Below are positions 1-32,000 of a DNA stretch of 32,000 nt, piece after piece; within the stretch, counting starts at the first letter, position 1; the number at the start of each line of letters is the position of its first letter. The stretch covers positions 1,110,001 to 1,142,000 of the forward strand of contig NZ_JAGIOS010000002.1 of assembly GCF_017876815.1 (NCBI RefSeq), given 5' to 3'. The notes under the pieces were generated by a model, which saw only the letters and a program-made list of their open reading frames with translations, had not been told where the DNA came from and searched no databases. The position numbers were made by a program, and so were the translations under genes. The stretch comes from Sinorhizobium meliloti (GTDB lineage Bacteria; Pseudomonadota; Alphaproteobacteria; Rhizobiales; Rhizobiaceae).

Positions 1-2
1 AT

Positions 3-449
3 CTCGACGGCTACGAGCTCACAGAACTGAAGGGCGAGGCCAAGGAACCGCCCCGCGAAGCGGTCTACTATTTCGACCAGGGCGGCAATCTGAATGCGAT
101 CCGGTGGAACGACTGGAAGCTCAGCTTTGCAATCAACAGTGAAGGCAACATCGCCACGGCCACCCGCGAGACCCCGAGCTGGGCCAACATCACAAATCTG
201 AGAATGGATCCCTATGTGCGAGGTGCGAAAGAAGGCGGAGGAGCCATGGAGTTCATTGGCCGAAACATGTGGCTCCTGGTGCCGATCCAGGGCAAGATCA
301 AGGAGTTCTTCCAGGACTTCGACCAGTATCCCTACCAGCCTGGCAGCACTCTGAACGCCAGCGGGATCAGCTATACGTGGCTGCAACAGCAGGCCGCGCT
401 CAAGCGGCTCGGAGAGTTGGGAGAGTTGGAAAGCCTGGCGCCGCGTTGA
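3..449 (+). CDS. arylsulfatase-family protein, C-terminal part (5' end outside window)
   Basis: Frame 3 is open from the window edge to TGA 447-449. The translation (..AVYYFDQGGNLNAIRWNDWKLSF..NLRMDPYVRG..) resembles the C-terminal domain of bacterial arylsulfatases as I recall them. A formylglycine-generating enzyme gene lies nearby. Confidence 0.6.
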   Translation, partial: LDGYELTELKGEAKEPPREAVYYFDQGGNLNAIRWNDWKLSFAINSEGNIATATRETPSWANITNLRMDPYVRGAKEGGGAMEFIGRNMWLLVPIQGKIKEFFQDFDQYPYQPGSTLNASGISYTWLQQQAALKRLGELGELESLAPR

Positions 450-541
450 TGCACTTCGTCAGAGCCCGCTGCTACTTCCAATAGATGGGCAATGCAAACG
501 AGAAACGAGGATCGCATATTCCAGCCATATTGCGATCTTCG

Positions 542-575
542 GGAAAGGCGGGGCTAAGCTCCGCCTTTCCTTTTC
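542..575 (+). terminator. intrinsic terminator between convergent sulfatase and BCCT genes
   Basis: Perfect 10-bp stem GGAAAGGCGG (542-551) / CCGCCTTTCC (561-570), 9-nt loop, followed by TTTT (571-574). A second imperfect hairpin GATCGCA..TGCGATC lies at about 511-538. Confidence 0.55.
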
Positions 576-592
576 AGATTCCTGGCAATGTT

Positions 593-2572
593 CTATCGCT
601 CTTCGGGCGAGGTCGCCAACAGCGAGGACTCCGGGGACCGTACGAAGCCCGTGTATCGTTCGAACTGAAACAGAACATCGTTGATGATCTGGTTGTCCGC
701 CATTCCCATGATGTCATAGCCGCGGCTACCGTCCGAAAAGAAGGTGCGCGCCTCGTAACGGACATCTGCCACGGTTGCGTCATACGCGGTGAAGGCGGGA
801 AGTTTGTGTTCCGACATCTGCACGCCATAGACGAAATCGCGATGGCCTTCGGCCGGAACAGTGAGGGTCAGTGCTCCCGTTTCGGCATCCCGACCGACTG
901 AAGCCGGCCGAGACCGGCGCGTCAGTTCCCTTGCCACTGCCTCCAATGCCGGAAGAACGGAAGCCTGCAGGAATTTCTCCACCGCCCGCCTATCCGGCGT
1001 GCTCAAGGTCATCGCCAGGCGCCGCTGCCAGGGCACACCGGACGCGGGATAGGCTCTTGGACCGACCGATCCGGGTGATTGTGTGCGGGCAAGATCGGCC
1101 CGCATTCCGACGAATAGCGACCACACCAGAATGAGCATCACGAGGCTGAACGGCAGTGCCGTCGAGATCGTGGCGGATTGGAGTGCCGTCAGTCCGCCGG
1201 TGGAGAGCAGAACGGCCGCCACGATACCGCTGAGCGAACACCAGAAAATCCGCTGAAGAGCAGGTGTCGCCGTTTCTCCGCCGGATGCAATCGTGTCGAT
1301 CACCAGCGAGCCGGAGTCGCTGGAGGTTACGAAGAATATGCTGACGAGCAGAACCGCGAGCGTCGAGGTTACCGCGGGCCACGGCAGATACTCGAAGAAC
1401 TGGAAAAGGGCGACCGAAAGGTCCGCCTTCACGTCACGCGCCAGTTCGCCGTTGGCGATCGTCGTGTCCACGTAGATCGCCGTGTTTCCAAAAACGGTCA
1501 TCCAGAGGAAAGTGAACATGGCGGGTACGAAGAGGACGGCGGTGACGAACTCTCTCACGGTACGCCCACGGGAAATGCGCGCGATGAACATGCCGACGAA
1601 GGGTGACCAGGAAATCCACCATGCCCAGTAGAACAGGGTCCAGCTGTCGATCCATGGCCGTGGCTCGTAGGCATAGATGTTGAAGGTTCGCAAAACCAGG
1701 CTATCGAGATAGAGACCGATGTTCTGGACGAAGTCGCGCATGAGCGTGCCCGTCGGCCCGACCACGAGCACGAAGAGCATCAGCAGTACTGCCAGGAACA
1801 GATTGGTCTCGCTGAGAATGCGGACACCCTTTTCGACGCCGGTGACCACCGAGACAGTCGCTATTGCCGTGACCACGGTCACGAGCAGGAGCTGGACGTA
1901 GATCGACTGGGGGACCCCCAACAGATAGTTCAGTCCGGAGTTTATCTGAAGGACGCCGAATCCGAGCGAGGTTGCGAGCCCGAACATGGTCCCGCAGATC
2001 GCGAATATATCCACGACATGTCCGATCGGCCCGTGAATGCCCTCCTTGAGGAGCGGGTAGAGGCCGGATCGGACGGTCAGGGGTAGATTGTAGCGGTAGC
2101 CGAAATAGGCGAGTGACAGCCCGACGACCGAGTATATCGCCCAGGCGTGCACCCCCCAATGGAAGAAGGTTACGCTCATTGCCTCGCGCTGGGCCGCGAT
2201 GGTCAGGGGTTCGGCTTCCGGCGGCGAGGCAAAATGCGTCATCGGCTCGCCGACGGCAAAATACATGAGGCCAATGCCCATGCCGGCGGCAAACAGCATG
2301 GCGATCCAGGACAGGTACCTGAACTCGGGTTCTGAATCGTCCGGTCCGAGCTTCAACTCGCCGTAGCGGCTGAACGCCAGAAATAGCATCGAAAACAGAA
2401 AGATGGCCACCGAGAGCAGGTAGAGCCAACCGAACCCGGACAGGATCGCAGTCTGCATTCCGCTGAAAATCGATTCAGCTCTCTTTGGCGCAATCACACC
2501 TATCCCGACGAACAGAGCGATGACGGCCACCGAACCGACGAATACCGGCAAATTCACTTTGAAACGCTGCAC
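593..2572 (-). CDS. BCCT-family (betaine/carnitine/choline) transporter with long cytoplasmic C-terminal tail
   Basis: 690-aa ORF with a multi-TM profile and BCCT-like blocks (..[74 protein letters not shown]..). Likely start is GTG 2572 ([11 protein letters not shown]..), preceded by GGGGAGG 9 nt upstream. The track ORF extends to 2665. Confidence 0.9.
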
Positions 2573-2948
2573 TTGATGCAACCTCCCCACAGATTCTGCG
2601 CGCGAGAGCGGGACTAGGAAAAGGATGTGCGATCTCCCTCGAATCCCCTTCCGGCATAGTAGCACGCCTAGCCGTTGAGCCGGTGAATCGACAAGAGACG
2701 ACCCGGTTTTGCATTCCTCGAGTCACGGCATGGTCGGATTGAGGGGGAGCAAGGCGGGCTCACGTCGTCCGGGCGCCTTCTCCCCTCGCGCCAACCAGAT
2801 CTTTCGTGCCCTTTTCAGCCCCGGAAGGAACAGGTCTCCGCGCACCGGCCGGGAAGAAGCCTCCGCAAGGCCGTAAAGCGCCCTCTGCCGGGCGTGGTAA
2901 ACCTGCTGCGTCTCGGCGTCGGTTAGGCCTGGTTGCCTGGCCGTGAGA

Positions 2949-3092
2949 TATGGCGTTACCGGTGTGAAGACCTTCGTCGTCAATCGCAACGGCATCGTCT
3001 ACGAGGCGGATCTCGGCGAGGACACCGAGAAGACTGCCGCCGCCATCCGCACGTTCAATCCGAACGACTACTGGGCGGTCGTCCAGGACTAG
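2949..3092 (+). pseudogene. C-terminal remnant of a DUF2950-family gene
   Basis: The frame reads ..YGVTGVKTFVVNRNGIVYEADLGEDTEKTAAAIRTFNPNDYWAVVQD* with stop 3090-3092. This matches my memory of DUF2950 C-termini. The frame is closed by TAA at 2898-2900, so only about 50-60 codons remain, with no start or SD. Confidence 0.45.
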
Positions 3093-3265
3093 GAAGGGGG
3101 CATTCGAAGCAAAACGGTGCAGTACCGCGGCAACATCAGCGAATATTATGCTGCCGGCGGCCGGCTTGCCGAGCAGGTAAATGCGGACAAGACTGCCGGC
3201 CTGGTACAAGATGTCAGGGAGTGCACTGGCGTGGCGCTGCTCGGTGATGACGGCGCAGGAACTGG

Positions 3266-4240
3266 TTGCAGGGGAGATTGCCGATGCCTGCTTTGAACAG
3301 CGTGGTCGACCTTGAACCCGCGGCGGAGATGGTCTGGGTTCCCGGAGCGACCTTCATGATGGGGTCGAACGACCATTACCCGGAGGAAGCGCCCGTGCAT
3401 CCGGTAACCGTCGACGGATTCTGGATCGATGTGACACCGGTAACGAACCGCCAGTTTCTCGAATTCGTAAATGCGACGGGGCATGTGACCTTCGCGGAAA
3501 GAAAGCCGCGCGCCGAAGACTATCCGGGCGCTCCGCCATCCAATCTGAGGGCCGGTTCGCTCGTCTTCACACCCCCGAAGCGACCGCTGCAGGGAACGGA
3601 TATATCGCAGTGGTGGATATTCACGCTGGGTGCCAACTGGCGGCACCCGCTCGGGCGCAAGAGCAGCATCGGAGCGATTCTGGATCATCCGGTCGTCCAT
3701 GTCGCTTACAGCGACGCAAAGGCCTATGCCGAATGGGCCGGCAAGGACCTCCCGACCGAGACCGAGTGGGAGCTGGCGGCCCGCGGCGGCCTCGATGGGG
3801 CTGAATTTTCCTGGGGCGGCGAGCTTGCGCCGGGCGGAAATCACATGGCCAATACTTGGCAGGGAAGTTTTCCGGTCGAGAATTCTATGGACGATGGTTT
3901 CGCGCGAACATCGCCGGTCAGATTCTACCCGCCGAACGGCTACGGCCTCTACGACATGATCGGCAATGTGTGGGAGTGGACCACGGATTACTGGTCCGTG
4001 CGCCACCCGGAAGCGGCCGCCAAGCCTTGCTGCATTCCGAGCAATCCCCGCAATGCCGATGCCGATGCGAGTATCGATCCGGCGGCGAGCGTGAAAGTTC
4101 CGCGCCGGGTGCTCAAGGGTGGATCGCATCTCTGCGCGCCGAACTACTGCCGGCGGTACCGCCCTGCGGCAAGGCACGCCCAGGAAATCGACACGACGAC
4201 CAGCCATGTCGGTTTCCGATGTGTCAGGCGCGTTCGATAA
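3266..4240 (+). CDS. formylglycine-generating enzyme (FGE/SUMF1-type sulfatase maturase)
   Basis: 324-aa ORF with typical FGE blocks (MVWVPGATFMMGS..HPVTVDGFWID..PVTNRQF..HPVVHVAYSDAKAYAEWAGKDLPTETEWELAARGG..YGLYDMIGNVWEWTTDYW..RVLKGGSHLC). Alternative start is ATG 3284. Confidence 0.9.
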   Translation: MQGRLPMPALNSVVDLEPAAEMVWVPGATFMMGSNDHYPEEAPVHPVTVDGFWIDVTPVTNRQFLEFVNATGHVTFAERKPRAEDYPGAPPSNLRAGSLVFTPPKRPLQGTDISQWWIFTLGANWRHPLGRKSSIGAILDHPVVHVAYSDAKAYAEWAGKDLPTETEWELAARGGLDGAEFSWGGELAPGGNHMANTWQGSFPVENSMDDGFARTSPVRFYPPNGYGLYDMIGNVWEWTTDYWSVRHPEAAAKPCCIPSNPRNADADASIDPAASVKVPRRVLKGGSHLCAPNYCRRYRPAARHAQEIDTTTSHVGFRCVRRVR

Positions 4241-4286
4241 GAGCGGGATGGATGAAGAAAGGCGTGCTAGTTTCCTCGTCCCGCTC
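4241..4286 (+). other. stem-loop immediately after the FGE stop (no U-tract)
   Basis: GAGCGGGA (4241-4248) pairs with TCCCGCTC (4279-4286). An inner imperfect pairing is GAAGAAA/TTTCCTC. The hairpin is followed by TATCC, so it is not a canonical intrinsic terminator. Confidence 0.4.
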
Positions 4287-4301
4287 TATCCAGAAAGGGT
4301 T

Positions 4302-4326
4302 ACGGTTAAAGGAAACGTGCAGTAGG
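4302..4326 (+). repeat. copy A of a 25-nt intergenic direct repeat ACGGTTAAAGGAAACGTGCAGTAGG
   Basis: 23/25 identical to 10125-10149 in the same orientation. Both differences are G/A transitions. Both copies are intergenic. Confidence 0.65.
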
Positions 4327-4460
4327 TTGCAGAGGGGATAGGTAGCGTTCCGGTGCGATTCGTTCGTCCTCGATTGGTCGCTTCGGGGATGGCGTCGAAC
4401 GGCCGCACGCAGGCGAGCGTGGGCCGGAGTGGAGTGGGGGCGCGACGGCGTCCGAATTTT

Positions 4461-5741
4461 GTGAGGCGTGGTTTGAGTGACGTAAGCTCGCGCGGCGACG
4501 GGTTCCGTGTAGCCAAGGCCGGGGGATCGGCCTTATCGGCGCTTCTCGCGCTCGCTCTGTTGGCGGGTTGCGGGGGTCACCCTAAAGGCGTCATGACTCC
4601 GGTGGCTCTGGCGCAGCCGTCGAACACCTCGCAGGTCGACATGCTGGTGGCGACCACGCGCCAGCCCTCGGGCGACCCGGCGACCCTGTTTTCGGGAGAG
4701 CGCAGCCCGACGCTTTCGATGACCGATGTGGCGGTTTCGATCCCGCCGGACTCGCGCCGCGCGCCGGGCACGGTGCAGTGGCCGCGCAAGCTGCCACCCA
4801 ATCCGGAAACCGATTTCGCCGTCACGCGCGTGCGCGAAATGGCATCGGAAGACGAGGCGCGCACCTGGTTCCGCGCCCATAACAAGGACGGCCATGTGCT
4901 TCTTTTCGTGCATGGCTTCAACAACCGCTATGAGGACGGCGTCTTCCGGCTGGCCCAGATTGTCCATGATTCCGGTGCGCAGGCGACACCTATGCTGTTC
5001 ACCTGGCCGTCGCGTGCGCGGGTGTTCGACTATAATTACGACAAGGAGAGCACCAACTATTCGCGCACCGCGCTCGAGGATACGCTGCGCACGCTGGCAA
5101 ATGCCCCGAACGTCAAGGACGTCACCATCCTTGCCCATTCTATGGGAACCTGGCTGACGATGGAGGCGCTGCGCCAGATGGGAATTCGCGACGGGAAGAT
5201 CGCGCCGAAGATCGAGAACGTGATTCTCGCTTCGCCCGACATCGACCTCGACGTCTTCGCCAAGCAGTGGACCGATATGGGCGATGAACGGCCGAAATTT
5301 ACGATCTTCGTCTCGCAGGACGACCGGGCGCTGGCGCTTTCGCGACTGATCTCGGGGGATGTCTCGCGGCTCGGCGCGATCGACCCCAGCGCCGAACCCT
5401 ATCGCACGCAGCTAGAGACAGCCGGCATTACTGCGATCGACCTCACCAAGGTCGAGACGGATGACGGCTTGCACCACGGCAAGTTCGCTGAGAGCCCCGA
5501 GATCGTGCAACTGATCGGGCAGCGGATCATCAAGGGGCAGACGCTGACCGACTCCGAGATCACTTTGGGCGAAGGGATCACCGCCGTCGTCGCCGGCACG
5601 GCCAAGAATGTCGGCACCGTCGCGGCTGCCACGATCACCGCGCCGGTCACCATAATCGAAGGCCGCGGCACGCCGCCGAAGCAAGTCCGGCTGAACGAAA
5701 CCCTCGCCAGTGACGAACGCTCTCAACGTGCAGTGCCATAG
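4461..5741 (+). CDS. DUF900-type alpha/beta-hydrolase lipoprotein
   Basis: The ORF is open from 4353. A lipobox LLAGC follows the hydrophobic segment SALSALLALALLAGCGG. The hydrolase core reads VLLFVHGFNNRYEDG..TWPSRA..ILAHSMGTWL (GxSxG-like nucleophile elbow)..ASPDIDLDVF. Start is uncertain (GTG 4461, ATG 4386 or GTG 4353). Confidence 0.8.
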   Translation: MRRGLSDVSSRGDGFRVAKAGGSALSALLALALLAGCGGHPKGVMTPVALAQPSNTSQVDMLVATTRQPSGDPATLFSGERSPTLSMTDVAVSIPPDSRRAPGTVQWPRKLPPNPETDFAVTRVREMASEDEARTWFRAHNKDGHVLLFVHGFNNRYEDGVFRLAQIVHDSGAQATPMLFTWPSRARVFDYNYDKESTNYSRTALEDTLRTLANAPNVKDVTILAHSMGTWLTMEALRQMGIRDGKIAPKIENVILASPDIDLDVFAKQWTDMGDERPKFTIFVSQDDRALALSRLISGDVSRLGAIDPSAEPYRTQLETAGITAIDLTKVETDDGLHHGKFAESPEIVQLIGQRIIKGQTLTDSEITLGEGITAVVAGTAKNVGTVAAATITAPVTIIEGRGTPPKQVRLNETLASDERSQRAVP

Positions 5742-5790
5742 GAGCCGCAAACAAGCCTGGCTGTGCCGGCAAATATTATCGGAGGATAGC

Positions 5791-6582
5791 ATGACGTCTT
5801 GGCTCGTTCGAAATCTGGCATTTGCCGCAAGCTGCCTGCTCGGAAGCAGCGCCTTGGCGGCGGACATATATTCGCCGATGACGCCGCAGGCGCGGGAAAT
5901 CACGACGGAGAGCGGCTGGACGTTTTCCTTCGCCCCCTATTTCTGGGCCGCTGGCCTTTCGGGCGATATCGGCCAGTTCGGTCTGTCCGCCGTCGATGTG
6001 GACGCGAGTTTCAGCGACGTCTTCGACCATCTGGATTTCGCTTTGATGGCCACGGCGGAGGCACGCAACGGACCGTACAGCATCTTCGGTGACGCGATAT
6101 ACATCAAACTGTCGGGTCAGGGCGCGACGCCGAGGGGTTTCCTTGCGGACGATGTCGAGCTTGCGACCGAAACATTCGCGGGACTGCTTGGGGCCGGTTA
6201 CGCGATTTACGATGATGGCTCCTCTCGGCTCGACATTGTCGGCGGCCTGCGCGTGTGGTCCGTCGAGAGCGAGCTCTCCATCAGCGGTGGCGCTCTCGGT
6301 ACACGGTCGAGAACCGACGATGCGGCCTGGGTGGACGGGATGGCAGGTTTTCGCGGCACCTACTCGATCACTCCGGAAATCTATCTGACCGGATGGGGGC
6401 TTGTCGGGGCCGGTGGCGCGGATCTCGACTGGGACGTCGCCGCAGCGATCGGCTACCGGTTCAGCGACACGGTTTCGGCGGTCGCCGGCTACCGCGCGCT
6501 TGGCGTCGACTACAGCGATGACGGCTTTGTCTTCGACGTGGTCGAGCAGGGACCGATCCTGGGGCTGGTGGTGCGCTTCTAA
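5791..6582 (+). CDS. outer-membrane beta-barrel protein
   Basis: ATG 5791 follows GGAGGA. Signal peptide is MTSWLVRNLAFAASCLLGSSALAADIY. The sequence has alternating aromatic/Gly-rich beta-strand patterns and a C-terminal ..GLVVRF ending in Phe. It lies 49 nt downstream of the DUF900 gene. Confidence 0.75.
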   Translation: MTSWLVRNLAFAASCLLGSSALAADIYSPMTPQAREITTESGWTFSFAPYFWAAGLSGDIGQFGLSAVDVDASFSDVFDHLDFALMATAEARNGPYSIFGDAIYIKLSGQGATPRGFLADDVELATETFAGLLGAGYAIYDDGSSRLDIVGGLRVWSVESELSISGGALGTRSRTDDAAWVDGMAGFRGTYSITPEIYLTGWGLVGAGGADLDWDVAAAIGYRFSDTVSAVAGYRALGVDYSDDGFVFDVVEQGPILGLVVRF

Positions 6583-6639
6583 ACCAATATCACGGAAGGC
6601 AAGCGTCGTGAATCTTGATGCGTCACCGGTTGCGACGCA

Positions 6640-7236
6640 TCAATCCTTCGCTGTCCTCAGGCCGTCGAGCAGGGCCCGGAAGCCTTCCACGGCCTTGTGC
6701 GAGGTTTCCTGCGGGTCGTCGGAATTGGCGATCCACAGCGCTGCGTGGCTGCTCGCGCCATTGATCAGACGGGCGGCCGCTTCAGTGTCGATATCGATGA
6801 CCTCACCATCGGCCTTGAGCCGGTCCAGGCTTCCCGCCAGCGCTGCAATGCAGCCTTCGGTCATTTGCCATTGCGATATGTCCCCGAGTACGGCAGGGCC
6901 GTCACGGAACATGATGCGCTGGATCTCCGGCTCGAGTGCCATGCGGATATAGGCGACGCACTCGTCGACGAACCCTTGCCAGCGTGTCGGTGCTTCCGAC
7001 GATACCTTGTTCAGGCGTGCCGTCATCTCGGCGTCGATCTCCCTGATCACTGCCTGCAGAAGCCCCTTTTTGTCGCCGAAGTGATGATAGAGCGCGCCAC
7101 GGGTCAACCCGGCTTCGGCAGTGAAATCGTCCATAGACGATTCCGCAAACCCGACGGTGCCGAAGGCGCGCCGGGCGGCCGCGATCAGTTTTGCGCGGGT
7201 CTCGGCGATCATTTCGCTGCGCGGCTTGTTCATCAT
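6640..7236 (-). CDS. TetR-family transcriptional regulator
   Basis: N-terminal HTH (..TRAKLIAAARRAFGTVGFAESSMDDFTAEAGLTRGALYHHFGDKKGLL..). ATG 7236 is preceded by AGGAGA. The track ORF start at 7251 lies inside operator 1. Confidence 0.9.
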   Translation of the reverse strand: MMNKPRSEMIAETRAKLIAAARRAFGTVGFAESSMDDFTAEAGLTRGALYHHFGDKKGLLQAVIREIDAEMTARLNKVSSEAPTRWQGFVDECVAYIRMALEPEIQRIMFRDGPAVLGDISQWQMTEGCIAALAGSLDRLKADGEVIDIDTEAAARLINGASSHAALWIANSDDPQETSHKAVEGFRALLDGLRTAKD

Positions 7237-7248
7237 GTCTCCTGCTTG

Positions 7249-7316
7249 CATACGCCGCGTATTTTATTTGACATACGCGGCGTATGCAACTAATTAGATT
7301 CCATACGCCGCGTATG
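7249..7316. promoter_or_regulatory. three copies of a 13-15 bp palindrome (C)ATACGC[C/G]GCGTAT(G): probable TetR operators
   Basis: ATACGCCGCGTAT at 7250-7262, ATACGCGGCGTAT at 7273-7285 and ATACGCCGCGTAT at 7303-7315, all in the 112-bp divergent TetR/MFS intergenic region. Confidence 0.6.
7268..7296 (+). promoter_or_regulatory. sigma70-like promoter for the MFS gene (TTGACA-N17-TAATTA)
   Basis: TTGACA at 7268-7273, 17-nt spacer, TAATTA at 7291-7296. The spacer is occupied by operator copy 2. Confidence 0.35.
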
Positions 7317-7348
7317 TCATTCTGCACAAGTTTTCCAAGGAGCGTCTC

Positions 7349-8572
7349 ATGTCCAATCCATACGGAGAAATATTCAGGGCTCCAGGAGCCAAGGGCTTTT
7401 CGGCAGCCGGCTTCTTCGCACGCCTTCCGATAGCGATGGCCCCTATCGGCATCGTCGCGATGCTGTCCCAGACCCACGGCGAATACTGGCTTGCAGGTGC
7501 GGTGTCGGCGACTTTCGCTCTCACCAATGCGCTCGTTGCCCCGCAGATATCCCGTCTGGTCGATCGCGTCGGCCAGACGGCCGTGGTCGTTCCGACAACG
7601 ATCATATCGGTTCTTGCGTTCCTGGTGTTGATCCTTGCAGCCAATCGGGACTGGCCGGCATGGACGCTGTTCGCCTCGGCTTTCCTCGCCGCCGCGATGC
7701 CGAGCATACCCGCCCTGGTCCGTGCCCGCTGGACCGAGATATTCCGCAACCGTCCGGAGCTGAACACCGCCTTCGCCTTCGAGTCTTCGGCAGACGAACT
7801 GGTCTATATTGCCGGCGCGTCGCTGTCGGTGGGTTTGGCGGTAGCTCTGTTTCCTGAAGCCGGCATGCTGATCAGCACGATCTTCCTTGCCCTCGGGACG
7901 GCAGCTTTTATCCTCCAGCGCTCGACGGAGCCGAAGGTGCGCCCGTTGGAGGCCGGGGTCTCGCGAGCGTCGGCGATCCGCCAACGACCGGTGCAGATTA
8001 TCACGCTCGCCCTCATCTTTGTGGGCTCGATCTTCGCGACTGCGGAAGTCAGCGCCGTAGCGATCACGAAAGAGCTCGGCCAGCCGCAGGCAGCGAGCCT
8101 CGTCATCGGCGTCTATGCGGTGGGCTCGTTCCTGGTGGGCCTGGCGCTTGGGGCCCTGAACCCAACGATGCCTCTGCACAGGCAGCTTCTGATCGCCGTA
8201 AGCGTCATTGCCATCACGTCGGTGCCCCTCCTCCTCGCCGACACCGTGCCTCTCCTTGCTTTGGCGGTTTTCGTAAGCGGCATCGCCATTTCGCCGACCT
8301 TCATCACTGCTTTCGGCCTGATCGAGCGCCGCGTACCGGAGTCGATGCTTACGGAAGGTGTCACCTGGGTGATGACCGGTATCGGCATCGGCATGGCGCT
8401 CGGTGCATTCGTCTCCGGTTGGGTCGTAGACAATTTCGGTGCGCAGAACGGCTTCTGGGTATCCGTGGCGGCCGGGACAGCGACCGTTGCGACCATAGCG
8501 ATGGGCCAGCGTAGCCTTGCCGGCCATAAAGGGGGGTCAGTAGCGGGAAGCATTCCGCAACCGGCCGAGTAG
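7349..8572 (+). CDS. MFS transporter
   Basis: 407-aa ORF with about 12 hydrophobic segments. AAGGAG lies 7 nt upstream of ATG 7349. It is divergent from a TetR gene. Confidence 0.9.
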   Translation: MSNPYGEIFRAPGAKGFSAAGFFARLPIAMAPIGIVAMLSQTHGEYWLAGAVSATFALTNALVAPQISRLVDRVGQTAVVVPTTIISVLAFLVLILAANRDWPAWTLFASAFLAAAMPSIPALVRARWTEIFRNRPELNTAFAFESSADELVYIAGASLSVGLAVALFPEAGMLISTIFLALGTAAFILQRSTEPKVRPLEAGVSRASAIRQRPVQIITLALIFVGSIFATAEVSAVAITKELGQPQAASLVIGVYAVGSFLVGLALGALNPTMPLHRQLLIAVSVIAITSVPLLLADTVPLLALAVFVSGIAISPTFITAFGLIERRVPESMLTEGVTWVMTGIGIGMALGAFVSGWVVDNFGAQNGFWVSVAAGTATVATIAMGQRSLAGHKGGSVAGSIPQPAE

Positions 8573-8600
8573 CGGCACCTCCGCCGACCTTCGGCGGGTC

Positions 8601-8625
8601 GGAACAAACAGGCGGACCGCCGGTT
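8601..8625 (+). promoter_or_regulatory. EcfG/RpoE2-type general-stress promoter candidate (GGAAC-N16-GGTT)
   Basis: GGAAC at 8601-8605, 16-nt spacer, GGTT at 8622-8625, 36 nt upstream of ATG 8661. Confidence 0.4.
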
Positions 8626-8660
8626 CATCCGTCGGCCCGTCACCACGAGAGGAGAAACCG

Positions 8661-9143
8661 ATGGCGCGTGGATCACTCATTGCTGTAAGCGGATTATTCG
8701 CCGGTCTTGCCGCGGTGGCGGCGCTGACCGTCTCGGCCGAGCGCCGGAACGAAAGTCCCTGGCGGCCGATCAACGCGACGAGCCACTGGATACACGGCCG
8801 TCGAGCCGGTTCGCAGTCGCGTCTCGACCTCGCGCACACCGGCACCGGCTTCGTGACGCATATGCTTGCCTCACTCTGGTGGGCGCTGCCGTTCTCCGCC
8901 ATGGTCGGACGAAGCGCGCGGCCTTCGCCGCAGCGGGTGATTGCCGCCGCCTTCGGCACCACCGTGCTGGCAGCCCTTGTCGACTATGGGCTGGTACCGA
9001 AGCGTCTTACGCCCGGCTGGGAACTCGCCCTGCCGAAGTCCGACCTGGCGGCGGCCTATATGGCCATGGGTATCGGCCTGGCGTTGGGCGCATCCCTGCA
9101 TGGCGCAGCGGCGGCGCGCGGCCAGGAACATCCTCCGGTCTGA
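8661..9143 (+). CDS. hypothetical membrane protein (about 4 TM segments)
   Basis: 160-aa ORF with SD GAGGAG 7 nt upstream of ATG 8661. Hydrophobic segments include LIAVSGLFAGLAAVAALTV, FVTHMLASLWWALPFSAMV, VIAAAFGTTVLAALVDYGLV and AAAYMAMGIGLALGASL. I recognise no family. Confidence 0.6.
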   Translation: MARGSLIAVSGLFAGLAAVAALTVSAERRNESPWRPINATSHWIHGRRAGSQSRLDLAHTGTGFVTHMLASLWWALPFSAMVGRSARPSPQRVIAAAFGTTVLAALVDYGLVPKRLTPGWELALPKSDLAAAYMAMGIGLALGASLHGAAAARGQEHPPV

Positions 9144-9149
9144 CCGGTT
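9125..9149 (+). promoter_or_regulatory. EcfG/RpoE2-type general-stress promoter candidate (GGAAC-N16-GGTT)
   Basis: GGAAC at 9125-9129, 16-nt spacer, GGTT at 9146-9149. It overlaps the 3' end of the preceding ORF and lies 64 nt upstream of ATG 9213. Confidence 0.4.
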
Positions 9150-9212
9150 AGACCGGGTGCCAGCAAGACGTCGGTATCGAAACGCGACGACACATGCGTG
9201 AGGAGATCCCCA

Positions 9213-9392
9213 ATGAGCAGCCGACCACCGCCAATCCCTCCGGACAATCGCAGCGACAAGGGAACAGGAGAGCCTGGAACCGTGTTGGCCGAGTCGAAGA
9301 AGCCGGACGTGGCCGAGAACCCCGAGAAGAAGGGCCAGCAGGGCAACACGAAGGTCAATACGACCCATCAAGGCTACCAACAGGACAGATGA
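9213..9392 (+). CDS. small hydrophilic protein (59 aa), probably stress-induced
   Basis: ATG 9213 is preceded by GAGGAG at 7-nt spacing. The product MSSRPPPIPPDNRSDKGTGEPG..KKGQQGNTKVNTTHQGYQQDR is low-complexity and charged. The ..QGN.K.NTT.QGYQQDR tail resembles small conserved hypothetical proteins of Rhizobiales as I recall them. Confidence 0.55.
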   Translation: MSSRPPPIPPDNRSDKGTGEPGTVLAESKKPDVAENPEKKGQQGNTKVNTTHQGYQQDR

Positions 9393-9402
9393 GGCAGAGC
9401 GC

Positions 9403-9600
9403 ATGTCCACATCCAAGAAGACGCCAGCAAGCATCCGCCAGGGCGGTCCGGGAGCCTCGCACGAAAATGCAAAGGAGCCGCTGGAAATACCAAAGCCGCC
9501 AGCCGACTCCGAGCGCCGCACGCGCAGCAAGGTTTCCGGCGGCGGAGGCGAGCCTGACCGCCACCACAGTCACGACGCGAGGCGCAAGGGCGGGCATTGA
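9403..9600 (+). CDS. small hydrophilic basic protein (65 aa), hypothetical
   Basis: ATG 9403 lies 10 nt after the previous stop, with GAGG upstream. The product is disordered-looking (..KVSGGGGEPDRHHSHDARRKGGH). Coding status is uncertain. Confidence 0.4.
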   Translation: MSTSKKTPASIRQGGPGASHENAKEPLEIPKPPADSERRTRSKVSGGGGEPDRHHSHDARRKGGH

Positions 9601-9619
9601 CCATCGCCACTGCCTCGGA

Positions 9620-9644
9620 TGAACAATTCCTCATCGCAGGCGTT
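9620..9644 (+). promoter_or_regulatory. weaker EcfG-like motif (TGAAC-N16-CGTT)
   Basis: TGAAC at 9620-9624 (one mismatch to GGAAC), 16-nt spacer, CGTT at 9641-9644, 34 nt upstream of ATG 9678. Confidence 0.25.
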
Positions 9645-9677
9645 CTGCTTGACCCGCAACGGGTGGAGGAGTTCGCC

Positions 9678-9782
9678 ATGCGACGCGGTTTGCGCCATCA
9701 CCCAATGGTCGACCTGATCGTGTTCATCGCCGCCGTCGGGCTGGTTTCGGCGATCATGGTCGTGTCTCTCTTCTTCGGCTGA
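9678..9782 (+). CDS. 34-aa single-TM peptide, hypothetical
   Basis: ATG 9678 is preceded by GGAGGAG at 7-nt spacing. The product is MRRGLRHHPMVDLIVFIAAVGLVSAIMVVSLFFG: a basic N-terminus followed by one hydrophobic helix. Confidence 0.4.
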   Translation: MRRGLRHHPMVDLIVFIAAVGLVSAIMVVSLFFG

Positions 9783-9784
9783 GC

Positions 9785-9970
9785 ATGTCGCGACGGCAGA
9801 AGTCTGCTGCCGCTGCATGACGTCGCTGCGGAGGAGGCACTTTCCGCAGCGACGGCGGCGCCCCCGGGGAGGGGAGGAGGGAGGGACGCCGCCCGGGTCG
9901 ATTCCGGCATAGCGGAGGGGACAAGAGCCGACCCGTTCTTCTGGACAAGCCGCTTTGGGTAAAGCGACGG
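9785..9970 (-). ncRNA. candidate trans-acting sRNA with CCUCC-type anti-SD motifs (alpha-r14/'cuckoo'/CcsR-like); boundaries approximate
   Basis: Minus-strand promoter-like motif: GGAAC (10000-9996)-N16-TGTT (9979-9976). Downstream on the minus strand there are four elements. (1) A 5' hairpin CGCTTT-ACCC-AAAGCG (9966-9951). (2) CCCCUCC (9920-9914). (3) A CCCGGG/CCCGGG stem (9897-9892 with 9868-9863) whose loop contains CCCUCCCUCCUCCCCUC. (4) A perfect 12-bp hairpin (9854-9821) with CCUCCUCC (9837-9830) at the loop/stem junction. No U-tract terminator was found on this strand. Confidence 0.25.
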
Positions 9971-10068
9971 CGCCTAACACTCTGCGCCGCGGATGGTTCC
10001 GAGAAATACATGCCAAACGGCAATTCTGTTTCTGCCCCGGTCCGCTGGGGAAGAATGCCGGCCGCCTG

Positions 10069-10109
10069 CAGCGCCGCGCGTCTTGTCAGACGCGCAAAGC
10101 GCTGTTTTT
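10069..10109 (+). terminator. compound intrinsic terminator, plus strand
   Basis: Outer stem CAGCGC (10069-10074) / GCGCTG (10099-10104). Inner stem GCGCGTC (10076-10082) / GACGCGC (10089-10095), loop TTGTCA. Followed by TTTTT (10105-10109). It lies about 290 nt after the last plus-strand ORF. Confidence 0.55.
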
Positions 10110-10124
10110 GCCCTTTAACCGGCC

Positions 10125-10149
10125 ACGATTAAAGGAAACATGCAGTAGG
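10125..10149 (+). repeat. copy B of the 25-nt direct repeat ACGATTAAAGGAAACATGCAGTAGG
   Basis: 23/25 identical to 4302-4326. Here the TTAAAGG part pairs with an upstream CCTTTAA (10112-10118). It lies between the plus-strand terminator and the stop (10164-10166) of the convergent molybdopterin-subunit gene. Confidence 0.65.
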
Positions 10150-10163
10150 CGGCCGGCACGCGC

Positions 10164-12377
10164 TCAGGCGTTGAGCGATTTCGCGAAGGGCATGACGCGG
10201 ATCCGCTTGCCGAGCGCCTTGAAGGCGGCATTGGCAACCGCAGGGCCGATCGGCGGAACGCCGGGCTCGCCGATCCCCGAAGGCGGATTGGCGGAGGCGA
10301 CGATATGAACCTCCACCTTCGGCATCGCATCGATCCTGAGTGGTGTGTACATGTCGAAGTTCCCCTGATCGACCTTGCCGTCGGTCAGCGTGATTTCCTC
10401 ACCCAGGATGGCGCTCAGCCCGAAGCCGATACCGCCCTCGACCTGAGCGCGGACCTGATCCGGATTGATCGCGAGACCACAATCGACGGCAGCCACGACG
10501 CGCTCGACCTTGATACCGTCGCCATCGACGGAGACCTCGGCGATCTGTGCCACAACCGAACCGAAGCTCTCGGCGACGGCGACGCCCCGGAAGCGGCCTT
10601 TGGGCAACGGCTTCTGCCATTCGGCCTTCTCCGCTGCGAGCTTGAGAACGGTCGCATGGCGCGAGTCCGGCTTCAGCATCGACAGTCGGAACTCGAGCGG
10701 ATCCCGTCCCGCAGCCTCGGCAACCTCGTCCAGAAAAGCTTCGGCTGCGAATGCGGTGTGTGTCGAGCCGACGGAGCGCCACCAGAGAACCGGGACGCGG
10801 ACGTCGGTGGTCGTGAGGCCGACGCTCTGATTCGCAATGGCATAGGGGAGGTTGTTGGCGCCCTCCACCGAGGTCGGGTCGACCCCGTTCTGGACCATGC
10901 CGTCCCAGGCCGTTTTCGCCATGATCGACTGGCCGACGATGTGATCGCTCCAGGCGACGAGCTTCCCGGCTTCGTCGATCCCGGCCTTCAGCCGATGCAC
11001 ATAGGCCGGACGATACCGGCCCGCGCGGGTGTCTTCCTCCCGCGTCCACTGCACCTTGACCGGTGCACGGAAACCGAGGGCCTTCGCCACATGGACAGCC
11101 TCTACCACGACATCGCCGTCGAATACCGCACGCCGCCCGAAGCTGCCGCCGGTCTTCATGACGTTGAGCCGGACCTTTTCGACCGGCACTCCGGCAATCT
11201 CGCTGGCGAGGTTCTGGTACACGTCGGGGAGCTGGTGCCCGCCCCAGATCTCGATCGTGCCGTCGTCGTTCCTGCGCGCGACCGCGTTCAGGGGTTCCAG
11301 GGCAGCATGCGCGAGATAGGGGAACTCGAACGTCGCTTCGATGACTTTTGCCGCCGATGTGAATGCGGCGTCGGTATCCCCGTCCTTGCGCGCGAATGCG
11401 GCCGGCGTCTTGCCGGCAAGATCGCGATAGGTGGACATCAGCTCGGGCGTTCCGCGCTTTTCGGCGCCCGTCTCGTCCCACTCAACCGTGACTGCCTCGC
11501 GGCCTTTGATCGCGGCCCACATATGCTCGCCGACCACGGCGATGCCGCGGGGCGTTTCCACCACGTCGACCACGCCCTTGATCGCACGGGCGGCGGAAGC
11601 ATCGAAGGACTTCGCCTTGGCGCCGAAGAGAGGCGGGTGGATCATCACCGCTGTCAGCATTCCGGGGAGCTTGACGTCGATGGTGTATTGCTCGGTTCCG
11701 TTTGCCTTGCGGGCACTGTCGAAGCGCTTCAGTTCGGCATTGCCGATAAGTTTCCAGTCTCCCGGCTCCTTGAGCTTCACGTCGGCCGGCACCGGCATGG
11801 TGGCCGCCTTGGCTGCAAACGCGCCGAAACCGCCGCTCTTGCCGGATGGATGCGAAAGAACGCCGTTCTCGACCGCGATCTCGGCCGCGTCGACGCCCCA
11901 TTCCGCTGCAGCGGCAGCAACCAGCATCGCCCGGGCGGCGGCACCTGCCCTGCGATAGCGCTCCCAGGAGGTGGACATGGAGGTCGACCCTCCCGTGCCC
12001 TGCATCGTGCCGCCGAAGGCGATATTGCCGTAAGCCTTGATATTGCCGGCGGCTCCGATGACGTCGATCGCGGACCAATCCGCGTCGAGTTCCTCCGCCA
12101 CCAGCGTGGCAATGCCGTTATAAGAGCCCTGGCCCATCTCGAACTGAGACGAGAGAATGGTGACCTTTCCGTCCCCGCCGATGGTCAGGTATGGGGAAAA
12201 TGCGTGTGAGCCGCTCTCCGTTGCCGCCTCGCCCGCCAGTGCCGGCGACGCGGACAGGATCCGGTACCCGATTGCGACGCCGGTGCCGGCCGCAAGCGCA
12301 CCGAGCAGGAATTGCCGCCGCGACGCTTCGGTCCGGGCGACGGGAAGGGTGATCGATTGCATCAGTTTCGGTATCAT
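10164..12377 (-). CDS. molybdopterin-binding large subunit of an IorB/aldehyde-oxidase-type oxidoreductase, Tat-exported
   Basis: ATG 12377 ([33 protein letters not shown]..) gives a twin-arginine signal. GGAGG lies upstream and only 1 nt separates it from the small-subunit stop. The long body resembles the xanthine dehydrogenase family. The track ORF's extra 74 codons overlap the upstream gene. Confidence 0.9.
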
Positions 12378-12378
12378 G

Positions 12379-12837
12379 TCAGGCCTCCAGACGCTTCGCG
12401 GCTTCGTGAATGCCCGCGCGGATACGATGATAGGTGGCGCACCGACAGAGATTGCCGGACATGGCGGCGTCGATGTCCGCGTCGGTTGGTTTGGGATTGT
12501 TGGCCAGAAGGTCCGTTGCGGACATGATCTGGCCGGACTGACAGTAGCCGCATTGCGGAACGTCGAGATCGGCCCAGACGGCCTGTACCGTCTCGGCAAC
12601 CTTGCCCTTCAGGCCCTCGACCGTCGTCACCTCGGCGCCTTCGATGTCGCCGATGAAGGTTTGACAGGACCGAGTGGGTGAACCGTCGACATAAACCGTG
12701 CAGGCGCCGCATTGCGCCATGCCGCAGCCGAACTTCGTGCCCGTCAACCCGACAAGGTCGCGGATCGCCCAGAGAAGCGGCATATCCGCCTCGGCCTCTA
12801 TCTTGTGTTCGACGCCGTTGATCTTAACAGTCACCAT
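12379..12837 (-). CDS. (2Fe-2S)-binding small subunit of the same oxidoreductase
   Basis: ATG 12837 ([11 protein letters not shown]..) is preceded by GAGGAG. Cysteine motifs are [20 protein letters not shown] and CRCATY. Confidence 0.92.
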
Positions 12838-13113
12838 GGTGCTCTCCTCGCGTTTCGGCGCGTGGATGCGGGACGCCGCTGCCACATGCCGGACTGCCGA
12901 TGGCGCGGATGTGGAAAGGTCTTCCGCCCACATTCCGCTCAAACTATTGGATTCGATCACGGTCATGATTCAGGGCAACCTGATCTAAGACCATGAACGA
13001 GACCTGGAGCTTAGAAGACCATTCGCCGAGCTGATAGATTCAATCCTGCCGAATTATTGCCCATTACTGCCAGGTTAACGGGATCGTGATCATCCCGCCG
13101 GGTGGGACAGCAA

Positions 13114-14070
13114 TCAGCCTGCGGAGTTCCGCCTGGTCGAATCGTTGGAATTCAGAATCGCCCGGATGTCGCGCAGCGGCGGATGGCCGAATGCCCGGCG
13201 ATACTCCCGGTTGAACTGAGTCGGGCTCTCGTAGCCGACCTGCAGCGCCGCCGTCGCCGCATCGAGCGACTTGGAAAGCATCAGTTCCCGTGCGTGATGC
13301 AGTCGCAGATGCTTCTGGAACTGCAGCGGGCTCATTGCGGTCATCGCACGGAAGTGATGGTGCAGCGTGGAGACGCCCATATTGGCGATCTCGGCGAGTT
13401 CTTCCACGCGAAGCGGTTTGGTGTAGTTTTCCTTCAACCATAGGACCGCCTTGGCGACGCGGTTGCTGTGCGTGCCCGCGAGCGCGAAGCGCCGCAGCCG
13501 CGCGCCCTGCTCGCCGGTGAGAAGCCGATAGAGGATCTCGTTCTGGATATGGCCGGCCAGGAACGGAATGTCGGCCGGCGAGCTCGCAAGCGAAATCAGC
13601 CGGAACAGGGCGTCGAAGAGCTCGCGCGTCGCGGTACCGACAGCCACACCAAGGTCGCGTTCGGGAATGTCGGTCGGGTGTATGTCGTGATCAGCAATGA
13701 TGCGCCGCACTTTTTCCATGTCCAGCCGCAAGGCGGCTGCGACATAGGGCTCCCCTTCGCTCGCTGCGCAGATCTGCGCAGTTACGGGAACCCCGATGGC
13801 GGTCAGGAAGAAGCAGCCTTCATCGTATACGAGCGTCTCGTTGCCGACGCGGACATTCTTGCTGCCCTTGATGATGAAGGAGAGGCTCGGCTCGTATACG
13901 CTCGAAAAGGGGCCCGCCGGCTCGACGATGCGATAGAGCGACAGGCCTGGAACGGGATGCGCGAAGGAAAGCCCGTCCCAGGGCAATTTCGACAGCCTGT
14001 CGAGAATCTGCGCGCGCAGGGCTGCGGTCTCTTCGCGCAAGTCCTTCTGCGGGAACATGATCGTGCTCAT
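13114..14070 (-). CDS. AraC-family transcriptional regulator (AraC_N-type ligand domain plus C-terminal HTH)
   Basis: ATG 14070 (MSTIMFPQKDL..) is preceded by AGGAG. The C-terminal HTH reads ..VEELAEIANMGVSTLHHHFRAMTAMSPLQFQKHLRLHHARELM..VGYESPTQFNREYRRAFGHPP. It is co-directional with and upstream of the oxidoreductase genes. Confidence 0.9.
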   Translation of the reverse strand: MSTIMFPQKDLREETAALRAQILDRLSKLPWDGLSFAHPVPGLSLYRIVEPAGPFSSVYEPSLSFIIKGSKNVRVGNETLVYDEGCFFLTAIGVPVTAQICAASEGEPYVAAALRLDMEKVRRIIADHDIHPTDIPERDLGVAVGTATRELFDALFRLISLASSPADIPFLAGHIQNEILYRLLTGEQGARLRRFALAGTHSNRVAKAVLWLKENYTKPLRVEELAEIANMGVSTLHHHFRAMTAMSPLQFQKHLRLHHARELMLSKSLDAATAALQVGYESPTQFNREYRRAFGHPPLRDIRAILNSNDSTRRNSAG

Positions 14071-14160
14071 TCTGCTCCTGCCTCTCTGTGTCCTTTTATG
14101 TAGATCGAACCCGATCACATTATCACATTATTCTGATCTCGACAGAATTGGGCAAGAGTA

Positions 14161-14189
14161 GCCGATCTGCGTGCTCGCGCAGAATCGGC
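14161..14189 (-). terminator. hairpin downstream of the RND gene (weak terminator candidate)
   Basis: GCCGAT-C-TGCG..CGCA-GA-ATCGGC imperfect stem, 18 nt beyond the RND stop (14207-14209). No clear U-tract. Confidence 0.3.
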
Positions 14190-14206
14190 TAATAACCGGA
14201 CTCCGC

Positions 14207-17200
14207 TTACTCTGCCGCAAGCGGGGTCGAGTAGTGCTCCTGTTCGTCCGCATTGTCCTGCGCGGCTGCAGGCTCCGGGTCCGTTTTGCGCGATTTCGGC
14301 TCCTTGCCGAAGAAGAGCGCATAGCCGGCCGGCAGCACGAGGATCGTCAGAACGGTGGCAACCAGTATGCCGCCCATCATCGCATAGGCGAGCGGTCCCC
14401 AGAAGACGCCGCGGGAGATCGGGATCAATGCCAGCACCGCTGTGAGCGCCGTCAGTATGATCGGTCGAAAGCGGCGCACCGCCGCGCCGATGATCGCCTC
14501 GGAACGCTCCATCCCGGCCGCGATGTCCTGGTCGATCTGGTCCACCAGGATGATCGAATTGCGGATGATGATGCCGAGCAGCGCGATGACCCCCAGAATG
14601 GCGACGAAGCCGAAGGGTGCTCCGCTGATGAGCAGGGCCGCCGCCGCACCGATAATCCCGAGCGGACCGGTTGCGAGCACCAGCATCGCCTTGCCGAAAT
14701 GCTGGAGTTGCACCATCAGGAGAATGACGATCACCACCAGCATGATCGGCGCCTTGGCGGCGATCGAGGCCTGGCTCTCGGCGCTGTCTTCGGCGCCGCC
14801 CTGGATCTCCACCTTGTAGCCGGGTGCAAGGCCGTCCCTCAGTCCCTTGAGCTCGTCAAAGAGCTGCATCGCCACGTCGTTCGGCTGCACGCCGTCAGGC
14901 AGCGTTCCGCGCACGGTGATCGTAGGAAGCCGGTCGCGCCGCCACTCGATACCCTGTTCCATGACGGGAACCACCTTGGCAATCTGCGAGACCGGGACGA
15001 AGCCACCGAAATCGGTGGGCACATAGACTGATTGCACGGCAGAGAGCAGGTGGCGATTGCCGCCGGGCTCCCGCGCCACGATGGAGACCGTTTCCTCGCC
15101 ATCGCGGAAGCTGTCGAGCGGGACGCCGGACATTGCCGCCTGCAACATCTGGCGGATGCGCTGCGACGTGATGCCGAGGGCGCGGGCGCGGTCCTGGTCG
15201 ATCACCAGCTTCATCGCCGGCACAGGTTCCAGCCAGTCGTCATGAATCGCGCCGAGCATCGGGTTTTCCTGGAATTTGGTTTTCACCTGGTCGGCGATTC
15301 GACGCACTTCCTCGCGGTCGGGTCCCATCACCCGCATCTGCACCGGCCAGCCGGTCGGTGGTCCCAGGAACAATCGGTCGACCTTGGCGCGGATCGAGGG
15401 GAAGTCCTCGGCGAGTATCATTCTCAACTTGGCGATCAGCCGCTCGCGGGCCGGCTCGTCCTTCGCCATGACGAGGAGCTGCGCGAAATTCGGATTGCGA
15501 AGCTGCTGGTCGAGCGGCAGGAAGAAGCGCGGGGCGCCTTCGCCGATATAGGTGGCGATGAAGCGCTTGTCCTCATCGTCCATCATCCGCTCCTCGAGCG
15601 CCTTCGCCTGCTTTTCGACCTCCTTGATGCTCGTTCCCTCAGGCAGCCAGAGATCGACCAGGATTTCCGGGCGCGAGGACTGCGGGAAGAAATTCTTCGG
15701 AATGAACTGGAATGCCCAAAGGCTCGTCACGAAGATGGCAAGGGTCATCAGGAGCACGACGACGCGGTGGCGCACTGCCCAGCCGACAGTCGTCCTCAGG
15801 CGGCGATAGAAGCGCGTATCGAAGACGTCGTGATGGGTGCCGGCGTGGTGGCGCTGCTTCAGGATCATGTAGCCGAGCCAGGGCGTGAAATAGACCGCCA
15901 CGAACCAGGAGACCACCAGGGCGATGCCGACGACGTAGAAGAGCGAGCGGACATATTCGCCGGCGGTCGATTCCGCGAAGCCGACAGGGATGAAGCCGGC
16001 GGTGGTGATCAGAGTGCCGGTCAGCATGGGAAAAGCGGTCGAGGAATAGGCGAAGCTCGCCGCGTCAATCTTTTCCAGCCCCTCTTCGAGTTTCCGCTCC
16101 ATCATCTCGACCACGATCATCGCGTCGTCGACAAGCAGGCCAAGGGCGATGATCAGCGCCCCGAGCGAGATGCGCTGGAGGTCGATGCCGAGCTCGTACA
16201 TGATCGCAAAAGTGGCCGCGAGCACGAGCGGAATGGCAATCGCGATCACGAGACCGGAGCGCCAGCCGATCGACAGGAAGGAGACGATGAGGACGATGAT
16301 CAGCGCTTCGATGAGCGCGTGGCTGAACTCGGTTATCGCTTCGGTCACGACCTCCGGCTGATTGGAGACCTGATCGACCGACACGCCGTAGGGGAGGGCT
16401 GACTCAAAGCGATCGTAGGTCGCCTCCACTGCCTTGCCGACGTCCGTGACGTTGAAGCCCTTTGCCATGACGACGCCGATCTGGACGCTGTCGTGGCCGT
16501 TGAATCGGAATTTCCTTGCATAGGGATCTTCCAGCCCGGAGGTAACGGTCGCGATGTCGCCAAGCCGGATGGTCCGGTCTCCCGCCCTCAGCCGCAGCTC
16601 GCGGATGTCCTCGACCTTGGTGACGTCTCCTTCGACTGAGATGCGCACCGAGCGCGTGCCGGTGTCGACAGAGCCGGCATAATCGACATTGTTCTGACCG
16701 GCGATCGCATTGCGCAGGTCGTTGAATGTCAGGCCGCGCTCTGCGAGGACCTTGGAGGAAAGGTCTATATAGATTTTCTCGGGCTGGTCCCCGAGGATCA
16801 CTACCTTCTCGACGCCCGGTGTCGTCAGCAGCATGTCGCGTCCCTCGATCGCGAAGCGCTTCAGTTCCGGATAGCTGAAGCCGTCGCCGCTGATCGAATG
16901 CAGGGTGATGAAGGTGTCGCCGAACTCGTCGTTGAAATAGGGGCCGAGCACGCCTTCGGGCAGTTCGTTGGCGATGTCGCCCACCTTCTTGCGCACCTGG
17001 TAGAATGCGTCGGCGACCTCGTCTGCGTTGGTGTCGCCCTCGATCTGGACCGTGATGATGGCACTGCCGGCGCGCGTATAGGAGCGGACGAAATCGAGAT
17101 GCGGCGTTTCCTGCAGCTTGCGCTCGATCTTGTTGACGACCTGGTCTTCCATTTCCTGGATGGAAGCTCCCGGCCATACGGCTTGCACCACCATGACGCG

Positions 17201-17356
17201 GAACGTGAATTCCGGATCCTCGCGCTGCCCCATGCGCAGGAGCCCAAGCCCACCGGTGATGATGATCAGCGCAAGCAGGAAGCGCGCGATGCTCGGATGC
17301 CCGATCGCCCAGCGCGAAAGATTGAACGGTTTCTTGTCCTCGGTGGAGGCGTGCAT
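14207..17356 (-). CDS. RND efflux transporter permease (AcrB-like)
   Basis: 1049-aa ORF with the typical RND N-terminus (..FNLSRWAIGHPSIARFLLALIIITGGLGLL..), two large periplasmic loops and 12 TM segments. Confidence 0.95.
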   Translation of the reverse strand: MHASTEDKKPFNLSRWAIGHPSIARFLLALIIITGGLGLLRMGQREDPEFTFRVMVVQAVWPGASIQEMEDQVVNKIERKLQETPHLDFVRSYTRAGSAIITVQIEGDTNADEVADAFYQVRKKVGDIANELPEGVLGPYFNDEFGDTFITLHSISGDGFSYPELKRFAIEGRDMLLTTPGVEKVVILGDQPEKIYIDLSSKVLAERGLTFNDLRNAIAGQNNVDYAGSVDTGTRSVRISVEGDVTKVEDIRELRLRAGDRTIRLGDIATVTSGLEDPYARKFRFNGHDSVQIGVVMAKGFNVTDVGKAVEATYDRFESALPYGVSVDQVSNQPEVVTEAITEFSHALIEALIIVLIVSFLSIGWRSGLVIAIAIPLVLAATFAIMYELGIDLQRISLGALIIALGLLVDDAMIVVEMMERKLEEGLEKIDAASFAYSSTAFPMLTGTLITTAGFIPVGFAESTAGEYVRSLFYVVGIALVVSWFVAVYFTPWLGYMILKQRHHAGTHHDVFDTRFYRRLRTTVGWAVRHRVVVLLMTLAIFVTSLWAFQFIPKNFFPQSSRPEILVDLWLPEGTSIKEVEKQAKALEERMMDDEDKRFIATYIGEGAPRFFLPLDQQLRNPNFAQLLVMAKDEPARERLIAKLRMILAEDFPSIRAKVDRLFLGPPTGWPVQMRVMGPDREEVRRIADQVKTKFQENPMLGAIHDDWLEPVPAMKLVIDQDRARALGITSQRIRQMLQAAMSGVPLDSFRDGEETVSIVAREPGGNRHLLSAVQSVYVPTDFGGFVPVSQIAKVVPVMEQGIEWRRDRLPTITVRGTLPDGVQPNDVAMQLFDELKGLRDGLAPGYKVEIQGGAEDSAESQASIAAKAPIMLVVIVILLMVQLQHFGKAMLVLATGPLGIIGAAAALLISGAPFGFVAILGVIALLGIIIRNSIILVDQIDQDIAAGMERSEAIIGAAVRRFRPIILTALTAVLALIPISRGVFWGPLAYAMMGGILVATVLTILVLPAGYALFFGKEPKSRKTDPEPAAAQDNADEQEHYSTPLAAE

Positions 17357-17384
17357 GGCCGTCGTCCCGTTCTATCGGTGGAGG

Positions 17385-18539
17385 TTAGCGGAGAATCTCG
17401 GGCTTTTCGGCCCGGGCGGACTGCTGCTCGGCGGATTGCTGTTCGCCCGCCTGCAGTCTCACCTTGAGATCCTCGGCCATGAACTGTGTGCCTGCGGCAA
17501 CGACGAGGTCGCCGGCGCCGAGGCCGTCGACGACGCGCACACCGTTGTCGGCGAAATCGGCGAGCTTGATCGGGCGTGCATGGACGGTCGAGAAGTCACG
17601 ATCAACGATCCAGACGATATTCTGGCCATCCTTCTTCGACAGCGCGCTCAGGGGTATCGAAACGAGCGGCGCCGAGCTTGCTGCAGCCGCCTCGACCGTC
17701 GCCGTCATGCCGAGAAGCACGCGCTCGTCGTTCGGCAGGCTGACGCGTACGGAAAAGGTGCGCGAGCGCTGGTCGGCGCTGCCGGAGACTTCGCGCACAT
17801 GTCCGTCGAGCACAAGCATGTCGTTCGACCAGAAGCGCACCCCGACCGGTTTGCCGGGCTTGAATTCGGTAACATCTATTTCCGGCACTGCGATTTCGAC
17901 TTCCTTCTCGCCGTCGACTGCGACAGTCACGACGGGCGTTCCGGTGCCGACGACCTGGCCGATATCGGCGTTTACGGCCGTGACGATGCCGTTCTGATCG
18001 GCCTTGAGGTCCGTATAGCTTACCTGGTTCTTCGCCTGGCTCAGCGACGAGGCCGCGGCGTCTCGCGTCGATACCGCTTGATCGTAAAGAAGCGTTGCCT
18101 GATCGAGCTGAGCCTGGGAGGAAAACGATTTGGTGAAGAGCTGTTCGGCCCGGAGTTTCGCAAGCGCCGTCGTCTGCACCTGCTTTTCGGCAGCAAGCAG
18201 GTTTGCCTCGGCGCTCGTGACCGCGAGCCGATAGTCGGTGGCGTCGATGCGGGCGAGAATGTCACCAGGCTTAACCCGGTCGCCGATATTGACGAGCCGT
18301 TCGGTTATCTTGCCGCCGACGCGGAAACCGAGGTTCATTTCCGTGCGCGCTCTAACCGAGCCGGAATAGTGAAGCTCCCGCGGCTCGCCGGCCGCGGCAA
18401 TCTCCACGACCTTGACCGGGCGTATGGTCTCCTTCGTCTCGACTTTCTCCTGCGAGCAGCCGGAGAGAACGGCGCCGAGCAGGATCGCGGTGAGGAGACG
18501 GGCGACGAACGGTCGGTTGAGGGCACTTCCTGAAAACAT
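17385..18539 (-). CDS. RND efflux periplasmic adaptor (MFP) lipoprotein
   Basis: ATG 18539 (MFSGSALNRPFVARLLTAILLGAVLSGCSQEK, lipobox LSGC) is preceded by AAGGAG. The sequence has HlyD/MFP-like coiled-coil and beta-barrel regions. It lies 28 nt upstream of the RND gene. Confidence 0.9.
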   Translation of the reverse strand: MFSGSALNRPFVARLLTAILLGAVLSGCSQEKVETKETIRPVKVVEIAAAGEPRELHYSGSVRARTEMNLGFRVGGKITERLVNIGDRVKPGDILARIDATDYRLAVTSAEANLLAAEKQVQTTALAKLRAEQLFTKSFSSQAQLDQATLLYDQAVSTRDAAASSLSQAKNQVSYTDLKADQNGIVTAVNADIGQVVGTGTPVVTVAVDGEKEVEIAVPEIDVTEFKPGKPVGVRFWSNDMLVLDGHVREVSGSADQRSRTFSVRVSLPNDERVLLGMTATVEAAAASSAPLVSIPLSALSKKDGQNIVWIVDRDFSTVHARPIKLADFADNGVRVVDGLGAGDLVVAAGTQFMAEDLKVRLQAGEQQSAEQQSARAEKPEILR

Positions 18540-18631
18540 CGCTCTTACTCTCCTTGGCCACTCTGCGGCGGCGCGGCGTTTTTGTGCATGGCTTCGCCCG
18601 AAACCCGTCCACACTTTTGGGGCAGCATGCC

Positions 18632-19240
18632 TTATTTTTTCAGCGCCCGGATCGCGAACTCGACCAGTTCATCGGGTGTCGCGCGGTTTTCCTTGGCAAG
18701 ACACTGGGCGACGATCTGCGGATGACAAAGGGTGACGAGGCTGGCGCCGAAACATCTGGCCGCGACCGCGGGGTCCACGTCGGCGAACTCTCCGGCTTCG
18801 ATCCCCTCGCGGATAATGCCTGCGAGGAGGTCGTCCAGACGGCTGATATGTTTCTCGATGACGTGCCAGTCGCGCTCGATCGCCACGACGACCATTTCAT
18901 GGACCTTCTGCTCGTCGAGCATCGTCTCGACGGTGAGCTTGTGCTGCCCCAGCGCATAGCGCCTCAGCCGCTCGGAAGCACTGAGTGGCAGATGCGCGAT
19001 TTCCAGCGCCTGCTGGTAGCTCGCGCCGAGCATGCGCAAGCAAAGTGTTTGGTGGATTTCCGTCTTCGACGCAAAGAAGCGATAGATGTTGGCCGGCGAC
19101 ATATCGAGCTCGCGCGCGATATCGGCGACGTTTGTCTTGGCATAGCCGTAATGGCGGAACAGCCGCTCGGCGGCCTCTAGAATGCGCGCCACGTTTTCCT
19201 GGCGGGCTGCGTCTATGGCGTTGTCTGCGAGATCGCTCAT
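18632..19240 (-). CDS. TetR-family regulator, first gene of the efflux operon
   Basis: HTH reads ..ILEAAERLFRHYGYAKTNVADIARELDMSPANIYRFFASKTEI.. Same strand as the MFP and RND genes. Confidence 0.9.
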   Translation of the reverse strand: MSDLADNAIDAARQENVARILEAAERLFRHYGYAKTNVADIARELDMSPANIYRFFASKTEIHQTLCLRMLGASYQQALEIAHLPLSASERLRRYALGQHKLTVETMLDEQKVHEMVVVAIERDWHVIEKHISRLDDLLAGIIREGIEAGEFADVDPAVAARCFGASLVTLCHPQIVAQCLAKENRATPDELVEFAIRALKK

Positions 19241-19259
19241 CCTGTCTCCTGATGATGAG

Positions 19260-19281
19260 TGACGAATTTTGAATTTCGTCA
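19260..19281. promoter_or_regulatory. palindrome TGACGAATTTTGAATTTCGTCA, probable TetR operator
   Basis: TGACGAA / TTCGTCA arms flank an AT-rich centre, 20 nt upstream of the TetR start codon (19240). Confidence 0.4.
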
Positions 19282-19427
19282 GTCGTAATCCGATAATCGT
19301 GACTTGTCAACCGCCGACCCTGTTTGCGGTCGCCAGCTAATCGGCGAACTGCGAGTCGGTGATATACTCATTGACTCATCATACCAGTTCCGCTATTCGG
19401 ATCATCAAGATAGCTGAGGAGTTGCAA

Positions 19428-20255
19428 ATGACATCGATTGCCCTGTTCGGCGCCGGCGGGAAGATGGGCTGCCGCCTGGCCAAGAACCTCAAAGGCTCGC
19501 GTTTCGACGTGCGCCATGTCGAAGTGAGCGAGGCGGGCAAGACGCGGCTGGCCGACGAGCTCGGGCTTCAGGCCGTTGCCGCCGATGAGGCGCTGGATGG
19601 TGCCGAGGTGGTTATTCTGGCGGTGCCGGATACGGCTATCGGCAAGGTCGCTTCCGGGATTGTGGATAGACTGAAGTCCGGCACGATGGTCATCGTCCTC
19701 GATGCGGCCGCACCCTATGCCGGTCATCTGCCGGAGCGCGGCGATCTTACCTATTTCGTCACCCATCCCTGCCATCCGCCGATCTTCAACGACGAAACGG
19801 ATGCGGCAGCCAAGCGCGACTTCTTCGGCGGTGTCGCCGCCAAGCAGCACATCGTCTCCGCGCTGATGCAGGGGCCGGAAGAGGCCTATGCGCTCGGCGA
19901 GGAGATCGCCAAGATCATCTGGGCGCCGGTCATGCGCTCGCACCGGGTGACGGTCGAGCAGATTGCGCTTTTGGAGCCGGGCCTTTCGGAAACGGTCTGC
20001 GCCTCGCTGCTGGTCGTCATGCGCGAGGCCATGGAGGAATGCGTCAAGCGCGGGGTGCCGAAACAAGCAGCCCGCGACTTCCTGCTCGGCCACATGAACG
20101 TGCTCGGCGCAGTGATCTTCGAAGAGACACCCGGCGTCTTCTCCGACGCCTGCAACAAGGCCATCGAATTCGGCAAGCCGATGCTCATGCGCGAGGACTG
20201 GAAACGCGTCTTCGAGCCGCAGGAGATCGCCGACAGCATCCGCCGCATCACCTGA
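19428..20255 (+). CDS. NAD(P)-binding dehydrogenase with 6-phosphogluconate-dehydrogenase-C-like domain
   Basis: ATG 19428 is preceded by GAGGAG. Rossmann motif is IALFGAGGKMGCRLAKNL. The rest resembles '6PGDH C-terminal domain-containing' proteins as I recall them. It is the first gene of the sugar cluster. Confidence 0.75.
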   Translation: MTSIALFGAGGKMGCRLAKNLKGSRFDVRHVEVSEAGKTRLADELGLQAVAADEALDGAEVVILAVPDTAIGKVASGIVDRLKSGTMVIVLDAAAPYAGHLPERGDLTYFVTHPCHPPIFNDETDAAAKRDFFGGVAAKQHIVSALMQGPEEAYALGEEIAKIIWAPVMRSHRVTVEQIALLEPGLSETVCASLLVVMREAMEECVKRGVPKQAARDFLLGHMNVLGAVIFEETPGVFSDACNKAIEFGKPMLMREDWKRVFEPQEIADSIRRIT

Positions 20256-20284
20256 TCGTGCGAACGGAATACCGGAGCATGTGA

Positions 20285-21265
<981 letters not shown>

Positions 21266-21283
21266 TCGGCTCCAAAGAGTTGG

Positions 21284-21316
21284 AGCGGGAGCGGACGAAA
21301 ACCGTCCGCACCCGCT
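21284..21316 (+). other. intercistronic 14-bp stem-loop after the SBP gene
   Basis: AGCGGGAGCGGACG-AAAAC-CGTCCGCACCCGCT with one A:A mismatch, 19 nt after the SBP stop, inside a 165-nt spacer. Confidence 0.5.
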
Positions 21317-21430
21317 GTGCCTTTGAATCCACGCATCATGCTTTCCGAAAATCGATTTCGCTTTTCGGGCCGATGCGCTCGGCACGCGGCCGATCCGCTG
21401 CGCGCCTGTCCTGTCATGGAGTGAATTTCG

Positions 21431-22075
21431 ATGCCGAAGTTTAAGGTCGCGGCCGCACTTGTGGTTGCGGGCGTGATGGCACTCTCGGGCTGCAAGATCA
21501 TCAAGACGCCGACTGCCGAAGAGGCCGCGGAGGCTGCTTCCGGCGGCTTCAATCCCGGTCGCATGGTCGCCGAGATCTGGGACGTCAAGGTGCTTCCCTA
21601 TCTCGACAGGAAGGCCGGTCCGTTCGCCGAGGTGGCGGCTCTCGCCGAGAGCGATCCTCAGGCGGCGGGTGCCAAATACGGCCACAAGGAAAAGCAGGGA
21701 AGTGCGCCCTGGACTTTTGCGGCGCGTCTTTCCGGCACCGTCGTTAAGGCCGAGACGAAGTCGCGCTCGGCCTATGTGGAGGTCGACGCCAACGGCGACG
21801 GCAAGGCGGATGCGCGCGTGCAGATTGGCCCGGCGATCCGTGGCACGGCGATCCGCGACAGCCTCGACTTCGTCAACTTCAACGAATTCAAGAACCAGAT
21901 CGAATGGGCGCAGTTCGGCAAGGCCTTCAACACGCATGTCAACGGACTGGTTCTGGAAAAGCTGTCCCGCGACGGGCTTGTCGGCAAGAAACTCGACGCA
22001 GTCGGCGCCTATCCGCTGCCCGCCAAGGGTCAATTGCCGCTGTTCGTTCCGGCTCAGCTGACGGTGGGCGGATGA
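21431..22075 (+). CDS. DUF2291-family periplasmic lipoprotein
   Basis: Lipobox MALSGC. The position between SBP and ATPase genes, and sequence such as ..SAPWTFAARLSGTVV..VQIGPAIRGTAIRDSLDFVNFNEFKNQIEWAQ.., match my memory of DUF2291. Confidence 0.75.
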   Translation: MPKFKVAAALVVAGVMALSGCKIIKTPTAEEAAEAASGGFNPGRMVAEIWDVKVLPYLDRKAGPFAEVAALAESDPQAAGAKYGHKEKQGSAPWTFAARLSGTVVKAETKSRSAYVEVDANGDGKADARVQIGPAIRGTAIRDSLDFVNFNEFKNQIEWAQFGKAFNTHVNGLVLEKLSRDGLVGKKLDAVGAYPLPAKGQLPLFVPAQLTVGG

Positions 22076-23622
22076 TCATGCACCCAGCTGACGACGATGA
22101 CTGCGTCCTGCGCCTCGAAGACGTGACGAAGGTCTATTCGGGTATAATTGCGGTGCGCCATGCGAACCTTTCGCTCCGGCGCGGCGCCGTGAATGTGCTC
22201 GTGGGGGAAAACGGTGCCGGCAAGTCGACCCTGATGCGGATCATCGCCGGCGTCGAGAAGCCATCACTCGGCCGCATCCTGCTCGACGGCCAGCAGGTGG
22301 AGTTCCATTCGCCGGCCGACGCGCAGCGCCACGGCATCGGAATGGTCTTCCAGGAGCTCAATCTGTTCGGCAATCTCTCGGTTGCCGAGAACATCTTCGC
22401 GACGCGGGAGCTGACCCGGGGCATTCGCGGCATCGATCATCGCGCGCAGGTCGAGAGGGCTACCGGGTTCCTCGACAGGCTCGATGCCGGGATCGATGCC
22501 GAGACGCTCGTCGAAGACCTGCCGATCGGCCAGCAGCAGCTGGTGGAGATCGCCAAGGCGATCTCGCTCGATACCCGCATCCTTATTCTGGACGAGCCGA
22601 CATCGGCCCTTTCGGCGGCGGAGGTGGACGTCCTTTTCAAGGTCATCCGGGAGCTGAAGGCGCAAGGGGTGGCGATCGTCTACATTTCTCACCGGCTCGA
22701 GGAGCTGATGCGGATCGGCGACTACATCACCGTGCTCAGGGATGGACAGATCACCGGCCACGCCATGGTCAAGGACATCGATACCAAGTGGATCGTCCGG
22801 TCGATGATCGGCTCGGATGCGAAGGACTTCGCCAAATCGGTCGACCACCGCCTCGGAGAGGAGGCGTTCCGCGCCGAGGAGATCTGCCTGCCGCGCCGGA
22901 CCGGCGGGCTCGCGGTCGATCATGTCTCGATCTCGGTACGTGCCGGCGAGGTGTTGGGCATCTACGGGCTGATGGGGGCCGGCCGAAGCGAATTCTTCGA
23001 ATGCGTCATGGGCCAGCACCCGCATTCCTCGGGGCGGGTCTTCGTCGGCGGGACGGAGGTCGACGCCAGCGACACGTCGGGCAGGATCAGCGCAGGATTG
23101 GCGCTCATACCGGAAGATCGCCAGCGCGAGGGTCTCGTCCAGGCGCTTTCGATCGCCAGCAACCTGACGCTTGCGAGCCTCGACCGCTTCGTCCGCTTCG
23201 GCTTCCATATTGTCGGCGCGCGGGAGCAAGCCTCGATCGCGGCGGCCATCCGCGATCTTTCCATCAAGGCGCCCAACCCGGACTTCGAGGTGACCTCGAT
23301 GTCCGGCGGCAACCAGCAGAAGGTCGTCATCGGCAAGGCCCTGATGACGAAACCGAAGGTGCTGCTGATGGACGAACCCAGCCGCGGAATAGATGTCGGC
23401 GCCAAGGCGGATGTCTTCCGCACCATGCGCCGGCTTGCCGGCGAGGGGCTCGCCATCCTCTTTTCCACCTCCGACCTCGAAGAGGTCATGGCGCTCTCCG
23501 ACCGCATCGCCGTCATGAGCAACGGACGGCTGGTCACGGTCATCGACCGCGCGGACGCGACGGAAGAGATGATCATAAAGGCTTCGGCCGAGGGTCATAA
23601 AACGACAAGGGAACACGCCTGA
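22072..23622 (+). CDS. sugar ABC transporter ATP-binding protein (two fused ABC domains)
   Basis: ATG 22072 overlaps the previous stop (ATGA). Walker A is GENGAGKST, signature is MSGGNQQKV, and a second nucleotide-binding domain is present. Confidence 0.92.
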   Translation: MIMHPADDDDCVLRLEDVTKVYSGIIAVRHANLSLRRGAVNVLVGENGAGKSTLMRIIAGVEKPSLGRILLDGQQVEFHSPADAQRHGIGMVFQELNLFGNLSVAENIFATRELTRGIRGIDHRAQVERATGFLDRLDAGIDAETLVEDLPIGQQQLVEIAKAISLDTRILILDEPTSALSAAEVDVLFKVIRELKAQGVAIVYISHRLEELMRIGDYITVLRDGQITGHAMVKDIDTKWIVRSMIGSDAKDFAKSVDHRLGEEAFRAEEICLPRRTGGLAVDHVSISVRAGEVLGIYGLMGAGRSEFFECVMGQHPHSSGRVFVGGTEVDASDTSGRISAGLALIPEDRQREGLVQALSIASNLTLASLDRFVRFGFHIVGAREQASIAAAIRDLSIKAPNPDFEVTSMSGGNQQKVVIGKALMTKPKVLLMDEPSRGIDVGAKADVFRTMRRLAGEGLAILFSTSDLEEVMALSDRIAVMSNGRLVTVIDRADATEEMIIKASAEGHKTTREHA

Positions 23623-24686
23623 TGACGACGGCAACGACCACCACCAACGCAACTGACGCGACGAGCGGCTCGGTACTGCTCACCTTGATGAAGCTCAGGA
23701 CGTTCATCGCCCTCTTCGCGGTTGTCGCCTTCTTCTCGATCTTCGCGCCGAACTTTCTTTCGACCGCCAATCTAATCCTGATGTCAAAGCATGTGGCGCT
23801 CAACGCCTTCCTCGCCATGGGCATGACCTTCGTGATCATCACCGGCGGCATCGACCTTTCCGTCGGTTCGATCGTCGGGCTCTGCGGCATGGTGGCCGGC
23901 GGGCTCATCCTCAACGGCATCGATCTGCAGTTCGGCTACACGGTCTATTTCAACGTCGTCGAGGTCTGCCTCATCACGCTCGCCGTCGGGATCGTCATCG
24001 GCGCGGTCAACGGGCTGCTGATTACCAAGCTCAACGTCGCACCCTTCATCGCCACGCTCGGCACGCTCTATGTCGCGCGTGGCTTTGCGCTGCTTTCATC
24101 GGGCGGCCAGACATTCCCCAACCTCGTCGGCAAGCCGGAACTCGCGACGACGGGCTTCGCCTTCCTCGGTTCGGGCCGGCTTCTCGGCCTGCCGGTTTCG
24201 ATCTGGGTCCTCATCGTCGTGGCGCTCGCCGCCGCATACGTCGCCAGGTATACGCCGATCGGCCGGCACATCTTCGCCGTCGGCGGCAACGAGCGTGCCG
24301 CCCGCATGTCCGGCATCCGGGTCGACCGGGTGAAGATGTTCGTCTACATGTTCTCCGGCTTCTGCGCGGCGATCGTCGGACTGGTCATCTCGTCGGAACT
24401 GATGGCGTCGCACCCGGCGACGGGCAATTCCTTCGAACTCAATGCCATCGCCGCAGCGGTTCTCGGAGGCACGTCGATGTCCGGCGGCCGCGGGACGATC
24501 GGTGGCACCATCATCGGCGCCTTCGTCATCGGCATTCTTTCCGACGGCCTCGTGATGATGGGCATCTCGTCCTTCTGGCAGATGGTCATCAAGGGGATCG
24601 TGATCATCGTCGCCGTCGTGGTGGATCAGGCGCAACGCCGGCTGCAGCAACAGGTCACGCTGATGCAGCTTGCGAAAAAGGGGTGA
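23622..24686 (+). CDS. sugar ABC transporter permease (RbsC-like)
   Basis: The start overlaps the ATPase stop (TGATG). The 354-aa product is polytopic with a typical ..GGIDLSVGSIVGL.. block. Confidence 0.92.
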   Translation: MTTATTTTNATDATSGSVLLTLMKLRTFIALFAVVAFFSIFAPNFLSTANLILMSKHVALNAFLAMGMTFVIITGGIDLSVGSIVGLCGMVAGGLILNGIDLQFGYTVYFNVVEVCLITLAVGIVIGAVNGLLITKLNVAPFIATLGTLYVARGFALLSSGGQTFPNLVGKPELATTGFAFLGSGRLLGLPVSIWVLIVVALAAAYVARYTPIGRHIFAVGGNERAARMSGIRVDRVKMFVYMFSGFCAAIVGLVISSELMASHPATGNSFELNAIAAAVLGGTSMSGGRGTIGGTIIGAFVIGILSDGLVMMGISSFWQMVIKGIVIIVAVVVDQAQRRLQQQVTLMQLAKKG

Positions 24687-25726
24687 CGGGCATGACTGAT
24701 CTCAAAGGCGCGCTGATCGGCTGCGGGTTCTTCGCAGTCAACCAGATGCATGGCTGGCGTGACGCGGAAGGGGCGCGCATCGTTGCCATCTGCGATCGCG
24801 ATCCCGAGAGGCTGAAGGCCGTCGGCGACGCGTTCGGCATCCAGCGGCGCTACACCTCGGCCGAGGACCTTTTTGCCGATGGCGGCTTCGATTTCGTCGA
24901 CATCGCCACGACCGTCGGAAGTCACCGGGGGCTGGTGGAGATGGCCGCACGACACGGGGTCGCGACGATCTGCCAGAAGCCGCTCGCGCCCACCATGGAG
25001 GACGCCAAGGCAATGGTCTCGGCTTGCGCGAAATCAGGCGTGGCGTTCATGGTTCACGAGAATTTCCGCTGGCAGTCGCCGATACGGGCGGTAAAGGCGG
25101 CGATCGACAGCGGCGCGATCGGCGAGGTGTTCTGGGGGCGGGTAAGCTTCCGGTCGGGCTACGACGTCTTTTCCGGCCAGCCCTATCTCGCCACGGGTAA
25201 GCGCTTCATCATCGAGGATCTCGGCATTCATGCGCTCGATGTCGCGCGCTACATCTTCGGCGATGCGACGGCGGTGACCGCGCGCACGCGCCGGATCAAT
25301 CCGGCGATTGCCGGCGAAGACGTCGCAACGATGCTCCTGGACCATGACGGGGGGATCACATCGCTCGTCGACTGCAGCTACGCGACCAAGCTGCCGATCG
25401 AGCCTTTCCCCGAGACCCTCATGGAGGTGGACGGGAGCAAGGGCACCTTGCGGCTGACGCAGGGCTATCACCTTGCCGTTCACTCGAAGGGCGCTACGAA
25501 ATTGACGAATGTGGAACCGCCCGCCCTTTCCTGGGCGTCGCCTCCCTGGCACAACATCCAGGAGAGCGTCGCGCTCATCCAGCAGCATTGGATCGAAGCC
25601 TTGCGTGCCGGACGCGAGCCGGATACGTCCGGCCGCGACAATCTCGAGACCTTCGCCCTGGTGGAGGCCTCCTATCTGAGCGCGGCGGAAGGACGGACCG
25701 TTTCACTCGCGGAGGTTCTCGGATGA
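24683..25726 (+). CDS. Gfo/Idh/MocA-family NAD(P)-dependent sugar dehydrogenase
   Basis: N-terminal Rossmann fold (ALIGCGFFAVNQMHGWRD..IVAICDRDPERL) and ..ICQKPLAPTMEDAKAMV.. Start is GTG 24683 (overlapping the permease stop) or ATG 24692. Confidence 0.9.
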   Translation: MTGMTDLKGALIGCGFFAVNQMHGWRDAEGARIVAICDRDPERLKAVGDAFGIQRRYTSAEDLFADGGFDFVDIATTVGSHRGLVEMAARHGVATICQKPLAPTMEDAKAMVSACAKSGVAFMVHENFRWQSPIRAVKAAIDSGAIGEVFWGRVSFRSGYDVFSGQPYLATGKRFIIEDLGIHALDVARYIFGDATAVTARTRRINPAIAGEDVATMLLDHDGGITSLVDCSYATKLPIEPFPETLMEVDGSKGTLRLTQGYHLAVHSKGATKLTNVEPPALSWASPPWHNIQESVALIQQHWIEALRAGREPDTSGRDNLETFALVEASYLSAAEGRTVSLAEVLG

Positions 25727-27642
25727 CGGTCTCCCGTGCCTTTCTCCTTTTAGGTACCGACGAGAAGGAGCCCGAGGCGCGCAGGATCGAGGCAGGCCGC
25801 TTGAGCGCCGATTTCGCGGGCGGCAATCTGCGCACGATCCGTCTTGCCGGCAAGGAGGTGCTCAGGGCCATCTCCTTTCTCGTCCGGGACCGGGATTGGG
25901 GCACCTGCGAGGCCGAAATCGGCGATCTGACGGTGGAGGAGGGCCAGACCGGGACAGTCGTTCGGTACTCCGCCAGGTTCCGGTCGCCGGACGGGGCTCT
26001 TCTCGATTGCAGCGCGACTATTGACCTGAAGCCCGACCGCCTCGTCTTCGACGCGCGTTTCACGCCGGACCGCGATTTCGAAACGGCACGCGCCGGCTTC
26101 GCAGTCCTGCATCCGATCGTCGGTGTGGCAGGGCGGCCGGTCGAGGTCGAGCATGGAGACGGCACGGTCGAACGATCGGTCTTCCCGGACCTCATCGAGC
26201 CCTGGCAGCCGTTCAAGGACATCGCGGCGATTACCCACGAAGTTTCGCCGGGCATCGAGGCCGAGTGCCGCTTCGCCGGCGACGTGTTCGAGATGGAGGA
26301 CCAGCGGAACTGGACCGACGGTTCCTACAAGACCTACGTGCGCCCGCTGGAACTGCGTTGGCCCTATCTGCTGCAGGCGAGAGAGACGGTCCACCAGAGC
26401 GTGATGCTGTCGATCCGCACGTCGGGGGAGGCGCTTGCGTTGGAAGAGCGAGGGCAGGAAAATATCCGTCTCTCCCTCAGGCACAACGCAGGGAGGCTGC
26501 CTCAGATGGGCATCGGCCTGCGTCCCGACGCTGCCGCCGAGGAGCTACGCAATGCGGGGCTTCTGAAGCAGGTGGGCGCACGGCATCTCGTCTGCCATTT
26601 CGACCCGGATGCCGGTCACGGCCTGGCTGACCTTCGGCACTTCCGAGGCGTGGCCGACGCGTCGGGCTGCGCGGTGACGCTCGAATGTTTCGTTCCATGC
26701 AAGCGACCCCTCGATGAGGAACTCGGCGAGATCGCGCAGCTTGTGCGCCAGAGCGGCATCGAGCTCGCAAGCCTGGCCGTCTCTCCCTCGGTCGACCGGC
26801 AGTCGACCCCGCCCGGTAGCGTCTGGCCGGAATGCCCGCCGCTCGAAGACATCTATGCGGCCGCTCGCAAAGCGTTTCCAGGCGTACCGCTCGGCGGCGG
26901 CATGTTCAGCTATTTCACCGAGCTCAACCGTAAGCGGGTGCCCGCCGAAGGACTTTCCTACGTCACCCACTGCACCAACCCGATCGTCCATGCGGCCGAC
27001 GACACGAGCGTGATGCAGACCTTCGAGGCGTTGCGGGACGTAACCCGGTCCGTGCGCGCGATCTATGGCGCGAAGCCCTATCGCATCGGTCCTTCCACGA
27101 TCGCCATGCGCCAGAACCCCTATGGCAGTGCGACGAAGGACAATCCGTTCGGCAAGCGGATCGCCATGGCGGCGAGGGACCCCCGACATAACGCTCTCTT
27201 CGGCGCTGCCTGGACGCTTGCCTATGCCGCGACGGTTGCCGATGCGGAGCCCGAGCTATTGACGCTTTCGACGCTTGCCGGACCATCCGGGCTGATCGCC
27301 GGCGCCGGGGAGCCCGTCGAAGCCGGTCGGGCGAGGCCGCTGTTTCATGTTCTCAACTGGCTCGCGCAGCTGTCGGACGGGTTGCGGATCGCGGTCGAAA
27401 CATCCGCGCCCGAATGCGTTGCCGGCCTTGGTGCGACGTTGAATCGAACGACCACCTTGTTGCTTGCCAATCTCACACCCGATCTGCAACGAGTGATGCT
27501 TCCCGAGGCCGGCGCGCGTAGGATCACGCTTCTCGACGAGACCTGGCTGCGCGATGGCGCGGGAGAACCGGAGGCGATAGCGCACCAAAGCGACAGTCTC
27601 GACCTGCCCGCTTATGCGGCTGCCCGCATCGACATCCTGTGA
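25723..27642 (+). CDS. uncharacterised 639-aa protein, translationally coupled to the dehydrogenase
   Basis: ATG 25723 overlaps the upstream stop (ATGA). The long ORF has GC3-rich codon usage consistent with its neighbours. No signal peptide, TM segment or motif that I recognise. The track ORF's 45 extra N-terminal codons overlap the upstream gene. Confidence 0.75.
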   Translation: MTVSRAFLLLGTDEKEPEARRIEAGRLSADFAGGNLRTIRLAGKEVLRAISFLVRDRDWGTCEAEIGDLTVEEGQTGTVVRYSARFRSPDGALLDCSATIDLKPDRLVFDARFTPDRDFETARAGFAVLHPIVGVAGRPVEVEHGDGTVERSVFPDLIEPWQPFKDIAAITHEVSPGIEAECRFAGDVFEMEDQRNWTDGSYKTYVRPLELRWPYLLQARETVHQSVMLSIRTSGEALALEERGQENIRLSLRHNAGRLPQMGIGLRPDAAAEELRNAGLLKQVGARHLVCHFDPDAGHGLADLRHFRGVADASGCAVTLECFVPCKRPLDEELGEIAQLVRQSGIELASLAVSPSVDRQSTPPGSVWPECPPLEDIYAAARKAFPGVPLGGGMFSYFTELNRKRVPAEGLSYVTHCTNPIVHAADDTSVMQTFEALRDVTRSVRAIYGAKPYRIGPSTIAMRQNPYGSATKDNPFGKRIAMAARDPRHNALFGAAWTLAYAATVADAEPELLTLSTLAGPSGLIAGAGEPVEAGRARPLFHVLNWLAQLSDGLRIAVETSAPECVAGLGATLNRTTTLLLANLTPDLQRVMLPEAGARRITLLDETWLRDGAGEPEAIAHQSDSLDLPAYAAARIDIL

Positions 27643-27686
27643 TTCACGCCAGTGGAATGAAGGCTTGAGCGCGAAAGCGCGAGAGC

Positions 27687-27706
27687 GATGACTCCTGATG
27701 ACTCCT
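27687..27706 (+). repeat. perfect tandem 10-bp direct repeat GATGACTCCT x2 upstream of the signalling operon
   Basis: GATGACTCCT at 27687-27696 and again at 27697-27706, 59 nt upstream of ATG 27765. Confidence 0.6.
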
Positions 27707-27764
27707 TCCACGTGCCCTCCTGTGGTATCATCTCTGCTTGCGCTTCCTTCTGGGGGGTAAGAAA

Positions 27765-28523
27765 ATGGAAGCTCTTGCAGCCCTGGCGCGAAACTGCATC
27801 GTCACGCTGTTGTGCGGTTGCGCGCTCTTCGCACCTTCGCTTGCTGCCGAGGAGGCCGATGATGTCGCGACCGGGACGCGGCTTGCCGAGCTGTTGCGTG
27901 CCGCTCGAAACGTCCTTTCGAATTACCAGTCGCTCATCAATGACCCGGCCCTCGGAGACAAGAAACTCGACGGTGAGCGTTTCACGGCCGAAGCGATCGC
28001 CCTTTATGGCGAGCGCACCGGCCATCCATTGATCTCGGATGATCTCGGCGATCGCGACCGCAAGCTTCTGCAGGCGCAGGTCGAGGCGATGCGGGAAGTC
28101 GTGAATGAGCAGCAGGACGACATAAACCGCCCCGGGATCGGGTTCAAAGGTTTCGTGCCGGCCATTTTCGCGCGTCTGATGAACGAGAAATTTGCCGTCA
28201 AGGCGGGCAATGAGGCGCTGGTCCGCGTTACGGCGCCGGAGGTTCTGGTGCGCAACCGCAAGTCGCTTCCCGATGCCTGGGAGGCGCGAGTCATCAACGA
28301 GGTCTTCTCGGATCCGCAGAGGCCGAAGGGTGAACTCTATACGGAAGTGACGCAGGTGAACGGCCGCCCGGCTTTCCGGATGCTGCTGCCGGAATATTAC
28401 ACGGAGTCCTGCCTTTCCTGTCACGGCTCGCCGAAGGGTGAAATCGACGTCACCGGCTATCCGAAGGAAGGCGGCAAGGCGGGCGATCTGGGCGGTGCCA
28501 TCAGCATCGTCCTGTTCAAATGA
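27765..28523 (+). CDS. periplasmic c-type-haem protein, DUF3365 (Tll0287-like)
   Basis: Signal peptide [31 protein letters not shown] single CXXCH motif (CLSCH, 28410-28424) lies near the C-terminus. Overall similarity to DUF3365 proteins is from memory. The stop overlaps the kinase start. Confidence 0.8.
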
Positions 28524-31273
28524 GTGCGCTCGGGCATGAGCTCCGGTCGACAGAGGCCGCCCGGCCCGCGAAAAGGCTCGACAGCCGGATCACCGATCTG
28601 CCGATCTCTGCCCGCGTGGCCGCGCTCACAGCGGCCGGCCTGATCAGCCTTGTCCTTTCATCCCTGTTTCTCACGCAGGCGCTTTATCGCAGCGCCGAGC
28701 GCATGGCCGAAACAAGGGAGCTTTTCGACCGGGCAGCATCGGCAGCATCGGCCCATGTGGCATTCGGCGACCTCAGATACTGGTTGACCGATCTCTCCGT
28801 CAGTCTGCTGATGAACTCCCAGCGCAACGCCGATGAGGCCCGCGAACGGTTGCAGGAGCAATTGGCGGGCCTTGCAAAGCACGCGCCGGAGGCGGTGGAG
28901 GCAATTCGTACGGAAGTCGACGCCTATGTCGAAACGGCTCTGCAGGCAGCCGACAGCTACACCCAGGACAACCGCATCGTCGGTAACGCCTTGCTGGCAA
29001 AGGCGCGCACCCACAGCGGCAAGGTCGATGCGGATCTCAACAGGCTCGTGGAACAGGTAAAGGCCGAGGCGGAAGCGGCCCGCAACGAGGTTGTCGTGCA
29101 AACCGAGAAGACAGCCACGACCGCGGCCATCCTGGTGGGCGGAGTGGTGTTGATCGGTTCGCTGCTCACGCTTCTCGTCCTGCGCTCGATCGTCGGCCCG
29201 CTGCGGCGCCTCAATCGCGTCATCGGCGACCTGACGGAGGGACGTTACGACGTCGATATCCCCGAAGAGGGCGGCGATGAACTGGGAGCAATGGCAAGGA
29301 CGCTTTCGCTTTTCCGGGAAAGCGCGATCGAAAAGAAAAAACTCGAAGACGAAGCGGAGCGGCAGCGCCGGACGATCGCAGCCGCGCTCGAGGTGATCTC
29401 GGATGGCTTCGTCCTCTATGATTCCGAGGACAGGATCCTGGTCGCCAACAGCAAATATTGCGAAATCTTCCCGAGCCACAAGCCGAATACGCTTCGCGGC
29501 AGGAGCTTCCGCGAAATCGTGGAGCAGAACCTGGAAATGGGTCAGGTGGATCTCGAAGGCAAGTCGCCGCAAGAGTGGGTCGACGAGCGCGTAAGGCTGC
29601 ATCGGGACCCTGCCGGCCTCGTCGACGAGAAGCGGTTCGGCGACAAGTGGGTCCGCATAAGCAAACGCAAGATTCCGGACGGAGGAACGGTCGCCGTCTA
29701 CACCGACATCACCGAGCTCAAGCAGCGGCAGGTCGAACTCGAGCGCGCGAAGAGCCACGCAGAGTCGGCAAACGAGGCCAAGAGCCGGTTCCTCGCCTCC
29801 ATGAGCCACGAGTTGCGCACGCCCCTCAACGCGATCATCGGCTACAGCGAGATGCTGATAGAGGAGGCACGCGATCATGAAGATGAGGAGCTTGTCCCGG
29901 ACCTCGACAAGATAGCGTCCGCGGGTCGCCATCTTCTTTCGCTCATCAACGACATCCTCGACCTGTCGAAGATCGAGGCGAACAAGATGGAGGTTTTCCT
30001 CGAGACCTTCAGCGTTGCCGACTTGCTCCGTGACGTAGCAGCGACAGTCGCGCCGTTGATGGCCCGGAACGGAAACGAGTTCACGCAGGATTTCGAGGCC
30101 GATCTCGGCGAGATGCATTCCGACCAGACCAAGCTGCGCCAGAACCTTTTCAACTTGCTCAGCAATGCGGCCAAGTTCACGAATGGCGGGCGGGTGACCC
30201 TGAGGGTCCGGCGGGAGCAAAGAGCGGACCGCGACTGGCTTGTGTTCCAGGTCACCGACACCGGCATAGGCATGTCACCGGAGCAGCAGGAACGGCTTTT
30301 CAATGCCTTCACCCAGGCCGATGCCTCCACCACCCGAAACTACGGCGGCACGGGCCTGGGCTTAAGCATCACGCGCAGCTTCTGCCGCATGATAGGCGGC
30401 GTCGTCACCGTCGAAAGCGAAGTCGGCAAGGGTTCCGTGTTCACCATGGAGGTGCCGGCACAGTGCGAGAGAGAGGCCGACGGATCGCCGGCCGAACCCG
30501 TGCCGCAAGTTGGGTCGGGCCGCACCGCACTCATCATCGACGATGAGCCGGCTGCCCGCGGCCTTATCGCAAAGGCGCTCGCAGAAGCGGGCCTCGCTTC
30601 GATCGAGGCGTCGAACGGACAGGAAGGATTGGCTGCCGCACGCAAGCACCGGCCAGACGCGATCATTCTCGACATCATCATGCCGCATCAGGACGGCTGG
30701 TCGGTCCTGCGCGCCCTGAAGAACGATCCCGAATTATGCACGATCCCGGTGATCTTGGCGACGATCCTGGCGGATCGCGAACTGGGTCTTTCGCTCGGCG
30801 CGGTCGAGTATCTGACGAAGCCGATCGATACCGATAAGCTGGTCCGGACGATCGAGACATTCGGGGGCGGCAAGCACGACGTTCTCGTCGTCGACGACGA
30901 CCAGGCCTCCCGCGAGTTTCTCCGGCGCATTTTGGTCAAGAGAAAGTGGACAGTACACGAAGCGGGCGACGGCATCCGAGGACTGGAAATGATGAAGCGG
31001 ATTCTGCCGCGTCTCGTCCTGCTCGACCTTCTGATGCCGGAAATGGATGGATTCCAGACGCTCAGCGAAATGCAGAGGATTCCGGAGCTGCAGAACATTC
31101 CGGTGGTGGTGGTCACGTCGAAGGACCTCTCCGCAAGCGAGCTGAAATGGTTGCGCGACCGGGCGGTCGCTGTCGTGAACAAGGGCGCAAACAGCCGCTC
31201 CCAGCTGGTCGCGGCACTCGAACGTCAGATCGGATCGGGCGCTTCGGTCGGCAAAGCCCTCGCGGACGGCTGA
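28520..31273 (+). CDS. hybrid sensor histidine kinase (2 TM, periplasmic helical domain, HAMP, PAS, HisKA, HATPase_c, REC, REC)
   Basis: ATGA overlap with the upstream gene. H-box is [18 protein letters not shown] (His codon 29807-29809), N-box is [11 protein letters not shown]-boxes are DTGIGM / GGTGLGLSI. Two receiver domains are present (..[13 protein letters not shown].. and ..LVLLDLLMP..). Confidence 0.93.
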
Positions 31274-31297
31274 ACATAGGCAGGAGGAGAGCCGCAA

Positions 31298-31663
31298 ATG
31301 ACGAAAATCCTTCTGGTGGAAGACAATGAAATGAACCGCGACATGCTTTCGCGGCGGCTGTCCCGCCGGGGCTTCGACGTGCTGATTGCTGAAAACGGAA
31401 AGGCCGGCGTCGAACTTGCCGAATCGCAAAAGCCGGACCTGATCCTCATGGATATGAGCCTGCCGGTGATGGACGGCTGGGAAGCGACACGACGGATCAA
31501 GGCCAATCCGCTGACATCCGCAATACCGGTCATCGCCCTGACGGCGCATGCAATGGCAAGCGACCGGGAGATGGCGCTTGAAGCCGGCTGCGACGATTAC
31601 GACAGCAAGCCGGTCGACTTGCCCCAGCTCGTTCGCAAGATCGAGCAGCTGCTCGCGATATAG
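31298..31663 (+). CDS. single-domain (CheY-like) response regulator
   Basis: AGGAGGAG lies upstream. The 121-aa REC domain reads ILLVEDNEMN..DLILMDMSLPVMDGWE..ALTAHA..DSKP. Confidence 0.92.
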   Translation: MTKILLVEDNEMNRDMLSRRLSRRGFDVLIAENGKAGVELAESQKPDLILMDMSLPVMDGWEATRRIKANPLTSAIPVIALTAHAMASDREMALEAGCDDYDSKPVDLPQLVRKIEQLLAI

Positions 31664-31671
31664 GTGGGAAG

Positions 31672-32000
31672 ATGACCGCCGGCAACGACTTCCAGCACCA
31701 GGCGATCGCCGCTCACGTGGCCCAGAGATTGGCCGGTCCGGCGCGGGCAATCCTGGGTTTCCAGGAACTGCTGGTCGAGCAGGCGCGGGATCTCGGTTTG
31801 ATCCATATAAAGGGCGATCTCGACCGGATCGGTGCTGCAGCACGGCAACTGAACGGCTTTATCGATCGCCTTCTCGAGGGCGCGGCCTGCCCTCTGGAGG
31901 AAGGAGAAGCGGAGGCTGAGGCAAGACTCCGCCACGACCTGCGCACGCCGCTCAACGCCATCATAGGCTATTCCGAAATGATCCTCGAAGAGGCAAGCGA
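31672..32000 (+). CDS. histidine-kinase-like protein, N-terminal part (3' end outside window)
   Basis: ATG 31672 lies 8 nt after the RR stop and the frame stays open to the window end. It contains a canonical H-box, [21 protein letters not shown], preceded by a degenerate H-box-like segment, AHVAQRLAGPARAILGFQELLVEQ. Confidence 0.7.
   Translation, partial: MTAGNDFQHQAIAAHVAQRLAGPARAILGFQELLVEQARDLGLIHIKGDLDRIGAAARQLNGFIDRLLEGAACPLEEGEAEAEARLRHDLRTPLNAIIGYSEMILEEAS

Follow-up and report, generated by a model that had tools for sequence, protein, structure and literature searches.

Do four short motifs that are packed into 1.4 kb of Sinorhizobium meliloti DNA represent working promoters of the general stress response (GSR), and if so, what do they transcribe? 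The motifs are found within the window, the whole 32-kb stretch of DNA that was analysed, and their locus corresponds to SMb20339-SMb20341 on pSymB, with 99.9% identity to S. meliloti pSymB replicons. It is flanked by a TetR/MFS pair on one side and by an aldehyde-oxidase/xanthine-dehydrogenase-type operon on the other. Proteins of 160, 59, 65 and 34 aa as well as a putative RNA of about 150 nt are contained in this islet. We consider it very probable that the 1.4-kb stretch is a compact piece of the GSR regulon, consisting of four units which each have their own RpoE2 promoter.

In the GSR pathway, the PhyR-type proteins RsiB1 and RsiB2 become phosphorylated under stress. These bind the anti-sigma factors RsiA1 and RsiA2, and RpoE2 is released. 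RNA polymerase with RpoE2 recognises the -35 box GGAAC and the -10 box (c)GTT, 16-17 nt apart, and transcription starts about 7-9 nt past the -10 box. Each of the four islet units would be driven by an ECF15/EcfG-type RpoE2 promoter of its own. The consensus, including the gap of 16-17 nt, is matched exactly by motifs 1, 2 and 4, and by motif 3 via a TGAAC variant of the -35 box.

The initial annotation had described the stretch as a dense general-stress islet of tiny genes, with four motifs, three of them having a perfect -35 box, and with start codons at 8661, 9213 and 9678. The coordinates of all four motifs are correct, the three ATGs are present, and the exact GGAAC boxes are those of motifs 1, 2 and 4. 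The islet as such is borne out by published induction data, by the mapped transcription start site (TSS) of motif 2 and by the gene sizes; an EcfG/RpoE2 islet was correctly recognised from raw sequence alone. As most of the islet is already contained in published RpoE2-regulon data, this is a correct call and not a discovery. The core is already known: SMb20339, SMb20340, SMb20341 and the motif 2 promoter have been published. The 34-aa version of SMb20341, the conserved ORF65 and the position of motif 4 upstream of a structured RNA go beyond the RpoE2-regulon tables examined here.

Motif density and background rate

The strict pattern GGAAC-N16/17-GTT occurs three times in the 32-kb window (both strands), and all three matches are inside the 1.4 kb. 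Such a cluster might be a chance product of base composition, without function, and the raw count is consistent with this: shuffled versions of the window contain 1.14 +/- 0.97 matches, and three are reached in 9 of 100 shuffles. The number of strict matches alone is not significant. It is their clustering that counts, as all of them fall within 4% of the window.

A position weight matrix (PWM) was trained on 42 published TSS-anchored RpoE2 promoters, with the site under test left out. The true promoters have a leave-one-out median of 16.4 bits, with the 10th percentile at 13.5. Motif 4 (16.88 bits), motif 1 (15.96), motif 2 (15.63) and motif 3 (15.22) are within the range of these 42 promoters. 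A further site at 9261, which is strain-specific, scores 14.6 bits, and these five are the best PWM matches of the window, the next best reaching 12.7 bits. In a second-order Markov null of 20 Mb, a score of 15 bits or more is reached by 1.5 matches per 100 kb (both strands), and 0.021 such sites are expected in 1.4 kb, where four are observed.

The PWM scan covered about 230 kb, which is 14% of pSymB. Two other 50-kb stretches of this replicon are at the null level, where 5 matches per 100 kb score 13 bits or more. Thus the proviso of the initial annotation, that this density might be typical of intergenic DNA, fails against the Markov null as well as against two other regions of pSymB. The regions 60-110 kb and 230-280 kb of pSymB contain 23 and 18 matches, in clusters that are comparably tight. 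The motif density of the islet is far above chance, yet it is not unique on pSymB, where a simple PWM cleanly parts such islets from the background.

In a comparison of 3-7 genomes from different Sinorhizobium species, only 1 of 32 positions is variable in the motif cores but 28 of 52 in the spacers (Fisher p = 8e-7). That the cores are kept while the spacers vary speaks against a chance origin, as do the PWM null, the confinement of the matches to so small a part of the window, and the published expression and TSS data which back the sites. The chance reading, to which we attach virtually no probability, is already refuted.

Published expression of the islet genes

In RpoE2 overexpression arrays, signal log ratios of 3.50, 2.69 and 4.39 are listed for SMb20339, SMb20340 and SMb20341 in the examined part of Table S18 (Schlueter 2013, PMC3616915). 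In a re-analysis the three genes are among the overexpression sets under RpoE2 only (Lang 2018, PMC6180224 Data Set S1). The two analyses share the same arrays and thus count as one experiment. The ratios in the re-analysis differ among the neighbouring islet genes, with values of 0.91, 2.46 (SMb20340) and 1.85 (PMC6180224). When a deletion of all ECF sigma factors is compared with the wild type in nodules, SMb20340 (-0.21), the ORF65 region (-0.40), SMb20341 (-0.43) and a minus-strand intergenic probe (-0.51) are decreased; SMb20339 is not listed in this comparison. The effects of the all-ECF deletion on islet transcripts are small and are not specific to RpoE2.

Three probable protein-coding units on the plus strand

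Motif 1 (8601-8626, plus strand; GGAACAA-N13-CGGTTC, with GGAAC at 8601-8605 and GGTT at 8622-8625) is the RpoE2-type promoter of SMb20339. A TSS is predicted at about 8633-8635, followed by the ribosome-binding site GAGGAG at 8649-8654. Both boxes are unchanged in S. medicae, K101 and LMB1, and the spacer is variable at 3 of its 13 positions. No TSS is recorded for SMb20339 in the part of Table S18 that was examined (Schlueter 2013, PMC3616915). Unit 1 would consist of this gene (8661-9143, plus strand), which codes for a predicted membrane protein of 160 aa from an uncharacterised family across Alphaproteobacteria. The family comprises 187 homologue clusters without a Pfam domain, and the motifs PINATSHWxHG and VDYGLVPKRLTPGWE are conserved in its alignment. 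Profile searches against Pfam, NCBIfam and PDB gave no match for any of the four islet proteins. EcfG-type motifs are found upstream of SMb20339 homologues at all seven distant loci (7/7). A cyanobacterial homologue had been considered as a negative control and was dropped. The gene neighbourhood on its contig is that of Aestuariivirga, so that the contig is probably an alphaproteobacterial contaminant and not a valid control.

Motif 2 (9125-9150, plus strand; GGAACAT-N13-CGGTTA, with GGAAC at 9125-9129 and GGTT at 9146-9149) overlaps the last codons of SMb20339 and is conserved across species. It is the RpoE2 promoter of SMb20340 and has an RNA-seq TSS in the part of Table S19 that was examined (SMb_TSS0589, mTSS, class RpoE2; Schlueter 2013, PMC3616915). 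This TSS is at window position 9159 (345295 on 1021 pSymB), 9 nt past the -10 box. SMb20340 (9213-9392, plus strand), with its induction of +2.69 in the array tables examined (PMC3616915) and +2.46 in the re-analysis (PMC6180224), codes for a hydrophilic protein of 59 aa with the invariant C-terminus GQQGN..NTTHQGYQQDR. Its 79 homologue clusters are from Sinorhizobium, Rhizobium, Neorhizobium, Bosea, Devosia, Methylobrevis and Aquabacter.

ORF65 (9403-9600, plus strand) follows 10 nt after SMb20340 and codes for another hydrophilic protein, of 65 aa. It is annotated in CP050561, with the PGAP label 'hypothetical'; the gene tables of 2013 give no locus tag for it. There are 822 homologue clusters with 75-85% identity in Rhizobiaceae and Phyllobacteriaceae. 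In R. etli, Bosea, Mesorhizobium and Devosia the ORF65 homologue adjoins that of SMb20340, and an EcfG-type motif is found upstream in all four genera (4/4). The forward SMb20340-41 intergenic probe, which represents the ORF65 region, is induced by RpoE2 (+1.89; PMC6180224) and is down in the all-ECF deletion. Unit 2 would be a single mRNA on which ORF65 is co-transcribed with SMb20340, coding for two small hydrophilic proteins.

EcfG-type motifs are found upstream of islet-gene homologues at 11 of 11 other alphaproteobacterial loci (7 for SMb20339, 4 for SMb20340/ORF65). As the SMb20339 family and the SMb20340/ORF65 pair are tied to such promoters in several alphaproteobacterial orders, they are candidates for core GSR functions.

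Motif 3 (9620-9645, plus strand; TGAACAA-N13-GCGTTC, with TGAAC at 9620-9624 and CGTT at 9641-9644) is located within SMb20341 as annotated with 61 aa, and its predicted TSS is at about 9652-9654. A TGAAC -35 box is also present in SMb21332, which is listed among the published RpoE2 promoters in the tables examined (Schlueter 2013, PMC3616915). Three sense-internal TSS (seTSS) are given for SMb20341 in the examined part of Table S18, one of which is assigned to RpoE2 (Schlueter 2013, PMC3616915). Judged from its position, this RpoE2-assigned start probably belongs to motif 3. The region 9597-9677 of the annotated SMb20341, which starts with TTG, carries non-triplet indels between species; conservation resumes exactly at the -35 box of motif 3 and continues through the ATG at 9678. 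This ATG opens an ORF at 9678-9782 (plus strand), which has the ribosome-binding site GGAGGAG at 9665-9671 and codes for a single-pass membrane peptide of 34 aa, MRRGLRHHPMVDLIVFIAAVGLVSAIMVVSLFFG. The 34-aa part was found by tblastn in S. medicae and K101, and there is one 50%-identity cluster only. According to this sequence comparison, the real SMb20341 is the 34-aa membrane peptide from ATG 9678, which would represent unit 3, with motif 3 as its RpoE2-type promoter. The annotation is tidied in two respects: SMb20341 is shortened to 34 aa, and ORF65 is a real ORF of high conservation.

There is no plus-strand terminator between 9783 and 10067. A hairpin followed by a U-run at 10068-10110 (plus strand) is, according to its fold, a likely intrinsic terminator for read-through from SMb20341, and the forward SMb20341-42 intergenic probe is induced by RpoE2 (+0.81; PMC6180224). 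If this terminator is used, the 3' UTR of SMb20341 is antisense to the entire small-RNA gene described below.

All plus-strand genes are co-oriented and closely spaced, no terminator intervenes, all of SMb20339-SMb20341 are co-induced, and the tables examined give no separate TSS for SMb20339. This would also fit a single operon, in which only motif 1 (or only motif 2) is functional, a single mRNA extends from SMb20339 through SMb20341 and the remaining motifs are passengers. Nevertheless, motif 2 has a mapped TSS and SMb20341 an RpoE2-assigned internal one in the same tables, and the induction ratios of neighbouring genes are unequal in the re-analysis. The core of every motif is kept separately while its spacer diverges, and the gap ahead of motif 3, which is rich in indels and not conserved, ends precisely where the -35 box begins. 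We thus regard the single operon as quite unlikely and retain separate RpoE2 promoters for units 1 to 3.

A candidate small RNA on the minus strand

Motif 4 (9975-10000, minus strand; GGAACCA-N13-GTGTTA, with GGAAC at 10000-9996 and TGTT at 9979-9976), an RpoE2-type promoter by sequence, is the best PWM match of the window and has a predicted TSS at about 9968-9966. It is kept in S. medicae, S. americanum and Ensifer sp. USDA 6670, and the -35 box is GGAAG in K101 and LMB1. Going upstream, conservation between species is lost about 7 nt before the -35 box. The published tables of Schlueter 2013 that were examined contain no TSS for this motif.

Directly downstream there is a candidate small RNA (9817-9968, minus strand) of about 150 nt with four hairpins, and the conserved block spans exactly the region from the -35 box of motif 4 to the last hairpin. 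The fold has a minimum free energy of -73.1 kcal/mol (z = -4.5). Across 6 distinct orthologues 91% of the cells are paired, compared to 37-53% in slid controls, and the helices of SL1-SL3 are kept in the orthologues (87-100% of cells paired). Covariation is not significant among the six close orthologues; the homologues are confined to Sinorhizobium/Ensifer and the power to detect covariation is therefore low. A pattern scan of the genome collection for distant homologues gave only Sinorhizobium/Ensifer and three chance matches in unrelated phyla. A coding function of the block is made less likely by non-triplet indels and by an ATG that is not conserved. There is no U-tail: past the last hairpin, S. 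meliloti has GUCAUGCAGC, and the other species have different non-U sequences. The RNA is present in a single copy per replicon. BLAST had indicated two places per replicon, but a paralogue was rejected: the RNA body alone yields one place, and local BLAST revealed only a self-match of the hairpin.

The loops of SL1-SL3 are C/U-rich (CCCCUCC, CCCUCCCUCCUCCCCUCCCC and GCCUCCUCC) and resemble anti-Shine-Dalgarno sequences. Unit 4 would be a structured RNA of about 150 nt, transcribed convergently on the minus strand, the C/U-rich loops of which would pair with the Shine-Dalgarno regions of target mRNAs. Pairing with the ribosome-binding regions of the islet itself (RNAduplex) is no better than for random 37-mers, SMb20341 being borderline. 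The sRNA list of Schlueter 2010 has no entry at pSymB 3459xx-3461xx, and the RNA has no entry in the table of conserved rhizobial sRNAs of a 2020 review.

It has to be considered that motif 4 may not be a working RpoE2 promoter, its GGAAC...GTT being fortuitous and the block being transcribed from another promoter or representing a structured 3' element of the SMb20342 transcript. This xanthine-dehydrogenase-family gene is on the same strand and ends only about 160 nt upstream, and the GGAAG box of K101 and LMB1 points in the same direction. Furthermore, the minus-strand intergenic probe is absent from the examined parts of the RpoE2-overexpression lists, both at a 2-fold cut-off (PMC3616915 Table S20) and at a 1.5-fold cut-off (PMC6180224). 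The same probe falls about 1.4-fold (-0.51 log2) in the all-ECF deletion, alongside known RpoE2 targets, an effect which is not specific to RpoE2. This fall speaks against a fortuitous motif, as does the PWM score, the highest of the window. The stretch of 160 nt that parts SMb20342 from the block lacks conservation, which starts just ahead of the -35 box, and a search of the region gave no sigma-70-like promoter. GGAACC-N-ACGTTA is retained by the block in S. americanum, where neither SMb20342 nor SMb20339-41 is nearby. We consider a non-functional motif 4 unlikely, if far from negligible, and prefer RpoE2-type transcription of the block.

Units 3 and 4 might also form a pair resembling a type I toxin-antitoxin system, where the peptide is a membrane toxin and the RNA pairs with the 3' UTR of the peptide mRNA. 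The peptide is short, with a basic N-terminus and a single transmembrane segment, and the promoters of the two units converge. In S. meliloti, the plus-strand transcript, which lacks a terminator before about 10110, would be fully complementary to the RNA, and the forward intergenic probe is RpoE2-induced. In type I systems, the peptide gene is obligatorily linked to an overlapping antisense RNA. Here, the peptide gene and the RNA are about 40 nt apart in S. meliloti, compared with about 200 nt in S. medicae and about 500 nt in K101, the intervening sequence being unrelated, and the RNA occurs without the peptide gene in S. americanum. In addition, the same sigma factor would switch on both peptide and RNA. 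A toxin-antitoxin pair is thus very improbable.

We tentatively propose, as a possibility that is open to considerable doubt, that 9968-9817 codes for an undescribed GSR-controlled trans-acting sRNA and that ORF65 is an uncharacterised core GSR protein of the Hyphomicrobiales. If the sRNA reading is true, a set of mRNAs would no longer be translated while RpoE2 is active, being silenced by the anti-Shine-Dalgarno loops; in S. meliloti, transcription of the RNA would in addition converge and overlap with that of the 34-aa peptide mRNA. In summary, one further candidate for a GSR-controlled small RNA is nominated; the biological gain is incremental and the understanding of the general stress response is unchanged.

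Comparison with known systems

The candidate RNA resembles the rhizobial anti-Shine-Dalgarno sRNAs ar14 (NfeR1), ar15 (AbcR1/2) and ar7, which have about 120-150 nt, several stem-loops with C/U-rich loops of the CCUCC type, and an independent intergenic transcription unit. The full-length Rfam models of ar7 and ar14 align to 9817-9955 (cmscan), but far below the gathering threshold, with 24.2 versus 60 bits for ar7 (RF02342) and 22.5 versus 58.8 bits for ar14 (RF02344). Three stem-loops with CCUCCUCCC-type loops, as in ar14 and ar7, are present as SL1-SL3, whereas the Rho-independent U-tail terminator of these families is absent. The candidate further differs from ar14, ar15 and ar7 by an extra 5' hairpin, by its single copy and by its occurrence in only a narrow clade of Sinorhizobium. 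Its promoter is of the ECF type, unlike the promoter types that are reported for the three families.

Known intergenic RNAs with a GGAAC-N-GTT promoter 7-9 nt upstream of the 5' end have the same layout as the candidate, to which they have no detectable sequence similarity. They have RACE-mapped TSS and array induction, neither of which is found for the candidate in the published tables examined.

The promoters of the S. meliloti RpoE2 regulon (Sauviac 2007; Schlueter 2013; Sallet 2013) are like those of the islet, with the same boxes and the same 13-nt spacer between a 7-mer and a 6-mer. The TSS distance of motif 2 matches as well, and the targets of the regulon are mostly small proteins of unknown function, as in the islet. 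Nothing is different in kind, the TGAAC box of motif 3 being shared with SMb21332.

Other RpoE2 clusters on pSymB are located at 83.3-84.5 kb (SMb20073-75), 94.3-95.4 kb (SMb20082-85) and 251.0-251.15 kb (SMb20245). Like the islet, they have three to five high-scoring motifs in about 1 kb, on both strands and ahead of small hypothetical genes, and many of these motifs are published RpoE2 promoters in the tables examined (Schlueter 2013, PMC3616915). The islet differs from these clusters in being smaller and isolated, and in including a putative non-coding RNA.

The locus and its promoters

The window belongs to the S. meliloti megaplasmid pSymB, with 99.9% identity to strains such as SM11 and 98.9% to strain 1021, where the matching stretch is pSymB 344,636-346,341 (window positions up to 9782 are converted to 1021 coordinates by adding 336,136). 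It is flanked by the TetR/MFS pair SMb20337/SMb20338 on one side and by a xanthine-dehydrogenase-family operon (SMb20342 onwards) on the other. Between the divergent TetR (SMb20337) and MFS (SMb20338) genes, the palindrome ATACGC(C/G)GCGTAT occurs three times (7250-7317); as the copies overlap the sigma-70 promoters given for both genes in Schlueter 2013, they are probably TetR operators.

All four RpoE2-type promoter motifs which the initial annotation had placed in 8601-10000 were found exactly there, on the plus strand at 8601-8626 (motif 1), 9125-9150 (motif 2) and 9620-9645 (motif 3) and on the minus strand at 9975-10000 (motif 4). The strict pattern GGAAC-N16/17-GTT occurs three times on both strands of the 32-kb window, always within this region. 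The shuffled window contains 1.14 +/- 0.97 strict matches, with at least three in 9 of 100 shuffles. The raw count is unremarkable; it is the clustering that counts.

A position weight matrix was trained on 42 published, TSS-anchored RpoE2 promoters (Schlueter 2013, Tables S19-S21), with the tested site excluded. Motif 4 scores 16.9 bits, followed by motifs 1 (16.0), 2 (15.6) and 3 (15.2), while these known promoters range from 9.4 to 21.3 bits under leave-one-out scoring (median 16.4, n=42). Together with a strain-specific site at 9261 the four motifs are the five best matches in the window, the sixth reaching 12.7 bits. Under a second-order Markov null (20 Mb), matches of at least 15 bits occur 1.5 times per 100 kb, and 0.021 are expected in 1.4 kb compared with four observed. 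This density is not typical of background, and two other 50-kb pSymB stretches were at the null level.

The strain-specific site (9261-9287, plus strand, GGAACAG-N14-GTGTTG, 14.6 bits) lies within the SMb20340 coding sequence; it is intact in the window strain and CP050561, whereas strains 1021 and 2011 have lost it through a single SNP, and it is probably fortuitous. Motif 1 is a near-palindrome (8601-8627, GGAACAAACAGGCGGACCGCCGGTTCA), so that the reverse strand also reads TGAACC-N-TTGTTC, directed back into the MFS gene; at 9.1 bits this is too weak for a promoter call.

The islet was aligned from S. meliloti and S. medicae (two strains each), Sinorhizobium sp. K101 and the divergent strain LMB1, with S. 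americanum and Ensifer sp. USDA 6670 added for motif 4. When the four promoters are pooled, one of 32 core positions (xGAAC and GTT) is variable, compared with 28 of 52 in the spacer (Fisher p = 8e-7). The sole core variant is GGAAG for GGAAC in motif 4 of K101 and LMB1.

Although far above chance, the islet is not unique. In pSymB 60-110 kb and 230-280 kb, picked for their published RpoE2 promoters, there are 23 and 18 matches of at least 13 bits, with 2.7 expected per 50 kb, and equally tight clusters occur at 83.3-84.5 kb, 94.3-95.4 kb and 251.0-251.15 kb. Some matches in these two stretches lie beyond the promoter tables compared, e.g. 91,446, 97,968, 232,765 and 255,174 (all plus strand).

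Published expression and start site data

Published work already places SMb20339-41 in the RpoE2 regulon and attributes the promoter of SMb20340 to RpoE2. Upon RpoE2 overexpression, signal log ratios are +3.50 for SMb20339, +2.69 for SMb20340 and +4.39 for SMb20341 (Schlueter 2013, PMC3616915, Table S18). Motif 2 is the promoter which Table S19 assigns to SMb_TSS0589 at 345,295 (GGAACAT-N13-CGGTTA, 345,261-345,286), the start site mapping to window position 9159. For SMb20341, Table S18 lists three sense-internal TSSs, one of them RpoE2-assigned; this would be the case if the real promoter were motif 3, located within the ORF as annotated. That dataset holds no TSS for SMb20339.

The overexpression analysis of Lang 2018 (PMC6180224) reused the same arrays and is therefore not independent; its forward intergenic probes give +1.89 (SMb20340-41) and +0.81 (SMb20341-42). 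Independent data come from its Data Set S3, obtained from nodules with a strain devoid of any ECF sigma factor. Here SMb20340 (-0.21), the SMb20340-41 intergenic (-0.40), SMb20341 (-0.43) and the complement-strand SMb20341-42 intergenic (-0.51, adjusted P 0.004) are reduced, in the company of many known RpoE2 targets.

The observation is thus confirmed, and its interpretation as a dense general-stress islet of tiny genes is supported, the ORFs having 160, 59, 65 and 34 aa. What goes beyond the RpoE2 tables compared is the reannotation of SMb20341 to 34 aa, the conservation of a 65-aa ORF, the association of whole protein families with such promoters and a candidate stress-controlled small RNA.

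Conserved families and a reannotated peptide

SMb20339 (8661-9143, 160 aa) belongs to a family of 187 clusters of uncharacterised 150-170-aa membrane proteins, for which no Pfam or PDB relative was found. Invariant in this family are PINATSHWxHG and a second motif, DYGLVPKRLTPGWE. In seven of seven loci from other alphaproteobacterial genera and orders, an EcfG-type motif (12-16 bits) precedes the homologue on the correct strand, at 34-81 nt in six and at 274 nt in Pararhodobacter. One SMb20339 homologue is on contig JAESGQ010000049.1 (GCA_016850805.1), filed as the cyanobacterium Kaiparowitsia implicata; next to it lie DUF2269 and a DoxX_3 epimerase, as in Aestuariivirga, G+C is 61% and a TGAAC...ACGTTA motif is present upstream. 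The contig probably entered the assembly as a contaminant from an alphaproteobacterium.

SMb20340 (9213-9392, 59 aa) has 79 homologue clusters and the 65-aa ORF (9403-9600, plus strand, a PGAP call) has 822, both with sharply conserved motifs. The latter ORF, to which the gene tables of Schlueter 2013 give no locus tag, is 75-85% identical over Rhizobiaceae and Phyllobacteriaceae and likewise between Rhizobium, Mesorhizobium, Phyllobacterium, Chelativorans and Mangrovicella, with the invariant stretches IRQGGPGASHENAK and VSGGGGE.D.HH.HD. Such conservation is unusual for a low-complexity, probably disordered protein. The two homologues are still neighbours in Rhizobium etli, Bosea, Mesorhizobium and Devosia, in all four cases behind an EcfG-type motif (13.8-18.3 bits). 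The motifs ahead of these homologues and of those of SMb20339 indicate that all three genes have a conserved place in the general stress regulon of Alphaproteobacteria. On an R. etli NXC12 plasmid and in Mesorhizobium sp. M0496, the homologues lie amid tiny ORFs (53-90 aa) with extra EcfG-type motifs (17.9 bits at 3038 of the R. etli stretch; 18.4 at 2275 and 17.4 at 2810 of the Mesorhizobium stretch), and islets of very small general stress genes thus recur in other rhizobia.

SMb20341 is annotated with 61 aa (9597-9782). Its N-terminal part (9597-9677) carries non-triplet indels in the islet alignment, while conservation resumes at the TGAAC box of motif 3 and continues via a GGAGGAG ribosome-binding site to the ATG at 9678. 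The alignment thus corrects the annotation: the real product is a peptide of 34 aa that has a single transmembrane segment. As the peptide was found only in Sinorhizobium, this unit is lineage-specific.

No plus-strand terminator was found from SMb20341 to about 10,068, the first terminator-like element being a hairpin followed by UUUUU (10068-10110), so that the SMb20341 mRNA probably continues antisense to the small RNA gene described below. The 41-nt core of this hairpin recurs with about 93% identity on replicons of S. fredii, S. mexicanum and S. chiapasense, as well as on one chromosome of S. meliloti, and thus is a dispersed terminator-like repeat.

A candidate small RNA behind motif 4

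Motif 4 lies on the minus strand and is directed into the intergenic region. A block conserved between species extends from about 10,007, 7 nt upstream of its -35 box, down to 9823, with unrelated sequence on both sides; non-triplet indels and the lack of a conserved start codon mark it as non-coding. The predicted RNA (about 9968 to 9817, minus strand) has a computed fold of -73.1 kcal/mol (z = -4.5) with four hairpins, three of which expose C/U-rich loops; no U-tail follows the last one. In orthologues, 91% of cells in the helices are paired compared with 37-53% in slid controls, and both-side changes occur at three pairs; with six close sequences only, covariation cannot be told from shuffles. 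Between SMb20341 and the last hairpin, near 9800 (7300-7320 of comparison stretch L002), a 9-nt insertion relative to the window (CGACGCATT) is found in 1021, 2011 and many further strains; the RNA body is 100% identical between these and the window.

The minus-strand probe does not appear in the Schlueter 2013 and Lang 2018 lists of what RpoE2 overexpression induces, which counts against RpoE2 dependence; the sole expression support for the RNA is the modest drop in the all-ECF deletion. In S. americanum, the RNA occurs without SMb20339-41 or SMb20342 nearby and retains GGAACC-N-ACGTTA, which argues for an independent unit of promoter and RNA.

The small RNA is single-copy and restricted to a narrow Sinorhizobium clade. 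In Rfam it aligns over its full length, far below threshold, to ar7 and ar14. It thus resembles these anti-Shine-Dalgarno sRNAs in architecture while standing outside both families.

Follow-up and report, generated by a model that had tools for sequence, protein, structure and literature searches.

Locus and Conserved Block

The window is the whole stretch of Sinorhizobium meliloti DNA that was analyzed (32,000 nucleotides). It belongs to pSymB and is 100% identical to the corresponding DNA of strains BL225C and SM11. The candidate locus lies between SMb20341 and SMb20342. The upstream co-directional gene encodes a subunit of the xanthine-dehydrogenase family, and SMb20341 is convergent. The neighboring small ORFs gave no match to any Pfam family, and the context holds no DUF1127 gene. 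A full-text literature search for SMb20339-42 and SmelB127 returned no discussion of the locus or of the sRNA family. The features are as follows.

9125..9149, plus strand: mapped RpoE2 promoter of the SMb20340 operon (Sm1021 345261-345286, TSS 345295; Schluter 2013 Table S19 and motif match)
9597..9782, plus strand: SMb20341, convergent small membrane-protein ORF (CP050561 annotation; Schluter 2013 Table S18)
9786..9820, no strand assigned: unconserved G+C hairpin in the stretch from hairpin 4 to the SMb20341 stop codon
9821..10006, minus strand: conserved block, promoter plus four-hairpin RNA (cross-species alignment)
9822..9853, minus strand: hairpin 4, GUCGCUGCGGA/UCCGCAGCGAC, loop AAGUGCCUCC (MFE and alignments)
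9854..9893, minus strand: hairpin 3, 12-bp G+C stem, 16-nt loop CCCUCCUCCCCUCCCC at 9881-9866 (MFE and compensatory changes)
9894..9935, minus strand: hairpin 2, stem CGGGUCGG/(U)CGACCCG, with CCCCUCC (9920-9914) in the loop region (MFE and consensus)
9936..9948, minus strand: purine-rich linker UUGUCCAGAAGAA, unpaired in the MFE and consensus structures
9949..9968, minus strand: hairpin 1, 5' stem-loop GUCGCUUU-ACCC-AAAGCGGC (MFE and consensus helix 1)
9968, minus strand: predicted transcription start, the G of GUCGCU and first base of hairpin 1 (homology)
9975..10000, minus strand: EcfG/RpoE2-type promoter, GGAACCA (10000-9994), 13-nt spacer, GTGTTA (9980-9975), equivalent to GGAAC-N16-TGTT
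10068..10108, plus strand: intrinsic-terminator-like hairpin (-27.6 kcal/mol) followed by UUUUU (fold; the preceding A-run and following T-run favor the plus strand)

The block at 9821..10006 is the sole part of the SMb20341-SMb20342 intergenic region that can be aligned between Sinorhizobium species. The intergenic DNA flanking it on both sides is unalignable, though the flanking genes are syntenic. The BLAST matches in S. medicae, K101, and LMB1 cover query positions 4/5 to 186/190 of window 10010-9785 only, and those in S. medicae, K101, LMB1, and S. americanum are together confined to approximately 10006-9825. In alignments A1 and A2 conservation begins at TTTCTCGGAAC and ends with hairpin 4, or with hairpin 3 in the other subfamilies. 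The block is present in at least six Sinorhizobium species.

ORFs of 89, 70, and 148 aa on the minus strand and of 31 aa on the plus strand overlap the block. A protein-coding reading was rejected on the basis of indels between orthologues that are not multiples of three, broken ORFs, and unconserved starts, including ATG 9910. A REP/RIME-like repeat was also ruled out, as there are only two to four copies per genome, each with a sigma-factor promoter. Scans for sigma70 promoters and simple terminators in the window and at the orthologous loci gave nothing relevant.

RNA Structure of the Candidate

The folding of the 153-nt minus-strand RNA gave a z of -4.8. The 5' hairpin CGCTTTACCCAAAGCG reported at 9966-9951 by the first-pass annotation, which was made from the sequence of the window, was recovered, and its full stem GTCGCTTT/AAAGCGGC spans 9968-9949. 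Helix 1 is 95.6% paired in the 17 sequences, with U-A/U-G/C-G variation. The sequence of the linker that follows varies by subfamily. The motif CCCCTCC was correctly placed at 9920-9914 but had been read simply as single-stranded; a conserved hairpin (9935-9894), overlooked in that annotation, carries it in its loop. Helix 2 of this hairpin is 92% paired with two pairs changed on both sides, and its loop displays CCCUCC, CCUCCC, or CCUUCC in every copy.

The two CCCGGG motifs (9897-9892 and 9868-9863) and the 23-nt stretch quoted between them are also where they had been located, but the hairpin proposed to be closed by CCCGGG/CCCGGG is in the wrong register. In the MFE structure GGCGGCGUCCCU (9893-9882) pairs with GGGGGCGCCGCC (9865-9854) around the 16-nt loop, and this register of hairpin 3 is backed by the compensatory replacement of GGCGGCG/CGCCGCC with GGCAGCG/CGCTGCC. 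Four pairs of helix 3 carry compensatory changes. The exact CCTCCTCCC at 9880-9872 was found as described and places CCUCCUCCC inside the loop of hairpin 3; a single exact copy is unremarkable, with one or more in 41 of 100 shuffles. Hairpin 2 offers CCCCUCC as its anti-SD motif and hairpin 1 has none.

The 12-bp palindrome at 9854-9821 with CCTCCTCC at 9837-9830 was also confirmed. This hairpin 4 carries CCUCCUCC, the last 3 nt of which lie within the stem. This additional anti-SD hairpin is restricted to the "copy 1" lineage (S. meliloti, Ensifer sp. USDA 6670, S. medicae, K101, and LMB1) and is missing from the second pSymB copy (copy 2), from the americanum/fredii type, and from SmelB127. 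The earlier statement that the minus strand has no U-tract terminator holds: GUCAUGC follows hairpin 4, and a minus-strand terminator is absent in the window and in the orthologues. The G+C hairpin at 9786..9820 has a U-tract on neither strand. Its loop differs from that of Sm1021 by a 9-nt indel, and it is unaligned outside the S. meliloti clade.

In the consensus structure 94.1% of the cells are paired, and six compensatory pairs were counted vs 3.3 +/- 1.1 in shuffles. The covariation score of 0.229 compares with 0.182 in shuffles, was reached by none of 500 shuffles, and exceeds that of slid registers (at most 0.094); this support is modest, the alignment having been fitted to the model.

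Promoter and Predicted Start Site

The GGAAC-N16-TGTT motif of the first-pass annotation was verified, with GGAAC at 10000-9996 and TGTT at 9979-9976 separated by 16 nt. The promoter layout is identical to that of S. meliloti RpoE2 promoters mapped by RACE or RNA-seq, for example, that of SMa5002 (GGAACCA-N13-GTGTTT). The pattern GGAAC-N17-GTT occurs three times in the window vs 0.63 expected, each time within 8601-10000. Seventeen homologues preserve the promoter, with its spacing to hairpin 1 fixed. All 17 have GGAAC (replaced in four by GGAAG, GCAAC, or GGGAC), 15-17 nt, and GTT, and hairpin 1 starts 7-8 nt later. The -10 element of the candidate is TGTT, not CGTT, and GGAAG replaces GGAAC in the K101 and LMB1 orthologues. 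Verified RpoE2 promoters with a TGTT -10 element exist. The start site of the candidate is predicted at G9968, since in SmelB127 the mapped transcription start (1325677) falls on the corresponding G of cAGTCGCT.

The SmelB127 Family

SmelB127 (SMb_sRNA_433) is a trans-encoded sRNA of S. meliloti 1021 at pSymB 1325677-1325793 (Schluter et al. 2010, 2013). Its 5' ends were mapped to 1325676/7 and its 3' ends to 1325792/3, and it has an RpoE2 promoter (Schluter 2010/2013). Overexpression of rpoE2 induced it with a log2 value of 2.47 (Schluter 2013). The 3' ends fall 4-5 nt past the equivalent of hairpin 3, which is the 3'-terminal structure of SmelB127. SmelB127 likewise adjoins a convergent small ORF.

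A covariance model, R1, was constructed from the candidate and 12 homologues (13 sequences in all), with SmelB127 left out. R1 matched SmelB127 (Sm1021 pSymB 1325675-1325789) with 56.1 bits and an E value of 6e-8 over the whole of the model (positions 1-117 of 117), compared with 109 bits for the candidate itself. Copy 2 (Sm1021 ~30445-30560), situated upstream of a gene for dienelactone hydrolase, was also detected by the model, as were additional copies on pSymA and in S. medicae, S. americanum, and S. fredii. In the latter two species the module is flanked by genes for a gamma-glutamyltranspeptidase and an MFS transporter. A contig scan with the pattern TCGGAA-N18-GTT-N5-CCGTCGCTT returned three true relatives and nine chance matches and missed the S. 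meliloti representative; this pattern is too strict for SmelB127-type copies.

The candidate is homologous to SmelB127 over the full 117-position core. Both have an RpoE2-type promoter at the same spacing from a GUCGCU...AGCGRC first hairpin, an arrangement of three hairpins of which the second and third have pyrimidine-rich loops, and a last hairpin without a U-tract. The two differ in locus and share approximately 60% sequence identity. The candidate has the additional fourth hairpin with GCCUCCUCC, and its loops are richer in CCUCC, whereas those of SmelB127 are CCCUUCC and UCGUUCCCCUUCAUC. The ends and rpoE2 dependence of SmelB127 have been measured, whereas those of the candidate are predicted. 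With full-length similarity, a promoter at fixed distance, and a three-hairpin core supported by covariation, the candidate is a sister copy, so far undescribed, of SmelB127, a known stress-induced sRNA, and stands outside alpha-r14/cuckoo. SmelB127-type sRNAs are a Sinorhizobium-specific, multi-copy, megaplasmid-borne family, of which SmelB127 is the one experimentally characterized member.

Relation to alpha-r14/cuckoo and Other sRNAs

The first-pass annotation had proposed a new or divergent member of the alpha-r14/cuckoo/CcsR group and had suggested a covariance search with the corresponding Rfam models. This search was conducted and gave no match at the gathering thresholds anywhere in the window. 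The full-length, minus-strand alignments below threshold were ar7 (24.2 bits, gathering 60), ar14 (22.5, gathering 58.8), and CcsR1 (14.5, gathering 65.3). The genuine member SmelB161 of pSymB, the positive control, scored 108.5 bits with Rfam ar14, and R1 found no match at E <= 10 in the sequence that holds SmelB161. Membership in alpha-r7 (RF02342) likewise failed.

On paper, the candidate resembles alpha-r14/cuckoo (NfeR1 = SmelC397, SmelB161; RF02344) and CcsR1-4 of Rhodobacter (RF02791) in design. These RNAs display CCUCCUCCC-like anti-SD loops on two to four tandem hairpins, occur as multi-copy paralogues across replicons, and are linked to stress. A divergent but true member of this group (NfeR1, CcsR) would account for the sub-threshold alignments, the one exact CCUCCUCCC, and the multi-hairpin architecture. 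This assignment is extremely unlikely, given scores far under the gathering thresholds in the same test that SmelB161 passed, and given that R1 misses SmelB161. The candidate shows no detectable homology to these RNAs and has only one exact CCUCCUCCC. Each of them ends in a Rho-independent terminator hairpin followed by a U tail; the candidate lacks such a terminator. The promoter class also differs: EcfG/RpoE2 for the candidate, a conserved sigma70 motif for NfeR1, and RpoHI/HII for CcsR. CcsR is cotranscribed downstream of a DUF1127 ORF, whereas the candidate has a promoter of its own and no DUF1127 gene.

GsrN of Caulobacter, which depends on sigmaT/EcfG (Tien et al. 2018, PMC5869019), also combines an EcfG-type promoter with a role as an RNA arm of the general stress response, and it pairs with G-rich stretches of mRNA through an exposed loop rich in cytosine. 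The features that the candidate is known to share with it are the promoter class and a C-rich loop. The putative GsrN-like sRNAs in Rhizobiaceae adjoin the GSR locus, whereas the candidate is on a megaplasmid, away from the rpoE2/phyR locus. GsrN activates katG and is processed to a 5' isoform; nothing comparable is known for the candidate. Three hairpins with C-rich loops are also found in SmelB008, SmelC416, and SmelC601, which were described as cuckoo-like but unrelated (Reinkensmeier & Giegerich 2015, PMC4615179). RpoE2 promoters are predicted for SmelB008 and SmelC601, and the intergenic region of SmelC416 is rpoE2-induced. SmelB008 shares the GUCGCU...AGCGAC first hairpin with the candidate; R1 gave no match to SmelB008.

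Strand and the Convergent SMb20340-41 Operon

The likely real start of SMb20341 is ATG 9678, which is preceded by GGAGGAG. SMb20341 is rpoE2-dependent with a log2 value of 4.39 (Schluter 2013 Table S18). The distance from hairpin 4 to its stop codon is 40 nt in S. meliloti; SMb20341 and the element are 195 nt apart in S. medicae and 460 nt apart in K101. It is plausible that plus-strand SMb20340-41 transcripts cross the element and end at the terminator at 10068-10108.

The first-pass annotation had offered as its alternative that the plus strand is functional, as a structured 3' UTR of the SMb20340-41 operon whose GGAGG repeats would mimic SD sequences or sponge CCUCC-type sRNAs. This proposal agrees with the terminator-like hairpin and its five U residues, with the lack of any terminator between the SMb20341 stop codon and the element, and with the strong induction of the operon by rpoE2. 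A sponge as the primary function is disfavored, and the plus-strand reading as a whole is very unlikely. Canonical pairs make up 94.1% of the cells on the minus strand vs 84.5% on the opposite strand, and the minus-strand reading contains 50 G.U cells at 15 pairs vs 6 A.C cells at 4 pairs; each of these G.U pairs would be an A.C mismatch on the plus strand. The RNA was assigned to the minus strand from the covariation and this 50:6 excess. The homologous module also exists without a convergent gene, in copy 2 and in the S. americanum/S. fredii type, and 195-460 nt of unconserved DNA separates SMb20341 from the element in S. medicae and K101. The conserved GGAAC..GTT has no plus-strand role, the transcript of the paralogue SmelB127 corresponds to the C-rich strand, and among the reported rpoE2-induced probe sets there is no plus-strand intergenic one. 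The central proposal of the first-pass annotation, a minus-strand RNA gene with a general-stress promoter and C-rich anti-SD-like loops, is supported by the conservation of the unit across species and paralogues, the G.U evidence, and the rpoE2-dependent paralogue.

If the SMb20340-41 transcripts run to 10068-10108, the candidate RNA would be perfectly antisense to their 3' UTR. A terminator-less minus-strand transcript could act mainly in cis by entering or pairing with the convergent mRNA, through antisense/RNase III or transcriptional interference, as a self-limiting loop in the general stress regulon. The absence of a U-tract, the 40 nt to the SMb20341 stop, and the two RpoE2-type promoters that face each other are compatible with such an arrangement, as is the convergent small ORF next to SmelB127. 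When the three loops were paired with the ribosome-binding sites of the window using RNAduplex, the best local duplex was that with the GGAGGAG site of SMb20341 (-20 kcal/mol against a background of -12.4 +/- 3.7), a crude and nonsignificant value within ~2 SD. As the main mode of action this is unlikely. The spacing to SMb20341 is unconserved, the other paralogues have different neighbors, conservation ends exactly with the last hairpin, and the 3' end of SmelB127 is discrete and falls right after its last hairpin. Pairing of the candidate RNA with the SMb20341 3' UTR may be an additional role.

Expression of This Copy

The 2010 small-RNA-seq catalogue (Schluter 2010) has no SmelB entry at Sm1021 pSymB 3459xx-3461xx. 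Among the rows listed in the 2010 and 2013 supplements there is no TSS or sRNA at these positions or at ~30445 (copy 2), and the rpoE2-induced probe sets of Schluter 2013 include a set for SmelB127 and none for the SMb20341-SMb20342 intergenic region. Direct expression evidence for this copy was thus found neither in the 2010 catalogue nor in the 2013 rows listed. These results, together with the weaker TGTT -10 element, would suit a duplicated SmelB127-type gene that is silent or decaying, with little or no expression. A precedent is provided by alpha-r14 in S. meliloti, in which only one copy is readily detected (PMC7143759) and five of the six copies are not reliably seen on Northern blots. 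A silent paralogue is nonetheless unlikely: the promoter, stems, and C-rich loops are intact in S. meliloti, S. kummerowiae, S. medicae, and USDA 6670 while the flanks have diverged past alignment, compensatory stem changes exist, and verified RpoE2 promoters use TGTT.

Proposed Function and Significance

The minus-strand interval 10000-9821 is probably an independent sRNA gene of the SmelB127 family, with a general-stress (RpoE2) promoter, anti-SD-like C-rich loops, and action in trans. By analogy with comparable systems, the RNA most likely functions as an RpoE2-driven trans-acting anti-Shine-Dalgarno sRNA. In the proposed mechanism, general stress (heat, salt, or starvation) would free the EcfG-type sigma factor RpoE2, which would transcribe from GGAACCA-N13-GTGTTA with a start at about G9968, as suggested by the promoter match and the paralogue. 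The predicted product is an RNA of ~120-150 nt in which the 5' hairpin is followed by hairpins 2-4, a structure supported by covariation, with loops that would expose CCCCUCC, CCCUCCUCCCCUCCCC, and GCCUCC. Its 3' end is probably fixed not by a U-tract terminator but by the stable hairpin at the terminus. The loops would mimic the 3' end of 16S rRNA (CCUCCU) and pair with GGAGG-type ribosome-binding sites or G-rich leaders of putative targets. As for NfeR1/alpha-r14, CcsR, and GsrN, this pairing may alter the translation or stability of the target mRNAs.

RpoE2 controls more than 200 S. meliloti genes, and the role of its sRNA targets was stated to be unknown (PMC6180224). Since SmelB127 is one copy of a multi-copy family, single-copy deletions may lack a phenotype through redundancy. 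The 17 homologues provide an input for comparative target prediction, and for annotation the locus is an RNA gene overlooked by Rfam-based pipelines. The family can be seen as a rhizobial equivalent of GsrN in Caulobacter, and it appears convergent on the cuckoo/alpha-r14 design. It is tentatively suggested that at least three to five paralogous megaplasmid-borne RpoE2/EcfG anti-SD sRNAs (SmelB127, the ~30.4 kb copy, this copy, and the pSymA/accessory-plasmid variants) may form an unrecognized family that serves as a redundant post-transcriptional arm of the stress response. Within it, the present copy would have gained a fourth anti-SD hairpin, and its convergent sense/antisense arrangement with the small-protein operon under RpoE2 control, at the 3' UTR of the latter, would give a built-in feedback loop.

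Genomic Context and Promoter

From 9350 to 10200, the window matches pSymB of S. meliloti BL225C and SM11 at 100% identity and Sm1021 pSymB 345486–346341 at 98.3%. In a base-by-base map, Sm1021 345966 and 346126 correspond to window 9821 and 9981. Gene content was assigned by annotation transfer from CP050561 and Schluter 2013.

Features surrounding the candidate sRNA (window coordinates)
8601–8625, plus strand: GGAAC-N17-GTT, upstream of SMb20339
8661–9143, plus strand: SMb20339
9125–9149, plus strand: GGAAC-N17-GTT, upstream of SMb20340; RpoE2 promoter mapped by experiment
9213–9392, plus strand: SMb20340
9403–9600, plus strand: unnamed 65-aa ORF annotated in CP050561, between SMb20340 and SMb20341
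9597–9782, plus strand: SMb20341
9976–10000, minus strand: GGAAC-N17-GTT, upstream of the candidate sRNA
10068–10108, plus strand: terminator-like hairpin with U5, of good intrinsic-terminator form
10164–12837, minus strand: SMb20342 and SMb20343, xanthine-dehydrogenase-family genes

The candidate is located in a 380-nt gap around which SMb20341 and SMb20342 are convergent. The three matches to GGAAC-N17-GTT in the 32-kb window (0.63 expected) all fall inside 8601–10000. These sites, within 1.4 kb, delineate a small general-stress island whose ORFs are tiny and match no Pfam family. The 65-aa ORF is hydrophilic and lacks an SMb number among the Schluter 2013 entries listed. Since it is annotated in CP050561 and its protein is 92–98% identical in S. 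medicae, K101, and LMB1, it probably encodes a real small stress protein. In the hairpins at 9786–9820 and 10068–10108, strain differences are confined to the loops and the stems are kept. The former, after the SMb20341 stop codon, carries a 9-nt indel relative to Sm1021, and the plus-strand loop of the latter a 4-nt indel.

Conservation in Sinorhizobium

BLAST searches of plasmids and chromids matched the element in Sinorhizobium only. Identities to the candidate are 86% in S. medicae, 80% in Sinorhizobium sp. K101/M103/C101, 78% in strain LMB1, and 72–74% in S. americanum, and the matches are limited to approximately 10006–9825. The flanks are the same in S. medicae, K101, and LMB1 (XDH gene upstream, convergent SMb20341 operon downstream), yet the remaining intergenic DNA is unalignable. 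SMb20341 and the element are separated by 40 nt in S. meliloti, by ~195 nt in S. medicae, and by ~460 nt in K101. A palindromic repeat in this S. medicae spacer (locus L003, ~1535–1578) is similar to the one described below for copy 2. The genes flanking the module in S. americanum and S. fredii NXT3 encode a gamma-glutamyltranspeptidase and, in convergent orientation, an MFS transporter. Because alignment is limited to the element despite syntenic flanks, the conserved block extends from a few bases upstream of GGAAC to the last hairpin. On comparative grounds, this footprint is that of a self-contained promoter-plus-RNA gene, not of a UTR.

Paralogues and Homology to SmelB127

A second pSymB paralogue (copy 2) was found using the S. 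americanum copy as the query, at Sm1021 pSymB 30410–30560 (plus strand; locus L025:1408–1570, ~30408–30570). Its promoter, GGAACCA-N13-ACGTTA, is near-consensus for RpoE2 and closer to consensus than that of the candidate. Hairpins 1–3 are present and hairpin 4 is absent. Copy 2 follows the known sRNA SmelB003 at a distance of ~100 nt and precedes a dienelactone-hydrolase gene by 214 nt; it could serve as an sRNA, as a 5' leader, or in both roles. No entry for it was found in the literature. Near copy 2 and SmelB003, Sm1021 carries the palindromic repeat GATCACG..TGTTTTTAGGTCG.CCCGACCTGAAAACAT..CGTGATC (L025:1117–1160), which looks like an intergenic repeat of the REP/RIME type.

A third relative was first spotted by eye at the SmelB126/SmelB127 locus. 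A covariance model (R1) was built without SmelB127, from 13 sequences of the copy-1 (candidate), copy-2, and americanum types. R1 matched SmelB127 (Sm1021 pSymB 1325675–1325789) over its full length with 56.1 bits (E 6e-8). SmelB127-type copies were also matched on BL225C pSymA (52 bits; L033:738–851) and the S. medicae accessory plasmid pSU277_3 (45.5 bits; L034:732–845), with variant −35 boxes (GCAAC, GGGAC). R1 gave no match on SmelB161 (alpha-r14), SmelB008, SMb_sRNA_381, or SmelB003. Among the searched pSymB records of S. meliloti, only ~10 contain SmelB127; copy number and location thus vary between strains. By homology, the family comprises at least three to five paralogues across Sinorhizobium megaplasmids.

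An RpoE2 promoter is also predicted for the sRNA SmelB008 (Sm1021 pSymB 65071–65147; L030:172–248). This sRNA has the same GUCGCU...AGCGAC first hairpin right at its start and three C-rich loops, although R1 does not match it. The likeness could reflect homology at a distance or convergence where RpoE2 transcripts begin.

SmelB127 was described as a trans-encoded sRNA, 127 nt long and folded into three hairpins, with mapped 5' ends at 1325676, 1325677, and 1325700 and mapped 3' ends at 1325792/3 (Schluter 2010). As SMb_sRNA_433, it was assigned a TSS at 1325677 after GGAACTA-N13-GAGTTC and class RpoE2, and the intergenic probe set over it was up by log2 2.47 on rpoE2 overexpression (Schluter 2013). 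This TSS falls on the initial G of GUCGCU, where hairpin 1 begins; by homology, the candidate transcript should start at G9968. The SmelB127 3' end lies 4–5 nt past hairpin 3 without a U-tract, and the absence of a U-tract is a family trait and no argument against a candidate transcript. The second 5' end, 1325700 (locus L031), is at +24, directly past hairpin 1, which suggests processing into a form without the 5' hairpin and recalls the processing of GsrN.

RNA Structure and Strand

The candidate RNA (9968–9816) folds into four consecutive hairpins with −73.1 kcal/mol and z = −4.8. Each motif in the first-pass annotation was found at its position. CCCCUCC (9920–9914), described there as single-stranded, is part of the loop of a conserved hairpin at 9935–9894 that had been overlooked. 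The CCCGGG/CCCGGG closure proposed for hairpin 3 is unsupported; the MFE fold and comparative data give another register (9893–9854), with stem GGCGGCGUCCCU/GGGGGCGCCGCC and the 16-nt loop CCCUCCUCCCCUCCCC. The lone CCTCCTCCC motif has no significance on its own.

Standard pairs occupy 94.1% of the cells in a 17-sequence alignment. Fitting of this alignment to the model tilts its pair and covariation numbers towards the structure. Six pairs are changed on both sides, versus 3.3 ± 1.1 in shuffles (≥6 in 10/500). The covariation score of 0.229 (versus 0.182) was reached by 0/500 shuffles, and slid registers all score ≤0.094. An independent RNAalifold run returned the same three helices.

Cells with G·U outnumber those with A·C by 50 to 6, and canonical pairs fall from 94.1% as read to 84.5% for the mirrored structure on the opposite strand. 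From the G·U/A·C asymmetry, the conserved promoter orientation, and the measured SmelB127 orientation, the candidate RNA is assigned to the minus strand, in agreement with the earlier reading. The loops of hairpins 2 and 3 vary in sequence, yet are pyrimidine-only and CCUCC-rich throughout (CCCCUCC, CCUCCC, and CCCUUCC in hairpin 2; CCCUCCUCCCCUCCCC, CCUCCUCCCUCCUCC, and UUUCUCCUCCCUC in hairpin 3). Such a pattern would be expected under selection for anti-SD-like single strands.

Comparison with Rfam Families

No Rfam family matched the window at gathering thresholds. Permissive thresholds returned full-length yet weak alignments.

Minus-strand Rfam alignments (score; gathering score)
ar7: 24.2 bits; 60
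ar14: 22.5 bits; 58.8
6C: 20.5 bits; 47
CcsR1: 14.5 bits; 65.3

As a positive control with the same tool, the genuine pSymB cuckoo member SmelB161 scored 108.5 bits with ar14. On these scores, no membership of the candidate in the proposed alpha-r14/cuckoo family is detectable. C-rich loops on tandem hairpins are a design common to both. Of the stress-controlled sRNA originally proposed, the general-stress promoter is upheld, and membership in the CCTCCTCCC family is not. A conserved RpoE2-type promoter and a conserved, covarying multi-hairpin minus-strand RNA homologous to an rpoE2-dependent sRNA are established.

Expression and Proposed Function

No transcript evidence for the candidate was found in the Schluter 2010 sRNA catalogue or among the listed entries of the Schluter 2013 TSS and RpoE2-promoter tables, and the rpoE2-induced intergenic probe sets include none from SMb20341–SMb20342. 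These absences are compatible with a silent paralogue, although the promoter, stems, and loops are intact across species and argue for function. For a functional candidate, general stress would trigger transcription from ~9968, with ends past hairpin 3 and/or hairpin 4. The C-rich loops may then base-pair with G-rich leaders or with ribosome-binding sites of the GGAGG type, by analogy with NfeR1, CcsR, and GsrN, for which pairing of C-rich loops with ribosome-binding sites or G-rich leaders has been shown (for GsrN, Tien et al. 2018, PMC5869019). A local duplex screen for targets of the loops was uninformative. There is no terminator between the stop codon of SMb20341 and the element; given the terminator-like hairpin at 10068–10108, the rpoE2-induced SMb20340-41 mRNA may plausibly cross the element. 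If so, the sRNA would be perfectly antisense to the 3' UTR of this mRNA.

C-rich-loop sRNAs, RpoE2-dependent sRNAs, and SmelB127 are already known, and the kind of element is unsurprising. The candidate locus and the SmelB127 family relationship were found neither in the searched literature nor in Rfam. The candidate is a solid sRNA gene that lends itself to testing, and the family it defines is useful to the study of rhizobial RNA.
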